Positions 1-64,000 of a DNA stretch of 64,000 nt are shown here, one piece after another. The position numbers and the translations under genes were made by a program. Below the pieces are notes generated by a model, which did no database searches, was not told the DNA's origin, and saw nothing but the letters and a program-made list of their open reading frames with translations. How positions within the stretch are numbered: the stretch's first letter is position 1; each line of letters begins with the position of its first letter. Origin of the DNA: Pseudomonadota bacterium (GTDB lineage Bacteria > Pseudomonadota > Alphaproteobacteria > UBA1280 > JAAZVW01); NCBI GenBank assembly GCA_018623135.1, contig JAAZVW010000004.1:746-64745 (forward strand), read 5' to 3'.

Positions 1-1
1 T

Positions 2-403
2 GTAGAACTTGCTAAGGCAATTAAAGCCGATAAAACAGATAAAGAAGTTATGGAAGTGACTAAAAAACTTGCGCCAAAATATTTAGCAGGTTTAGAGCCT
101 AAAGAGAGGCTCGTTACTGCGCTTAAAGTGTTTCAGGCGGCGCAAATTATAGCAACATATGAGCTACCTTTTTTAGTAACGCTTACAGATTTTGAGCAAA
201 AACGTTATTCAGGATTACAAATTACACATGACCCCGTTTCGTGGTTGTTTTGGCTAGCTTCTTTTGTTATGACTTTTGGTGTTTACGCAATTTTATACGG
301 TAATTGGGTACGTGTTTGGGCGTATCAGAAAGATGGTGAAGTTACCATTTATGTAAATGCTCATAAAAATGAAGTGGAATGGTTAGATGCTTTTGCTGAA
401 TAA
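2..403 (+). CDS. C-terminal part of a ResB/Ccs1-like membrane protein (5-prime end outside window)
   Basis: The frame is open from the window edge to the M at 50. The C-terminus YSGLQITHDP + hydrophobic helix + WVRVW + NAHKN resembles the conserved ResB C-terminal block (recalled, not searched). Confidence 0.45.
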   Translation, partial: VELAKAIKADKTDKEVMEVTKKLAPKYLAGLEPKERLVTALKVFQAAQIIATYELPFLVTLTDFEQKRYSGLQITHDPVSWLFWLASFVMTFGVYAILYGNWVRVWAYQKDGEVTIYVNAHKNEVEWLDAFAE

Positions 404-953
404 GCTTAAAAATCTTTGGGGTGTTGGGCTTGTTGCTGCCGCTTTTGCATTGTTTATTTATGCGCTTAATTACACGCCTGAATATAAAATACAAAAAATG
501 AAGCTTACTTTTTTGCCTGGGTTTCAGAGTATTGGGTTAAATTATTATTTACCACATAAAGATTTTTATACATCTGTCGATGATATTTTAAAGTCGGGTC
601 AGCCTGTGCTTTTAACAAAAAAAATAAGCCTATATAAAGACAATGTGAAACTAGAAGATGTGCAGCAGCTTTATTTATTAAGATTTAGCTTGCTTGATAA
701 CACCTATTTATTAACAGATAAACAAATAGATTTAACGGTGCCGATAAGCGCCAATGGTTTTGCGCAAGAGGTTTTGGGGGTGCATCGCCTATGGTTAAAA
801 GCTAAAATGGAAAAGATACAAGGGCAGTATCGTTTAGAAGTAGAGCATAGCATGAAACCTGTGACTGAAGATGATACCCTGCTTGCAAACTTATATATGT
901 GGCAGATGAGCCAAGCCTTTAAGGCGGAGGGAACTTATGAAGTACTGGACTAA
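387..953 (+). CDS. hypothetical single-pass membrane protein
   Basis: 188-aa ORF with an N-terminal TM helix (WGVGLVAAAFALFIYAL). It overlaps both neighbours by 17 nt in an operon-like way. No motif recognised. Confidence 0.5.
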   Translation: MLLLNKLKNLWGVGLVAAAFALFIYALNYTPEYKIQKMKLTFLPGFQSIGLNYYLPHKDFYTSVDDILKSGQPVLLTKKISLYKDNVKLEDVQQLYLLRFSLLDNTYLLTDKQIDLTVPISANGFAQEVLGVHRLWLKAKMEKIQGQYRLEVEHSMKPVTEDDTLLANLYMWQMSQAFKAEGTYEVLD

Positions 954-3081
954 AATACTAAAACCAAATGCAGGGCAGATACTATTAGCTTTAGGTTTGT
1001 TTGCTATTATTGTTGCTGGTTTGGTTGCGGCGGTAAGCTTAACGGATAAAGCTCATGCCGGCGTAAATTACTTTTTAATGCTAAACTTGTATGTGTTGTT
1101 AAGTTTAATTGCGCTTATTTATATTAGTCGTAAACTTATTTCTGCTTTTTTAGAGCGTAAAAAAGGGCTTGAGAAGGCGCGCTTGCATTTGCGCTTTTTG
1201 GGATTACTGAGCTTTTTTGCTGTGGTGCCTGTGGCTGTGGTTGCGGCGTTTTCTATTATTTTATTGAATTTGGGTGTTGAGTCGTGGTTTTCGGCTCGTG
1301 TAGCGAAGTCTTTAGATGGGTCGGTTGAAGTGGCGCAGGCTTACTTAAGTGAGCATGGCCAAAGGCTTATGGGTGAAGCTGAATATTTTGCAGGTTCGGA
1401 TCAGGTTAAAAAAGCACTCTTTTTTAGAGATTTGGAACAGCTTGGGTTTGTCTTTGAAGCTCAGATTAAACGCAAACAATTTGCAGAAGCTTCTGTTTAT
1501 ACAAAAAAAGGTGAAGTGGTTTTGCATTACGGTGCGCTAGCGCCATTGTTGCCTGAGCGATTTGCTGCTGCGATGCAGACAAGTTCTGATGAATCTGTTT
1601 TGCTGACAGATTATAAAGGCCAGCGCATGATTGTGATGACACCTATTAATCAAAACCTTTACATGGTTTTAAGTCGGTGGATTAGCCCGCAGGTGTTGGC
1701 GCATTTAGGGCGCACGCGTGAGGCCTATCAGGAATACTATGGGTTAAAATCTGAAGTCGGTGATTTGCGCTTGTTGCTAACGGCCTTTTTTGTAATGGTT
1801 GTTTTGGCTGTACTTGCAGGTGCTGTGTGGGCAGGGCTTAACCTTGCTAGCCGTATTGTGCGCCCCTTGGGCGAACTTGTTAAAGCAACGAAAAAAGTAC
1901 GTGAAGGTGATCTTTCTGTACGTGTGCAACCACGGGATGATGATGAGGTGGGGGTGCTTACAAGCTCGTTTAACTTAATGACTGAGCGTATGGGTAAAAA
2001 CCAAAAGCTTTTAGAACAAAAAAATAGAGAAATTGCAGACCGTCGTGAAATGACAGAAGCTGTGATGCAGGGTGTAACTGCAGGCGTAATGCGCCTAGAT
2101 GAAAACGGTATTGTGCGTATGGCTAATGCTAAAGCCGAAGAAATGTTTGGTGTAAAATGCGGCGAACATATTAATAAGTTTGATGATGCCTTGGCTGAGC
2201 TTTTTAAGACCTTTAAGAATAAAGGATCTAAAGATGTATTAGTAAACCAAACGCAAACCTTTATTGGTGAGAAAAAATGTACTTTGCAGGTGCGTATGAT
2301 GCCGCAAACGGTAAGACGTGATAAAAAAATCTCTGCTATTGTGACCTTTGATGATATCTCTGAGCTTCTTTCTGCACAGCGTGTAGCTGCTTGGGCGGAT
2401 GTGGCACAGCGCTTAGCGCATGAGATTAAAAATCCGTTAACGCCGATTCAACTTTCTACGGAGCGTTTAAAACGTAAATATCTTAAAGAAATCCCCGAGG
2501 CTGAACAGGAGCTCTTTAAGCAGCTAACAGACACAGTAACGCAGCAGGTTGAAGATATGCGCTCGATGTTAAATGAGTTTAGCGACTTTGCACGTATGCC
2601 GCAGGCGCAGTTTGAGCAGGTGGATGTTGTGAAGATAATTAAAGAAGTTGCATTATTGCAACAGACGGCATACCCTGAGTTAAAAATACAACAGGAACTT
2701 GAAACGGGCTTATTTTTGTTAGCTGATCGTACGCAAATCAGCAGAATGCTTACGAATTTGGTACAAAATGCCATTAATGCCATAGAAGAAAACCCCAATA
2801 AAAATAAAGCAGAAGGGGTAATAAAAATTGTTGCATATAAACAACAAAGTGGTAAAATTGCCATAAATGTAACAGATAACGGTCCTGGTTTCCCTCAAGA
2901 GGTGGATCTCGATACTTTGTTTGATCCTTATATTACAACACGTAAGAAAGGAACGGGCTTGGGTCTTGCTATTGTAAGGCGCGTGGTAGACGAGCATGAG
3001 GGGCAGGTACGCTTAGAACGACTGAAGCAAGGCGGCAGTCAGGTAACAATAACACTCCCTACGGAAGAAGAGGGCAAATAA
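937..3081 (+). CDS. ntrY: NtrY-type sensor histidine kinase (TM-HAMP-PAS-HisKA-HATPase)
   Basis: N-terminal TM helices, a HAMP-like segment, the H-box HEIKNPLTPI, an N box (NLVQNAINA) and G boxes (DNGPGF, GTGLGLAIV). It sits immediately upstream of ntrX. Confidence 0.85.
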   Translation: MKYWTKILKPNAGQILLALGLFAIIVAGLVAAVSLTDKAHAGVNYFLMLNLYVLLSLIALIYISRKLISAFLERKKGLEKARLHLRFLGLLSFFAVVPVAVVAAFSIILLNLGVESWFSARVAKSLDGSVEVAQAYLSEHGQRLMGEAEYFAGSDQVKKALFFRDLEQLGFVFEAQIKRKQFAEASVYTKKGEVVLHYGALAPLLPERFAAAMQTSSDESVLLTDYKGQRMIVMTPINQNLYMVLSRWISPQVLAHLGRTREAYQEYYGLKSEVGDLRLLLTAFFVMVVLAVLAGAVWAGLNLASRIVRPLGELVKATKKVREGDLSVRVQPRDDDEVGVLTSSFNLMTERMGKNQKLLEQKNREIADRREMTEAVMQGVTAGVMRLDENGIVRMANAKAEEMFGVKCGEHINKFDDALAELFKTFKNKGSKDVLVNQTQTFIGEKKCTLQVRMMPQTVRRDKKISAIVTFDDISELLSAQRVAAWADVAQRLAHEIKNPLTPIQLSTERLKRKYLKEIPEAEQELFKQLTDTVTQQVEDMRSMLNEFSDFARMPQAQFEQVDVVKIIKEVALLQQTAYPELKIQQELETGLFLLADRTQISRMLTNLVQNAINAIEENPNKNKAEGVIKIVAYKQQSGKIAINVTDNGPGFPQEVDLDTLFDPYITTRKKGTGLGLAIVRRVVDEHEGQVRLERLKQGGSQVTITLPTEEEGK

Positions 3082-3083
3082 AG

Positions 3084-4415
3084 ATGACAACACAAGATAT
3101 TCTAATCGTAGATGATGAGCAGTCGATTCGCGACGCCATGTCTGGTCTTTTACAAGACGAAGGTTATACAACACGCACAGCGGAGTCTGGTCAGCAAGCG
3201 CTAGATATGGTTGCCGAAAAAACTCCTGACTTGGTGCTGCTTGATATTTGGATGGAAGGCATGGACGGTTTAGAAGTGCTTTCTCGTTTAAAACGCCGTG
3301 TGCCTGAACTGCCAGTTGTGATGATTTCTGGCCATGGTACAATTGAAACGGCTGTGCAAGCGACAATGAAAGGTGCTTACGACTTTATTGAAAAGCCACC
3401 ACAAGCTGAGCGTTTGCTTTTAACAATTAGCCGCGCCATTCGTGAATTTCAGCTACGCCGTGAAAACGTGCTTTTACGTGCAAAAACAGGCGAACAAGAA
3501 GAGCTACTAGGTTCTTCATCTGAAATTGCGACTGTACGCCACATGGTGAAACAGGTTGCTGCTTCTGAAAGCCGTATTATGATTGCAGGCGAGCCTGGTT
3601 CTGGTAAAGAAGTTGTGGCGCGTTTGGTGCATCGTATGTCTGCACGTGCAGATAAAAACTTTATCTCTTTAAGCCCATCTTCTGTTGATGATACAACATT
3701 TGAGTTAGCACTTTGGGGTGCTGTAGACCAAGGTTTTGGTGGTACTTTGTTTATTGATGAAGTGGCTGACTTAACACCAAATATGCAAGGTCGTTTGTTG
3801 CGCTTTTTACAAGAGTCTTACATTGAAGACCCGAAAACAGGTGCACACAAAGAAATTAACTTACGCTTTATCTCATCTTCTAGCCAGGATATGAAAACGC
3901 TTGTAGAGACTGGCCAATTCCGTGCTGATTTATACTATCGTTTAAATGTTGTGCCAATTGATGTGCCTTCACTTCGTGAGCGTTCAGTAGATATTCCGGC
4001 GCTTGTGCAACACTTTATTAAAACACTTTCTCCTGAAGGTACTGAATTACCAGATGTGTCTTCAGCTGCGATGTCGGTTATTTCAAGCTATGTATGGCCT
4101 GGTAACGTGCGTCAGCTTAAAAACGTTATTGAGTGGTTAACAATTATGCACCCAGGTGAGACGATTGTACCTGAAATGCTACCTTCTGAGCTAACACGCA
4201 CAGAAAGTGAAACACACCAAGATGTACTAGAACAAGTGGCAACACTGCCTTTGCGTCAGGCGCGTGAAACTTTTGAAAAATGCTACCTTAAGAGCCAGCT
4301 AAAACGCTTTGGTGGTAACATTTCTCGTACTGCGCACTTTGTGGGTATGGAGCGTTCTGCATTGCACCGTAAGCTAAAATCTTTAGGTGTTGAGACACGT
4401 TCTGACGATATCTAA
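3084..4415 (+). CDS. ntrX: NtrX-type response regulator (REC + AAA+ lacking GAFTGA + Fis-type HTH)
   Basis: REC domain (DDE..D..LLDIWM), Walker A GEPGSGKE and Walker B LFIDEV. There is no GAFTGA loop, as is typical for NtrX. C-terminal HTH (GNISRTAHFVGMERSALHRKLK). Confidence 0.85.
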   Translation: MTTQDILIVDDEQSIRDAMSGLLQDEGYTTRTAESGQQALDMVAEKTPDLVLLDIWMEGMDGLEVLSRLKRRVPELPVVMISGHGTIETAVQATMKGAYDFIEKPPQAERLLLTISRAIREFQLRRENVLLRAKTGEQEELLGSSSEIATVRHMVKQVAASESRIMIAGEPGSGKEVVARLVHRMSARADKNFISLSPSSVDDTTFELALWGAVDQGFGGTLFIDEVADLTPNMQGRLLRFLQESYIEDPKTGAHKEINLRFISSSSQDMKTLVETGQFRADLYYRLNVVPIDVPSLRERSVDIPALVQHFIKTLSPEGTELPDVSSAAMSVISSYVWPGNVRQLKNVIEWLTIMHPGETIVPEMLPSELTRTESETHQDVLEQVATLPLRQARETFEKCYLKSQLKRFGGNISRTAHFVGMERSALHRKLKSLGVETRSDDI

Positions 4416-4491
4416 TTTTGTAAGAAGGTGTTTTTGATGCTTATTTAAGGCGTGATTATACCTTTATACAGAATTTGAATAGGTTTATAAG

Positions 4492-4521
4492 ACAGCCTCT
4501 TGTTTAAGGGGCTGTTTTTTT
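4492..4521 (+). terminator. Rho-independent terminator after ntrX
   Basis: acagcctc/ggggctgt stem (one G-U pair), 8-nt loop, T7 run. Confidence 0.6.
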
Positions 4522-4606
4522 ATTTAAGCATCAATAGTGATTGAACTTTTTTGTAAATAAATTTATAGTGTAAGAATCTTGTAACCAATAATAAAAAAGA
4601 GTTCTC

Positions 4607-5953
4607 ATGAAGGTTATTGTCGTTGGCGCAGGGGAAGTTGGTTTAAACATTGCTCGTCATCTTGTAAATGAAGACCAAGATGTTGTTGTAATTGACCAAG
4701 ACCCTGAAAGTATCCGTTATATCTCAGATCAGTTAGATGTTCAGACGATTTGTGGTTTTGGCTCACACCCTGATGTATTAGAAGAGGCGGGCTGTGATTC
4801 TGCATCTATGCTTATTGCTGTGACGAACTCTGATGAAGTTAATATGGTAGCCTGCCAGATTGCTTATTCTTTATTTAATGTACCGACTAAAATTGCCCGT
4901 GTACGTGATTCTGCTTATTTAAGTATTGTGAGGCATCGTTTTTACACGCGTGAGCATATGCCTGTGGATGTGATTATTAGTCCAGAGCAAGAAGTGGCTA
5001 AAGCGGTATTGCGTACCATTGCTGTGCCAGGTGCTTTTGATGCGGAAACATTTGCTGATGAGCGCATGCATTTTATTGGTGTGCGTATGACTATGGAATC
5101 AAAAGTATACCGTGTACCTTTTGTGGAATATCCACAACATTTTGGTGATTATATCCGTATTATGGCGATTTATCGCAAAGGTCGTTTAATTGTGCCAACG
5201 GAATATGACCATATTGAAAAAGATGATGAAGTACACTTTTTGTGTGCCACAGAAGATACCCAGCGTTGTATGGATTTGTTAGGTTTTGAGACAAAGCTTA
5301 ACCGTCGTGCTTTGGTTATTGGTGGTGGTAATATTGGTTTGAAAGTTGCCTCTACCTTGGAACAGTCTTCTGTTAATACAAGGGTTTTAGAACGCAATGC
5401 GGAGCGTGCCCATGTACTTGCAGAACAGTTAACGCGTGCAACTGTTTTACAAGGTGATGCAATGGATAGAACCTTGTTACAGCAAGAAAATATTCAGGAT
5501 ATGGATGTTGTTGTGGCGTTAACGCAGGATGATGCAACGAATATTTTATCTTCTTTACAAGCGCAACAATTTAACGCCAAAAATGTGATTACCTTGGTGA
5601 ACAGATCTAGCTTTATGCCGATTATTCAGCCTTTGGGTTTGGATAAGATGATTTCACCGCGTGAGGTGACAGCATCTAAAATTTTACAATATGTGCGTCG
5701 TGGTAATATTGTTGCTTTGCATACGGTGCATGAGGGGGATTCTGAAGTTTTAGAGGTTGAGGTTTCTACCCATTCATCTATTGCAGGTACATCTATACAA
5801 AATATTAAATTGCCTGAAGGGGCGATGATTGGTGGCGTATTTAACCGTGATGGCGTTAAAATGGTAACCAAAGATTTGGTTGTGCATGCGGGTGATAGGC
5901 TTGTTATTTTTGCATCTACAGATGTGATTCATCAGGTAGAGGGGCTCATTTAG
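4607..5953 (+). CDS. trkA: Trk potassium uptake protein TrkA (two RCK/NAD-binding modules)
   Basis: MKVIVVGAGEVG and a second GGGNIG Rossmann motif; 448 aa; followed by trkH. Confidence 0.9.
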   Translation: MKVIVVGAGEVGLNIARHLVNEDQDVVVIDQDPESIRYISDQLDVQTICGFGSHPDVLEEAGCDSASMLIAVTNSDEVNMVACQIAYSLFNVPTKIARVRDSAYLSIVRHRFYTREHMPVDVIISPEQEVAKAVLRTIAVPGAFDAETFADERMHFIGVRMTMESKVYRVPFVEYPQHFGDYIRIMAIYRKGRLIVPTEYDHIEKDDEVHFLCATEDTQRCMDLLGFETKLNRRALVIGGGNIGLKVASTLEQSSVNTRVLERNAERAHVLAEQLTRATVLQGDAMDRTLLQQENIQDMDVVVALTQDDATNILSSLQAQQFNAKNVITLVNRSSFMPIIQPLGLDKMISPREVTASKILQYVRRGNIVALHTVHEGDSEVLEVEVSTHSSIAGTSIQNIKLPEGAMIGGVFNRDGVKMVTKDLVVHAGDRLVIFASTDVIHQVEGLI

Positions 5954-5957
5954 GTTT

Positions 5958-7406
5958 ATGTCTTACCCTGCAATATTTTTTATTTTAGGTGTGTTGTTAA
6001 GTGCGTATGGGCTTTTTATGTTTGTACCTGCCTTAGTTGCTTTATTTTATGGTGATGGTGATTTTGTAGGCTTTGTAGAAAGCGCACTTGTTTGTATTGT
6101 TGTTGGCGTTTCTTTAGTTGTTTTAAATAAAGGTAGAGGGCTTAACTTAACCCATAGGGATGGCTTTTTGTTAACGCTTTTGACTTGGGTGGGATTATCC
6201 TTTTTTGGGGCGCTGCCTTTTTATGCTTCGGGTACATCTCAAGGGTTTGTAAATGCGTTGTTTGAATCGGTTTCGGGGATGACGACAACTGGTGCAACGG
6301 TATTTACTGGTCTTGATGATATGGGGCATGGCGTACTTTTTTGGCGTTCTATGCAACAGTGGCTTGGGGGTATGGGTATTGTTGTATTAGCGATTGCTGT
6401 AATGCCGTTTTTGGGTGTAGGTGGTATGCAGTTATATAAATCGGAAATGCCGGGTGTGACTAAGGATAAGCTTCAGCCTCGGTTAAAGCAAACAGCATTG
6501 GCGTTGTGGTCTATATATTTTACTTTAACTGTTGTATGGGCTTGGCTGTATATTATTGCTGGTATGGAAGCTTTTGATGCTATTTGCCATGCAATGACAA
6601 CAATTGCCACTGGTGGCTTAAGTACCCATGATGCTTCTATAGCTTATTATGATTCTCCTTTAATTGAAACGATTGCCATTGCGGGTATGTTTATTGGTGG
6701 TATTAACTTTGCGTTTCATTATTTAGTGTTATCTAAGCGTAATTTTTCTATGTTTAAAGAAGATGAAGAGTTTAAAACTTGGGTGATGTTTATTGCTTTA
6801 GGTACTGCTTTTGTAAGCTTTGTACTTGTACGTGGGCAGGATATGGAAATAATTGAGGCGTTTAGAAAGTCCTTGTTCCAAGTGGTTTCTATTTTAACGA
6901 CCACAGGTTACACAACAGCTGATTATAATTTGTGGCCAGTTGCCGCAACAATTACCTTACTTGTTATGATGTTTATTGGTGGTATGACAGGCTCTACAAC
7001 GGGCTCTATGAAAATGCTGCGTGTGATTCTCATTATTAAGCAAGGGGCTCGTGAGCTTTATAGGCTGGTGCATCCGCATGGTGTAAGTCATGTGAAAGTG
7101 GGAAATAAAGTTGTTTCTGCTGAAGTATTGCATGCGATTTGGAGCTTTGCATCTTTATTTATTCTTTGCTTTGTTTTGGTTGCTTTGGGGCTAACGGCTT
7201 TGGGGGTTGATTTGGTGACTTCTTTTGCTGCGGCGGCTGCAACCATTACAAATGTAGGACCAGGTTTGGCAGAAGTAGGCCCTGCGGCGAATTATGCATT
7301 TTTACCTGATATGGGTAAGCTGCTTTTATGTGTTTCTATGTTATTAGGGCGTTTAGAAATTTTTACATTGCTGATTATTTTAACGCCAGCTTTTTGGAGG
7401 CAGTAA
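5958..7406 (+). CDS. trkH: Trk potassium transporter membrane subunit TrkH
   Basis: 482-aa polytopic protein with repeated selectivity-filter-like TTTG/TGG motifs (SGMTTTGAT, TIATGGLS, LTTTGYT). Confidence 0.9.
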   Translation: MSYPAIFFILGVLLSAYGLFMFVPALVALFYGDGDFVGFVESALVCIVVGVSLVVLNKGRGLNLTHRDGFLLTLLTWVGLSFFGALPFYASGTSQGFVNALFESVSGMTTTGATVFTGLDDMGHGVLFWRSMQQWLGGMGIVVLAIAVMPFLGVGGMQLYKSEMPGVTKDKLQPRLKQTALALWSIYFTLTVVWAWLYIIAGMEAFDAICHAMTTIATGGLSTHDASIAYYDSPLIETIAIAGMFIGGINFAFHYLVLSKRNFSMFKEDEEFKTWVMFIALGTAFVSFVLVRGQDMEIIEAFRKSLFQVVSILTTTGYTTADYNLWPVAATITLLVMMFIGGMTGSTTGSMKMLRVILIIKQGARELYRLVHPHGVSHVKVGNKVVSAEVLHAIWSFASLFILCFVLVALGLTALGVDLVTSFAAAAATITNVGPGLAEVGPAANYAFLPDMGKLLLCVSMLLGRLEIFTLLIILTPAFWRQ

Positions 7407-7410
7407 ACAG

Positions 7411-8070
7411 ATGCTACCTTTAAGTATTTTTGATGCGGTATTTTGGGATTGGGATGGCACAATTGTAGATACGTTCCCTGTGATTACGCAAGCTGTAAAT
7501 GCAGCACGAAATGCCTATAATTTAAAGCCCTTAACCTTGGAAGAAGTGCAGAATATAATTGGTAAACAAGGAAGGCTTGACTTTGCGCAGATGTTTGGTG
7601 TACAAGAAGCCTCCAACGCTGAAAAAGAATATTATAAAGCGATTCAAAAATTATCAGTACAAGAAATTAAGCTTAAAGAAGGGCGTAAAGAACTTTTAGA
7701 TAAGCTTAAACAAACAAACACACCTATGGCTGTTGTAAGCAATAAGCGGGGTGATTTGTTAAGAGCCGAAGTTGAGGCTTTAGGTTTAAATACATATTTT
7801 GGCGTTTGCATTGGCGCTGGAGATGTAGAAGAAGATAAACCAAATAAAGTGCCATTTGAAAAAGCAGCAAAGACTTTAAATGTATCACTTGATAAGGTTT
7901 GTTATGTAGGGGATGCGCCGGTTGACCATCTGGCTGCAGTAAATGCAGGAATGAAAACAGTTTTATTACTTGCTGGAGAAACACATTCTGGTAATGATTT
8001 AAATGACATACTTACATTTGGTAGGGTTGTAAAGTTTAAAGAGTTATCTTATCTGTTGAATATAGAGTAA
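7411..8070 (+). CDS. HAD-superfamily phosphatase (phosphoglycolate phosphatase-like)
   Basis: Motif I DWDGTIVDT, motif II VVSNK and motif IV GDAPVD. Confidence 0.7.
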   Translation: MLPLSIFDAVFWDWDGTIVDTFPVITQAVNAARNAYNLKPLTLEEVQNIIGKQGRLDFAQMFGVQEASNAEKEYYKAIQKLSVQEIKLKEGRKELLDKLKQTNTPMAVVSNKRGDLLRAEVEALGLNTYFGVCIGAGDVEEDKPNKVPFEKAAKTLNVSLDKVCYVGDAPVDHLAAVNAGMKTVLLLAGETHSGNDLNDILTFGRVVKFKELSYLLNIE

Positions 8071-8130
8071 TCTATATAAAAAGAGCATTAATTATATTAA
8101 TAAAAAAATAATAAGAAGGATTTCAAGGGG

Positions 8131-8373
8131 ATGCCCACAGTTATGGAAGAAAAGTTTATCGACCACTTAATCGCAACGCGTCAGGTTGTGACAGTGTTTT
8201 TGGTAAACGGTGTTAAGCTACAAGGTTATACTACATTTCAGGATGATGAATGCATTCTTATGACGCGTGATGGCCTTACGCAGCTTATTTATAAAAAAGC
8301 GATTTCCACAATTATGCCATCTGAGCCGATTCAGTTGATTGACCTTGATGTAAATTCTAGCGGTAATCGTTAA
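8131..8373 (+). CDS. hfq: RNA chaperone Hfq
   Basis: Sm motifs VTVFLVNGVKLQG and IYKKAISTIMP; followed by hflX. Confidence 0.9.
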   Translation: MPTVMEEKFIDHLIATRQVVTVFLVNGVKLQGYTTFQDDECILMTRDGLTQLIYKKAISTIMPSEPIQLIDLDVNSSGNR

Positions 8374-8394
8374 GTTAAGGTTTAAGCATAATTT

Positions 8395-9690
8395 ATGGCA
8401 ACAGTTGAACAACAGAAAGCTAAAGAGCGTGTAGCTGTTTTGCATGTGCAAGACAGCTCTGCTGATTTTAGGGAAGCCGCATACAGAACGCCACAGCTTA
8501 AATTAGATGAAGCCGTTAATTTAACATTGGCTTTAGATGTTGATGTGGTGGCATCTGACCTTGTGAACATTAAAAAATCTCACCCTCATGCTTATTTAGG
8601 TAAAGGTAAAGTTGATGAATTGACTGAATACTATGAAAGTATTGAGGTTGATTTGGTTGTTGTAAATACAAGGCTTACACCAACGCAACAGCGTAACTTA
8701 GAAGTGGCTTGGCAGAGAAAAGTAGTTGATAGAACAGGCTTAATTTTAGAGATTTTTGCCGATAGAGCCCGCACACATGCAGGCCGATTGCAGGTGCAGC
8801 TTGCACGCTTAAATTATGAACAAAGTAGGCTTGTACGTACTTGGACCCATTTGGAGAGGCAACGTGGTGGTTTAGGTAAAACAGGTGGCCCAGGTGAAAG
8901 ACAAATTGAGCTTGATAGGCGTATTATTAGAGACCGTATTACCCAAATTCGTAAAGAATTAAAAGATGTTGAAAAAACACGCCATCTACACCGTAAAGCA
9001 CGCACCAAAGCAGGTTTGCCTGTTGTGGCGCTTGTGGGGTATACCAACGCAGGTAAGTCTACGTTATTTAATGCTCTTTGCGGAGATGAAGAGACGTTAA
9101 GTAAAGATATGCTTTTTGCGACCTTGGATCCGTTAATGCGTAAAATTAAGTTGGAATCGGGTCGGGAGATTATTTTATCGGATACGGTGGGGTTTGTTTC
9201 GGACTTGCCGCATGAACTTGTAGAAGCTTTCCATGCGACTTTAGAAGAAGTTGCGGCCGCGGATGTATTATTGCATGTACATGATGCGTCATCTGAAGAT
9301 GCTGTGATGCAAAATAATGATGTTGCTGAAGTGCTTGAAATGTTAGAGGCGCATAAATTACCACGCATTGATGTGCTTAATAAAATGGATCTTGTAGAAG
9401 GTGAGCTTAGTATTGAGCTTGAAGGGGTGCAGACTTCTGCTGTAACCAATGAGGGGCTTTCGACTCTTAAAGCAACCATAGAAAAAGCGCTGTCTAAAAA
9501 CGAAGTATTGGTAACCTATAAAATACCTGTTGCCCATGGTAAGGCTATTGCATGGTTGCATGCGCAGGGGCAAGTTCTTTCTTCTGATTTTGAAGAGGCG
9601 GTGAATGTGATTCAGGTTAAGCTTTCTCAAGAAGATAAGAATATATTTGAGGCGGTGATCTTTAACCCAGAAGTTGAAGGCATTGGCTAG
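8395..9690 (+). CDS. hflX: GTPase HflX
   Basis: HflX N-domain plus G1 GYTNAGKST, G3 DTVGF and G4 NKMD. Confidence 0.9.
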   Translation: MATVEQQKAKERVAVLHVQDSSADFREAAYRTPQLKLDEAVNLTLALDVDVVASDLVNIKKSHPHAYLGKGKVDELTEYYESIEVDLVVVNTRLTPTQQRNLEVAWQRKVVDRTGLILEIFADRARTHAGRLQVQLARLNYEQSRLVRTWTHLERQRGGLGKTGGPGERQIELDRRIIRDRITQIRKELKDVEKTRHLHRKARTKAGLPVVALVGYTNAGKSTLFNALCGDEETLSKDMLFATLDPLMRKIKLESGREIILSDTVGFVSDLPHELVEAFHATLEEVAAADVLLHVHDASSEDAVMQNNDVAEVLEMLEAHKLPRIDVLNKMDLVEGELSIELEGVQTSAVTNEGLSTLKATIEKALSKNEVLVTYKIPVAHGKAIAWLHAQGQVLSSDFEEAVNVIQVKLSQEDKNIFEAVIFNPEVEGIG

Positions 9691-9724
9691 TTTTGCTGGT
9701 TAATTGATCGGATAATTAAAAAAA

Positions 9725-9751
9725 TTAGCACTCAAAATGAATGAGTGCTAA
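9725..9751. promoter_or_regulatory. CIRCE element (HrcA operator) upstream of groES
   Basis: Exact match to the consensus TTAGCACTC-N9-GAGTGCTAA (ttagcactc aaaatgaat gagtgctaa), 83 nt upstream of the groES start. Confidence 0.9.
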
Positions 9752-9759
9752 TTTTTTTG

Positions 9760-9787
9760 TTGAAATCTTGATGATGATGGGTAAAAT
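9760..9787 (+). promoter_or_regulatory. possible sigma70-like groESL promoter
   Basis: TTGAAA-N16-TAAAAT located between CIRCE and groES. This is a motif match only. Confidence 0.3.
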
Positions 9788-9833
9788 TAAACGTATAGAA
9801 ATTGTATCAATATAATTTAGAGGATAAAAAACG

Positions 9834-11781
<1,948 letters not shown>

Positions 11782-11800
11782 TCATTTAGCTAAAACTTAA

Positions 11801-11827
11801 AAGCCACGCTGCTTGCGTGGCTTTTTT
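11801..11827 (+). terminator. Rho-independent terminator after groEL
   Basis: gccacgc/gcgtggc stem, 5-nt loop, T6. Confidence 0.75.
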
Positions 11828-11923
11828 ATGCGATAGGGTTATTTTTTTGACAAAGTGCGTAAAAATACCTATTTATTACTAAATGGTGCATAAACCTAAA
11901 ATAAATTAAAAAAGAAGAACAAA

Positions 11924-12907
11924 ATGCCAGAAATTGCTTTGCTTACACCCTATCAGTCACTTTCTCCTGCTTTAGTATTAGAAGCAGTGGAAATGCTGTG
12001 TGGCAAAACAACTGGCTATGTGTTTGCCCTGAATTCGTATGAAAACAGGGTATATGCTGTAGAATTAGAATCAGGTGAAGAGGTTGTTGTTAAATTTTAT
12101 CGCCCTAATCGCTGGACAGATGAGCAGATTTTAGAAGAACATCAGTTTGCTTTTGAATTAGAAGAGGCTGAAACACCTGTTGTTGCGCCTTTAAAGTTTG
12201 ATGGTGATTCGCTATTTGAATTAGATGGTTTTAATTATGCTATTTACCCAAAACGTGGTGGACGTGCTTTTGAAGTACGCAGTGAAGAAGATTTTAGGCA
12301 AATGGGTCGTTTAGCTGCACGTATTCATAATGTTGGGTCACAGCATAAATTTGAAGAAAGAATAGCACTTACGCCTTATACCTATGGTTGGGATAACCTA
12401 AATTACATCAGACAATCTGAATTTTTATCACCTGACTTATTACCTGCTTATGATGCAATTGCAACTCAGATTCTGAAGTCTATTACTCATATTTGGGATG
12501 CTGAAGTATTTGAAACCCGCTTACATGGAGATTGCCACTTAGGAAATATTCTTGTGAACCAGGAACCTTTTTTTGTAGACTTAGACGATAGCCTTTCAGG
12601 ACCTGAGGTTCAGGACTTGTGGATGTTTTGTTCTGGGCAAGGGCAGGAGCTCAGTAAACAAATGAGCCTTGTGCTTGAAGGTTATACAGAAATGAGAGAT
12701 TTTGATTATAGGCAGCTTAGGCTGATAGAGGCGTTACGTAGTTTAAGAATGATTCATCATTCTGCATGGTTGGCGAGGCGCTGGCAAGACCCTACATTCC
12801 CGAGAAATTTTCCGTTTTTTGTGGAAGGGAATTACTGGCAAAGACAAATTCTTGATTTAAAAGAACAGCTAAGTTTATTAGAAGAGCCTATTTTGGTAGG
12901 AGTATAA
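11924..12907 (+). CDS. srkA: stress response kinase A (YihE/RdoA family Ser/Thr kinase)
   Basis: It can be aligned along its whole length with recalled E. coli YihE: LNSYENRVY, VVKFYRPNRW..EQILEEHQF, LHGDCHLGNIL, FVDLDD, GPEVQDLWM. Confidence 0.8.
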   Translation: MPEIALLTPYQSLSPALVLEAVEMLCGKTTGYVFALNSYENRVYAVELESGEEVVVKFYRPNRWTDEQILEEHQFAFELEEAETPVVAPLKFDGDSLFELDGFNYAIYPKRGGRAFEVRSEEDFRQMGRLAARIHNVGSQHKFEERIALTPYTYGWDNLNYIRQSEFLSPDLLPAYDAIATQILKSITHIWDAEVFETRLHGDCHLGNILVNQEPFFVDLDDSLSGPEVQDLWMFCSGQGQELSKQMSLVLEGYTEMRDFDYRQLRLIEALRSLRMIHHSAWLARRWQDPTFPRNFPFFVEGNYWQRQILDLKEQLSLLEEPILVGV

Positions 12908-13798
12908 ATGAAACAAATTACCTTTGAAGAAGCATGGCAAGCTTGTAAAGAAGCGGAAGTACGGTTACCAGAAAAACCGCCTGTTGTGGAGCCGCAAGCT
13001 TGCGACGAGCTTTTGGATGTGCTTAAAAATTATGATTTGTTTTTAGTGGGTGCAGAAGGCGTTTTACATAAGGGTAAAGAACCTTGTGAAAATGCCATTA
13101 CCGCGGCTAATTCATTATTACTTTTAGGTAAAAAAGTTCATGTTATTACAAATGATGCCCATAATACAGGTGCACATGTTGCGCATAATTTGTTTCAGAT
13201 GGGCTATAGATTTACAAAAGAACAGATTACAACTTCTTTAGATGAAATTTCTGCTTTTACGCATTTACCAGGGCAAAACTGGGGCTATATTAGTACACGC
13301 GTAAACCCAATACCGCACTTAACACAAAACTTGCCAAGCATTACAGTGGATAATTTCCCGGATTCGGTTGAGAATATTTTGATATTGGGTACAGGGAATT
13401 GGAATGAAGAAGGGCAAAATTTATTAATAGATCGTTCACGTCAAATTAAAGAAATTATTGTGGCAAACCCTGATGTTGCAGAATATGGAGTTGATACGAA
13501 AGAACTTGTGCCAACAGCTGGTTATTATGGGCATCATTTAGCAGATTTTGGTGTGAATGTACGTTTTATGGGTAAGCCTTATCGTAATATTTTTGAATAT
13601 GTTTTAAGAAAATACCCAGGTATTCCTAAAGAACGGATTTTGGTAATTGGTGACTCATTGCATACGGATGTTTTAGGTGCGCGCGCTTATGGCTTAGATG
13701 CGATGTTGGTAAAAACAGGTGTGCTGGGTGATAAAGATATTAATGCGCTTTGTGAAGAATCTGGCATTTGGCCTAATTATATTGCTGATAAAATGTAA
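12908..13798 (+). CDS. HAD-superfamily subfamily IIA protein (TIGR01459-like); motif I nucleophile not evident
   Basis: GVLHKG, VITND and C-terminal GDSLHTD motifs. The expected DxWGV motif reads GAEGV. Confidence 0.65.
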   Translation: MKQITFEEAWQACKEAEVRLPEKPPVVEPQACDELLDVLKNYDLFLVGAEGVLHKGKEPCENAITAANSLLLLGKKVHVITNDAHNTGAHVAHNLFQMGYRFTKEQITTSLDEISAFTHLPGQNWGYISTRVNPIPHLTQNLPSITVDNFPDSVENILILGTGNWNEEGQNLLIDRSRQIKEIIVANPDVAEYGVDTKELVPTAGYYGHHLADFGVNVRFMGKPYRNIFEYVLRKYPGIPKERILVIGDSLHTDVLGARAYGLDAMLVKTGVLGDKDINALCEESGIWPNYIADKM

Positions 13799-13815
13799 AG
13801 AACACACAAAGTGAC

Positions 13816-13847
13816 AAAAAAACGCCCTGCATTGCAGGGCGTTTTTT
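13816..13847. terminator. bidirectional Rho-independent terminator
   Basis: A7 - acgccctgc/gcagggcgt (9-bp perfect stem, 3-nt loop) - T6, between convergent genes. Confidence 0.8.
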
Positions 13848-14739
13848 ATTCTCGCGGTAGGAGACCTTTTGGTCTTAAAAATAAGGTGGGATAAATATGG
13901 TCGATAGCGCCCATATTTTCTTGAGCGAGGAGAAATGCTTCAAAACCGCGCATTTCTAATTCGTGCAGTTTGTGGTATGCACGGGGGGTGAGGGTAAAGC
14001 CTTTTGCCCAATAGAGATCTTTAAGGTCATTAAAAATATCTATAAGGGTAGAGGCTTTCATGGTTTTATTGTCCCATGTGCCTAAACAAAAACCATTTCT
14101 TTGTAATGCCAGAAAAGCTTCTAGGCTTGGGGCCAGGTGATTACGAGCGTTGCATAAAATGTAACCTTTTTTAAGCAGAGCATAATCTGTTAAATAATTG
14201 TGAATATCTGTAAAAACAGGTTCTTCATTCGACAGCTGTGCTTCTGCAATGTGATTAAGCCTTGAGAGACCGTTTTTATCAATCACTGTTTGTTCTAGCT
14301 GATTGAGTGGTGAAAGTAGCTGTGCAAAAACATCCATTTCAAAATCAAGCAGATAATCTGTTGCAAGATATTCCTGCAATAAGACATTTGCACTTGCTTG
14401 AGTGGTTGATGAAATGAACCTGAATACTTCTGGAAAAGGTGGACTACCACAAGCCTGTAGGTTTTTATAGATGAAAGAAAATCTCTTTTTTGAGAGCGTT
14501 TCTGGTTTTTGTGGCCTTATAAGGCGTAAGATGTTCCAAGTTTCTGCTGTAAGTACGTAGCGGGCATTATGTGTAAGCATAAGGTGCTCGTTACGAGCAT
14601 CTTTTGATAAAAGAGAAACTTGTGACAGAATACGCTCTTTATCACCATTTAAGATGAGCCGTGCAATGGCCTCTATAACGTTTACATATTTAGCGAGTGG
14701 GTGTGAAATTTTATTGTGTTTGAGGTAACTCTTAGTCAT
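13846..14739 (-). CDS. hypothetical protein (no recognisable domain)
   Basis: 297-aa ORF bounded by terminators. No motif recognised. Confidence 0.6.
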   Translation of the reverse strand: MTKSYLKHNKISHPLAKYVNVIEAIARLILNGDKERILSQVSLLSKDARNEHLMLTHNARYVLTAETWNILRLIRPQKPETLSKKRFSFIYKNLQACGSPPFPEVFRFISSTTQASANVLLQEYLATDYLLDFEMDVFAQLLSPLNQLEQTVIDKNGLSRLNHIAEAQLSNEEPVFTDIHNYLTDYALLKKGYILCNARNHLAPSLEAFLALQRNGFCLGTWDNKTMKASTLIDIFNDLKDLYWAKGFTLTPRAYHKLHELEMRGFEAFLLAQENMGAIDHIYPTLFLRPKGLLPRE

Positions 14740-14814
14740 AAGTACGACCTCTTTATAAGAAAGGAAATGTAAGTGCGTTATAAATGCTAATCTGTTTTTA
14801 AATGAGATGCAAAT

Positions 14815-14840
14815 AAAAAGCCCCTTAGATGATAAGGGGC
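14815..14840 (-). terminator. Rho-independent terminator for the 86-aa gene
   Basis: gcccctta/taaggggc stem, with the T-run on the minus strand (A5 on plus). Confidence 0.65.
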
Positions 14841-14869
14841 TTTAGTTATTCTGTTTTGATTATGCAACA

Positions 14870-15130
14870 TTAGATATAAACATCTACAGAGCCTTGTTTT
14901 TGTTCTTTTGCTTTGGCTTGCTGCTTGTTCTCAGATGCTTTTTTAGAGGCATCTTCCTTACGAATATTTTCAGTTTTATTGCGCATATCAGCTTCGTTAC
15001 GCTGGGCTTGAGGCTCAGTCGCTAAGGCACTTGCTGTTGCATTTACTGATTCTACGGGGCGCTGCCTTGGTCCGCTACGTGATGCAGACGCAATATTAGC
15101 AAAAGCACTCCCTTTGATTGCTTTTAACAT
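14870..15130 (-). CDS. small hypothetical protein, predicted disordered (A/K/E/Q-rich)
   Basis: There is a strong SD (aggaggg) about 7 nt upstream of the ATG and the gene has its own terminator. The sequence is low complexity. Confidence 0.5.
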   Translation of the reverse strand: MLKAIKGSAFANIASASRSGPRQRPVESVNATASALATEPQAQRNEADMRNKTENIRKEDASKKASENKQQAKAKEQKQGSVDVYI

Positions 15131-15289
15131 AGTTTTCCCTCCTACTACTCCTAAGTTATTATAATCATTAATACTTTATCTTTCAAGTGAAAAGAGGTGC
15201 TGATATTTTGTTGTTTAGGGGTGGTTTTTAAGGTGAAGATACGTTAGTATTGTTTTGTTCGAACAAACAATAAAAAAAGAGCAAGTAGC

Positions 15290-18241
15290 TTGAGTGTTGA
15301 TAAAAACATGATTCCGTGGCGGCTTTTTGTGCCCATCGTCTTTTTAATTGGTGCCAGTCTTTCTGTCTGGGGCAGTGCTTCCTTTACGCGTTCTTCTGAA
15401 AACTTATGGCAAGAAAAAATACGCTTAATTACAGCTAAACAGCTGTCTTCTGTGCATTCTAGATGGGCGGAGCTCGATGGCGTGATGCATTCATTGCAAG
15501 ATGTTGTTGCGGATGAAAAGGGTGTTGGACTAAATAGTTTTAATGCTGTTTCTAAAAGTGCTTTAAAGCGATTTGAATCTTTAGATAGTATGGCATTATA
15601 TGCTTTAGATAGAGCGAGTAGACCTTTATTAAGCCGCGGTAAAGAGGTGGTGCTTGCGGATAATTTTTGGCTGAAGCATAAAGAGATTTGGCGTAATAGA
15701 GGTGTTCCTGAAAATTTGACACTGGTAAAAGCGCAAAAAAATAGTAGCCTAGCCTTGTTCCCATTACGTTATCAGAATGAATTATATGCTGTTGTTTTAA
15801 GTTTTTCTTTAGAAGGGTTTATGAATAATGCTTGGGCTGACCCTGTGCTTAAAGGTATGGCTTTAGGTTATCAGGTTGAAGGATCGAATAATATTACAGC
15901 CGTTTATCGCAAAACACTAAAAGACCAGAAGGCCTTTGATTATAAGCAAAAAGTTTTTGTGGGCGGGCATCCGATTGATTTTATTTGGCAAATAAATGAT
16001 TCCCTTTTAGGTGGTGTAGACCGCATGATGGGGCATTTAATTTTGGCATTTGGTTTGATTTTTAGTGCCGCAGCTGCTCTTTTTGTTGCGCTTCAACAGC
16101 GACTTGCTGACCATATTAGGCAGCGTGTTATTGAAAGAACAGAAGAGCTTGAGCTGGCAGGGCGTAAGAATAAGCTTTTGATTAATAATGCTTTTGATAT
16201 GATCGCTATTTTGGACCTTTCTGGTAAAGTACAGTATGCGAATGCGGCTTTTAATCGTACGCTTTTTTATGCACGTGACCGCATGAAAGGCACAGATTTT
16301 AAAGAATATGTGCACCCTGAAGACCGTCATTTAGTGGAAAAAAGCCTTTCAGAATTAGCGCAAAATCATCCGTTTGAAGAAACGATGTTCCGCATGAAAA
16401 ACGAACGTGGTGGCTGGGTTTATGTTAAATCGGTCGCTAAAGCGTTATTTGATAAAGGGTTTCAGGAGCTTGATAGTATTGTTATTCATTTACATGATGT
16501 AACAGAGCAACTTAAATTCCAGCAGGAAATTTCGGCATCTAACGAGCGCTTTAAGGATTTTGCAGATTCATCATCTGACTGGTTGTGGGAAATTGATGAT
16601 AAGTTTAATTTCTCTTATGTTTCTCCGGGTATTACAGGGGTTTTAGGGTATTCCCCGAATGAAATGATTGGTGAGCCTTTTGCTGCGATGTTTACCCAAA
16701 ATGGTGAAGATGAAGGCACTAAAGTTTTGATTGAGACCTTGCTTGAGCGCAGACAGCCTTATCGTGATATTGAGTTTTGGACGCATTCTAAACAGGGTAA
16801 AGCTGTTTGTGTGCGTATTTCTGGTGTGCCTGTGCAGGATGTTGATGGTCATTTTATTGGTTTTAGGGGCGCTGCTTCTAACCAAACGGCAAGTAAAATT
16901 GATCGTGAAAATGTTCAGAAACTGGCAACAACAGACCAGTTGACAGGTTTATATAATAGGCATCGTTTTCAAGAAGAATTAGAACGCACTCTTGCGCTTG
17001 CACAGCGTCATGATGATTATGGTGTTCTTTTGTTGATTGATTTGGATCGTTTTAAAAATATTAACGATACTTATGGCCATGAAGCAGGTGATATTTACTT
17101 AAAAGCTGTTGCGGAAGTGTTTAAAATTACTTTACGTACAACAGATGTAATTTCTAGGCTTGGTGGTGATGAATTTGCTATTATTATGCATAACTTAACG
17201 CCTAAACAAGCACAGAAAAAAGTAAAAGAACTTATTGATAATATTAATGATTTACGTGTAAGTTACCGTGGGGCGATATTGCAGGCTTCTATGAGCGTGG
17301 GTATGGTGAGTTATCCGTTAGAAGGTAAAGATTCTAGCAGTATTGTAACGGCGGCTGATTTGGCCATGTATCGCGCCAAAGAAATGGGTCGAAACCGTGT
17401 TTTTGTGGATGATTCTGGTGATATTTCTGCAGGTGCTCAAGAAGCGCGCTTACAGCTTGAATGGCTAGACCGTTTACGTGATTCTTTAAATAATGATGAC
17501 TTTGAAGTGTTCTTCCAACCGATGATACCGACGCATGTGGAAGATATGCCGATTTATGAGAGCTTAATTCGTGTACGTGATGAAAGAGGTAAAATTGGTG
17601 AACCTTCATTATTTATTAAAGCGGCGGAACATTACGGTATTGTGCAGCAGTTGGATAGGCAAGTGATTCAGCGTGTGATTAAGCATTTAAGTGAACTTAA
17701 AGAACAACGTGGGTTAGAAGCAACGGCATCTATTAATATTTCGGGTATGTCTTTAGGGGTTCCTGAAATTTTGGTAAGTTTACGAGAAGGCTTAAGAAAA
17801 TACAAAAATGTTAACCCAAATAAAATTATTATTGAGGTAACAGAAACAGCTGCGGTGCGCTCTATGGAAGAGGCGCAAAGTTTTGTAAATGAGCTTAAAG
17901 AAATTGGCTGTAATTTTGCGTTAGATGATTTTGGTGTTGGTTTTTCTTCGTTTTCTTATATTAAACATTTAGATATTGATTATTTGAAGCTGGATGGCTC
18001 TTACATTCAACATTTGGATAAATCACGTGAAGATCAACTATTTGTGCAGTCGTTGGTGAGCTTGGCTAAAGGTTTAGGCATTAAAACCATTGCTGAATTT
18101 GTGGAAACAAAAGAGGTAATGGATTTACTTAAAGATTTTGGTGTGGATTATATACAAGGTTATTACATTAGTAAGGCACAGCCTGATTTACCTGATGTTT
18201 GTGGTCGATTTAATACCAAAAAAGCCATGGATTTTGCTTAA
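15290..18241 (+). CDS. membrane sensor diguanylate cyclase/phosphodiesterase (periplasmic domain-TM-PAS-PAS-GGDEF-EAL)
   Basis: RLGGDEFAI (GGDEF) and EAL-domain motifs (ESLIR, EVTE, DDFGVG, KLDGS). Two PAS-like segments and two TM helices are present. The start is TTG at 15290, with an alternative ATG at 15308. Confidence 0.9.
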   Translation: MSVDKNMIPWRLFVPIVFLIGASLSVWGSASFTRSSENLWQEKIRLITAKQLSSVHSRWAELDGVMHSLQDVVADEKGVGLNSFNAVSKSALKRFESLDSMALYALDRASRPLLSRGKEVVLADNFWLKHKEIWRNRGVPENLTLVKAQKNSSLALFPLRYQNELYAVVLSFSLEGFMNNAWADPVLKGMALGYQVEGSNNITAVYRKTLKDQKAFDYKQKVFVGGHPIDFIWQINDSLLGGVDRMMGHLILAFGLIFSAAAALFVALQQRLADHIRQRVIERTEELELAGRKNKLLINNAFDMIAILDLSGKVQYANAAFNRTLFYARDRMKGTDFKEYVHPEDRHLVEKSLSELAQNHPFEETMFRMKNERGGWVYVKSVAKALFDKGFQELDSIVIHLHDVTEQLKFQQEISASNERFKDFADSSSDWLWEIDDKFNFSYVSPGITGVLGYSPNEMIGEPFAAMFTQNGEDEGTKVLIETLLERRQPYRDIEFWTHSKQGKAVCVRISGVPVQDVDGHFIGFRGAASNQTASKIDRENVQKLATTDQLTGLYNRHRFQEELERTLALAQRHDDYGVLLLIDLDRFKNINDTYGHEAGDIYLKAVAEVFKITLRTTDVISRLGGDEFAIIMHNLTPKQAQKKVKELIDNINDLRVSYRGAILQASMSVGMVSYPLEGKDSSSIVTAADLAMYRAKEMGRNRVFVDDSGDISAGAQEARLQLEWLDRLRDSLNNDDFEVFFQPMIPTHVEDMPIYESLIRVRDERGKIGEPSLFIKAAEHYGIVQQLDRQVIQRVIKHLSELKEQRGLEATASINISGMSLGVPEILVSLREGLRKYKNVNPNKIIIEVTETAAVRSMEEAQSFVNELKEIGCNFALDDFGVGFSSFSYIKHLDIDYLKLDGSYIQHLDKSREDQLFVQSLVSLAKGLGIKTIAEFVETKEVMDLLKDFGVDYIQGYYISKAQPDLPDVCGRFNTKKAMDFA

Positions 18242-18273
18242 GGTTTGCTGTATTCAAAAGCTTAACGCATTGT

Positions 18274-18459
18274 TTATTTTATAAAAATAACATATAGTAT
18301 GATTTCTGTAAGTAAAAGAGCGGAAAAGCCGACACGTAAAAACATAAGTTTATTACTTTGTTTGTTGCCATTTTCTGAGCTTTTAGTAAGCTTGCCAAGG
18401 CCTGTAAAAAGGGTAAGGCATACTGCAATAAATGTAAGAATTAAAACGGCTTTAAACAT
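18274..18459 (-). CDS. HIG1-domain / twin-transmembrane-helix small protein
   Basis: 61 aa with two TM helices separated by GN..SNKLM.LRV, resembling the alphaproteobacterial HIG1 family (recalled). Confidence 0.65.
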   Translation of the reverse strand: MFKAVLILTFIAVCLTLFTGLGKLTKSSENGNKQSNKLMFLRVGFSALLLTEIILYVIFIK

Positions 18460-18488
18460 AAAAAAGATCCTTTTTGTTATTTAGTAAT

Positions 18489-19553
18489 ATGATGTGGTTA
18501 AACGGTAGATTTGTCAAATTTGTTTTAGGGGGTGCTTTAGGGTTAGCCTTGAGCTTTTCTGCGATGGCGCAAACTACGAATGACGCTTCTGTTGTTACAA
18601 ATAAAACGATGCCGCCTAATCTTACGATGAATCTTGTTTTAAACTCCGCTAATGTAGATGAGCAAAATGAGCATTATGCCGCTTTTGTGGAATCTTTAAT
18701 ACGTCAATTCCCACGAGATATAGAAATAGATAAAGAAACAGCGAAAAAACTAAAAACGCTAGACCCTGCTTTTGATTATATGAATGTGGTTGCTTATTTG
18801 CCAAGGTTTGGCAAAGAACCTGTGGCGGATAATGAATTTTTAATGCCAGATAAACGCATTCATTTGTTAAAAGTGGCGATTAAATCGGGCCAAGAAAATG
18901 GTAAAGATGTGTCTGCTTTGGAAGAGGTGTTGCTTCAGGAACAGCAGTTGGGTGTTGCATCCGAAATTAAAGAGCCTCAAATAAAAATGGCTTCTGCTGT
19001 AGATGAAAAGGCAGAAGTATTTGTAACAACTGAAAATGCCCAAGGGACAATTAGGTTGTTTGATACAAAAGAGGCGAGAGAATATTTAATGTCTCTACGT
19101 AAAGGAACCGCACCGCAGTATATTTTAGATATTGTAGACGGTGAGAAATCGGATAAGAAAAAGATTGTTCGTAAGCTTAAAAATAAGCAACGTATTGCAG
19201 TGGCACAGGCAAATACTATAAAAAAAGCAAGTGCTTCAGCTAAGATAGACCCTAGGGTGTTGCAAAAAGTTTATTTTGAGGCAGATGCTGTGGAGCTGAG
19301 TGTTAAACAACGTCAGCAACTGATTAAATTATCTGAGCGCTTGACCAAATCTGGTATTCGGGATAATTTTGCGATTCTTGTAAGTACGTATCAGAATCCT
19401 TTTGTTGGAGACTTGGGCGCGCAGCGCTTAAGGGCTGTAAGAGGCTTTTTACGTCAGTTAGATATAAATATTGATGCTGGATACCAAGCAGTCGCTTATG
19501 TTAATGCGACAAATTTAGATCAGCAATTTGTGGATATTGGGAATTTGGAGTAG
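18489..19553 (+). CDS. secreted hypothetical protein; weak OmpA-C-like C-terminus
   Basis: Signal peptide FVLGGALGLALSFSAMA-QT. The C-terminal LGAQRLRAVRGFL loosely resembles OmpA-like domains. The ATG at 18489 is preferred over the TTG at 18474. Confidence 0.55.
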   Translation: MMWLNGRFVKFVLGGALGLALSFSAMAQTTNDASVVTNKTMPPNLTMNLVLNSANVDEQNEHYAAFVESLIRQFPRDIEIDKETAKKLKTLDPAFDYMNVVAYLPRFGKEPVADNEFLMPDKRIHLLKVAIKSGQENGKDVSALEEVLLQEQQLGVASEIKEPQIKMASAVDEKAEVFVTTENAQGTIRLFDTKEAREYLMSLRKGTAPQYILDIVDGEKSDKKKIVRKLKNKQRIAVAQANTIKKASASAKIDPRVLQKVYFEADAVELSVKQRQQLIKLSERLTKSGIRDNFAILVSTYQNPFVGDLGAQRLRAVRGFLRQLDINIDAGYQAVAYVNATNLDQQFVDIGNLE

Positions 19554-19556
19554 ACC

Positions 19557-19868
19557 ATGAAAGTTACATTTTTAATTGGTGATGAAAAAGAATCTGTAGA
19601 ATTAAATGAAGGTGAACGCCTTTTAAAAGCAGCTTATAAATTAGGTTTAGATGCAGCTGGTTTTGGTGATTGCGGCGGTAATTGCATTTGTTCTACATGC
19701 CATGTGTATGTGGAAGAGGGTGAAGAACTATTTGATGAACCGAATGCAGAAGAAGAAATGCGTTTGGATATTGTAGCTGATCCACAAATGAACTCTCGTT
19801 TAGCTTGCCAACTTATTGCAGATAAAGATGGTGAAGTTGTGGTGCGTGTGCCAGAAAAAATTGCTTAA
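19557..19868 (+). CDS. fdx: 2Fe-2S ferredoxin (adrenodoxin/Fdx type)
   Basis: Cys ligand pattern CGGNCICSTCHV plus LACQ; 103 aa. Confidence 0.85.
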   Translation: MKVTFLIGDEKESVELNEGERLLKAAYKLGLDAAGFGDCGGNCICSTCHVYVEEGEELFDEPNAEEEMRLDIVADPQMNSRLACQLIADKDGEVVVRVPEKIA

Positions 19869-19890
19869 TCTTTTCAGTTTAAAACAATAG

Positions 19891-19921
19891 AAAAAAAGAG
19901 CGCATTCCAGCGCTCTTTTTT
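19891..19921. terminator. bidirectional Rho-independent terminator
   Basis: A7 - agagcgc/gcgctct - T6, between the convergent fdx and mipA-like genes. Confidence 0.8.
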
Positions 19922-19954
19922 CTGTTTTGTGACTATTCTATTTTTTATCATTCG

Positions 19955-20770
19955 TTAAAACTTATAGCCAACAGCAAGTACGGCTGTGTAGTTGCCATCT
20001 TCTTCTGCAAGTGGAGAATCAGCAGCATCACCTAGTAGATGTTTATAGCCTAGGCTTGTGTTTACAAACCAGTTGTTATCAATAAAGTACATGCCGTTAA
20101 TGCCGACAGAAAGTTCGCCTAAGCTTGCTTGTGCTTCGTAGGCAGGGCGACCTGCTATAGCTTCGGATGTTTTAACAGAGTAGTAAGTATCCGCAAAATC
20201 TTCGCCGTAATATGTAAGGGCTGAGCTTAATGTAAGGCGTAGCTTTTTGACAGGGCTTGCTAATCGGTAACGAGAGTAAAGAGATGCTGTATAGCTTTGG
20301 TGCGCATCGAGTGTATCTAATAGTAAATTAGCACCAAGTGTAAAGGAAGGGTTGAATTTATATTCAACAAATGGGCCTAGTTCTAGTGTTGTATCTACAT
20401 CTGCCATGCCTGTTAGCAGATCAGCATCTTCGGCATCTCTTGAGGTGCGGATGTTGCCTGTAATACCTGCTGTAAGTTTGTCGTTAAATTTACGCTGTCC
20501 GCCGATGCCGCGGATAGGGTTTACAAAGAGGCTATCTGTTTCATTGATTTTATAATCAAGAGTTGCGAAAGGAATAACGTAGAGCTCTTGTTCTGATGAG
20601 CCTAAGTATTCTGGTGTTGTAAGAGCGCCCATACCTACAGAGATGTTAAGTTTTTTTGAGCTCTGTGGTTGTTGTTGCTGTGTTTTAGATGAGTCGTCTT
20701 GAGCATAAGTTGTTGTTGCTGTGCTTAATGCAATAAGCGCAGGGGCAATGTAACGTAAAGATAGCGACAT
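19955..20770 (-). CDS. MipA/OmpV-family outer membrane protein
   Basis: Signal peptide, PEYLGS motif, alternating beta-strand pattern and a C-terminal aromatic (VGYKF). Confidence 0.75.
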   Translation of the reverse strand: MSLSLRYIAPALIALSTATTTYAQDDSSKTQQQQPQSSKKLNISVGMGALTTPEYLGSSEQELYVIPFATLDYKINETDSLFVNPIRGIGGQRKFNDKLTAGITGNIRTSRDAEDADLLTGMADVDTTLELGPFVEYKFNPSFTLGANLLLDTLDAHQSYTASLYSRYRLASPVKKLRLTLSSALTYYGEDFADTYYSVKTSEAIAGRPAYEAQASLGELSVGINGMYFIDNNWFVNTSLGYKHLLGDAADSPLAEEDGNYTAVLAVGYKF

Positions 20771-20850
20771 GATATCGTCCCTTTTTTTATTTTTCTAGAG
20801 TTAGAAAGTCTGTACAATAAAGTGTACAAAAAAAATAGCTAGATGAACAT

Positions 20851-20880
20851 AAAAAAGGCAGGAATTTTTTCCTGCCTTTT
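20851..20880 (-). terminator. Rho-independent terminator after the DUF465 gene
   Basis: ggcagga/tcctgcc stem flanked by A6 and T4. Confidence 0.65.
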
Positions 20881-20910
20881 GAAGGTTTTGTATTAAATAA
20901 TGATGGAGAT

Positions 20911-21132
20911 TTAGTGTACCTGCTGTGCTTTTGCACGCTCAATCATGGTCATTTCATCGCGAATACGTAATTTAAGCTTTTTAAGCTGAGCAACGGTACC
21001 TGTCGCACGTCCTGGGTGAAGTTTTTCATCTTCTATTTTATTTTCTATGCGTTGGTGCTCTGTTGAGAGCTTGCGGTATTGATAGTCAGTGTTCATAAGA
21101 TTTTGAATAATACTATGATTGTTTTGTGACAT
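20911..21132 (-). CDS. DUF465 (YdcH-like) small protein
   Basis: 73-aa coiled coil with the characteristic LKKLKLRIRDE motif. Confidence 0.65.
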   Translation of the reverse strand: MSQNNHSIIQNLMNTDYQYRKLSTEHQRIENKIEDEKLHPGRATGTVAQLKKLKLRIRDEMTMIERAKAQQVH

Positions 21133-21362
21133 GGCAAGTCTCCTTTAATTATTTGTTTTGATATAAGCATTTTAACAGTTTGTATAAGCAAATACAAAAA
21201 CAGCTATAAGAAATTTTGTGTGTATAATGCGACATACTTTCAATAGTTATTTAGTAAAAAAATAAAAAAAAGGCTTATTTAAAATCTTTAAGTTGTGCAA
21301 AGCAGCATTTAATGCTTACAATTTATGGAATAATAAGAATTATTATATAAGGAACATAAACA

Positions 21363-22778
21363 ATGTCATCTCCCAAAGCTGTATTGAAGCAGATTGAAGA
21401 ACAAGCAATAGAATTCGTTGATTTTAGGTTTTTAGATTTTCGTGGTAAGTGGCATCACATTACCATGCATGTGTCTCAGTTAGATGAAGCTTCTTTTGAA
21501 GAAGGGTTTAACTTTGACGGTTCTTCTGTTGATGGATGGTGTGAAATTAATACATCGGATATGTTTTTTGTACCAGATGCGGCAACTGCATTTGTAGACC
21601 CTTTTATGGCGGAGCCAACACTTGTGCTTGTTTGTGATATTTTAGATGCGGCGACAGGTAAGGCTTATAATAGATGTCCACGCGGTATTGCAGGCCGTGC
21701 AGAAGAACACTTGAAAGAGTTAGGTATTGCAGATGAGGCCTTTTTTGGCCCTGAATTGGAATATTTTATTTTTGATTCTGTAAAATATAGTACGGCTGCG
21801 CATAAAGTTTCTTATGAATTGGATAATCAAGATGCTGCCCATTGGAATTCTGATACAGATAAAGACGCACTTAGCCATGGCCACTTGACTTCTGTTAAAG
21901 GCGGATACTTTCAGCTTGCGCCAACAGACCGCACGCAAGATATGCGTACCGAGATTCTTAAAGTGATGAGAGCTATTGGTATAGATGCGCATTTACACCA
22001 TAGTGAAGTGGCGACAGCTTCTCAAAATGAGGTGGGTTCGGTAGCTAAAACCCTTAAAGTTAAAGCAGATGAAACAATTGCTAGTAAATATATTGTTAAA
22101 AACGTTGCCGATATGTACGGAAAGACCGCCACTTTTATGCCTAAACCTTTAGGTGGGGATAATGGTAGTGGTATGCATGTGCATCAGTCTTTATGGAAAG
22201 AGGGTAAAAACCTATTTGCTGGTGAGCAGTATGCCAATCTTTCTGAAACAGCGTTGCATTACATTGGCGGCATTATTAAACATGCTAAAGCCTTAAATGC
22301 ATTTACTAATGCTTCTACCAATTCGTATAAGCGTTTAGTGCCAGGTTTTGAAGCGCCAACTATTTTAACCTATGCGGAGCGTAATCGTTCTGCTTCTATT
22401 CGTATTCCTGCATCAGGTTCTGAGAAGGCTAAGCGTATTGAAGTGAGGTTCCCAGATGCTTCTGCAAACCCTTATTTAGCGCTTTCTGCTTTATTAATGG
22501 CAGGTTTAGATGGTGTTGAAAACCAAATTGACCCTGGTAAAGCGATGGAGAATAACCTTTATGATTTATCTCCATTAGAGGAAAAAGAGCTTTCGCATGT
22601 CTGTGGTTCTTTAGATGAAGCTTTAAAGGCTCTGGATGAAGATAGAGACTTCTTGAAACGTGGTGGCGTATTTGATGATGATATGATTGACGCCTATATT
22701 GAATTGAAGAAAGAAGAGGTTGAACGCCTAAACCAGACACCGCACCCTGTGGAAGTGGAAATGTATTATTCTGTTTAG
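21363..22778 (+). CDS. glnA: glutamine synthetase type I
   Basis: 471 aa with GSGMHVHQSLW, NSYKRLVPGFEAP, SIRIP and the adenylylation-site context NLYDL. Confidence 0.95.
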   Translation: MSSPKAVLKQIEEQAIEFVDFRFLDFRGKWHHITMHVSQLDEASFEEGFNFDGSSVDGWCEINTSDMFFVPDAATAFVDPFMAEPTLVLVCDILDAATGKAYNRCPRGIAGRAEEHLKELGIADEAFFGPELEYFIFDSVKYSTAAHKVSYELDNQDAAHWNSDTDKDALSHGHLTSVKGGYFQLAPTDRTQDMRTEILKVMRAIGIDAHLHHSEVATASQNEVGSVAKTLKVKADETIASKYIVKNVADMYGKTATFMPKPLGGDNGSGMHVHQSLWKEGKNLFAGEQYANLSETALHYIGGIIKHAKALNAFTNASTNSYKRLVPGFEAPTILTYAERNRSASIRIPASGSEKAKRIEVRFPDASANPYLALSALLMAGLDGVENQIDPGKAMENNLYDLSPLEEKELSHVCGSLDEALKALDEDRDFLKRGGVFDDDMIDAYIELKKEEVERLNQTPHPVEVEMYYSV

Positions 22779-22844
22779 AGTTGTATAAAAAGTATTGGTT
22801 ATATATAATAACTTAGATCTTTATTCCGTTTAGGAGATAGAAAA

Positions 22845-22994
22845 GTGAAAAAAACAGTTAAGCAAGCGATGCAACAAAATGTCCGCGCAGCTGTTGTTGC
22901 TAAACAGCAATTTGATGTGCCTGTGTGGGCTATTAAAATTGCCTTAGCAGCTGTTGCTGTAACTATGTACTGTATAACCATGCCGCTACCATAG
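22845..22994 (+). CDS. possible 49-aa small membrane protein (GTG start; absent from the ORF track)
   Basis: An aggaga SD lies about 7 nt upstream of the GTG. The C-terminal hydrophobic helix is WAIKIALAAVAVTMYCI. A strong terminator follows. Confidence 0.35.
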   Translation: MKKTVKQAMQQNVRAAVVAKQQFDVPVWAIKIALAAVAVTMYCITMPLP

Positions 22995-23017
22995 CGATGT
23001 AAAACTAAATAAAGTAT

Positions 23018-23044
23018 AAAAAACCCGCTTTGGCGGGTTTTTTT
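23018..23044 (+). terminator. Rho-independent terminator after glnA/small ORF
   Basis: acccgc/gcgggt stem, 4-nt loop, T7. Confidence 0.8.
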
Positions 23045-23212
23045 GTGCTAAATAGGTTGACCTATGAGGTAAGAGAGCTTATATGCTCTGGTACTTAAAT
23101 AATATACCGTTTTTTGGTTGCTCCTTCCATTGTGGAGCACTAGACGCTGTATTGTTTTGGTATTCTTAATTCAAAATCAATAAAAGAGGCATTCGCCTCT
23201 TAAGGAAATTAC

Positions 23213-23614
23213 ATGAAATTGGTAAAAATCATCGGTCTGTCTTTTGTTGCTGTTCTGACTACTGGCTGTGCTGGTATGCAACAAAAGGTGGCGGATGGGT
23301 TTTATAACGCTAAAAATAGCGTTGATGACCCACAAGAGGAAACTGTGGAGGTTGCCGTTATGAATAATGGTACACAAGTTGGTTCTTCTGGCGATGTTTT
23401 TTTGATTGTCTATGAAGGCAGTGAGTACACTCTTATCCGTAAGAGTGCTGTTGGTGCTGTTTCATGCACAGTTAAAACAGCAGATGGTGATGTTGCTATT
23501 TCGCTCAAAGAAAAAGAGCTTGTAGCTAACTTGGAAACCCCAAAGCCTTTTGGTATTACCAAGTACACGCCACACGGCTCGGTAAATAACACAGAATGTG
23601 TTATGATGCTGTAA
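23213..23614 (+). CDS. hypothetical lipoprotein
   Basis: Signal peptide ending in the lipobox-like LTTGC. No other motif recognised. Confidence 0.6.
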   Translation: MKLVKIIGLSFVAVLTTGCAGMQQKVADGFYNAKNSVDDPQEETVEVAVMNNGTQVGSSGDVFLIVYEGSEYTLIRKSAVGAVSCTVKTADGDVAISLKEKELVANLETPKPFGITKYTPHGSVNNTECVMML

Positions 23615-23629
23615 ATCGATAAACTTAAG

Positions 23630-23659
23630 GAGCTTTGCAAATTGCAAAGCTCTTTTTTT
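23630..23659 (+). terminator. Rho-independent terminator
   Basis: gagctttgc/gcaaagctc stem, T7. Confidence 0.8.
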
Positions 23660-23746
23660 GTGCATAAGGTTAATAAAAGCCAAGCCATGCCTTGCTTTTA
23701 AGAAAATAGGCTTTACAAAGACTTAAAGCTGGCATAGATTATAGCT

Positions 23747-24154
23747 ATGGAAAATTCAGTACTTACTCCCAAAGGAGAGCTTGCTCTTCGTATTTTGATT
23801 ATGCCTTCTGATCTTAACGGTCATGGTACCCTGTTTGGTGGGGCTATGATGAGTTATTTGGATCAGGCTGGTGCTATTGTTGCAGCTCAGCATATTAAAG
23901 CGCCACTTGTGCTTAAAGCTGTTGAAGGTATTAATTTTATAACGCCATGCTTTAAATCGGAGCGATTGAGCTTTTATGGACGTATTGTAAAAATTGGTAG
24001 AACATCTATTACTGTAGAGCTAGATGTGTACCGTGAACATATGCGTTTAGAAAAACCAATACATGCAACAACCGCAACTTATGTGTTTGTTCAGGTAGGG
24101 CAGGATTTAGAATCTGCCGAAATACAGAACAAAGAGTTACCAACGTACGACTAA
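23747..24154 (+). CDS. hotdog-fold acyl-CoA thioesterase (YciA-like)
   Basis: MPSDLNGHGTLFGGAMMSYLDQAG signature; 135 aa. Confidence 0.75.
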   Translation: MENSVLTPKGELALRILIMPSDLNGHGTLFGGAMMSYLDQAGAIVAAQHIKAPLVLKAVEGINFITPCFKSERLSFYGRIVKIGRTSITVELDVYREHMRLEKPIHATTATYVFVQVGQDLESAEIQNKELPTYD

Positions 24155-24189
24155 TTTAAAATTATTTATAAAAAGTGTAGAGTTAGACT

Positions 24190-26166
24190 ATGTCAGATTT
24201 ATTTGAAGCACCCGTATCGGAAACACAAGCTCAGAATGATTATTCAGCATCTTCTATTGAAGTATTAGAAGGGCTAGAACCTGTACGTACGCGACCTGGT
24301 ATGTATATTGGTGGTACAGACAGTACAGCGCTACATCATTTATTTAAAGAGATTATAGATAACTCTATGGATGAAGCTGTTGCAGGCTTTGCAGATAAAA
24401 TTTGGGTAACGCTTCATAAAGATGGTGCTTTAACGGTAAGGGATAATGGTCGCGGTATTCCGGTAGATGCACACCCTAAGTATAAAGATAAATCGGCGCT
24501 TGAAGTTATTTTAACCACGTTACACTCTGGCGGTAAGTTCTCTAACAATGCATATAAAACATCTGGTGGTTTGCATGGTGTAGGTATATCGGTGGTGAAT
24601 GCGCTTTCCGAATACTTAAATGTAGAGGTGTATAGAGATGGTCGTGTTTATAAACAAAACTTTGCTCGCGGTAAGTGTTTAGGCCCTGTAGAAGATACAG
24701 GTGAAATGCGTAATAAAAAAGGAACGCAAGTAACCTTTATGCCAGATGCTGAGATATTTGGTATTCATAAATTTACAGCTAAGAAGTTGTACGACGTTAC
24801 GAGATCTAAAGCTTACTTATTTAGTGGTGTGACCATTTATTGGAAAGACGAAACAGCGACAGAAGAAGCTGAAACACCTAAAGAAGATAAATTCCATTAT
24901 CCAGAAGGTTTAAGAGATTTTGTTAAATCTGTTATTGGTCAACGTTTATGTTTAACGAAAGATTTATTTTCTGGTAAGGCAGATTTAGTTATAGAAGGTA
25001 GAGACGAGGGTTCTGTTGAGTGGACTGTGGCTTGGCCTTATGCGGAAGATGGTCAACAAACATCTTACTGTAACACTGTACCTACGCCGCAAGGTGGTAC
25101 GCATGAAAATGGTTTACGTGGTGCGTTAACAAAAGCGGTACGTGCTTATGCAGAAATGCGTGGGCAGAAAAAAGCAGATAAACTTTCTGCAGAAGATATT
25201 TTAGGTGGGGCACATTTAGTTGTAAGTGTGTTTGTTCGAAACCCACAGTTCCAGGGTCAAACAAAAGATAAACTTACAAACCCAGAAGTTCAGCGTTGGG
25301 TTGAAAATGCTATTAGAGATCATTTTGACCACTGGCTTGTTGCAGATAAAGAAAGTGCAGATGCGCTGATGACGCGTGCTTTTGAGCGACAAGATGAACG
25401 TACACGTCGTCGTAAAGAACAAGATGTACGCCGTAAAACTGCGACATCACGCAAGATACGTTTACCTGGTAAGCTTGCGGACTGTTCTGACCAATCTGCC
25501 TCTGATACGGAGATTTTTATTGTAGAGGGTGATTCTGCGGGTGGTTCAGCTAAGCAGGCGAGGGATCGTAAAACACAGGCGATTTTACCGCTTAAGGGTA
25601 AAATCCTTAACGTGGCTTCTGCAACAAAAGATAAAATGCTTGCTAACCAAGAGGTTAAAGACCTCACGCAGGCGTTAGGCTGTGGTTTAGGTAAAGATTG
25701 TAACCCTGATGACTTGCGCTATGAGCGTGTTGTGATTATGACCGATGCCGACGTGGATGGGGCACATATTGCAACCCTTATTATGACGTTCTTTTTTGAG
25801 CAAATGCCACAGGTTTTACAAAAAGGTGCTGTGTATTTAGCTATGCCACCGCTTTATAAGCTTGAACTTAATAATGGTGATAGTGAGTATGCACTTGATG
25901 ATGCGGAAAAAGATAAGCTTTTAAATACTAAAAAGTTTAAAGGTAAAAACGTAACGGTTTCTCGATTTAAAGGTTTGGGTGAAATGCCGGCGGCACAGCT
26001 TAAGGCAACGACAATGGATAAGTCTAAACGCCGTCTGATGCAAATTCGTATCGATTCATTGGCAGATGCGAAAGATATTGTCGGTAGGCTTATGGGTAAA
26101 AACCCTGAAGAGCGCTTGAACTTTATTAAAGAGCGCGCAGGTACCGCTGTTTCTTTAGATTTATAA
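24190..26166 (+). CDS. parE: DNA topoisomerase IV subunit B
   Basis: GHKL ATPase and Toprim motifs (LEGLEPVRTRPGMYIG, EGDSAGG, PLKGKILNV, DADVDGAHI). At 658 aa it lacks the GyrB-specific insertion. Confidence 0.88.
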   Translation: MSDLFEAPVSETQAQNDYSASSIEVLEGLEPVRTRPGMYIGGTDSTALHHLFKEIIDNSMDEAVAGFADKIWVTLHKDGALTVRDNGRGIPVDAHPKYKDKSALEVILTTLHSGGKFSNNAYKTSGGLHGVGISVVNALSEYLNVEVYRDGRVYKQNFARGKCLGPVEDTGEMRNKKGTQVTFMPDAEIFGIHKFTAKKLYDVTRSKAYLFSGVTIYWKDETATEEAETPKEDKFHYPEGLRDFVKSVIGQRLCLTKDLFSGKADLVIEGRDEGSVEWTVAWPYAEDGQQTSYCNTVPTPQGGTHENGLRGALTKAVRAYAEMRGQKKADKLSAEDILGGAHLVVSVFVRNPQFQGQTKDKLTNPEVQRWVENAIRDHFDHWLVADKESADALMTRAFERQDERTRRRKEQDVRRKTATSRKIRLPGKLADCSDQSASDTEIFIVEGDSAGGSAKQARDRKTQAILPLKGKILNVASATKDKMLANQEVKDLTQALGCGLGKDCNPDDLRYERVVIMTDADVDGAHIATLIMTFFFEQMPQVLQKGAVYLAMPPLYKLELNNGDSEYALDDAEKDKLLNTKKFKGKNVTVSRFKGLGEMPAAQLKATTMDKSKRRLMQIRIDSLADAKDIVGRLMGKNPEERLNFIKERAGTAVSLDL

Positions 26167-26173
26167 GATGTAT

Positions 26174-26202
26174 GAAGAGGTCTGATACAGGCCTCTTTTT
26201 TT
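26174..26202 (+). terminator. Rho-independent terminator after parE
   Basis: aagagg/cctctt stem followed by T8. Confidence 0.7.
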
Positions 26203-26478
26203 GGATTTTAAGTAAAAACACCCTTGTTTTTTATTAAAGAAGGGTTAAATGTAACCCCAGCCCTAAAAGTTCTTGTTTTTATTTACCCAATCAAGCACTT
26301 AAAGCTTGCATTTGGCTCTGTTTTATTATATTAACTAGGCTATTAATTTAAGTTGTCATGCGTGAAACGGCTCAAGGTGTCTTCATTTTGAAGGTGTTGG
26401 ACGGCCCCCCGGTGTTGATTTTCAACTCAGTTCGCGCAGAAGTTTTAACCGGAAATGTATAAAGGATTATTTAATATT

Positions 26479-27348
26479 ATGGCACTTCCAAAATTTACTA
26501 TTCGTGATTTACTAGAAGCTGGTGTTCACTTTGGTCACCAAACTTACCGCTGGAACCCTAAAATGGCACCGTACATCCACGGCAGCCGTAACGGTGTTCA
26601 CATTATGGACCTACGTCAAACAGTTACAGCTATGTACACTGCTCTTGGCACACTTCGTAATGTAACAGCAGCTGGTGGTCGCGTTCTTTTTGTAGGTTCT
26701 AAGCGTTCAGCACAAACAATCGTGCAAGAAGCTGCAGAGCGTTCTGGTCAGTACTACGTAAACCACCGTTGGTTAGGTGGTATGCTAACAAACTGGCGTA
26801 CAATCAATGCTTCTATTCGTCGTCTTAAGAAGCTAGAAGCTATGTTCGCTAACCCAGAAGAAACACAGCTTACTAAGAAAGAACTTCTTGGTCTACAACG
26901 TGAATACGATAAGCTACAACGTTCTCTTGGTGGTATTAAAAACATGGGTGGCCTTCCTGATGCTATCGTTGTTATTGATACAAACAAAGAAAACATCGCA
27001 ATTGCTGAAGCGAACAAGCTAGGCATTCCTTTGATTGCGATTGTGGACTCTAACTGTTCACCTGAAGGTGTAGACATCCTTATCCCTGGTAACGATGATT
27101 CTACACGTGCTCTACGTCTTTACACACGTTTGATGACTGATGCGATTCTAGATGGTATTTCTGCACAAGTTGCTAAAGCACCAGCTAAATCTAACACATC
27201 AAACAAAAAAGGCGGCGCTCGTAAGAGTGTTGTGAATCTTTCTCCTAAAGCAGCAGAAGCAGCTGAAAAGGGTGAAGATAAAGCTGAAACAGCTAAAGAA
27301 ACAGCAAAATCAGCTAAAAAAGAAGCAGCTCAAGCAGCCGCTAACTAA
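26479..27348 (+). CDS. rpsB: 30S ribosomal protein S2
   Basis: [22 protein letters not shown]...; the ATG at 26479 is preferred over the track start at 26455. It has a Lys/Ala-rich C-terminal tail. Confidence 0.95.
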
Positions 27349-27434
27349 TTTATTGGATGCTGGGCTTAAGAAATTTTCTTAAGCCTAGGTTCTTTAATAA
27401 AAAGCTTATCTTAAAAAATTCGGAGATATTAAAA

Positions 27435-28322
27435 ATGGCAATTTCAGCAGCAGACGTTAAAAACTTACGTGAGCAAACTGGCGCAGGCATGATGGACTGC
27501 AAAAAAGCACTAAACGAAACTGACGGTGATTTTGAAGCAGCGGTAGACTGGCTACGTGCTAAAGGTATCGCTAAAGCAGCTAAAAAAGCAGCGCGTGCAG
27601 CGACAGAAGGTTTGGTTACATTTAAATCAGAAGGTACTAAAGGTACATTAGTAGAAATCAACGCTGAAACTGATTTCGTAGCTAAGAACCCAACTTTCGT
27701 TGAATTTACAGAAAACTTAACAGCTCTTGCTTATGACACTTCAGCAAACGATGCTGAAACTCTTGCTTCTACAGAAATGAATGGCAAGCCTGTTTCTGAA
27801 AACTTGACTGATCTTATTGCTAAGATTGGTGAAAACATGAACCTACGTCGTGTTGCGACACTAGAAGTAGAATCTGGTGTTGTTGCAGGTTACAGCCACA
27901 TGGGTGGTAAAATCGGTGTATTAGTTGCACTATCTTCTGACAAATCTGAAGATGAAATTGCACCAGTTGCTAAGCAAATCGCTATGCATGTTGCAGCATC
28001 TAACCCACAAGCTTTAGATTCTGAATCTTTAGACCCTGCAATTGTTGAGCGTGAGCGTTCAGTTCTTGTTGAACAAGCGATTGAATCTGGTAAGCCTAAA
28101 GAAATTGCTGAAAAAATGGTTGAAGGCCGTATGAAGAAATTCTTAAAAGAAATCTGCCTTGTAGACCAACCATTTGTAATGGACACAGATAAAACTGTTG
28201 CTGAATTTGCTGCTGATGCAGGCTGCAAAGTAGCTGGTTTTGTGCGTTACGGCTTAGGTGAAGGCTTAGAAAAGAAAGAAGAAAACTTTGCAGAAGAGGT
28301 GAAAGCTGCTGCCGGTCTTTAA
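27435..28322 (+). CDS. tsf: elongation factor Ts
   Basis: MAISAADVKNLREQTGAGMMDCKKAL with a ggaga SD. The track start at 27357 is rejected. Confidence 0.95.
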   Translation: MAISAADVKNLREQTGAGMMDCKKALNETDGDFEAAVDWLRAKGIAKAAKKAARAATEGLVTFKSEGTKGTLVEINAETDFVAKNPTFVEFTENLTALAYDTSANDAETLASTEMNGKPVSENLTDLIAKIGENMNLRRVATLEVESGVVAGYSHMGGKIGVLVALSSDKSEDEIAPVAKQIAMHVAASNPQALDSESLDPAIVERERSVLVEQAIESGKPKEIAEKMVEGRMKKFLKEICLVDQPFVMDTDKTVAEFAADAGCKVAGFVRYGLGEGLEKKEENFAEEVKAAAGL

Positions 28323-28344
28323 TCTAAGATTTACTTAGTCTTTT

Positions 28345-28377
28345 AAAAAGCGCAGGATTTAGTCTTGCGCTTTTTTT
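28345..28377 (+). terminator. Rho-independent terminator after tsf
   Basis: agcgcagg/cttgcgct stem, T7. Confidence 0.75.
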
Positions 28378-28444
28378 ATTCTATGGACTTTTTTGCTCAG
28401 TTCGTTACAATGCAAAAAACATAAAAAGTAAAGAGGCGAATCAA

Positions 28445-29161
28445 ATGCAACAATACAAACGTGTCCTTCTTAAACTTTCTGGTGAAGCCCTTATGGGGGA
28501 CCAAGCTTATGGTATTGATACTGCAACACTTAAAAGGTTTGCAGATGATATTAAAGAAGTGGTAGATGCGGGGTATGAAGTTGCTATTGTAATTGGCGCG
28601 GGTAACATTTTTAGAGGTGTTGCAGGTGCTGCGATGGGATTAGATCGCGCGAGTGCTGATTACATGGGTATGCTTGCAACAATGATGAATGCGATGGCCA
28701 TGCAAAATGTTCTAGAAGCAGAAGGCTTAGAAACACGTTTGCAAACAGCAATTCCGATGGATGTTGTAGCCGAACCATTTGTAAGACGCCGTGCTTTACG
28801 CCATATGGAAAAAGGCCGTGTGGTTATTTTGGGCGCAGGTACGGGTAAGCCTTTCTTTACAACAGATTCAGCCGCGGCATTGCGTGCAGCTGAATTGAAC
28901 TGTGATTTACTTGTAAAAGCAACGGGTGTGGATGGTGTTTATTCTGCTGATCCGAAAAAGGATAAAAATGCGGAGCACTTTGCACATATTACTTTTACAG
29001 AAGTATTAATTAAAAAATTACAAGTGATGGATGCGACAGCTATTTCGCTTTGCCGAGATTCTAATTTGCCAATTATGGTATGTTCTCTTAAAGAAAAGGG
29101 TAACTTACTTAAGGCGATTACAGGTAAAGTTAAGCACACACTTATAACAGAAGATAAGTAG
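28445..29161 (+). CDS. pyrH: UMP kinase
   Basis: [12 protein letters not shown]...GAGNIFRG...[10 protein letters not shown]. Confidence 0.95.
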
Positions 29162-29185
29162 TAACATAAAAAAGGACGGACAAAG

Positions 29186-29743
29186 ATGTCTCAAGCTTTA
29201 TTAAATGACCTTAAAGGTCGTATGGAAAAATCAATCGCTTCTCTAGAAAAAGATCTAGGTGGTTTGCGTACAGGTCGTGCTTCGGCAGATCTTTTAGCCC
29301 CAATTACAGTAGATGCTTATGGTTCTAGAATGCCGTTAACGCAAACAGCAAACGTATCTGTTGTAGATGCAAGCTTGCTTTCTGTAACTGTTTGGGATGC
29401 AACGCTTACAGATGCTGTTGAAAAGGCAATTCGTGAATCTAACTTAGGTTTGAATCCATCTGCAGAAGGTAACGTTATTCGTGTGCCACTACCTCAGCTT
29501 ACAGAAGAGCGTCGTAAAGAGCTTTTAAAAGTAGCACGTGGTTTTGGTGAAAACGGCCGTGTTGCTATCCGTAATATTCGTCGTGATGGTATGGATTCTG
29601 TTAAGAAGCTAGAAAAAGATTCTGAAATTTCTGAAGATGATGCACGTCGTCTTTCTGATGAGATTCAAAAACTTACAGATACTTTTGTCAAAGATGTAGA
29701 TACGCATCTTGAGAAAAAAGAAACTGATATTATGAAAGTATAA
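29186..29743 (+). CDS. frr: ribosome recycling factor
   Basis: LRTGRAS...PLPQLTEERRKEL...IRNIRRD. Confidence 0.95.
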   Translation: MSQALLNDLKGRMEKSIASLEKDLGGLRTGRASADLLAPITVDAYGSRMPLTQTANVSVVDASLLSVTVWDATLTDAVEKAIRESNLGLNPSAEGNVIRVPLPQLTEERRKELLKVARGFGENGRVAIRNIRRDGMDSVKKLEKDSEISEDDARRLSDEIQKLTDTFVKDVDTHLEKKETDIMKV

Positions 29744-30459
29744 TGTTGAAACAACCTCAACATATTGCTTTTATTATGGACGGAAATGGTCGTTGGGCAA
29801 CAGCCCGCGGCCATAAACGTATGGAAGGTCATAAGGCGGGTGTAGATGCGCTTTATAACTTGTTGCCTGCGTTGGTAAAGCGTGGTGTGAAGTATGCGAC
29901 TTTTTATGCATTTTCTTCTGAAAACTGGGGTAGACCAGAAGAAGAGGTAAAAGGCTTAATGGCGCTTGCGGAACTTGTGTTTAAAAAAGAACTTAAAAAG
30001 CTTGTTAAAGAAGGTGTGCGTTTAAAATTCTTAGGTGATTTTTCTGAAAAGTCTAAAATTTCTAGGTCTATGAAAAAAATTATTCAGCAGGCGGAGTTTG
30101 ATACTGCTGAAAATACTAAGCTACATGTTAATATTTGCTTTAACTACGGGGGGCAGCAAGAGCTTTTAAATGCAGCCCGAGAGCTTTGTGTAAAAGTTGA
30201 AAATGGTGAATTGGTAGCGGATGATATTACCACTGATATGTTTGAAGCTGCGCTTTATACAGCAGGGCAACCGCACCCTGATTTGATGATTCGTACAAGT
30301 GGAGAGCAACGTTTAAGTAATTTTTTACCTTGGCAGCTTTCTTATGCGGAGTTTTATTTTACAGATATTTTATGGCCTGATTTTGATGCCAATGCTTTAG
30401 ATGACGCTTTGGATAAATTTGCAGGAAGAGATCGACGATTCGGGTTGGTTAAATTTTAA
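29743..30459 (+). CDS. uppS: undecaprenyl diphosphate synthase
   Basis: HIAFIMDGNGRWA, FSSENW.RP and RTSGEQRLSNFLPWQ. Confidence 0.92.
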   Translation: MLKQPQHIAFIMDGNGRWATARGHKRMEGHKAGVDALYNLLPALVKRGVKYATFYAFSSENWGRPEEEVKGLMALAELVFKKELKKLVKEGVRLKFLGDFSEKSKISRSMKKIIQQAEFDTAENTKLHVNICFNYGGQQELLNAARELCVKVENGELVADDITTDMFEAALYTAGQPHPDLMIRTSGEQRLSNFLPWQLSYAEFYFTDILWPDFDANALDDALDKFAGRDRRFGLVKF

Positions 30460-30489
30460 AAGCACGCTTAATTAAAGGCGTGCTTTTTT
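30457..30489 (+). terminator. Rho-independent terminator after uppS
   Basis: agcacgc/gcgtgct stem, 10-nt loop, T6. Confidence 0.7.
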
Positions 30490-30635
30490 ATTTTATTAAT
30501 AAGATAAAACAACCGCTTAAAAAATATTTAATGCCCCTGTGTTTAAAATGTCATTTTATCCTTTAAAGTACCTGTTAACTTGTGTAGAATAGCCACACAT
30601 AAAACCAACATAGATAAATAGAAAAAGAAGTTACT

Positions 30636-31787
30636 ATGCTCGAATCACTGCATCAGTTTGTTCTTAGCTTGCCTTTCGGTGCAACGCTATGGACAGCGTT
30701 TATGTTCATTTTTGTTCTTTCAATTTTAGTTTTTATTCACGAATTAGGTCATTACTTAGCAGCACGTTCTGTGGGTATTCGTGTTAAAGCCTTTTCAATT
30801 GGTTTCGGTAAAGAAATTTGGGGCTTTGACGACAAAAACGGCTGTCGTTGGAAAGTATCTCTTATTCCATTAGGTGGCTATGTGAATATGATGGAAGATG
30901 AAAAGGCAGACCCTAATGATAAGGCTGCTTTTTCTAATAAATCTGTTTATGCACGTTTTTGGGCTGTTGTGGCTGGGCCTTTGGCAAACTTTATTTTTGC
31001 CGTTGTTGCGCTTATGGCGTTATTTGCAACATCTGGTGAGCAGGTGATGAAGCCAACAGTGGGTGCTGTAGTAGAAGGTATGCCAGCTCAAGAAGCTGGA
31101 CTTGTTAAAGGTGATACAATCCTTTCTGTTAATGGTGTTGATGTGAAATCTTGGCAGGATATGTCGGATTACATTGGTGCGCGTGGTGGTGAGCGTTTAT
31201 TGCTAAAAGTAGCGCGTGAAGATGAGATTCTAACAGTATTTATTACGCCTAAAATTCATAATAAAAAGAACCTGCTTGGTAAAGAAGTTAAAGCAGGTAT
31301 GATTGGTATTGGTGCCGCGGGTGAAACCTATATGGTTGAACACCCTGGTTTTAGTGCAGTAACAGAGGCTGTTAAACGTACATATGAAATGTCGGCACTG
31401 ACGCTTGAAGGCTTAAAAAGCATGATTTTACAGGAAATTCCGGCCGATGTTGGTGGCCCTGTAACCATTGCTAAAATGGCTGGTGATTCTGCATCTTACG
31501 GTATTTATGCACTTATTATGTTTATGGTGCTTATTTCTATTAACTTAGGTTTGTTGAATCTATTGCCTATCCCCGTTTTAGATGGTGGCCACTTATTGTT
31601 TTATACATTTGAGATTTTGTTAGGTCGTCCGCTTAATGAAAAAGTACAAGAGTATGGTTACCGCTTTGGTTTTGCGGTAGTTATCAGCCTTATGATATTT
31701 GCATTGTATAAAGATACAGTGCGTGTAATTATCCCTGCACTTAGCCCATCTGAAGTGCAAAGTGAATCTGCTCAAACAGGAGAATAA
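30636..31787 (+). CDS. rseP: RIP zinc metalloprotease RseP
   Basis: HELGHY motif in TM1, a PDZ region and NLLPIPVLDGGH. Confidence 0.9.
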   Translation: MLESLHQFVLSLPFGATLWTAFMFIFVLSILVFIHELGHYLAARSVGIRVKAFSIGFGKEIWGFDDKNGCRWKVSLIPLGGYVNMMEDEKADPNDKAAFSNKSVYARFWAVVAGPLANFIFAVVALMALFATSGEQVMKPTVGAVVEGMPAQEAGLVKGDTILSVNGVDVKSWQDMSDYIGARGGERLLLKVAREDEILTVFITPKIHNKKNLLGKEVKAGMIGIGAAGETYMVEHPGFSAVTEAVKRTYEMSALTLEGLKSMILQEIPADVGGPVTIAKMAGDSASYGIYALIMFMVLISINLGLLNLLPIPVLDGGHLLFYTFEILLGRPLNEKVQEYGYRFGFAVVISLMIFALYKDTVRVIIPALSPSEVQSESAQTGE

Positions 31788-31792
31788 AAATA

Positions 31793-34042
31793 ATGAAAAA
31801 ATCCCTTTTAGCTTTAAGCGTGCTTTCGCTTGCTTCTGCGCCAGCTTGGGCTGAAAGCATTCAGAAGATTTTGGTAGAAGGCAATAAGCGTATTGAAGAG
31901 CAAACAGTACGTAGTTACCTAAGCTTATATGAGGGGGCTGAATATTCAGCTGAAAACTCTCGTAAGGCGGTTAAATCTCTTTATGCTACAGGCTTATTTG
32001 ATGATGTTAAAATGACATGGAATGAAGGTACTCTTGTTGTAGAAGTACAAGAAAACCCTGTGATTAATCGTGTTGTATTTGAAGGCTTAGATGAGCTTGG
32101 AGAAGAGCAACTTAAAAAGCTAGTAGAGCTTAAAGAACGTGGTGTTTATAACCCTGGTAAGGTACAGAAAGATGTTTCTGAAATTTTATCAGCGTACCGC
32201 GCTGCGGGACATTTTCTAGCTTCTGTTGAGCCACAAATTATTCGCCGTGACCAAAACCGAGTAGATGTGATTTACAAAATTGATGAAGGCGAAAAAACAG
32301 AAATTCGCAGTATCCGTTTTGTGGGTAACCAAGACTATACAGATGGCAAACTACGTGATGTTGTGAGCACGAAAGAATCTGCTTGGTGGCGTTTCTTTGG
32401 TAGTGCAGATTCATACGATCCTGATCGTATGGAATATGATAAAGAATTGCTTCGTCGTTTTTACGTTAAAAATGGTTATGCCGATTTTAAAGTGAATTCT
32501 GCTGTTGCTGAGCTTTCTCGTGATAAAGAAGGCTTCTTTATGACGTTTTCGATTCATGAAGGTAAAGTTTATACAGTAAATGATGTGACAATTCAGGCTG
32601 CAGATGTGGATGTACCGCAAGATGAGCTTTATAAACAGTTAACAATTAAATCAGGTCAAAATTATAATGGCTTGCAAATTGAAAGCAATGTGGATGCACT
32701 TATTGATTACTTAGGTTCTCATGGTTTTGCTTTTACAGATGTGTACCCACGTGTGAAAAAAGATTTTGATGCAGGCACAATTGATATTGTGTTTACGCTG
32801 CGTCCAGGCCCACGTGTTTACGTTAACCGTATTAACATTAAAGGTAATGACAGAACACGTGACCATGTGATTCGTCGTCAGATGCGTTTAGCAGAAGGTG
32901 ATGCTTTTTCAACATCTAAACTACAACGTTCAGAAGATCGTTTGAAGTATTTAGATTACTTTGAAGAAGTAGATGTTGAGCGTACGCCAACAGATTACCC
33001 AGATAAAATTGACCTAGATGTGAATGTAAAAGAACAGTCTACCGGTGAATTTCAAATTGCTGCAGGTGTATCTTCTTATGAGGGTTTCTTGGCAACTGCT
33101 GATGTAAAAGAAAAGAACTTCCTTGGTAAAGGGCAAAATGTAGGCTTATCTTTTGCTTTATCGGGTCGTCGTAAAAACTTCAATTTAAGTTTTACTGAAC
33201 CATATTTTATGGACCAAGAGCTTTCAGCAGGTTTTGATTTATTTAATGAAGTTTATGATTATCAAGATCAATCTTCTTACGACCAAGCAACGCAAGGTGG
33301 CCGTTTACGTTTTGGCTTCCCGATTGATGAATACTCATCTAACCTTGTAGCGTTAACGCTACAGAAAAAAGCGATTGAAGATGTTGATGATGACGCCTCT
33401 CAGTTTATTAAAGACGAAGAGGGCGAGCGTAACATGCTGATGATTTCTAACACCTATCGTGTTGACACGCGTGATAGCTATATTATGCCAACAAAAGGTT
33501 ATAACTATTCTCTTGGTGTTGACTATGCAGGTTTAGGCAGTGATGTGGACTTTATTCGTACAGATGTAAAAGGTTCGTACCATATTCCGTTTTGGGATAA
33601 GTGGACATTCTCTGTAGGTGGTCGTGCAGGTGCGATTATTGAAACAGGATCAGAAATTCCGTTATTTGATCTTTACCGTGCAGGTGGTCAGACATTACGT
33701 GGTTTTGATCTTTCTGGTATTGGCCCGCGTGATGCAACAACTAAAGATGCTTTAGGCGGTCAATATATGTTAGGTAACAACCTAGAAGTACGATTCCCGC
33801 TTGGTAAGTTAGATGAATCTGGCGTTAAAGGTTTTGTATTTTCTGACGGTGGTATTGTGACTGAATTTAAAAACGATAACCCGAATGTTGTAGATGACCA
33901 AACATACCGTATTTCTGTGGGTGCTGGTATCTTCTGGCGTTCGCCTTTAGGTCCGTTACGTTTTGAATTTGGTTTCCCAGTTGTTAAAGCAGAAGACGAT
34001 GAAACACAAGTGTTCAGCTTTAGCGTAGGTTCTAGTTTCTAA
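31793..34042 (+). CDS. bamA: outer membrane protein assembly factor BamA
   Basis: Signal peptide, POTRA repeats, a C-terminal barrel with RGF and a terminal aromatic residue. Confidence 0.95.
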   Translation: MKKSLLALSVLSLASAPAWAESIQKILVEGNKRIEEQTVRSYLSLYEGAEYSAENSRKAVKSLYATGLFDDVKMTWNEGTLVVEVQENPVINRVVFEGLDELGEEQLKKLVELKERGVYNPGKVQKDVSEILSAYRAAGHFLASVEPQIIRRDQNRVDVIYKIDEGEKTEIRSIRFVGNQDYTDGKLRDVVSTKESAWWRFFGSADSYDPDRMEYDKELLRRFYVKNGYADFKVNSAVAELSRDKEGFFMTFSIHEGKVYTVNDVTIQAADVDVPQDELYKQLTIKSGQNYNGLQIESNVDALIDYLGSHGFAFTDVYPRVKKDFDAGTIDIVFTLRPGPRVYVNRINIKGNDRTRDHVIRRQMRLAEGDAFSTSKLQRSEDRLKYLDYFEEVDVERTPTDYPDKIDLDVNVKEQSTGEFQIAAGVSSYEGFLATADVKEKNFLGKGQNVGLSFALSGRRKNFNLSFTEPYFMDQELSAGFDLFNEVYDYQDQSSYDQATQGGRLRFGFPIDEYSSNLVALTLQKKAIEDVDDDASQFIKDEEGERNMLMISNTYRVDTRDSYIMPTKGYNYSLGVDYAGLGSDVDFIRTDVKGSYHIPFWDKWTFSVGGRAGAIIETGSEIPLFDLYRAGGQTLRGFDLSGIGPRDATTKDALGGQYMLGNNLEVRFPLGKLDESGVKGFVFSDGGIVTEFKNDNPNVVDDQTYRISVGAGIFWRSPLGPLRFEFGFPVVKAEDDETQVFSFSVGSSF

Positions 34043-34070
34043 TAAAATTAAGATAAAAAGGTAAATAATA

Positions 34071-34574
34071 ATGCGTATTTTAGTATTAGCTCTAAGCTTT
34101 TTAACAGTAGCCTTTTCTGCACAAGCGGAAACAAAAATTGCCGTAGTAGATACACAGGCTGTTATTGCACAAACAAACGCTGCAGAGCGTGCGCGTGAGA
34201 TTCTTAAAATAGAAACGGAAGAAGCGCAAAAAAATATCGATAAACTTGAAAAAGAGCTTAAGAAAAAACAAGATGACTTAATGAATAAAAAATCTGTTCT
34301 TTCTGAAGATAAGTTTAAAGAAGAAGAAGATAAGCTTAAAAAAGCAGTACGTGATTATCGTATGGAAGTGCGCGCCTCTCAAGAAGGTTTAGACCGTCGT
34401 AATTTAGAACTACGTAAACCAATTGTAGATGCAGTACGTGAAGTGATTATTGATATTGCTAAAAAAGAAGGCTACACAGCAATTTTACCTACAAAACTTG
34501 TTGTGTTCCATGAAACTGAAATTGATTTAACAGAAGAAGTACTTAAACGTACAAACAAAAAACTGGATAAATAA
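34071..34574 (+). CDS. skp: periplasmic chaperone Skp/OmpH
   Basis: Signal peptide plus a K/E-rich coiled coil; conserved position between bamA and lpxD. Confidence 0.8.
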   Translation: MRILVLALSFLTVAFSAQAETKIAVVDTQAVIAQTNAAERAREILKIETEEAQKNIDKLEKELKKKQDDLMNKKSVLSEDKFKEEEDKLKKAVRDYRMEVRASQEGLDRRNLELRKPIVDAVREVIIDIAKKEGYTAILPTKLVVFHETEIDLTEEVLKRTNKKLDK

Positions 34575-35578
34575 TGAACAAGTTTTTTAAAGTTTCTGGC
34601 CCCTTTAGTGCGAAGGACTTAGGGGAACAACTTGATTGTGAAGTTGTTGGAGACCCTTCCGTTATACTTACAACCATTGCCCCAGTGCAACATGCGCACG
34701 ATGGGGCTTTGGCCTTTCTTGATAACCCTAAATATGTCCAATATTTACAAGATACAAAAGCATCTGCCGTGATTTTAAAACCAGAATTTGTTTCCCAACT
34801 TCCAGAAGGTGTTGTTGGTTTGGTTACAGCAATGCCGTACCCGACATATGCAAAAGCTTCGGCATTGTTTTATCCGGTGCCTCATGTTGAGCCATCAATA
34901 CATAAATTGGCGGCTGTAGATGCTTCTGCAAATGTACATAAAAATGTTGAAATAGCCGCTGGTGCCGTTATTGATGCTGGTGCTGAAATTGCAGAAAACG
35001 TTTACATCGGTGCAAATTCTTATATAGGCCCAAATGTAAAAATTGGTGCAGGTACACGTATTGGCGCAGGCTGTAGTATTATTTGTGCAGAAATAGGCAC
35101 AAATTGTATTATTCATGCCAATGTTGCCATTGGGCAAGATGGTTTTGGCTTTGCTTTTGATGGTAAAGAAATTGTAAAAGTACCGCAAGTAGGCTCTGTT
35201 AAAATTGGCCATTTTGTAGAAATTGGTGCAGGCACAACGATTGATAGAGGCGCATTAGCACCTACGGAAATTGGCGATATGACAAAAATTGATAACCTTG
35301 TGCAAATTGGGCATAACGTTAAAATAGGTCGTATGTGTCAAATTGTTTCTCAAACAGGTGTTGCTGGCTCATCTGAACTTGGCGACGGTGTTGTGTTGGG
35401 CGGACAATCTGGTGTTTCTGGTCATGTAAAGGTTGCAGATAGAGTTATGCTCGCAGCACGTGGTGTGATTACTAAAAATATAGATAAAATTGGCGCTGTT
35501 TTAGGTGGGTTCCCTGCAATTCCGCTTAAAGAGTGGCGAAAAGAACAGGCGAAACTAAGCCGATTATTAAAAAAGTAA
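34574..35578 (+). CDS. lpxD: UDP-3-O-acylglucosamine N-acyltransferase
   Basis: Left-handed beta-helix hexapeptide repeats; synteny. Confidence 0.9.
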   Translation: MNKFFKVSGPFSAKDLGEQLDCEVVGDPSVILTTIAPVQHAHDGALAFLDNPKYVQYLQDTKASAVILKPEFVSQLPEGVVGLVTAMPYPTYAKASALFYPVPHVEPSIHKLAAVDASANVHKNVEIAAGAVIDAGAEIAENVYIGANSYIGPNVKIGAGTRIGAGCSIICAEIGTNCIIHANVAIGQDGFGFAFDGKEIVKVPQVGSVKIGHFVEIGAGTTIDRGALAPTEIGDMTKIDNLVQIGHNVKIGRMCQIVSQTGVAGSSELGDGVVLGGQSGVSGHVKVADRVMLAARGVITKNIDKIGAVLGGFPAIPLKEWRKEQAKLSRLLKK

Positions 35579-35588
35579 GAGAAGAAAT

Positions 35589-36041
35589 ATGTTGTTAGAT
35601 AAACAGGGTGTAGAATCTAGAATTCCTCATAGAGAGCCAATGCTTTTAATTGATGAGGTTGTGAGCTTTGATAAAGAAAAAAGCTCTATTCATGCACGTA
35701 AATATACACAAAAAGAAGATATGTACTTTAAGGGGCACTTTCCGGGTAACCCAATTATGCCAGGTGTGATGACACTTGAGGCGATGGCGCAAGCTTCTGC
35801 GTTATATGTATGTTTACATTTAGATAAAACAGCAGAAGAAACATATTTTTATTTTATGGCTGTAGAGGAGTGTAAATTCAGAAAACCCGTACTTCCTGAA
35901 CAAACGATTGATTTTGAAGTTACTTGTGTAAAGCAACGCGGTACTGTGTTTAAATTTGAAGGTGATGCTTTTGTGGAGGGTGAAAAAATTGCCAATGCTT
36001 CCTTTACTGCAAAAGTTGTTTTAAAAGAGGATGAAAAATAA
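35589..36041 (+). CDS. fabZ: 3-hydroxyacyl-ACP dehydratase FabZ
   Basis: LPHREPMLLID...HFPGNPIMPGV. Confidence 0.95.
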   Translation: MLLDKQGVESRIPHREPMLLIDEVVSFDKEKSSIHARKYTQKEDMYFKGHFPGNPIMPGVMTLEAMAQASALYVCLHLDKTAEETYFYFMAVEECKFRKPVLPEQTIDFEVTCVKQRGTVFKFEGDAFVEGEKIANASFTAKVVLKEDEK

Positions 36042-36853
36042 TGACGAGCAAAACTTTTATCCACCCAACAGCTATTATTGAAGATGGCGCTGTTATCGGG
36101 GAAGGTTCTTATATTGGGCCATATTGTACTTTAGGGGCACAGGTTAAGCTAGGTGAAAACTGTATGCTTAAAAGCCATGTAGCGATTGAGGGTGATACTG
36201 AAATTGGTGAGGAGACAGAAATTTATCCTTTTGCCTCTATCGGCCAGGCACCGCAAGATTTAAAATACAATGGTGAAAATACAAAATTACGTATTGGTAA
36301 AAACAACAAAATTCGTGAATATGTGACCATGCAGTTGGGTACAGTGCAAGATGAAGGCATTACTAAAGTAGGCGATAATAACCTATTTATGGCTCTTACA
36401 CATATTGCGCATGATTGTGTTGTTGGTAATAACTGTGTACTTGCAAATGGCGCAACCATTGCAGGGCATGTACATATAGATGATTATGTCACAATTGGCG
36501 GGCTTTCTGCTGTACAGCAATTTTTGCGTATTGGGCGTCAGGCGATGCTTGGTGGCGGCTCTATTGTTGTGCAAGATGTGATTCCTTTTGGTTTGGTTCA
36601 GGGGAATCGAGCGCATTTAGAAAGCTTAAATCTTATTGGTTTAAAACGCCGCGGTTTTGCAAAAGATGATATTAATGCATTACGTAGAGCGTACCGTATG
36701 ATGTTTGCTCAAGAAGGTACAATGGATGAGCGCTTAGATGATGTTTGTGAGCTGTTTAAAAATGTGGAACTTGTACATGAAGTAGCAGATTTTATCCGCC
36801 TTTCTAAAAAAGGTGTATGCTCACCAACGGGAGCGGGGCATGACGCAGCCTAA
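36041..36853 (+). CDS. lpxA: UDP-N-acetylglucosamine O-acyltransferase
   Basis: IHPTAII plus hexapeptide repeats and a C-terminal helical domain. Confidence 0.95.
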   Translation: MTSKTFIHPTAIIEDGAVIGEGSYIGPYCTLGAQVKLGENCMLKSHVAIEGDTEIGEETEIYPFASIGQAPQDLKYNGENTKLRIGKNNKIREYVTMQLGTVQDEGITKVGDNNLFMALTHIAHDCVVGNNCVLANGATIAGHVHIDDYVTIGGLSAVQQFLRIGRQAMLGGGSIVVQDVIPFGLVQGNRAHLESLNLIGLKRRGFAKDDINALRRAYRMMFAQEGTMDERLDDVCELFKNVELVHEVADFIRLSKKGVCSPTGAGHDAA

Positions 36854-37682
36854 ATCTAAAGAAAAAGTTGCCATTTTAGCTGGTGGGGGCGTGTTGCCTA
36901 CGGCAGTTGCCCACGCTATATTAAAGGCTGAAAAGCAAATTTTAATGGTAACGTTTAAAGGGCAACCTAAGCCTGAAACAATGGAAAATGTGCCGACAAT
37001 AGAACTCGGCCTAGGGGCTATTGCTAAGGTTATTAAAACATTAAAAACTGAAAAATGTACCCATGTTTGTATGGCGGGGTTTTTATCTAAACCCTCTTTC
37101 TTTGACTTAAAATTGGATATGCGTGGTGCAAAAATATTGGCATCTTTAGCAACACATAATGATGATGCGCTTTTAAGCCGCTTATGCCGAGAATTTGAAT
37201 CTGAAGGTTTTATAGTACTAGGTGCACATGAGCTTGTGCCACAGTTGTTAGCCTCTGAAGGTGTATTGGGTAAAAATAAACCAACGGATAAACAGTTAAA
37301 AGATATAAATATTGGTTTTAAAGCAGCCAAAACTTTAGGTGGGCTTGATATTGGGCAAGCTGTTATTGTCAAAGACCAAGTTGTGTTAGGTGTTGAGGCG
37401 GTTGAGGGTACTGCTGAGCTGATTAAAAGATGTGCGCCCTTACGCGGACGTAAAAATAAAGGTGGCGTTTTAATTAAGGCGATTAAGCCTAACCAAGATA
37501 CGCGTGTAGATATGCCAGGTGTAGGGCTGCTTACGTTACAGAGTTTAAAAGATTTAGGCTTTGATGGTTTAGCGGTAGAGGCAGGGCAAACATTGTTATT
37601 AGATGGCGCTGCTTTTATTGAAAAAGCTGATAAATTAGGGCTGTATGTGTACGGTGTAAGTGAAGAAAAAGAAAATGTCTAA
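36840..37682 (+). CDS. lpxI: UDP-2,3-diacylglucosamine hydrolase LpxI (DUF1009)
   Basis: VAILAGGGVLP N-terminus and DIGQAVIV...VEAVEGT motif. The position between lpxA and lpxB is typical of alphaproteobacteria. Confidence 0.8.
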   Translation: MTQPKSKEKVAILAGGGVLPTAVAHAILKAEKQILMVTFKGQPKPETMENVPTIELGLGAIAKVIKTLKTEKCTHVCMAGFLSKPSFFDLKLDMRGAKILASLATHNDDALLSRLCREFESEGFIVLGAHELVPQLLASEGVLGKNKPTDKQLKDINIGFKAAKTLGGLDIGQAVIVKDQVVLGVEAVEGTAELIKRCAPLRGRKNKGGVLIKAIKPNQDTRVDMPGVGLLTLQSLKDLGFDGLAVEAGQTLLLDGAAFIEKADKLGLYVYGVSEEKENV

Positions 37683-38811
37683 AAAATATAAAGTTCTTGT
37701 TGTTGCGGGTGAATCTTCTGGCGATATCTTAGGTGCGGGCCTTATTCGTGAACTGAAAGCAAAGTTTAAAAATAATATCAGTTTTATTGGTATTGGTGGC
37801 TCTGAAATGGAAGCAGAGGGCGTGCCTTCTATGTTTGATCTTTCAGAATTTGCCGTTATGGGACTGACAGAGGTGTTACCTAGAGTGCCGCTTATTAAAA
37901 AGCGTATCCGCCAAACGGTACATGCTGCGCAAGCAGAAAAAGTAGATGCGATTGTTACCATTGATAGTCCCGATTTTACTTTACGTGTTGCAAAGGCGGT
38001 TAAAGCAGAAATGGATATTCCAGCCATTCATTTTGTAAGTCCGCACGTGTGGGCATGGCGCAAAAAGCGCATTTATAAAATGAAAGAATATTTGAATGAG
38101 GTTTTAGCTTTATTCCCATTTGAGCCAAAAGTGTATGAAAAAGCAGGTCTTGCCTGCACTTATGTGGGGCACCCTGTTGCAGAACGTTTAGAAAGTTATA
38201 TGCCCAAACGTGCAAAAGCGCTTAATAAAAAAGCGCCACGCATTGCATTGGTACCTGGGTCTCGTGTTTCAGAAATTTCTCGTATGATGCCTGAATTGGT
38301 TGATGCTTTTAAACGTATTAAAGCAAGTTACCCTGATGCACAAGCGGTTGTACCTATCGCAGACCATATTAATAGATCATTTCTAGAATCTTTTGTTGAT
38401 GATAAATTTGAGTATACTCATGGACAAGAGCGTTTTGATGTTCTTAAAAAATGTGATGTTGCTTTGGTTACTTCTGGTACTGCAAACTTAGAACTTGCGA
38501 TGCTTGGTCTGCCAATGGTTGTTGGTTATAAGCTTTCTAAGCTTACATATGCTATTGCCAAACCCTTTGTTAAAATTAAGTATTTTAGCCCTGTGAACTT
38601 AGTTGTGGATGAGCAGGTGGTGCCAGAATTGCTTCAAAAAGGGGCAACGGGTCAGCATTTTGCTGAAAAAGCATTAGAAATTTTATCGGGTCAGCCTGAG
38701 CGTAAAAAACAGCTTGATGGGATGAAAAAAGTACGCGAGACACTTCTTTCTGGAGGTAAAACAGCCTCCGAACGTGCCGCAGAAGCTGTGGCGAAGCATT
38801 TAAAAGGATAG
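37675..38811 (+). CDS. lpxB: lipid-A-disaccharide synthase
   Basis: VLVVAGESSGD..LGA N-terminus; the start overlaps the lpxI stop (ATGTCTAA). Confidence 0.9.
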   Translation: MSKKYKVLVVAGESSGDILGAGLIRELKAKFKNNISFIGIGGSEMEAEGVPSMFDLSEFAVMGLTEVLPRVPLIKKRIRQTVHAAQAEKVDAIVTIDSPDFTLRVAKAVKAEMDIPAIHFVSPHVWAWRKKRIYKMKEYLNEVLALFPFEPKVYEKAGLACTYVGHPVAERLESYMPKRAKALNKKAPRIALVPGSRVSEISRMMPELVDAFKRIKASYPDAQAVVPIADHINRSFLESFVDDKFEYTHGQERFDVLKKCDVALVTSGTANLELAMLGLPMVVGYKLSKLTYAIAKPFVKIKYFSPVNLVVDEQVVPELLQKGATGQHFAEKALEILSGQPERKKQLDGMKKVRETLLSGGKTASERAAEAVAKHLKG

Positions 38812-38989
38812 TCCTTCCTCATAAAATCGGTTGATCGTATTAAATGATGATTACTCTTTAAAGGCGCAGAAATGCGTCTTTTTTGTTTTTTTAATATTCT
38901 TTTTATAGAGCTCTCACTCATGCCCTGCTTACAATATAGTTAATTCTTAGAAGTTTAGAATAATTATATACACCAAGGAGAGCGGATTT

Positions 38990-40942
38990 ATGAAATCCTT
39001 AAGTTTGTCGAAAAATATGCAAATTTTACAAGTTGTATCTTTATTAGCATTGCCTTTAGCAATGGCCTTTATTGTTCAAATGTTTATGACCTCTGTTGTT
39101 TATGCATGGGTAGCGGGTTGCCTAGGTTTAGCTATTGCTATTGGCTTATATGTTGTTACATCTAAAGGGGCCTCATCTTTACAGCGTGCTTGTAAGTATG
39201 CAGAGTCTTTAGCGGAAGATATGTCTAACTTTAGCGCAGTAACAAATAGAGGTGATGAAGGTACACGTATTTATAAAGCTCTTCAGGCATTATCTGAAGT
39301 TTCGGATGAAGGTGGTGCGTCTCAGGTAACAGATACTGATGCGAATTTATTACAGATGAAATCTGCTCTGCTTAATTCTTTACGTATGAATGTGATGGTA
39401 GCAGATGATAACGATAATCTTATTTTTGTAAATGATGCAAGTTATAATGCTTTTCATGAACTTGCAGATGATATTCGTGAGGTGTATAGCGAGTTTGACC
39501 CTGATAAAGCCATAGGTGCTTCAATTCATAATTTCCATAAAGACCCTGAAATTATTAAAAAAGTACTTCGCAATATGAAGGAAGGGGATATTCATAAGGC
39601 GCGTATTAAAGTTGGTACGCTTGTCTTTTCTTTAAATGTAGCGCCAATTTTTGTAAATGGTGAGCGTAAAGGTACTTTTGCTGAATGGGCAAATATTACA
39701 GAACAATTAGCATCAGAAGAGCAGGCAGAAAAAGTGCTTTCTTGCATTAAAGGCTTAAACTCTAACGTGATGATGGCAGACGAGGAAGATAATTTAGTAT
39801 TTGCAAACGATGCTTCTGTGCGTGCATTCCACCGTATTGCAGATGATATTCGTAAAGTATACCCGAAATTTGACCCTGAAAAGGTTATTGGTGCTTCAAT
39901 TCATAACTTCCATAAAGACCCTGATGCGATTAGAACAGTTCTGCACTCTCTTAAAGAAGGTGAAGTGCACAGAGCGGATATTAAAGTTGGTAGTTTAACA
40001 CTCTCATTAAATGTAGGTGGTGTATTTAGTAATGGTAAACGTATGGGTACTTTTGCAGAGTGGGCAGATGTGACACATCAACGTAAATCTGAACAAGAAA
40101 AAGTGCGTGTTGAAAACCAAATTGAGCATGCAGCAAAAGCCATTAATACGGCAACAAGAGATATTGCCCAAGGTAATACAAATCTTTCTGAACGTACAGA
40201 AGCGCAAGCCGCATCTATTGAAGAAACAACAGCTTCTATGCAACAAATTACAGAGCGTGTAAATAATAACGCTCAAAACTCGAAAGAAGCATTAACTTCT
40301 GCAAATGATACAAGGCAAGCAGCAGATAGAGGTGGTGAGGTTGTGCGTAGTGCGATTCAGGCGATGGGTGAAATTAGTGAATCATCATCTAAAATTAATG
40401 ATATTATTGGTGTTATTGATGAAATCGCCTTCCAAACAAACCTACTAGCGCTAAACGCCGCAGTGGAAGCCGCGCGTGCTGGAGAACAAGGTAGAGGCTT
40501 TGCGGTTGTTGCATCTGAAGTGCGTACATTAGCAGGTCGTTCATCCAAAGCTGCGAAAGAAATCAAATCTCTGATTACAGAATCTGTACAAAAAGTTAAA
40601 GCGGGTACAGAGCAAGTTAACCAAACAGGTTCATGCTTAAATGACATTATTAGCAACGTGACTAAAGTAACTGATATGGTTGGTGGTATTTCTGAGGCAT
40701 CTCAAGAACAAGCATTGAGTATTCAGGAAATTAACAAGACTATTGCTCAAATGGATACCTTTACACAGCAAAATGCCGCTTTAGTGGAAGAGGCTTCAGC
40801 AGCTTCTAAAGCATTAGAAGAACAGGCGGTTGGGTTAATCGATCTAATTTCAGAAACTGAAAGTACAGATGATATTAAAACCCCCGATATGGAAGAAATA
40901 AACAAACCATCTTCCGAAAATGTTGAGGTAAGAGAGTATTAA
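38990..40942 (+). CDS. methyl-accepting chemotaxis protein with two TM helices, tandem cytoplasmic PAS modules and an MCP signalling domain
   Basis: Signalling hairpin motif [36 protein letters not shown] hairpin-like TM pair leaves almost no periplasmic loop. Confidence 0.9.
39350..40081 (+). repeat. internal tandem duplication (two about 118-aa PAS-like modules, offset 378 nt)
   Basis: aa 121-238 and aa 247-364 align without gaps. Long DNA runs are identical (ggtgcttcaattcataa.ttccataaagaccctga). Confidence 0.85.
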
Positions 40943-41057
40943 TAAAAAGGGGGCTTTTGCTCCTTTTTTTCTTTTATAACAATAAGATACGATTTTTTGG
41001 CACGGCTTTTGAATATGTTTATCTACAAACTAAATGAATGTTTAGAAAGGGACGCAT

Positions 41058-41717
41058 ATGAAAGTGCTAGAAAGTACAGCTGCAGACTCCTTAAAGGAAT
41101 TAGAAAGAGAATTTCTTGAAGGTGAGCTTACAAAAGAGAAGCTGAAAAAATTATTACTTAAAATGGACTCGTTGAAAAAACAGATTCATTTACAGAATGA
41201 TTTAATACATGGTTTAAAGCAACAAGCCAGGCGAGATGCTTTAACAGGAGCGTTAAATAGGCGTGCTTTCGAGCAAGAACTAAATAAATCTCTTTCTCTA
41301 TTTAAACGTTATAACCACCATGGCGCATTGTTAATGATAGATGTGAATGACTTTAAAACAATAAATGATACGCTAGGTCATTTAGCAGGAGATGCTATTT
41401 TAAAGCATATTGTTGAAGTTTTAGAGCGTAACACACGTGATACAGATATGATTTTTAGAGTTGGTGGCGATGAGTTCTGCGTTATATTAAAAGAAATGAC
41501 AGGCTCTGCTAGCCAGAAAAAACAAAGAGAGCTTATGGATACTCTTGCTTCATCTCCTTGTTCTTTTGAAGGTAGAGATATTTATATAACAGTTTCTATT
41601 GGCGCCTGTGCTTTTGCGCAAGCGACAACAAAAGCAGATTTAATTGCAAAAGCAGATACTGAAATGTATAGCTGCAAGCAACAAAAAAGCAAACATTTAT
41701 CCGCACTGCGAGCTTAA
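41058..41717 (+). CDS. diguanylate cyclase (coiled coil + GGDEF)
   Basis: DALTGALNRR, NDTLGHLAGD and RVGGDEFCVIL. Confidence 0.85.
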   Translation: MKVLESTAADSLKELEREFLEGELTKEKLKKLLLKMDSLKKQIHLQNDLIHGLKQQARRDALTGALNRRAFEQELNKSLSLFKRYNHHGALLMIDVNDFKTINDTLGHLAGDAILKHIVEVLERNTRDTDMIFRVGGDEFCVILKEMTGSASQKKQRELMDTLASSPCSFEGRDIYITVSIGACAFAQATTKADLIAKADTEMYSCKQQKSKHLSALRA

Positions 41718-41798
41718 ATGTTTTAGAAATTGAGGTTTTGTGTATCCTTCCCCTTGTACCCTTGTTGTTATCCTAGCCCTCACAAAGCCTCTTAATAA

Positions 41799-41830
41799 GC
41801 CCGCGGAACCAACCGCGGGCATTTCTATTT
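41799..41830 (+). terminator. probable terminator after the GGDEF gene
   Basis: Perfect 8-bp GC stem gcccgcgg/ccgcgggc, 6-nt loop and an interrupted T tract. Confidence 0.5.
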
Positions 41831-41887
41831 GTAATATCTTATGCTATACTTTCGCCACTTATAAAAAATAACAAAGGTATGTAATAG

Positions 41888-42610
41888 ATGTTTCCTGCAA
41901 TAGAAGTATCTTCTTTAACAAAATCTTACGGTCGCATCCAGGCGTTAAAAGAGGTAAGTTTTTCAATATCTAAAGGTGAAATCGTTGGTTTTTTAGGGCC
42001 TAATGGTGCTGGTAAAAGTACTTGTTTAAGACTTATATCGGGCTATTTAAAAGCGGATAGTGGTTGTGTAAAACTACAAGGCTTTGATATTGCAGAAGAT
42101 ACAATAGAGGCGCAAAAATGTTTAGGTTACCTACCTGAAAGCATTATGGAATATCCAGATGTTTTAGTTGAAGAGTTTTTGTTAATGGTTGCTAAGGTAC
42201 AAGCTGTTGCAGACCCTAAAGAAGCGTTACAAGCTGTGCTACAGCTAACAGATGCCCAAAATTTACAAAAACGATTATTTCATACTCTTTCTAAGGGGCA
42301 AAAGCAGCGTGTTTATTTGGCTGCAGCTTTAATCCATAGCCCAGAAGTTTTAGTGTTAGATGAACCCACTGAAGGCTTAGACCCTAACCAAAAACAAGAA
42401 TTGCTAGAGAGCCTAAAAACAATTAGTAAACACTGTGCTATTTTATTTTCTACACATATTTTAGAAGATGTTGCACAGGTTTGTTCTCGTTGTATTATTC
42501 TAAATGAGGGTGAAATTCTTGCTGATTGGGATGAAAAAGAGCTTGCTAGCAAAAAAGAAAATCTAAACAAAGAGTTTGCAAAACTTACAAAAAAAATTAA
42601 GGAATCATAA
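41888..42610 (+). CDS. ABC transporter ATP-binding protein (ABC-2/GldA-like)
   Basis: Walker A GPNGAGKST, signature LSKGQKQR and Walker B LVLDEPT. Confidence 0.85.
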   Translation: MFPAIEVSSLTKSYGRIQALKEVSFSISKGEIVGFLGPNGAGKSTCLRLISGYLKADSGCVKLQGFDIAEDTIEAQKCLGYLPESIMEYPDVLVEEFLLMVAKVQAVADPKEALQAVLQLTDAQNLQKRLFHTLSKGQKQRVYLAAALIHSPEVLVLDEPTEGLDPNQKQELLESLKTISKHCAILFSTHILEDVAQVCSRCIILNEGEILADWDEKELASKKENLNKEFAKLTKKIKES

Positions 42611-42613
42611 AAG

Positions 42614-45184
42614 ATGTTTTCGTATTATTTGTTTGAATTAAAAAGATACTTTTCATCTGCGAGTACCTATGTCTTTTTAATATTAGCGTTACTTATTTTA
42701 AATGTGATGACATTTTTTATGGGTGGATGGTTTGCGCAAAACATTGCAAGTTTAGACCTATTTTTTAGTTTTATCCCTTGGGTTTTTATCTTTTTAGCGC
42801 CAGCGCTTATGATGTCTACCTGGGCGGATGATTATAAAAGAAAAACCGCAGAATTTGTTATAGGGTTGCCCTTAAGTATTTTTTCTGTAGGTATTGCTAA
42901 GTTTTTAGCGGCTTGGACTGTTATGCTAACGCTTCTTGCCCTTACATGCCCTATTATTATAAGCGTGTTTTATCTTGGTAATCCAGATTTAGGTCCGATT
43001 TTAGGGGGGTATTTTGCGGCTGTTTTATTTGCTGGCTTTATGCTTATGCTTTCTTATTTAGGCGCAGTGGTAAGTAAAGGACAAATTGGTGCTTTTAGTA
43101 TAGGTTTGTTACTTTCATTTTTCTCTGTTTTAAGTTCTTGGGGCTTACTAACAAGTTTGTTAAGAGAATACGTACCAGCAAAAGTTCTAGATACGCTTAT
43201 TGTAAACTCGCCTATAAATCGATATGAGCAACTTTATTATGGATTACTAGATTTTCAACATGTTGTCTTCTTTATTACAAGCATTACTATGGGGCTTGTG
43301 CTTGCTCAAAGTATTTTAATGCTCAGACATGGTGGACAGCGTAAAAAATCTGTATATGCGTTGTTTTTTGTGCTTTTTACTTTGTTGAATATATCTTCTC
43401 ATAAATTAAATAGTTATGTTGATTTAACAGAAGAAAAGCGTTTATCAGTAAGTGAAAACTTAATTAAAATGGCGCAAGATTTACCCGAAAATTCTGTTCA
43501 ACTAACTTTATATTACTCTTCTTCTAACCCTGATTTAACATTGGATATTAAAAAGCATGCCGCTCGCGTGCGTTCGGTTATTCAGTCTCTTGTGCGTGAA
43601 AGTAAGGGCAGTATGTCGTTTGAAGAAATAGACCCTACAGGTGATACAGAACGTACCTTTGCAGCGATTCGTTCAGGTGTGCAAGAAATATCATTACAGC
43701 AGGGCGGCGGCTTCTTTTTCGGCTTGGTTGTTAAAATTAGAGATAGAGAGCATGCCATTGCGCGCTTAGAACCTAACGAATTCAATTACTTTGAATATTA
43801 TCTGGGGCAGCTTATGGCTGAGCTTACAAAAACAAAACAAAAAAGAATAGGTATTGTTACAAGTCTTGATCCGACCCAAAGCGATTCGTTACCACGCTTT
43901 TTAAAAATACTGGCAAAAGATTATGACCTTGTATGGGTGAATGAGGATAAGCCAGAACTTGCGCCTAATTTAGATGCTGTCATTGTATATGTTGCGCCTT
44001 ACATTCGTGTAGAAACAACATTTGCGTTAGATCAGTATTTGGTTAACGGTGGTCGTGCGCTTGTTATTATGGACCCTTATTTTAGGCAGGGCTTAGGCAG
44101 TAAATTTGAAACGCCAAACCGTAATTCGGATCAAAGAAAAACAGATCATCCAGCAGATTTACTCCGCCATTGGGGGGTTGATTATGATTATGTAGAAGTT
44201 GTTGAAGACCGCAGGCTAGCGCAAATTGCAACAATGGAAGGCTTGGGTGATAGTCGTTACCCAATGTGGTTAAATCTATCAGGTGCGCAAATTAATTACA
44301 AAATGCCGTTTTTAAAGCAAGTCAAACGTTTAAGTTTTGCGGAGTCTGGTCATTATAAAATTACAGATAAAAGTGCAGAAGGTATTGTTGCGACGCCGCT
44401 ATTAAAAACGACGGATGCATCACGCTATGTGCCAAGGTATTTATTCGATACAATTGCGCCTCAAATTTTATCTCAAAAAGCAAAAGGAGATGAAAAAGAA
44501 AGGTATTTGGCTGCAATGGTGCAGGGTAAACTTTCTTCTGCATTTGATAAATTACCAGATTTAGTTGCTGATTATTATTTAGATTTTGTACCTATTGATC
44601 AGTCTGTAAATTTAGAAGAAATGGCTAAGTTTAAGAAAGAATCTCAAAAAGAAGCGGTTGTTATTACAGTTGCCGACGCAGATTTTTTAACAGATCGATT
44701 CTCTATGTTTAGTATGGGGCAGGGGCAGCAGCCAATACCCGCTAATTCAAACATTTCAATGGTTTTAGATATGGTGCGCTACTTAGTAGGAGATCATAGA
44801 TTATTAGGCTTGTTTGGTAAGTTAGATAAACAACGTAATTTTACGCTTTTAGAAGAGATGTTGAGTCTTCAAAGCGCAACATATCAGGAAGAAGAGCAAG
44901 AGTTAATGAGAGACTACTTTGTTGTTACCACGCAAATGCGTGCGATTAATAAGCAGAGTGCAAATGAAGATTTTGTAAATCATCAATTAGAAGAAAAACG
45001 CATTGCGTTAGCGAAAGAAGAACTGGAACTACGATTTAAACTACGACAAATTAGAGAAGAGATGCGTTCTAGCATAGAAAGTTTTGGTCAAGTCATTGCT
45101 TTGTTAAATCTTTTATTTGCACCAATTTTACTCTTGATCTTTGGTGGTTTTTATCTGTTAAGGCGTAAGTCTTTAGCAAAATAG
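42614..45184 (+). CDS. fused ABC-2 permease (GldF-like) and GldG-like accessory domain protein
   Basis: About 240 aa with 6 TM helices, then a roughly 600-aa soluble region ending in a TM anchor (LLFAPILLLIFGGFYLLRRK). This matches GldF + GldG architecture (recalled). Confidence 0.6.
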   Translation: MFSYYLFELKRYFSSASTYVFLILALLILNVMTFFMGGWFAQNIASLDLFFSFIPWVFIFLAPALMMSTWADDYKRKTAEFVIGLPLSIFSVGIAKFLAAWTVMLTLLALTCPIIISVFYLGNPDLGPILGGYFAAVLFAGFMLMLSYLGAVVSKGQIGAFSIGLLLSFFSVLSSWGLLTSLLREYVPAKVLDTLIVNSPINRYEQLYYGLLDFQHVVFFITSITMGLVLAQSILMLRHGGQRKKSVYALFFVLFTLLNISSHKLNSYVDLTEEKRLSVSENLIKMAQDLPENSVQLTLYYSSSNPDLTLDIKKHAARVRSVIQSLVRESKGSMSFEEIDPTGDTERTFAAIRSGVQEISLQQGGGFFFGLVVKIRDREHAIARLEPNEFNYFEYYLGQLMAELTKTKQKRIGIVTSLDPTQSDSLPRFLKILAKDYDLVWVNEDKPELAPNLDAVIVYVAPYIRVETTFALDQYLVNGGRALVIMDPYFRQGLGSKFETPNRNSDQRKTDHPADLLRHWGVDYDYVEVVEDRRLAQIATMEGLGDSRYPMWLNLSGAQINYKMPFLKQVKRLSFAESGHYKITDKSAEGIVATPLLKTTDASRYVPRYLFDTIAPQILSQKAKGDEKERYLAAMVQGKLSSAFDKLPDLVADYYLDFVPIDQSVNLEEMAKFKKESQKEAVVITVADADFLTDRFSMFSMGQGQQPIPANSNISMVLDMVRYLVGDHRLLGLFGKLDKQRNFTLLEEMLSLQSATYQEEEQELMRDYFVVTTQMRAINKQSANEDFVNHQLEEKRIALAKEELELRFKLRQIREEMRSSIESFGQVIALLNLLFAPILLLIFGGFYLLRRKSLAK

Positions 45185-45253
45185 GCTAGACTTTTTGCGG
45201 ATTAAAGGTTATATCTTGAGTATAGAGCTCAGGTATTATAAGAAGGTGTTAAA

Positions 45254-45829
45254 ATGAGTGAAAAAGTAATGACAGTGCGTACAGAACGCACACCTAACCC
45301 AAATTCTTTAAAATATAATTTAGGCACAACCTTGCTGGCAGGTGCTGCTGCAAACTTTCCAAGTTCTGAAAGTGCACAAAGCTCGCCTCTGGCAAAACGC
45401 TTGTTTGTTGTAGAAGGTGTTACAGGTGTTTTTATTGGTGCTGATTTTATTACAGTAACTAAAGATGAAGAAAAAGAATGGGCAGAAATTAACGCAGGTG
45501 TAGCACCAGCGCTTGAAGACTTTTTTGAATCTGGCGATAAAGTGATAGAAGGTTCAACAGAAGCGGTTGAAGTAAAAGAAATTGGTGAAGGAACAAATGA
45601 CCCTGATCTGATTAATAAAATTAAAGAACTGATAGATGAAAAAGTACGCCCTGCTGTTGCGCAAGATGGTGGTGATATTACGTACCGTGGTTTTGATAAT
45701 GGTGTCGTTTACCTAGAAATGATGGGCTCTTGCAGTGGTTGCCCAAGTTCTAGTATTACACTTAAACAGGGTATAGAAAGTATGCTTACTTATTATATTC
45801 CTGAAGTTAAGGAAGTTCGTGCTTTGTAA
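45254..45829 (+). CDS. NifU/Nfu-type Fe-S cluster scaffold (Nfu_N + NifU C-terminal domain)
   Basis: TPNPNSLKY N-domain and CSGCPSS motif. Confidence 0.85.
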   Translation: MSEKVMTVRTERTPNPNSLKYNLGTTLLAGAAANFPSSESAQSSPLAKRLFVVEGVTGVFIGADFITVTKDEEKEWAEINAGVAPALEDFFESGDKVIEGSTEAVEVKEIGEGTNDPDLINKIKELIDEKVRPAVAQDGGDITYRGFDNGVVYLEMMGSCSGCPSSSITLKQGIESMLTYYIPEVKEVRAL

Positions 45830-45832
45830 CTT

Positions 45833-45862
45833 AAACGCCGCAGTATGTTGCGGCGTTTTTTT
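45833..45862 (+). terminator. Rho-independent terminator
   Basis: acgccgca/tgcggcgt stem, T7. Confidence 0.8.
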
Positions 45863-45946
45863 ATATACCTAACAACAGCTATTGCGTAAAGGCATGCATT
45901 GTAGGATAATATGTATTAACTAAAGTTAAATTAATAGGGTACAAAA

Positions 45947-46441
45947 ATGACAGATATGATGGATAAATTTTCTGACGTAACAGATGGTATTGACACAAAA
46001 GCGATAGAACGTTGGAACTTAAACCCGACAATGCTTAAAAAATTAGGCGAAGCTTACCGTATGGGTTGGTTGCATAATGTGATGTCTCGTATTACGCCAC
46101 TTACATTGCAACGTCGTGATGATTATTTGGCGATGTCTGATATTTTTATTCAGGACCCTGAAACAGCGATGCATGTATTAGATCGTTTTGATGCAGACTT
46201 AGAGCTTTTCTGCTCCGTTGCGGAAATTCATGTGACAGAACATATGAATATGTCAAACGTTTCTCCTGAGCTTTCTGCACATGCTGAGCTTTATCAAGAA
46301 ATACAGGATATTTTTGTAGGTAAGTTTGATATTGAAGCGCGCGACCCGATTGAAATGTTATCGCTAAGCCCAATTACGGATGAATTTTCGAATCCGTTTA
46401 TTAAAGAATTTATCGACGAGAAGTTTGATCGTAATCTTTAA
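45947..46441 (+). CDS. hypothetical acidic protein
   Basis: 164-aa ORF between two terminators. No motif recognised. Confidence 0.55.
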   Translation: MTDMMDKFSDVTDGIDTKAIERWNLNPTMLKKLGEAYRMGWLHNVMSRITPLTLQRRDDYLAMSDIFIQDPETAMHVLDRFDADLELFCSVAEIHVTEHMNMSNVSPELSAHAELYQEIQDIFVGKFDIEARDPIEMLSLSPITDEFSNPFIKEFIDEKFDRNL

Positions 46442-46457
46442 AATATACCCTATATTT

Positions 46458-46485
46458 AAAAAGCACCCTGTTGGGGTGCTTTTTT
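46458..46485. terminator. bidirectional Rho-independent terminator
   Basis: A5 - agcaccc/gggtgct - T6, between convergent genes. Confidence 0.8.
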
Positions 46486-46495
46486 ATGTATGTAT

Positions 46496-47020
46496 TTATG
46501 AGGCGTCTTCTATAAAGCTTTGAAGGCGCATAAAGGCAGGGCTTTGCTTGGTTATTTTATCTTTTAAGTTGCCGACAAATAAATCTATATTTTTTGAAGT
46601 GCTGCAAAGTTCTTGAGTCTCTTTGAGTAGTTGTTCGTTGGCGAACCAATGGAGGCAAATAAGAATTTTATTTTGTGTATCTATTTGTTTTAAAACAGAT
46701 ATTTCTTCTATTTGGGGTTGCCATATAATTTGATCGTGACTTGAAAGAGCTTGCTGATACTGATGACTTAAGCAAAGGGCTTTCTGTTTGTTTGTTTCGG
46801 GATATGTTGTTGTAAAATCTGTTGTTATAATGATGTTTGAAAGTTCTTTAAGATCTTGAATTTCAAACATTTTTTGTAGGTTTGTTATTAACCAGTTGTT
46901 GTTTTTTTCTGTATAAATAGTCTCATAATTACGGCCATCGGATTCGTTTTGTGCTTTATCTAAGTGATAAGCACTTAAGGTTTGCCTGCTGAGTTCTTTA
47001 AAAAAGTCTCTTCTTTTCAT
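46496..47020 (-). CDS. hypothetical protein
   Basis: 174-aa ORF. It has an N-terminal RRDFFK motif but no signal-peptide h-region. No domain recognised. Confidence 0.55.
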   Translation of the reverse strand: MKRRDFFKELSRQTLSAYHLDKAQNESDGRNYETIYTEKNNNWLITNLQKMFEIQDLKELSNIIITTDFTTTYPETNKQKALCLSHQYQQALSSHDQIIWQPQIEEISVLKQIDTQNKILICLHWFANEQLLKETQELCSTSKNIDLFVGNLKDKITKQSPAFMRLQSFIEDAS

Positions 47021-47117
47021 GTGGTTACCTACTTTAAATGGCTGTTGTTTATACCCATATATAACTATAAGAGTAAGATTTTGTCTAATAAAAATGTATA
47101 AGCAGGAGGCTTAAAGC

Positions 47118-47711
47118 ATGAAAGTGGATGCTCTGCGCTTTTACCCGCATGTAGCGGCTGAACACAGAGAGGGTGTTATTAATAAAGTAGAAAAGCATGA
47201 TGCTTCTGCTAATATTGTTATGCCTCAGAAGCAGGCTTCTGATTACTTTGATTCTTATAATGTATTACGACAGCAAGACCCTGCTTTAGTGCCCATGCCA
47301 CGCCCAACGCTTGCGATGTTAAATTATATGTCGCGTTCACACTTTTTACCTGAACATATACAAGAACGAGTAACCCAAATGGCAGCGCAGTTAGACAGTA
47401 TCCCATCTAATTCGGAAGTGACGCGGGCACAAAAAGATCTTTCTATGGTGGTTTCTTATGTGTCTAGTATTTATAGAGAATTACAACGTAATTTTCCGCC
47501 AAAGTTTTTCCCTGAGTTGACGCAGATTTACCAAATGACGCAATCTAAAGTATTTAATGGGGGAGACCCGTATTCTGTTGGTACAATTATGTCGGAGCTT
47601 TCTGTTATTGTGGGTAAGGTAACCGGTGTGCGTGCAGATGATGCTTTAGAAAAAATGCATTTAGATATGCAAAATAAACCTTTATTAAAAGATTATGATT
47701 ATATGGCCTAA
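47118..47711 (+). CDS. hypothetical protein
   Basis: 197-aa ORF with an aggagg SD upstream and a terminator downstream. No motif recognised. Confidence 0.55.
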   Translation: MKVDALRFYPHVAAEHREGVINKVEKHDASANIVMPQKQASDYFDSYNVLRQQDPALVPMPRPTLAMLNYMSRSHFLPEHIQERVTQMAAQLDSIPSNSEVTRAQKDLSMVVSYVSSIYRELQRNFPPKFFPELTQIYQMTQSKVFNGGDPYSVGTIMSELSVIVGKVTGVRADDALEKMHLDMQNKPLLKDYDYMA

Positions 47712-47745
47712 TGCTTACACAATATCTAGTAGGTTATGCTTGATT

Positions 47746-47772
47746 ATACACCCATGAGGGTGTATTTTATTT
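47746..47772 (+). terminator. Rho-independent terminator
   Basis: atacaccc/gggtgtat stem, atga loop, T-rich tail. Confidence 0.7.
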
Positions 47773-47803
47773 GAGGTAAGAAAAAGAAGATAAGAGATAA
47801 ACT

Positions 47804-48235
47804 GTGCAAACACAAAAAATTATTTTAGCTGCAGACCATGCAGGTGTTTCCTTAAAAAATCAGCTCAAACAGTGGCTAGAAGAAAGCTATGATGTGGTTG
47901 ATGTAGGTGCTTATACAGAAGATTCTGTTGATTACCCAGATGTTGTGGCGAAAGCTGTGCCGATGATAGAGGATTCTGCTTTAGGTATTTTTGTTTGTGG
48001 TAGCGGTATTGGTGTTTCTATTGCGGCAAATAAACATAAGGGTATACGTGCGGCATTGGTACATAATACTGAATTAGCAAGGCTTGCAAGAGAACATAAT
48101 GATGCGAATGTGCTTTGCTTAGGGGCTAGGTTTATCGAGTTTGAGCAAGCTCAAGATATGGTGGATACTTTTTTAACAACAGAATTTGAACAAGGGCGCC
48201 ATTTACGCCGTGTTGAAAAAATAGAACAGATTTAA
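47804..48235 (+). CDS. rpiB: ribose-5-phosphate isomerase B
   Basis: ADHAG..LK, CGSGIG.SIAANK and GAR motifs; GTG start. Confidence 0.9.
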   Translation: MQTQKIILAADHAGVSLKNQLKQWLEESYDVVDVGAYTEDSVDYPDVVAKAVPMIEDSALGIFVCGSGIGVSIAANKHKGIRAALVHNTELARLAREHNDANVLCLGARFIEFEQAQDMVDTFLTTEFEQGRHLRRVEKIEQI

Positions 48236-48262
48236 CGACGAGATAGCAGAAAGAGAAGTAAA

Positions 48263-49555
48263 ATGGCAAAAGAACAAGTACGCTTTTTTAATCAGAATTT
48301 AGCGGGTGTTGATGATCAAATATTTGATGTGATTCGTGAAGAGTTTCAACGTCAGTGTGATGGTATTGAACTGATTGCTTCTGAAAACTTAACATCACTT
48401 GCTGTGATGCAGGCTCAGGGGTCTGTTTTAACTAATAAATATGCAGAAGGTTACCCACATAAGCGTTATTATGGTGGTTGTGAAGCGGTAGATAAAGCGG
48501 AAGCTTTGGCCATTGAGCGTTTGTGTGAGCTTTATGATGCTAAGTATGCCAATGTGCAACCGCATTCTGGTTCTCAGGCAAACCAAGCTGTGTTTTATGC
48601 GCTTTTACAGCCTGGTGATAAAATACTAGGTATGGCGCTAGACCACGGTGGACACTTGACACATGGTGCTTCTGTTAATGTTTCTGGTAAGTTTTATGAT
48701 GCTGTTTCTTACGGTGTGGATAAAGACACGATGCTGATTGATTATGCAGAAGTAGAGCGTATTGCTGTAGCAGAAAAACCTAAACTTATTATTGCGGGTG
48801 CGAGTGCTTATCCACGTGAAATTGATTTTAAAAAATTCCGTGATATTGCAGATAAAGTTGGCGCACATTTAATGGTGGATATGGCGCATATATCCGGCTT
48901 AGTGGCGGCTGGAGAACATATGTCTCCTGTACCTTATGCAGATGTGGTGACAAGTACAACACATAAAACATTGCGTGGTCCACGTGGTGGGTTTATTCTG
49001 ACAAACTCTGAAGATTTGGCGAAGAAATTTAATAGTTTAGTATTCCCTGGTATGCAGGGTGGCCCGCTTATGCATGTGATTGCGGCAAAAGCTGTTGCTT
49101 TTAAAGAAGCACAAAAACTAGAATTTAAAGAATATATTAAGCGTGTGAAATCTTGCGCAGATATTATGGCGACACGTTTGCAAAAATTAGGTTGGGATAT
49201 TGTTTCTGGTGGTACAGATAACCACTTGCTATTGCTTGATTTGCGCAAACATGGGCTAACAGGTAAAGATGCTGAAAAAGCACTAGAACGTGCAGGTATG
49301 ACTTGTAATAAAAATGCGGTACCTTTTGATGATGCAAGCCCATTTGTGACTTCTGGCATTAGATTGGGGACTGCTGCTGTTTGTTCTCGTGGCTTTAAAG
49401 AAGATGAAGCGCAGCAAATTGCCCAATGGATTAATGAAGTACTTACAGGTTTAAAAGAAAATGGTGAAAAGGGGAATGCTCAGCTTGAAGCGACAGTGAA
49501 AAAAGAAGTGCTGAAGCTTTGTGCCTGCTATCCGATTTATTCAACAGGAGTATAA
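48263..49555 (+). CDS. glyA: serine hydroxymethyltransferase
   Basis: ELIASEN, RYYGGC and [14 protein letters not shown] (PLP lysine). Confidence 0.97.
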
Positions 49556-49558
49556 AAA

Positions 49559-50008
49559 ATGCGTTGCCCATTTTGTGGAAGCCAAGATACGCAGGTTAAA
49601 GATTCTCGACCTTCTGATGAAAACCGTGTGATTCGTCGTCGCCGTAGTTGCCATAACTGCGGCAGGCGTTTTACAACTTTTGAACGTTTTGAAGTGCAGC
49701 AAACTATTGTGATTAAAAAAGATGGCTCACGTGAATTATTTACCCGTGAAAAGCTTTTAAAATCATTAATGATTGCTTTAAGAAAACGACCTGTAAGCCA
49801 AAAACAAATGAGCAGTATTGTGGCTGATATTGAACATGAGCTGTTAGAAGATGGCCGAAATGAAATTCAGGCAGTGGAAATTGGGCAATTATTGTTAAAA
49901 TACTTAAAAGAGGTTGATTTTATCGGTTATGTGAGGTATGCATCTGTGTATAACGAGTTTTCTGACCCGAAAGAATTTATTCAGCTCTTGAAAGATGTGG
50001 TTAGTTAA
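49559..50008 (+). CDS. nrdR: transcriptional repressor NrdR
   Basis: MRCPFCG...CHNCGRRFTTFE zinc ribbon plus an ATP-cone. Confidence 0.95.
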   Translation: MRCPFCGSQDTQVKDSRPSDENRVIRRRRSCHNCGRRFTTFERFEVQQTIVIKKDGSRELFTREKLLKSLMIALRKRPVSQKQMSSIVADIEHELLEDGRNEIQAVEIGQLLLKYLKEVDFIGYVRYASVYNEFSDPKEFIQLLKDVVS

Positions 50009-50068
50009 CTTATATAAGCTCCAGTTACGAGCAATTTTGTTCATTGAGTATTTAAATAGGGTGACCAC

Positions 50069-50557
50069 ATGACTGATACTGTACAAGACTTTTCGGACTT
50101 TCCAGTGCCGAATACAAACCTGACAGGTAATGATAAAACAGAAGCACGTATGCTTGCTGTACAGGCTATTTACCAACATCAATTGATGAAAGAAATGCCT
50201 TTTGAAGATGTTTTAAGAGAATTTGTGGTGTACCATTTAGATGCTCATAAAGCGAATAAAGAAATCTTTTCTACAATTATTCATGAAGTTCAAGAAAACC
50301 AACAACGTTTTGAAACGCTTATTTCTCAGCATATTGATGAGCGTTGGTCTTGGAAGCGTTTAGGTTTAGTGGAGCAGTCTATTTTACTTGCGACTGTGGC
50401 TGAACTAAGCAGCCGTGTTGATGTGGATGCCCCTGTTATTTTGAATGAGTTTGTGAATATCTCTAAGGGTTTTGTTGGTGAAAAAGACAGCAAATTTATT
50501 AACGGTATTTTAAATGCTGTTGCTCGCAAAGTCCGCCCGACAGAATTTACAGAATAA
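50069..50557 (+). CDS. nusB: transcription antitermination factor NusB
   Basis: ARMLAVQAIYQ and FINGILN motifs. Confidence 0.88.
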   Translation: MTDTVQDFSDFPVPNTNLTGNDKTEARMLAVQAIYQHQLMKEMPFEDVLREFVVYHLDAHKANKEIFSTIIHEVQENQQRFETLISQHIDERWSWKRLGLVEQSILLATVAELSSRVDVDAPVILNEFVNISKGFVGEKDSKFINGILNAVARKVRPTEFTE

Positions 50558-50625
50558 AAGCGATTTTTAGTAAAAAAAGCTTGAAAAAGATGCGTGAAAT
50601 GGTGTAAATTTTATTCATCTTAAGT

Positions 50626-50701
50626 GCGGGATTAGCTCAGTTGATAGAGCGCAACCTTGCCATGGTTGAGGTCGTGGGTTTGAGTCCCATATCCCGCTCC
50701 A
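50626..50701 (+). tRNA. tRNA-Gly (anticodon GCC), CCA encoded
   Basis: Manual cloverleaf: acceptor GCGGGAT, D arm GCTC/GAGC, anticodon stem CAACC/GGTTG with loop TTGCCAT, T arm GTGGG-TTTGAGT-CCCAT. It closely resembles E. coli tRNA-Gly(GCC). Confidence 0.95.
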
Positions 50702-50704
50702 AAA

Positions 50705-50733
50705 AAGCCAGTTCTTTATGAGCTGGCTTTTTT
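50705..50733 (+). terminator. Rho-independent terminator after the tRNA
   Basis: agccag/ctggct stem, T6. Confidence 0.6.
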
Positions 50734-50822
50734 GTTTAAAACTGGCTTTTTTATGTAAAGTCTTGTACAAAAGAAACAAATTAAGACAAATTATATTCTA
50801 TTTTAGTGTGAGGTAAATAACT

Positions 50823-52814
50823 ATGCATCCTGCTTATCGTGCTGATATTGATGGTTTACGCGCTTTTGCTGTTCTATCGGTTTTGATTTATCACTTGAAC
50901 AATAGTTGGTTATTGGGTGGTTTTGTAGGTGTAGATATCTTTTTTGTGATATCGGGTTATTTGATTACGACTATTATTTACAAAGAGGTTCAGTCGAGCT
51001 CTTTTTCTTTTGCTAATTTTTATGCCCGTCGTGTGCGCAGAATTTTCCCCGCCTTGTTTGCCATGCTTATAGTGGCTGCAGCTATTGCTATTATTGTGTT
51101 GCCGAGGGAAGAGTATTTATCCTTTTTTAAAGATTTAAAATTTGCTAGTGCGCAAATTAGTAATTTTAGATTTGCACGTGATATTGAGTATATGGAAGTA
51201 GGGGCAGAAGCATCGCCTTTATTGCATACTTGGTCTTTAGCCGTTGAAGAGCAATTTTACTTAGTATGGCCGCTTTTAATTGTGGGTGTTCTTAGCTTTG
51301 CTAAGCCTAAAGTATTAAAGATTTTTATGGTGGCGGTAGCTGTTATAAGTTTGATTCTTTGTGAATACTTTTTAACACATAATAACTTTAAACAAGCTTT
51401 TTACATGTTTTACAGCCGTGCTTATGAACTTATTATTGGTGCGATTATTGCCTTAGGTATGTTGCCGAAACTTAAAAACAAAACACAGGCGCATGCTGTT
51501 TCTACGTTAGGCTTTGTGTTGCTTGTAGGTTCTGTTTTATGCGTAAGGGGTGATAACTTCCCTGGGGTTATGTCGGTGTTTCCTGCTTTAGGGGCAGCAT
51601 TTATTATTTATGCAGGTAGAGAAGGTTGGTTTAACAAGCTACTCTCATTAAAAGCTGTGGTTTGGGTGGGGCTTATTTCTTACTCATTATACTTATGGCA
51701 TTGGCCGCTTATTGCTTTTACTACAAATGTAACAGGTGAAAGTTTAACCAATGTGCAAGCGGCGATTATTGCAGCTTTAAGTTTTGTATTTGCCTATCTT
51801 TCTTGGCGTTATGTTGAAAAACCATTTAGAAAGCCTTTATCTACTGGTACTAAAGGATTTTGGTTGCCACCACGTAAAACATTGTTAAAAGGCTTTTTTG
51901 CGATTGTTTTAATGGTGGTTGCTGGAAACTACGTAAAAACCCATTCAAATGTATTTGGTCGTAGTTTCCAAGATGAAAGGTTGATTAAAGCTTTTGCAAA
52001 ACCAAGCTTTAACTACATGAATTGTATTAAAGAGAATAAACCACACGAAGATAGAGATGACTTAGCGAAAGTACTGGCTTGTATTTTTACACCTGAAGTG
52101 CCTGAGGTTTTATTGGTGGGGGATTCTCATTCGCAGGCGATTGACCCACTTATTAAGGCGTGGGCAGAACAGCAGGGCTTGAGTTATCGTGGCATTGGTG
52201 TTTCTGGCAACCCAATGTATTTTGCAAAGTATGAAACAACAGAGCCTGAAGAAGTAGATGCGGAGTGGATTCGTACATCTGAAAAACTGATGAAAGAACT
52301 TCAAGGTTATATAGAGCAAGGTGGTATTAAGTATTTGTTTATTGCAAACAGGTATGATTATGCACTTATGCACAGGCTTTTTAGAGTTGAAGGTATGGAA
52401 GATGCCCCGCTTGAAAATATTTTACAGCATCTTTTGAAAGAAAATATTAAGGTTGCTGGTGGTTTTGATAAGACGCAAGTGATTATGCTTGGGCAAGCAC
52501 CTGTTTTAGAAGAAGGCCCATCGGTATGCTTGCAACGTATTGATAAGATACCTTTGTACCGCTGGTTTGGTAGTGAAACAGAATGCCCAGCTATTGTTGA
52601 GCATATGCAAGCAGATGAAATACAGGCTGTATCGGCTTTTATGAAAAAGCAAATGGCGTTAACAACCAATGTGCATTTGTTTGATTTGTACCCATTGTTC
52701 CCGAAAGTGTTTAATGATGAGGGATTGGTACTCTACCGAGATGATGACCATTTAAGTGTATATGGGGCATTAGAGGTGTTACCAGAGCTTACAGAATTTA
52801 TGAAAGATAAATAA
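50823..52814 (+). CDS. acyltransferase family 3 (OafA/YrhL-like) with C-terminal SGNH domain
   Basis: N-terminal YRADIDGLRAFAV..VI.H, about 10 TM helices and a C-terminal GDSH motif. Confidence 0.85.
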   Translation: MHPAYRADIDGLRAFAVLSVLIYHLNNSWLLGGFVGVDIFFVISGYLITTIIYKEVQSSSFSFANFYARRVRRIFPALFAMLIVAAAIAIIVLPREEYLSFFKDLKFASAQISNFRFARDIEYMEVGAEASPLLHTWSLAVEEQFYLVWPLLIVGVLSFAKPKVLKIFMVAVAVISLILCEYFLTHNNFKQAFYMFYSRAYELIIGAIIALGMLPKLKNKTQAHAVSTLGFVLLVGSVLCVRGDNFPGVMSVFPALGAAFIIYAGREGWFNKLLSLKAVVWVGLISYSLYLWHWPLIAFTTNVTGESLTNVQAAIIAALSFVFAYLSWRYVEKPFRKPLSTGTKGFWLPPRKTLLKGFFAIVLMVVAGNYVKTHSNVFGRSFQDERLIKAFAKPSFNYMNCIKENKPHEDRDDLAKVLACIFTPEVPEVLLVGDSHSQAIDPLIKAWAEQQGLSYRGIGVSGNPMYFAKYETTEPEEVDAEWIRTSEKLMKELQGYIEQGGIKYLFIANRYDYALMHRLFRVEGMEDAPLENILQHLLKENIKVAGGFDKTQVIMLGQAPVLEEGPSVCLQRIDKIPLYRWFGSETECPAIVEHMQADEIQAVSAFMKKQMALTTNVHLFDLYPLFPKVFNDEGLVLYRDDDHLSVYGALEVLPELTEFMKDK

Positions 52815-52847
52815 AAAAATCCCTGCTTTTAAAGCAGGGATTTTTTT
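52813..52847. terminator. bidirectional Rho-independent terminator
   Basis: A7 - atccctgc/gcagggat - T7, between convergent genes. Confidence 0.85.
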
Positions 52848-52856
52848 AGGCGGTTA

Positions 52857-53453
52857 TTACAGGCTACGTGGACCTCTGTAATAAAAGTTTGTGTTGAGGT
52901 AACGTACGGCACCTGTAAGAGGGTTACTGTCATCTATGGTTTCATCTAGGCGTTTGCTTAAAGATTCTGGCGTGTTGTCAAAATGAATCCAGTAATAACA
53001 GTTGCGACCTGTACAACCATCGTCGATAGGGTTGGCGGCTGCGCCATTACCACTTGCCATTCTATGAATGCGTAAAATGCCAAAATTAACAGATTCCACC
53101 TCATCTGATGCATTGAGTTTAACTTTAGAAATATATGGACCAACCCAATTGTTAGGGCGTGGGTCTAAAATACTATCGTCCATAAGGGCGCGGGCAATAT
53201 TAATGGGTATTTCTGCGGCTTGATCTTTTGCTGTTGCTTCAATAAAGAAAAGAATGCTGTTGCCCCAGCTTTCTTGCGCATTAGAAAGAATTGTTGAGAT
53301 GTTTTCTGACTGTTGTTCAAGCACAGCAGCACGAGAGCTTACACTACTTTGAAGCAAAGATACGCCTGAAACGACAGATAATGAGCCGACAATGGCTAAG
53401 GCGATACGGGCATCTAAACCAAAAAGGGCACCACGTTGTTTAAATAAATTCAT
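52857..53453 (-). CDS. pilin/pseudopilin-like protein, paralog 1 of 3 (non-canonical leader)
   Basis: 198 aa with leader MNLFKQRGALFGLDAR plus a hydrophobic helix, WVGPYI and a Cys pair C-x4-C-YYW. An aaggaaa SD is present. Confidence 0.6.
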   Translation of the reverse strand: MNLFKQRGALFGLDARIALAIVGSLSVVSGVSLLQSSVSSRAAVLEQQSENISTILSNAQESWGNSILFFIEATAKDQAAEIPINIARALMDDSILDPRPNNWVGPYISKVKLNASDEVESVNFGILRIHRMASGNGAAANPIDDGCTGRNCYYWIHFDNTPESLSKRLDETIDDSNPLTGAVRYLNTNFYYRGPRSL

Positions 53454-53471
53454 GTATCTTTCCTTAAAATA

Positions 53472-54068
53472 TTAACGTTTGATTGCAGAGGTAAGGCGCA
53501 CAGAAAGTATTGTTGGCCCTGTGCCAGACCATTGAATAACACCAGAGGATTTGGCGGTTGTTTCGGTGCCGTCTACCTGTTCGTTATATTTTTCTGTAAT
53601 GGCAAGGGGAACATCTGTGATTGTAAGCCAATAAAAGCATGGGTTTCTGTTTGTTGTTACGCAATTTGTTGCGCCATCATGTTCTTTAAATATAAGACCA
53701 ATATCACCAAAAAAACGGTGTTGTGCTTTGCCTGAATCTATGTTGTGAGGCTCTATATAAGGGCCAAGCCATTTTTTTTGGCGTGGTGTATCTAGGTAAG
53801 TATTGTCTAGCTCAAAAAGAGCGATGAAATTTTTACTGGCACTGCTGCTTGTTATGCTATGGATATTGTTGCCTAAATCATGCTGGATTGATTCAACCGC
53901 GTTGCGGTAGGTGTTAATATCTTTTGATAAGCCTGTTACTTTCGAGCTACTTAAAATACCGCCAACAGAAGCGCCTGCAACAACGGTGAGGCCGCTAAAA
54001 ATGGCGAGCATGAGTCGGGCATCTATACCAAAAAGGGCGCCGCGTTGTTGGTTAAGTAAAACTTGCAT
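53472..54068 (-). CDS. pilin/pseudopilin-like protein, paralog 2 of 3
   Basis: 198 aa with QQRGALFGIDAR plus a helix, WLGPYI and C-x7-C-FYW. The SD lies inside the end of paralog 3. Confidence 0.6.
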   Translation of the reverse strand: MQVLLNQQRGALFGIDARLMLAIFSGLTVVAGASVGGILSSSKVTGLSKDINTYRNAVESIQHDLGNNIHSITSSSASKNFIALFELDNTYLDTPRQKKWLGPYIEPHNIDSGKAQHRFFGDIGLIFKEHDGATNCVTTNRNPCFYWLTITDVPLAITEKYNEQVDGTETTAKSSGVIQWSGTGPTILSVRLTSAIKR

Positions 54069-54070
54069 GG

Positions 54071-54667
54071 TTAACCTCTTCTTTTTAGAGTTTTGTAATA
54101 AATAGTGCCTGTGCCTGTGTTGTAATGAAAGACGCCAGAAGATTCAGGAGTTGCTTCGTTAATAGCGCCATTGCGTTCATCTATAATTTTATTAACTTCG
54201 GGCATGTAGTCGACATCTACACCTGTAAGCTGAAGCCAAATAAAACAAGGATCTGTAAAGTCACAATCGCTTGTGTGGTCAGCCTTTTTTTCGATAAGGG
54301 AAAATGTGCCAAAGTCTTTATGTTGGTCAGATTCCATATTGAGGTAAGGGCCGAGCCATCTGCTTTGGAATCTTGACAAGACATAGTTATCTGAACCACT
54401 TGCAGGGAAGAGTAGGGCGTTGAATTCTTCTCCATCCTCTGTTGCTTGGAAAATCCATACGCGTAAATCTGTTTGCAGCTGAGCAATGGCGCCTTCCACG
54501 CTTCTGAGGTCTTTTGCTAAAGCTGCATAGCGTGCAGGGCCAATTTTTTGTACCAAGCTATAGCCACCTACAACAGAAAGGCCTGATAAAATGGCAAGGG
54601 TGATGCGGGCATCTAACCCAAACATGGCGCCACGTTGGCTGTTAAACAACTTTTTTATAAGCATCAT
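54071..54667 (-). CDS. pilin/pseudopilin-like protein, paralog 3 of 3
   Basis: 198 aa with SQRGAMFGLDAR plus a helix, WLGPYL and C-x5-C-FIW. It is separated from paralog 2 by 2 nt. Confidence 0.6.
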   Translation of the reverse strand: MMLIKKLFNSQRGAMFGLDARITLAILSGLSVVGGYSLVQKIGPARYAALAKDLRSVEGAIAQLQTDLRVWIFQATEDGEEFNALLFPASGSDNYVLSRFQSRWLGPYLNMESDQHKDFGTFSLIEKKADHTSDCDFTDPCFIWLQLTGVDVDYMPEVNKIIDERNGAINEATPESSGVFHYNTGTGTIYYKTLKRRG

Positions 54668-54700
54668 TAATTCTGCTCCGATATAACTACTCTTTAATAA

Positions 54701-54729
54701 AATATAAGGCGTTTAAACGCTTTTTACAA
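54701..54729 (-). promoter_or_regulatory. possible sigma70-like promoter of the pilin-like operon
   Basis: The minus strand reads TTGTAA-N17-TATATT. The spacer contains the perfect palindrome agcgtttaaacgct. Confidence 0.35.
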
Positions 54730-54747
54730 AGTTTGGCGAGGGGAAGA

Positions 54748-55173
54748 TTAAAAATCTAAACCGCTTGTTGCGCTATCTACAAGTTGTTCAAATACTGTAG
54801 GTTTATGGCCTTTAACTTCTGTAATTTGTTCTGAAGGTTTAATATTTACGCCTTCGTCTTCTGTTTTGCGACTGATATTTGTAAGGAGGTTTTCTTTTGA
54901 AAATTCTAGAACCACAAGCTGCCTTTTATCGAGTACGTTTTGATCTAGTGGTTTGTTGTATCTTGTTGTTGAAAGGTACATCCAGCTATTGCTATCAAAA
55001 GAGCTTTGGAACGATGGAGAGCCAAGCAGTTGAAGCACGTCTTGCTTAGAATGTTGACCTACTTTTAGCTTTGTGAGGCTTTCTTCTTTAAGCATGTAGC
55101 CTTGATCGTAATAATTTTTACTGCAAGCACTTAAAGAAAGTACGGCAAGAGAAAGAGCGATAAGCGATTTCAT
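54748..55173 (-). CDS. bamE: outer membrane assembly lipoprotein BamE (SmpA/OmlA)
   Basis: Lipobox LSAC and the GY..E..L..LKVGQHSKQDVLQLLGSPS motif. Confidence 0.75.
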   Translation of the reverse strand: MKSLIALSLAVLSLSACSKNYYDQGYMLKEESLTKLKVGQHSKQDVLQLLGSPSFQSSFDSNSWMYLSTTRYNKPLDQNVLDKRQLVVLEFSKENLLTNISRKTEDEGVNIKPSEQITEVKGHKPTVFEQLVDSATSGLDF

Positions 55174-55269
55174 GATAACTAGCTATCCTTAAATAATTTC
55201 TTTTATTTTAATTAGATCGTTTTTATTTTATGATGCCTTTAAGTATACGCAAAAAATAACAAATAATCC

Positions 55270-55797
55270 ATGGTTACTTATAAGGAAAAGACAGTGTTTT
55301 TAGATTTTTTATTTAAGAAGGCAAAAATAGAAAGTGCTTACATTGCACCAATGTGGCAATGGGTGCTTACTCAGGCACAAGAATTAACGCCTTTACGTTT
55401 TGAAAAAGAAAGCCAAACGAAAGAGGATCGTATTGAAAAATTTGAGCCTATTGCTTTTGTAATGAGCTATGTTTTTTGGGTTTTGCGTAAAGAACCAGAG
55501 CTTAATGCTGATGCGCAAAGCTTATATGATTACATGTTTGACCAGTTTGAAATTGCCATGAGAGAGCAGGGTGTAAGTGATGTAAGAGTGGGTAAAGAAG
55601 TACGTAAGTTTTCTTCTGCTTTTGATGGTAGACGCGCAAGTTATGCAGAAGCTTTTGAAGAAAAAAGCTTGAAAAATTTACAGAAATCCTTATTACATAA
55701 CGAATCTTGGTCGAACGAAGAACTTGAAAAGCTTTGTAAATGGTATGAAAAAGGCCAAGAAGAAACGATAATAGCGATAGCAAAAGAAAACAAATGA
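55270..55797 (+). CDS. ubiquinol-cytochrome c chaperone family protein
   Basis: MFDQFEIAMREQGVSDVRVGKEVRKF...GRRASY matches the recalled family core. The position upstream of yceD-rpmF is typical of alphaproteobacteria. Confidence 0.6.
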   Translation: MVTYKEKTVFLDFLFKKAKIESAYIAPMWQWVLTQAQELTPLRFEKESQTKEDRIEKFEPIAFVMSYVFWVLRKEPELNADAQSLYDYMFDQFEIAMREQGVSDVRVGKEVRKFSSAFDGRRASYAEAFEEKSLKNLQKSLLHNESWSNEELEKLCKWYEKGQEETIIAIAKENK

Positions 55798-56306
55798 CAA
55801 CAAAAGCAATTCTGATTGAAAAAGACCCTTACGACGTTGCCTTAAGTTTGCAAAATGTAACTTTAGGTAAGTACCGTGTGTTAGGGCAAGTAGCAGAAAA
55901 ACATTTTACAGCGTTAACAACGCTTTTAAACTTGCCGAATAAAGGGTATTGCCGTGTAGATTTTACGGTAGATATTAATATGCCTATTGTGCAAGTAAAA
56001 GGCACATTAGAATATAGTTTGGAACGTGAATGTGGTTTAAGCCTTAAGCCTTTTATGGAGACAAAGAAGATTTCTGTACAAGATACTTTTGATTTGGAAG
56101 ATGAAGAAGATGTTAAGGAATTAGACTATTTTACAGAAAAGACATTTGTGTTTGGTCCTTTTGTGCAAGAACAACTTGTTATGGGCTTAACGCCGTTTCC
56201 TTTTAAAGACCAGAAAAAACAAGAGGTTTTGATCTCTGATGGGCTTGAAGAGGAAATAAAATCAGAAAAAAATCCATTTTCTGTACTGAAACAGTTGAAA
56301 TCTTAA
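55794..56306 (+). CDS. yceD: YceD/DUF177 family protein
   Basis: Size, acidic character and conserved position directly upstream of rpmF. Confidence 0.65.
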   Translation: MTTKAILIEKDPYDVALSLQNVTLGKYRVLGQVAEKHFTALTTLLNLPNKGYCRVDFTVDINMPIVQVKGTLEYSLERECGLSLKPFMETKKISVQDTFDLEDEEDVKELDYFTEKTFVFGPFVQEQLVMGLTPFPFKDQKKQEVLISDGLEEEIKSEKNPFSVLKQLKS

Positions 56307-56396
56307 TCATTTTCGTATAAAAGAGTGATCTAACATATGTAAATGAATACAGATTTTAGAATTTAACGATAATTATAAAGTAAAAGAGATAGAGCA

Positions 56397-56597
56397 ATGG
56401 CAGTACCTAAGAGTAAAGTTTCAACATCTCGTCGCGGCCAACGTCGTAGCCACGATGCGATTTCTGGCGCTCCATACACTGAGTGCCCAAACTGTGGTGA
56501 ACTTTGTCAGCCTCACCACGTGTGCCAATCTTGCGGTCACTATGCAGGCCGTGAAGTGGTTGCACCTAAAACAGCTACTGAAGAAGTAGAAGCGTAA
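56397..56597 (+). CDS. rpmF: 50S ribosomal protein L32
   Basis: [19 protein letters not shown] plus a CxxC...CxxC zinc ribbon. Confidence 0.95.
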
Positions 56598-56635
56598 GTT
56601 TCAATCTTCTCGCTGTTAAGGCAATAGATTTTTTT

Positions 56636-56678
56636 AGAAGGGGCATTTTAATCTTTGTTAAGTTGCCCCTTCTTTTTT
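56636..56678 (+). terminator. Rho-independent terminator after rpmF
   Basis: 10-bp stem agaaggggca/tgccccttct, 18-nt loop, T6. Confidence 0.7.
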
Positions 56679-56708
56679 GAATATTCGTTTTGATAAGGTA
56701 TTACTTAT

Positions 56709-57671
56709 ATGTACCACGCAATTATAAGCGGAACAGGATCTGCACTTGGTGCCCAGAAAGTGACAAATGAAGATTTGTCACATAAATTGGACACGTCTGA
56801 TGCTTGGATTCAGGAACGCACGGGTATTCAAAGCCGTTATTTAGCACAAGAAGGGCAGACAACTGCCTCTCTTGCCTATGATGCTGCTTGTAAGGCGCTT
56901 GAAGATGCAGCTGTTGCTGCAACGGATGTTGACCTTATTGTGGTAGCAACAGCAACACCCGATATGCATTTTCCTTCTGTGGCAACGCAGGTGCAAGGGA
57001 TGCTTGATATTAAAAAATGTACAGCCTTAGATGTAAGTGCTGCTTGTTCTGGTTTTTTATATGCTTTAGATACAGCATTTAATAAAATTCAGTTAGGTCA
57101 AGCTAAAAAAGCGCTTGTTATTGGTGCGGAAGTTCTTTCACGTATTGTAAACTGGGAAGATCGCGCGACAGCTGTATTATTTGCTGATGGTGCTGGTGCT
57201 GTTTTATTAGAAGCAACAGAAGAAACACAGGGTGTGATTGGTGTAGATATTTACAGCGATGGCAGTTTTGGTGATTTGTTGAAAACGGTAGGCGGCCCAG
57301 GGTCTTCTGGTCAGCAAGGTCTGATAGAGATGCAAGGGCGTGAAGTATTTAAACAGGCAGTATCTAAGCTTGCGGAAGTGGTTGATTTTTCATTAGAAAA
57401 ATATAACTTTAAAGCAGAAGATATTGACTTTTTGGTGCCTCATCAAGCCAATAAACGCATTATTGATGCAACGGCTAAAAAATTAAAGCTGGATGCATCT
57501 AAGGTCGTGTTAACAGTAAGTGAACACGCCAATACATCTGCGGCATCTGTGCCGTTGGCTTTAGATACAGCAAATAAAGAGGGTAAGTTCAAAAAAGGTG
57601 ACTTACTGCTTTTAGAAGCTTTCGGAGCCGGATTTACGTGGGGCAGTAGCCTTATTCGTTGGCAAAAATAA
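56709..57671 (+). CDS. fabH: 3-oxoacyl-ACP synthase III
   Basis: Active-site context SAACSGF, then HQAN and GAGFTWG. Confidence 0.95.
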   Translation: MYHAIISGTGSALGAQKVTNEDLSHKLDTSDAWIQERTGIQSRYLAQEGQTTASLAYDAACKALEDAAVAATDVDLIVVATATPDMHFPSVATQVQGMLDIKKCTALDVSAACSGFLYALDTAFNKIQLGQAKKALVIGAEVLSRIVNWEDRATAVLFADGAGAVLLEATEETQGVIGVDIYSDGSFGDLLKTVGGPGSSGQQGLIEMQGREVFKQAVSKLAEVVDFSLEKYNFKAEDIDFLVPHQANKRIIDATAKKLKLDASKVVLTVSEHANTSAASVPLALDTANKEGKFKKGDLLLLEAFGAGFTWGSSLIRWQK

Positions 57672-57737
57672 TAAAATATTTTGCTGGCAACTGGTTTAAT
57701 AATCTAATATAATTTTTTGAAAAATAAGGGAAAAAAG

Positions 57738-58028
57738 ATGGCAACTACATTGACACGTGCTGATCTTATTGAGGCTGTTTATCGCGAGGTTGGTTTATCT
57801 CGCAAGAGTTCTTCTGATCTTGTTGAACAGCTATTGGCTGAACTTTCTGACTCTCTTGTTAAAGGTGATTCAGTTAAAATTTCATCTTTTGGTAACTTTA
57901 CAGTACGCCAAAAGAACCGCCGCATTGGCCGTAACCCTAAAACAGGTGAAGAAGTGCCGATTGAACCGCGTCGCGTATTGGTATTCCGCTCATCTAATAT
58001 CTTAAAAGAGCGTATTAACGAAGGTTAA
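57738..58028 (+). CDS. ihfA: integration host factor alpha subunit
   Basis: TLTRADL...GFGNF-like [24 protein letters not shown]. The ATG at 57738 is preferred over the TTG at 57717. Confidence 0.9.
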
Positions 58029-58035
58029 AAATAAA

Positions 58036-58572
58036 ATGGCAGAAACGTTAGATCTTTTTCCGGAAGAACTTGAAATCGCCCTTAAAGAGAAGCGAGAAAA
58101 AGAGCAAGCTAAAGAACTTGCTAAGGAAAAATCTCTCATTAATGCCCAAAAGCGCCATGCGCAAAAATCTCCAAATGCTTATAGAACAATTAGTGAGGTA
58201 GCGGCTGAACTTGATGTCGCTACTCATGTTCTGAGGTTTTGGGAATCTAAATTTTCTGAAATTAAGCCTGTGAAACGCGCAGGTGGTCGCAGGTACTTCA
58301 AGCCTGATGATATTGATCTTCTAAAAAGAATTCAGCATTTATTATATAAAGAAGGATACACTATTAAGGGTGTACAATCTTTACTTAAAAAGGTTGGTGT
58401 GAAAGAGCTTATTGCTCAGGACTTTTCAGCAGCACCTGAAAGTAAGCCTTTAACAGTTGTAGAAAATGATCCTGTAGTTGCTCAGGCTTCTGGTTCACGC
58501 ACAAAAGAAAAAGTTGTGTTAGAAGAGTTGCTGGTTGAACTCAAAGAATTAAAGGCGTTTTTAGATGACTAA
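58036..58572 (+). CDS. MerR-family transcriptional regulator (conserved ihfA neighbour)
   Basis: [22 protein letters not shown]...KRAGGRRYF...[12 protein letters not shown]. Confidence 0.8.
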
Positions 58573-59164
58573 ATATGTAATTTCTCTATATGGGCTTATT
58601 TTTTGTAGTTTAACGGTAGATGCTCAAGAGGCTTTAGAGTTTTTACCAGAAACAGAATCAGTACAGGACGTTACTGAACCTATGGAGGGTGAAACTTCTC
58701 CGTGGGAGGCGATTAAGGGGCTAGATTTTTTAGATGATGTTGAACCAAATTTAAATTTGGATGATGATATGGGGCAGGTGATGCCTGCGATGTTACCAAC
58801 ATTTGATATTTTAGAAGATCGTCCGTTTTTTGTAAAATTTAGAGTTTTAAATACAAAAAATGACCAAATGAAAGCTTACACACTTAATAAAGATGGTGGT
58901 GTGTATCATGATAATATTTTAATTACAGTACGTAATTGTGTGCCAGATTATAAAGAGCAAGCGCAAAATGATATTGCGTTTTTTGAGGTACAAGATGCCC
59001 AAAATACGGATGCTGTTTTCTTTAGAGGCTGGATGTTTAAAAATTATCCTTCGACCTCTGCTTTAGAGCATCCTGTTTATGAAATTTTCTTTGACTCCTG
59101 TGAATATACTGAAATACAAGAAAATGAAGATTTAACACCCGATACGGATGTTGAAACCCAATAA
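58565..59164 (+). CDS. DUF2155 domain protein (secreted)
   Basis: Signal peptide and the C-terminal motif [28 protein letters not shown], which is typical of DUF2155 (recalled). Confidence 0.65.
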
Positions 59165-59194
59165 AAAAAGCCCGCTTAATGAAGCGGGCTTTTT
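59163..59194. terminator. bidirectional Rho-independent terminator
   Basis: A7 - agcccgctt/aagcgggct - T5. Confidence 0.85.
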
Positions 59195-59223
59195 ATCGTT
59201 TTTTTGTTACAAGTTGGCAGAGG

Positions 59224-59589
59224 TTAAGCTGCTGTTGTAACCTTTCGCATAGCGGGGTAGATGCTCCAAAAGTCAGCGGCATAAACTTCAATACCTGCTT
59301 CATCTTTACTGAGAGATTTGGCAAGAAGAGGGATTTCTGGCGCTTCTAAGGGGCGACCAGAGAATATAATCATGTCGCCAGAAATTTCAACATTACCAGT
59401 GTGTTCAAGTAATGCAGGTGCTTGCATTTGTTGTGCCGCGTTTAGGTATTCAGCAAGTGGTAGCGCCACTTTATATGGGTTGTTTGTTTGCTTGCCACCT
59501 ATGAGGAAAGAATTGCGATCTGTTTGGTTGACAGAAGGGCAACTACAATCACAGCTACCACAAAGGGCAAATTGTTGAAGGATTTTCAT
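59224..59589 (-). CDS. Cys-cluster protein, paralog A (possible ArsD/thioredoxin-fold-like)
   Basis: 121 aa with an aggaga SD. The N-terminal cluster is C10-x2-C13-x-C15-x-C17-PSVN. The C-terminal motif is SGRPLEAPE..LAKSL..EAGIE. Confidence 0.7.
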   Translation of the reverse strand: MKILQQFALCGSCDCSCPSVNQTDRNSFLIGGKQTNNPYKVALPLAEYLNAAQQMQAPALLEHTGNVEISGDMIIFSGRPLEAPEIPLLAKSLSKDEAGIEVYAADFWSIYPAMRKVTTAA

Positions 59590-59652
59590 GGTTTAGGTCT
59601 CCTATGACTTGTTACCTTTATATGCTACTTTGATGTATAACAACATAGCAAG

Positions 59653-59683
59653 AAAAAAGCCGTGTTTCTACACGGCTTTTTTT
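59653..59683 (-). terminator. Rho-independent terminator between the two Cys-cluster genes
   Basis: agccgtg/cacggct stem flanked by A6 and T7. Confidence 0.8.
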
Positions 59684-59689
59684 GTCGCT

Positions 59690-60049
59690 TTATGCTGCTT
59701 GTGCATTCAGCAAGGTCTGGATGGCGAGAAACTCGGCAAGAGAGATTTCGATGCCGGATTCAGTTTCATCCAGAGGTTTTGCCAGGTACTTGGTTTCGGG
59801 CTGAGCCAGAGGGCGACCTGAAATTTGGATGTTTTCACCAACGATTTTGGCGGTTGTCTGTGTCGATGCCGTGTTTTCAGCAGAAAGTGCAGAGATTGCA
59901 TTTTCATACTCGGCAATTGGCAGTAAAATTGTGCCATGGGTGTTAGTTTTGGTGCCGCCAATCAGAACTGCGTTGTTGTCGGTCAGGTTGACAGACGGGC
60001 AGCATGGTGCGCAGTCAGAACAGAGGAAGAAGCTTGCGATAATATTCAT
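59690..60049 (-). CDS. Cys-cluster protein, paralog B
   Basis: 119 aa with a ggag SD. The cluster is C10-x2-C13-x2-C16-C17-PSVN, and the C-terminal motif is SGRPLAQPE..LAKPLDE.ESGIE. Confidence 0.7.
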   Translation of the reverse strand: MNIIASFFLCSDCAPCCPSVNLTDNNAVLIGGTKTNTHGTILLPIAEYENAISALSAENTASTQTTAKIVGENIQISGRPLAQPETKYLAKPLDETESGIEISLAEFLAIQTLLNAQAA

Positions 60050-60111
60050 AAGAATACTCCGTTAAAAATAAAAAGGAATGTTAAGGTCTGTATAAATACA
60101 GGTGAAATTGA

Positions 60112-60140
60112 AATATAGGATAGAATTTGTTGTTATGCAA
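60112..60140 (-). promoter_or_regulatory. possible sigma70-like promoter of Cys-cluster paralog B
   Basis: The minus strand reads TTGCAT-N17-TATATT, about 60 nt upstream of the start codon. Confidence 0.35.
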
Positions 60141-60141
60141 T

Positions 60142-60172
60142 AAAAAAACCAAGCCTTAGGCTTGGTTTTTTT
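60142..60172 (-). terminator. Rho-independent terminator after hpt
   Basis: A7 - accaagcc/ggcttggt - T7. Confidence 0.85.
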
Positions 60173-60185
60173 AATTAAGAATACA

Positions 60186-60725
60186 TTAGCACATGCCTTT
60201 GCCGCCTTTTACGGTGCTTGTGCCGAAAGTGCAGATATCTTTATTGTCACGGTAGCGACCATCTAAGTCGAGACCGTAACCTACAAGGAATAAACCTTCT
60301 GGTACTGTAAAGCCATGGTAATCTGCCTTGCCTTCACCGCCTTGGCGTTTAAGTAGAGCCGCTACTTCGATACGTGATGCGAAGCGATTTGCTAGTTCTG
60401 TGCGCATTTTACCAATTGTATTACCACCATCTACAATATCTTCGATAATAATAACAGGAGAGTTACCGAAAGAGCGTGGTAGGGTGTTTAGTTCAATTGA
60501 CATGGCTTTAGATTCTTGACTTTCAAAATCTGGTGCGCCTACAAAATGAACGACAAGAGGTAAATCTAGCTCGCGGATAAGGTCTGAAGCGAACATAAAT
60601 GCACCGTTTAACACCACTACTGCATGTACTAGACCTTCGTTACCATATTCCTTGTTAAGAGAATCTGCGATTTGCTTAACGCGATCACGAATGGCATTTG
60701 CAGAGTAAAGTGGTGTAAGTTGCAT
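60186..60725 (-). CDS. hpt: hypoxanthine phosphoribosyltransferase
   Basis: PRPP-binding motif VIIIEDIVDGGNT and LNGAFMFASDL. Confidence 0.9.
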   Translation of the reverse strand: MQLTPLYSANAIRDRVKQIADSLNKEYGNEGLVHAVVVLNGAFMFASDLIRELDLPLVVHFVGAPDFESQESKAMSIELNTLPRSFGNSPVIIIEDIVDGGNTIGKMRTELANRFASRIEVAALLKRQGGEGKADYHGFTVPEGLFLVGYGLDLDGRYRDNKDICTFGTSTVKGGKGMC

Positions 60726-62074
60726 TAGAAATTACCTCCTTGAATAAATCTTTCTAATGAGTTTACATCGAAATCACCTTTAATAAAAGATTCATTCTCA
60801 AGAATGCGCTTATGTAGAGGTAGGCTTGTGTCAATTCCGCCAATGATATACTCTTCTACCGCGCGGCGCATACGTTTAATGGCTTGTTTACGGTCGTTAC
60901 CATAAGAGATAACTTTTGAAACCATAGGATCATAATACGGAGGTACTTTGCAATCTGGGTATAGGCAGGCATCGATACGCACACCTGGGCCGCCTGGTGT
61001 AAAGTAATCTGTTACTGTACCTGGGCTTGGTAAGAAATTATCTGGGTTTTCTGCATTAATACGACACTCGATAGAGTGGCCACGGGCTTTAACGTTGCCT
61101 AGTTTAACTATGTCTAATTTTTCGCCTTGAGCGACAAGGATTTGTTGGCGTACAAGGTCTAGACCTGTTACTTGCTCTGTAACTGGGTGTTCTACCTGTA
61201 GGCGGGTGTTCATTTCAATAAAATAGAACTCGCCTTTTTCGTATAAAAATTCCATTGTGCCGACGCCGACATAGTTTAATTTTTTGCAGGCATTGATAGA
61301 TACATCAAATACGCGTTGGCGTTCTTCATCGTTTAGTGTTGGAGAAGGGCTTTCTTCTAGCACTTTTTGGTGACGACGTTGGAGTGTGCACTCACGCTCG
61401 CCTAAGTGAACAACATTGCCGTGCTTATCTGCAAGTACTTGTACTTCGATGTGGCGTGGCTTTTCTAGATATTTTTCAATAAAGACACGACCATCGCCGA
61501 ATGCAGCTTTTGCTTCTGTCATTGTTACTTGAAGGAGGTCTTTCATAGAGTCTTTATCGTAAACAACCTTCATGCCACGACCACCGCCACCTGCGGCAGC
61601 TTTAATAATAACAGGGTAGCCGATTTTTTCTGCGATTTCTAGGGCGCGACTTGCTGATTCTACAGGGCCACCTGAACCTGGAATGGTTGGTAGGCCTGCT
61701 TCTTCAGCAAACTTCAGAGCCTCGATTTTATCACCCATAAGCGTGATGTGCTCTGGGTCTGGGCCAATGAAGGTGAAACCAGATTCTGTTACCATTTGAG
61801 CAAACTTTGCGTTTTCTGATAAAAAGCCATAACCCGGATGAATAGCATCTGCACCTGTTACTTCTGCAGCGGCGATAATTGCAGGCATATTAAGGTAGCT
61901 TTCTGATACTGAAGCGTTACCAATACATACGGATTCGTTAGCCATTTTTACATGAAGGGCGTCTGAATCTGCTGTTGAATGAACAGCAACGGTATGGATG
62001 CCCATGTCGCGGCATGTTCGGTGAATGCGTACTGCGATTTCACCACGGTTTGCAATAAGTACTTTTTTAATCAT
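60725..62074 (-). CDS. accC: acetyl-CoA carboxylase biotin carboxylase subunit
   Basis: MIKKVLIANRGEIA, GGGGRGM and EMNTRLQVEHPVTE. Confidence 0.97.
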   Translation of the reverse strand: MIKKVLIANRGEIAVRIHRTCRDMGIHTVAVHSTADSDALHVKMANESVCIGNASVSESYLNMPAIIAAAEVTGADAIHPGYGFLSENAKFAQMVTESGFTFIGPDPEHITLMGDKIEALKFAEEAGLPTIPGSGGPVESASRALEIAEKIGYPVIIKAAAGGGGRGMKVVYDKDSMKDLLQVTMTEAKAAFGDGRVFIEKYLEKPRHIEVQVLADKHGNVVHLGERECTLQRRHQKVLEESPSPTLNDEERQRVFDVSINACKKLNYVGVGTMEFLYEKGEFYFIEMNTRLQVEHPVTEQVTGLDLVRQQILVAQGEKLDIVKLGNVKARGHSIECRINAENPDNFLPSPGTVTDYFTPGGPGVRIDACLYPDCKVPPYYDPMVSKVISYGNDRKQAIKRMRRAVEEYIIGGIDTSLPLHKRILENESFIKGDFDVNSLERFIQGGNF

Positions 62075-62119
62075 TTTTTTACTCTGTTTGCTTTTAAGGT
62101 ATTAAAATCTATTAGGTAA

Positions 62120-62575
62120 TTAGCCAATAACGAATAGTGGCTCGCCAAATTCTACAGGTTGGCCGTTAGAGGCTACGATATCTTTAACGATACCATCACG
62201 GTCTGCTTCTATTTGGTTCATAACTTTCATAGCTTCAATAATGCAAAGTGTTTGGCCTTTTTTAACTTTTGTGCCAACAGATACGAAAGGATCACTTTCT
62301 GGTGAAGAAGCTTCGTAGAATGTACCAACCATTGGTGAGTTAAATGTATCTTTAGCGGCTTCTAGTGCTGCAGATGCTGGTGCAGACGTTGAGGCTGCTG
62401 GCGCTGCTGCAACTGGCGCTGCGGCTACTGTTTGAGCGACTTGAACTTCACCTTGATTGCGAAGACGCAAAGAAAGTTCACCTTGTGAAAGTTCTAGTTC
62501 ATTTATTTCTGATTCTTTCAGAAGGTCGATAAGTTCACGAACTTGGTTAAGATCGATAGTAAAAGATGTAGACAT
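62120..62575 (-). CDS. accB: biotin carboxyl carrier protein
   Basis: Ala/Pro linker and the biotinylation motif IEAMKVMN. Confidence 0.95.
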
Positions 62576-62766
62576 TATTCGTCCCTTACATTGTTTTGTT
62601 GAATGGCAGTAGAGAAGCTTTCTAGCTTTTCTAGGTTGCGCATTTCTTGATTGATATGAGAGAGCTTTTCAATCCACTGATCCATAAGGTCAGCACGTTC
62701 TTGTACTGTTTCTTTTTTATGGGCTTCTAGTGTGCGTATCGCGTGCGATAAATCAGGCAATCTCAT
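62575..62766 (-). CDS. small coiled-coil hypothetical protein, translationally coupled to accB
   Basis: 63 aa. Its stop overlaps the accB start (TAATG). No motif recognised. Confidence 0.45.
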
Positions 62767-62827
62767 ATTAAAATTCTCCTAAATATTCTTGAGTGCATTT
62801 ATAGGATAAATTTGCATATCTTTCAAG

Positions 62828-64000
62828 TTATTTCGATTTTTTGCTTGCATCAGCTGATTCTTGCAATAATTTGAGGCGATGCCAAGCAGGGGTTTGTTCT
62901 GTTACTTTATCTTTAGCCATTTGAATATGAAAGGCGTAGTTTTTACGATCTCCCTTAAGGAGGGATTCTTCTGCTAGATAAAGATGAGAGTTCCCTAAAT
63001 CCCCCATTTTACCGTAGGCAATCCCTAACAGGTGAGGTACGTGCGACCAACGCTGTTGTTCTTGTCTTAGGCGTAAAAGCTGAGGAATTGCTTGCATATA
63101 TTTTTCATTTTGCACTAAGGATTCTGCATATTGTAGCCTTAAAAGTTGGTTTTCTGGCTTAAGGTGGTGTGCCTTTTCAAACGCAGTTAAGGCTTGTTGC
63201 AGGTGGCCATGGTCTTCAAGAATAAGGGCTTTTAATTCATACAGATAGGGGTTATTTGCATCTGTTGATAAAAGATCGTTAACGATGTTGAGTGCTTTTT
63301 CTTTTTCGGCGGCAAAGGCATAACCGATGGCAAGGCCATAGCGTTGAGCTTTGTTTTTAGGTGGAAAAAAGTATACGACAGCTTCTTTTTTTAAACGATA
63401 TGCTTTGATTTTTGCTTGTATGAATTCAAAGCGATCTTGATTGAGCTGAAGCGGTGCGGTATTTGTGTTTTCTTGAATAAAGCTTTTGGCAAATTCGGTA
63501 CGTGAAGAAGAGTAGGGGTGTGTGAGTAAATATTGAGGCATGTCTCTGCTATAAAGAGCCTGATCTTTACTGAGTTTTTGCATGAAGTCTGTAAAGCCCT
63601 GCATAGGCATATTGCTTTTGTGTAAAGCCTCTAGAGCGATTTGGTCGGCTTGTTGCTCAAAAGCACGGTTGTAGCTAAGTGCTGCTGTTTGAATACCTGC
63701 GTGTGTGCCTGAAATAACGGCAATACCAGCATCGGCACTGCCTGCGGCAAGAGCGCCAATACCTAACAGCATGCCCGCGGCAACGGGTAGGTTAAAATCT
63801 TTACGGCTATGGATGGTTTTAAAAATATGCTTACCGCTAATATGCCCAAGCTCGTGTGCTAAAACCCCCAGTACTTCGCTTGGAGTTTCTGCCTTTTCGA
63901 TAAGACCTGTAAACATGTAGAGTTCATTTTTTTGGTTAACGAAGGCGTTAATTTCGTTACGCTGAATAAGGTAGTAGGGGATATGTTTATCTTCTAGCCC
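62828..64000 (-). CDS. M48-family zinc metalloprotease with C-terminal TPR repeats (BepA/YfgC-like), N-terminus outside window
   Basis: HELGH motif at the track N-terminus. The frame stays open upstream to the window edge (..INAFVNQKNELYMFTGL). TPR-like repeats lie in the C-terminal half. Confidence 0.8.
   Translation of the reverse strand, partial: GLEDKHIPYYLIQRNEINAFVNQKNELYMFTGLIEKAETPSEVLGVLAHELGHISGKHIFKTIHSRKDFNLPVAAGMLLGIGALAAGSADAGIAVISGTHAGIQTAALSYNRAFEQQADQIALEALHKSNMPMQGFTDFMQKLSKDQALYSRDMPQYLLTHPYSSSRTEFAKSFIQENTNTAPLQLNQDRFEFIQAKIKAYRLKKEAVVYFFPPKNKAQRYGLAIGYAFAAEKEKALNIVNDLLSTDANNPYLYELKALILEDHGHLQQALTAFEKAHHLKPENQLLRLQYAESLVQNEKYMQAIPQLLRLRQEQQRWSHVPHLLGIAYGKMGDLGNSHLYLAEESLLKGDRKNYAFHIQMAKDKVTEQTPAWHRLKLLQESADASKKSK

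What the first reader, a model, noticed from the sequence alone, without database searches (positions are those of the whole stretch)
52857..54729. Three tandem, equal-length (198 aa) pilin/pseudopilin-like paralogs with a non-canonical leader and no assembly machinery nearby
The three back-to-back minus-strand genes are separated by gaps of 2 and 18 nt. All three have a short basic leader, the invariant block QRGA[LM]FG[LI]DAR and a hydrophobic helix of about 20 aa. Each then has a globular part with W[VL]GPY[IL], which is reminiscent of the W-x-GPY motif of GspG-type major pseudopilins. Each also has a C-terminal Cys pair, C-x(4-7)-C-[FY]-x-W. The overall layout is that of a type IV pilin. 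However, the canonical prepilin motif G|F-T-L-I-E is replaced. If processing occurs after the Gly of QRG, the conserved acidic residue is an Asp at +6 followed by an Arg at +8, rather than Glu at +5. No PilB/C/D, GspD-O or Tad genes lie within the window. The operon sits between bamE and an OafA-type acyltransferase and appears to have its own promoter. This could be an undescribed pilin class or a divergent cell-surface fibre or secretion pseudopilus module.
Basis: partly seen in the sequence, partly recalled or inferred. Interest (0 to 1): 0.7.

Follow-up and report, generated by a model that had tools for sequence, protein, structure and literature searches.

The report
New pilin class, divergent type-IV-filament system
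The three genes encode pilin-like fibre subunits with a previously undescribed processing signal, and their own divergent assembly machine and leader peptidase sit on another scaffold that most likely belongs to the same genome, which points to an uncharacterised branch of the type IV pilus / type II secretion superfamily in uncultured Alphaproteobacteria.

Summary
Three 198-aa minus-strand genes (54071-54667, 53472-54068, 52857-53453) share QRGA[LM]FG[LI]DAR, a hydrophobic helix, W.GPY and a Cys pair. They are only 25-27% identical.

They belong to a large unannotated family of 1249 cluster representatives. Its N-terminus is nearly invariant: [KR]-[G/A] | A-M-F-G-L-D-A-R, with F+3, G+4, D+6 and R+8 in 149/149 sequences.

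No Pfam or NCBIfam model matches the window proteins. Remote homology to the pseudopilin GspG is moderate: hhalign gives 84.5% probability, aligning QRG on QRG and D+6 on E+5, and 36/145 members hit Pfam T2SSG weakly. Foldseek found no structural neighbour.

The window holds no machinery. Scaffold_30 of the same assembly (tetranucleotide r=0.98 to the window) carries two more paralogs, a PilB/GspE-type ATPase, a GspF-like platform, three unrecognisable accessory proteins, three larger pilins with the same leader and a short A24 prepilin peptidase. The same operon occurs in five other uncultured genomes or metagenome contigs. No secretin lies within 10 kb.

In all 13 genomes examined the first pilin gene directly follows bamE.

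Verdict: a new variant of the type IV filament kind. What the fibre does and how it leaves the cell are unknown.

The parts
54071..54667 (-). Paralog A ('A-type' pilin-like subunit, 198 aa). Leader MMLIKKLFNSQRG (13 aa), then AMFGLDAR and the hydrophobic helix.
   Evidence: ORF. Its orthologue is the first gene after bamE in all 13 genomes (NJ tree). AF2 full-length model has pLDDT 86 with helix 15-68 followed by a beta-sheet. The globular-domain model has pLDDT 95.
53472..54068 (-). Paralog B ('B-type' pilin-like subunit, 198 aa). Leader MQVLLNQQRG (10 aa), then ALFGIDAR.
   Evidence: It groups with the second gene after bamE in other genomes.
52857..53453 (-). Paralog C (an extra B-type duplicate, 198 aa). 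Leader MNLFKQRG (8 aa), then ALFGLDAR.
   Evidence: It clusters with B and with the second and third genes of L011. A near-identical protein, P0091, exists in another sample.
54605..54637 (-). Codons for QRGAMFGLDAR in paralog A, the putative prepilin-peptidase recognition and cleavage site (G|A).
   Evidence: DNA read. Family logo from 149 sequences.
54015..54047 (-). Codons for QRGALFGIDAR in paralog B.
   Evidence: The Leu codon is CTT, so it is not a start codon.
53406..53438 (-). Codons for QRGALFGLDAR in paralog C.
54748..55173 (-). bamE (outer-membrane lipoprotein, 141 aa, lipobox LSAC). It is the conserved upstream neighbour and is probably co-transcribed with the pilin genes.
   Evidence: PF04355. 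bamE lies directly upstream of the pilin genes in 13 of 13 genomes. In 9 of them an ATG of the first pilin gene is -1 to +22 nt from the bamE stop; the gap is 80 nt in the window.
54668..54747 (-). bamE-paralog A intergenic region (80 nt). It holds one weak sigma-70-like match (54729-54701) and no terminator.
   Evidence: 4 promoter-like sites were found in the scanned region against 6.3 expected by chance.
52812..52848 (.). Strong hairpin flanked by A and T runs. It is the terminator of the pilin genes and is shared with the convergent acyltransferase gene.
   Evidence: (17-bp stem) and the sequence.

Best explanation

Shown here:
- Each protein has a short basic leader ending in Q-R-G, a nearly invariant AMFGLDAR block and a hydrophobic segment of about 20 aa. 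That segment continues into a long predicted helix on a confidently predicted alpha/beta globular domain.
- The family is remotely homologous to GspG.
- Scaffold_30, which most probably belongs to the same genome, carries an operon with two further paralogs, a PilB/GspE-class assembly ATPase and a GspF/PilC-class platform. It also carries three unrecognisable accessory proteins. Their layouts are, by my reading of the sequences: about 365 aa with one central transmembrane segment, about 160 aa with an N-terminal transmembrane segment, and about 285 aa with a signal peptide.
- The same operon has a 292-aa pilin-like protein with QRGAFSPFMFG and no Asp/Arg pair, two large pilins (319 and 341 aa) with GAMFSLDAR, and a 204-aa A24 aspartyl peptidase. 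The peptidase keeps both catalytic Asp residues. Pfam matches only its A24 peptidase domain and no methyltransferase domain.

Inferred:
- The preproteins insert into the inner membrane.
- The dedicated A24 peptidase cuts after the Gly (Ala in some relatives) at -1.
- The new N-terminus is probably not methylated.
- The ATPase and platform polymerise the subunits through their N-terminal helices.
- The buried Asp+6 and Arg+8 replace the canonical Glu+5 to N-terminus salt bridge, perhaps as an inter-subunit pair. This step is speculative.
- The protein lacking Asp/Arg and the two large pilins would form a priming or tip complex, by analogy with GspK and the minor pilins.

Each genome keeps at least three ancient orthologous types of the ~195-aa subunit: A-type and B-type after bamE, and a third type next to the ATPase. 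This suggests non-redundant roles, for example a mixed filament or alternative filaments.

Whether the fibre is a surface pilus, a secretion piston or a periplasmic filament is not determined. No secretin was found near the machinery.
For: Family and motif:
- 1249 cluster representatives match at E<=1e-3.
- The N-terminal logo from 149 sequences has -2 R/K, -1 G140/A9, +1 A144, and F+3, G+4, D+6 and R+8 in 149/149.
- The leader is translated.

Homology to GspG:
- hhalign of the family (A3) against canonical GspG (A9) gives 84.5% probability and E=7e-6 over 94 columns. QRG aligns on QRG, and D+6 aligns on E+5 with a one-residue insertion.
- Controls against unrelated alignments give 0.1-1.1%.
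- Pfam T2SSG is the only recurrent hit: 36/145 members, best E=7.8e-6.
- The 331-aa operon pilin in L024 carries the same leader and passes the T2SSG gathering score, 22.6 against 21 bits.
- Five of the seven weak PDB profile hits are type IV pilins or GspG.

Structure:
- The full-length model has pLDDT 86, with helix 15-68 and then four beta-strands.
- The globular-domain model has pLDDT 95.1 and pTM 0.89.

Machinery:
- The L024 operon holds T2SSE+MshEN, T2SSF, a T2SSG-like pilin and Peptidase_A24.
- It is conserved in L023 and L025, in L029 without the peptidase, and in L031.
- ATPase P0194 lies on scaffold_30 of the same ENA assembly as the window, ERZ23499266.
- That locus has GC 0.388 against 0.391 for the window, and tetranucleotide r=0.984. 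The window's own contig gives 0.993 and other genomes give <=0.92.
- The peptidases keep invariant Asp67 and GxGD Asp131.
- The ATPase clade is sharply delimited: 81 proteins at 66-94% identity, then a drop to about 30%. Its best models are PilB (262 bits) and GspE (244 bits), far below their cut-offs.

Orthogroups: NJ tree.
Against: - Foldseek found no significant structural neighbour for either model. The best pilin hit had E=1.8 for the full-length model, and the best hit of any kind had E=0.68 for the globular domain. The 'pilin fold' therefore rests on predicted topology and not on a structural match.
- Homology to GspG is only moderate. It drops to 36% probability when the N-terminal helix is removed.
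- The three window proteins themselves hit no Pfam or NCBIfam model.
- The defining Glu+5 and the N_methyl motif are absent.
- No secretin lies within 10 kb of the machinery in L024, L028, L029 or L031, and none is in the window.
- Assigning scaffold_30 to the same organism rests on composition and on it being the same assembly, not on a closed genome.
- Cleavage, assembly and localisation are all untested.
- All carriers are uncultured.
Confidence: 0.8

Rival explanations
1. They are orthodox type II secretion pseudopilins, that is, divergent GspG orthologues. They would form a periplasmic piston that pushes folded proteins through a GspD secretin encoded elsewhere in the genome.
For: - GspG is the closest detectable family.
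- The operon has a single ATPase with the CxxC...CxxC motif of assembly ATPases, seen in the sequence, and no PilT-like retraction ATPase.
- By my reading of the sequences, the three accessory proteins have GspL-, GspM- and GspC-like membrane topologies.
- JGI and UniRef pipelines named a few members 'PulG' or 'Type II secretion system p...'.
Against: - No GspD secretin or recognisable GspC, L, M, H, I, J or K was found in or within 10 kb of the operon in four genomes.
- Each genome has 5 to 10 or more major-type paralogs with variable globular domains. A T2SS normally has one GspG.
- The subunits are about 50 aa longer than GspG and carry a disulfide.
- The ATPase scores slightly better with PilB than with GspE, and far below both cut-offs.
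- The GspG N_methyl/Glu+5 signature is absent.
Confidence: 0.12
2. They are not filament subunits. They would be signal-anchored periplasmic or envelope proteins that work with BamE in outer-membrane biogenesis, and the resemblance to pilins would be superficial.
For: - bamE lies immediately upstream in 13 of 13 genomes, although BamE itself is only 25-33% identical across them.
- In most genomes the distances are compatible with translational coupling.
- There is no structural match to pilins.
Against: - Paralogs with the same invariant motif lie directly upstream of the TFF ATPase in L023, L024, L025 and L028.
- The larger operon pilins share the leader.
- A dedicated A24 peptidase is part of the operon.
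- In the marine clade the arrays are not next to bamE.
- There is homology to GspG.
Confidence: 0.05
3. They form a Com-like or competence-type short pseudopilus for DNA uptake, or another periplasm-restricted filament that never crosses the outer membrane.
For: - No secretin lies near the machinery.
- The ATPase also matches ComGA (152 bits) and the platform matches ComGB.
- The peptidase is short and Pfam matches no methyltransferase domain in it.
Against: - No ComEA, ComEC or DprA-type genes appear in any of the loci examined.
- The carriers have two membranes (BamA and BamE). Known DNA-uptake pili in such bacteria use a PilQ secretin.
- Many divergent major-type paralogs are not typical of Com systems.
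Confidence: 0.08

Closest known systems
GspG/PulG, the major pseudopilin of the type II secretion system (Pfam PF08334 T2SSG, TIGR01710)
   Same: - Leader ending in Q-R-G.
- N-terminal hydrophobic helix that continues into a long alpha-1 helix.
- Alignable alpha-beta loop up to the W-x-G-P-Y / G-Y-I region (hhalign 84.5%).
- Encoded with a GspE-like ATPase and a GspF-like platform.
   Different: - The start is G|AMFGLDAR in place of G|FTLxE. There is a one-residue insertion, Asp+6/Arg+8 replace Glu+5, and there is no N_methyl motif.
- The mature protein is about 185 aa against about 135 aa for GspG.
- There is a conserved disulfide.
- Each genome has 5-10 paralogs.
- No GspD, C, L, M or H-K could be recognised.
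- The window proteins fail the Pfam and TIGRFAM models.
Type IVa pilins (PilA) and the T4aP machine
   Same: - Class III-type signal.
- Conserved N-terminus with a variable globular domain.
- A Cys pair.
- Multiple pilin genes, with larger 'minor' pilins in the machine operon.
- PilB is the best-scoring ATPase model (262 bits; PDB PilF/PilB).
   Different: - No Phe+1 or Glu+5.
- The peptidase is 204 aa and Pfam matches only its A24 domain, whereas PilD (by general knowledge) also carries a methyltransferase domain.
- No PilT, PilQ or PilMNOP could be recognised.
- Foldseek finds no match to solved T4 pilins.
Tad/Flp pili (type IVc)
   Same: - A short A24 peptidase in which only the peptidase domain is detected, like TadV/CpaA (by general knowledge).
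- A non-canonical processing motif, with Ala commonly at +1.
- Occurrence in Alphaproteobacteria.
   Different: - Flp pilins are about 50-80 aa with G|xxxxEY. These subunits are about 195 aa with a globular domain.
- The ATPase belongs to the PilB/GspE class and not the TadA/CpaF class (TadA-family model E=2e-4 against PilB E=9e-78).
- There is one GspF-like platform and not a TadB/TadC pair.
- No RcpA secretin was found.
Mitochondrial T2SS-derived system (miT2SS) of jakobids and heteroloboseans
   Same: - A reduced GspE/F/G-type set.
- A presumed alphaproteobacterial connection.
   Different: - Mitochondrial GspG keeps Glu at +5 and the canonical processing-site features (PMC8134430).
- It comes with a GspD homologue.
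- Nothing links it specifically to the AMFGLDAR family.

Membership tests
Type IV pilin / class III signal peptide proteins (TFF subunits, broad sense) | Short, positively charged leader ending in a small residue (Gly, rarely Ala) at -1. | tested here: met
   The window leaders are 8-13 aa and end in QRG. Across the family, -2 is R/K and -1 is G140/A9 of 149, with a median leader of 11 aa.
Type IV pilin / class III signal peptide proteins (TFF subunits, broad sense) | Hydrophobic N-terminal helix of about 20 aa with an acidic residue at +5 (Glu5). | tested here: not met
   The hydrophobic helix is present. The acidic residue is Asp at +6 when counted from the Gly, followed by an invariant Arg at +8. 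hhalign aligns this Asp with Glu5 through a one-residue insertion.
Type IV pilin / class III signal peptide proteins (TFF subunits, broad sense) | Cleavage of the leader by an A24 prepilin peptidase. | not testable with these tools
   A dedicated A24 peptidase with both catalytic Asp residues is encoded in the operon. Cleavage itself is inferred.
Type IV pilin / class III signal peptide proteins (TFF subunits, broad sense) | 'Lollipop' fold: a long alpha-1 helix packed on an antiparallel beta-sheet. | tested here: inconclusive
   The AF2 models predict helix 15-68 and then four strands, with pLDDT 86 (full length) and 95 (globular domain). Foldseek gives no significant match to any solved pilin.
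Type IV pilin / class III signal peptide proteins (TFF subunits, broad sense) | Genetic association with a PilB/GspE-family ATPase and a PilC/GspF-family platform. | tested here: met
   Paralogs lie directly upstream of the ATPase and platform in L023, L024, L025 and L028. L028 comes from the window's own assembly.
GspG (T2SS major pseudopilin; PF08334, TIGR01710, PF07963 N_methyl) | Score above the curated cut-offs of the T2SSG/GspG models and presence of the N_methyl motif. | tested here: not met
   The three window proteins hit none of these models at E<=10. Of 145 family members, 36 give sub-threshold T2SSG hits. By contrast, every full-length canonical GspG sequence fetched for comparison carries both PF07963 and PF08334.
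GspG (T2SS major pseudopilin; PF08334, TIGR01710, PF07963 N_methyl) | Encoded in a gsp cluster with the secretin GspD and with GspC, L, M and H-K. | tested here: not met
   No such genes could be recognised in the operon or within 10 kb of it in L024, L028, L029 or L031. The rest of those genomes could not be searched.
Tad/Flp pilins | Pilin of about 50-80 aa with a G|xxxxEY motif, a TadA/CpaF ATPase and a TadB/TadC platform. | tested here: not met
   The subunits are about 195 aa. The motif is AMFGLDAR. The ATPase is PilB/GspE-class.

The most novel reading that the evidence does not exclude
The AMFGLDAR proteins mark a previously unrecognised major branch of the type IV filament superfamily with these features:
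- Its own class III signal, [KR]-G|AMFGLDAR, in which an Asp+6/Arg+8 pair replaces the Glu+5 to N-terminus contact.
- A co-evolved short A24 peptidase.
- A sharply separate and highly conserved PilB/GspE-like ATPase clade.
- Three accessory proteins with no detectable homologues.
- At least three ancient subunit types per genome.
- No cognate secretin near the machine.
- A deeply conserved operon link between the first subunit gene and bamE.

The branch is widespread in uncultured Alphaproteobacteria, from 29% GC marine lineages to 63% GC MAGs from other sources. If the secretin is truly absent, the machine would have to cross or engage the outer membrane in a new way, possibly one connected with BAM.
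Probability: 0.5. Interest if true: 0.78.

Novelty: new variant of a known kind. Interest (0 to 1): 0.64.

Why it matters
Glu+5 and the G|F-T-L-I-E signature are treated as near-universal rules for how bacterial type IV pilins are recognised, processed and packed into filaments. Pfam, TIGRFAM and TXSScan-type tools depend on them. This family breaks that rule in a strictly conserved way, with F+3, G+4, D+6 and R+8 in 149/149 sequences, and it comes with its own peptidase. That offers a natural experiment on peptidase specificity and on how buried charges in the filament core are neutralised.

Current annotation misses both the subunits and three machine components. As a result, a whole surface or secretion apparatus of abundant uncultured Alphaproteobacteria, including small marine cells, is being overlooked.

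Two unexplained points could lead to new envelope biology: the missing secretin, and the conserved operon with bamE.

The practical limit is that all carriers are uncultured. Function must therefore be approached by heterologous expression or by enrichment.

Tried and rejected
1. RBS artefact or leaderless protein starting at the Met of MFGLDAR. Rejected: B and C have CTT (Leu) at that position, the QRGA codons vary synonymously, and each ORF has its own upstream ATG preceded by an SD-like sequence.

2. Direct family assignment. Pfam and NCBIfam give nothing for the three proteins.

3. Structural assignment. Foldseek against the PDB was run on the full-length model and on a pLDDT-95 globular-domain model. 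Nothing scored better than E=0.68, and the top hits are kinases and other noise. The fold is therefore neither placed in a non-pilin family nor confirmed as a pilin.

4. PDB sequence-profile searches with 24 and 145 sequences. Only sub-significant hits to GspG, TcpA and other pilins, plus a Cry6Aa helix match that I consider spurious.

5. Identifying the three accessory proteins (about 365, 160 and 285 aa). Pfam, NCBIfam and PDB profile searches found nothing. The GspL/M/C-like or PilMN/O/P-like roles are guessed from topology only.

6. Link to the mitochondrial T2SS. Rejected: mitochondrial GspG keeps Glu+5.

7. Literature. No paper contains 'MFGLDAR'. The TFF survey of Denise et al. 2019 (PMC6668835) does not mention Alphaproteobacteria in its main text and describes nothing resembling this system in the passages retrieved. 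A search on four MAG identifiers (UBA6503, UBA6156, OFTM141, SMAG_U6923) retrieved one paper listing UBA6156 as an uncultivated taxon, with no useful taxonomy.

8. Secretin. None was found in the window or in the +-10 kb flanks of four machinery loci.

9. The GTDB scan used only the pattern QRGA[ML]FGLD. It therefore missed the KKGAMFGLDAR clade, and the taxonomic range is underestimated.
Full report
**1. Observation**

The three back-to-back minus-strand ORFs exist exactly as described. A is at 54071-54667, B at 53472-54068 and C at 52857-53453. Each is 198 aa, and the gaps are 2 and 18 nt.

The proteins are 25-27% identical. They share an invariant Q-R-G-A-x-F-G-x-D-A-R, a hydrophobic stretch, W-x-G-P-Y and a Cys pair followed by [FY]-x-W.

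The DNA shows that the leader is translated. The QRGA codons differ synonymously between paralogs. B and C have CTT (Leu) where A has ATG, and each ORF has its own SD-like sequence and ATG.

bamE (PF04355) lies upstream, and a convergent Acyl_transf_3+SGNH acyltransferase lies downstream. A strong hairpin at 52848-52812 terminates both.

No Pfam or NCBIfam model matches any of the three proteins.

**2. The family**

A word-indexed search found only 25 relatives. All of them carry QRGAMFGLDARIALAIFG, and a few had been auto-named 'PulG' or 'Type II secretion system p...'.

An exhaustive profile search found 1249 cluster representatives at E<=1e-3, with 721 at <=1e-10.

The N-terminal logo from 149 sequences reads:
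- -3 Q/K/N and -2 R/K
- -1 G (140) or A (9)
- +1 A (144), otherwise M, V, L or G
- +2 M/L
- F+3, G+4, D+6 and R+8 in 149/149
- G at +22 in 143 of 149

The small-residue-only position is the Gly/Ala. The following position tolerates bulky residues. This is the pattern expected for -1 and +1 of a prepilin peptidase site, so cleavage at [KR]-G|A is the more likely option. Cleavage one residue later (GA|MFGLD) would restore an acidic +5 and cannot be excluded.

**3. Homology and structure**

Profile-profile comparison of 145 family members with 17 canonical GspG sequences gives 84.5% probability and E=7e-6 over 94 columns. QRG aligns on QRG, Asp+6 aligns on Glu+5 through a one-residue insertion, and W-x-GPY aligns on the G-Y-I region. 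Controls against unrelated alignments give 0.1-1.1%. With the N-terminal helix removed, the signal falls to 36%.

Pfam T2SSG is the only recurrent weak hit: 36/145 members, best E=7.8e-6. PDB sequence-profile hits are individually insignificant, but five of seven are GspG or type IV pilins.

AlphaFold gives a long helix (residues 15-68) followed by a four-stranded sheet, with pLDDT 86. A model of the globular domain alone has pLDDT 95.1 and pTM 0.89.

Foldseek against the PDB finds nothing significant for either model. The globular domain therefore has no close solved relative. It is not placed in any non-pilin family, but the pilin fold is not confirmed by structural matching either.

**4. 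The machinery exists, outside the window**

A GTDB scan with the motif found 20 loci in 14 uncultured genomes. Most are titled Alphaproteobacteria or Proteobacteria. Five loci carry Pseudomonas, Pseudomonadaceae or Pseudomonadales titles. Three of them share the same bamE-pilin core arrangement as the alphaproteobacterial loci, so I take those titles to be mislabels.

Six of these genomes have a second locus. In L023, L024 and L025 a family member lies directly upstream of an operon that encodes:
- a PilB/GspE-class ATPase (T2SSE+MshEN; PilB model 262 bits, GspE 244, both far below their cut-offs)
- a GspF-like platform
- three proteins without detectable homologues
- a pilin-like protein with QRGAVSPFLFG and no Asp/Arg pair
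- a 331-aa pilin with QRGAMFSMDAR, which passes the T2SSG gathering score
- a 204-aa Peptidase_A24

The peptidases keep both catalytic aspartates, AxD and GxGD. They are only about 204-219 aa long, and Pfam matches only the A24 domain.

The ATPase clade is sharply delimited, with 81 proteins at 66-94% identity and then a drop to about 30%.

One of these ATPases (P0194) lies on scaffold_30 of ENA assembly ERZ23499266. The window is scaffold_15 of the same assembly. The scaffold_30 locus has GC 0.388 against 0.391 for the window, and its tetranucleotide correlation with the window is 0.984. The window's own contig gives 0.993, and loci from other genomes give <=0.92.

The organism of the window therefore very probably carries the full operon. 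It comprises two more ~187-aa paralogs, the ATPase, the platform, proteins of 365, 160 and 285 aa, a 292-aa QRGAFSPFMFG protein, pilins of 319 and 341 aa with GAMFSLDAR, the A24 peptidase and a J-domain protein.

A 29%-GC contig with KKGAMFGLDAR-type pilins has the same operon. A 31%-GC contig with the same pilin type carries seven tandem paralogs with identical N-termini and divergent globular domains. One cluster of this clade includes a Tara Oceans sequence, so I take it to be a marine lineage.

**5. Context**

In all 13 genomes with the window-type locus, bamE is the immediate upstream gene, although BamE is only 25-33% identical across them. In 9 of them an ATG of the first pilin gene lies between -1 and +22 nt from the bamE stop. 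The window (80 nt) and L011 (75 nt) have the longest gaps; for two loci no ATG start could be placed.

The window's intergenic region has no terminator and only a chance-level promoter match. Co-transcription with bamE is therefore at least as likely as an independent promoter.

A neighbour-joining tree shows ancient orthologous groups:
- The gene right after bamE is always 'A-type'.
- The next gene is 'B-type'. Window B and C both belong here, and C is an extra duplicate.
- A third type sits next to the ATPase or as an orphan elsewhere.

No secretin is present in the window or within 10 kb of the machinery in L024, L028, L029 and L031.

**6. Interpretation**

The best-supported explanation is that A, B and C are filament subunits of a divergent TFF machine (confidence 0.8).

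The following steps are inferred by analogy and not shown:
- processing at G|A by the dedicated peptidase
- no N-methylation
- polymerisation by the ATPase and platform
- a priming or tip role for the pilin lacking Asp/Arg and for the large pilins

The idea that Asp+6 and Arg+8 pair between subunits in place of the Glu5 to N-terminus contact is speculation.

The function of the fibre is open, whether surface pilus, secretion piston or periplasmic filament. An orthodox T2SS is disfavoured for three reasons: many major-type paralogs, no recognisable GspD, C, L, M or H-K, and failure of the GspG models.

A BamE-linked, non-filament role is disfavoured for three reasons: paralogs lie next to the ATPase, the operon pilins share the leader, and there is a dedicated peptidase.

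**7. Novelty**

No paper in the library contains the motif. The main survey of TFF diversity does not mention Alphaproteobacteria in its main text, and nothing resembling this system appears in the passages retrieved. The mitochondrial T2SS-derived GspG keeps Glu+5 and is not this family.

I rate this a new variant of a known kind: a clear TFF-superfamily system with a new signal, a new subunit family and unrecognisable accessory components. It is interesting to pilus and secretion specialists. It is limited by being known only from uncultured genomes, and its function is unknown.

Noticed in passing
Family members P0022, P0102, P0106, P0112, P0128, P0130, P0132, P0148, P0152, P0158, P0162 and P0168 (not in the window): About a dozen relatives carry one or two extra, degenerate copies of the leader motif upstream of the real KRGAMFGLDAR, usually 20-45 aa away. 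An example is MLFTKKGAMFGLESRALKKQFGELFLARMQ... These could be mis-called starts over recombination remnants in tandem arrays, or real double leaders.
   Followed up: no
L026 10001-14205 (31% GC, 207-kb ENA contig): Seven tandem ~195-aa paralogs have identical first ~35 residues (KKGAMFGLDARIALAIFGALSVISGAALYSAIQ) and divergent globular domains. The last one is split into two ORFs. Three more paralogs lie at 1-1627 on the same contig. This array does not follow bamE.
   Followed up: partly
L028 18769-19320; L024 18586-19152; L025 18620-19168; L031 18991-19557: A ~185-aa protein with a C-terminal J domain and an N-terminal Cys-rich motif (C..P.C.E...FCLEHV) is conserved as the last gene of the machinery operon, right after the A24 peptidase. 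It could be a dedicated co-chaperone or simply a syntenic neighbour.
   Followed up: no
window 50626-52814: A tRNA-Gly(GCC) (50626-50701) and the OafA-type acyltransferase (50823-52814) lie between nusB and the pilin genes. In L011, L016 and L017 nusB directly abuts the pilin genes. The acyltransferase, with or without the tRNA, therefore looks like a lineage-specific insertion.
   Followed up: partly
window 54748-55173 and L004, L006 and L008-L017: bamE followed by the first pilin gene is conserved across genomes whose BamE is only 25-33% identical, often with overlapping or nearly abutting stop and start codons. This suggests selection for co-expression of an outer-membrane assembly lipoprotein with a filament subunit.
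   Followed up: partly
L021 15962-16606 and L029 (MAG BWSM_27): In this genome the system is scattered. The ATPase operon on contig 3 lacks the peptidase. An orphan A24 peptidase lies next to the CCA-adding enzyme, about 5.4 kb from an orphan pilin on contig 1.
   Followed up: partly
ATPase clade P0179-P0257: The ATPase is 66-94% identical across the whole clade, while the pilins it presumably assembles are only about 25-35% identical outside their N-terminal ~30 residues. The gap to the next ATPase relatives, at about 30% identity, is abrupt.
   Followed up: no
window 15290-18241 and 937-4415: The window also encodes a 983-aa PAS-GGDEF-EAL protein and an NtrY/NtrX two-component pair. An MCP lies at 38990-40942. 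These are ordinary regulatory genes, noted only as context.
   Followed up: no
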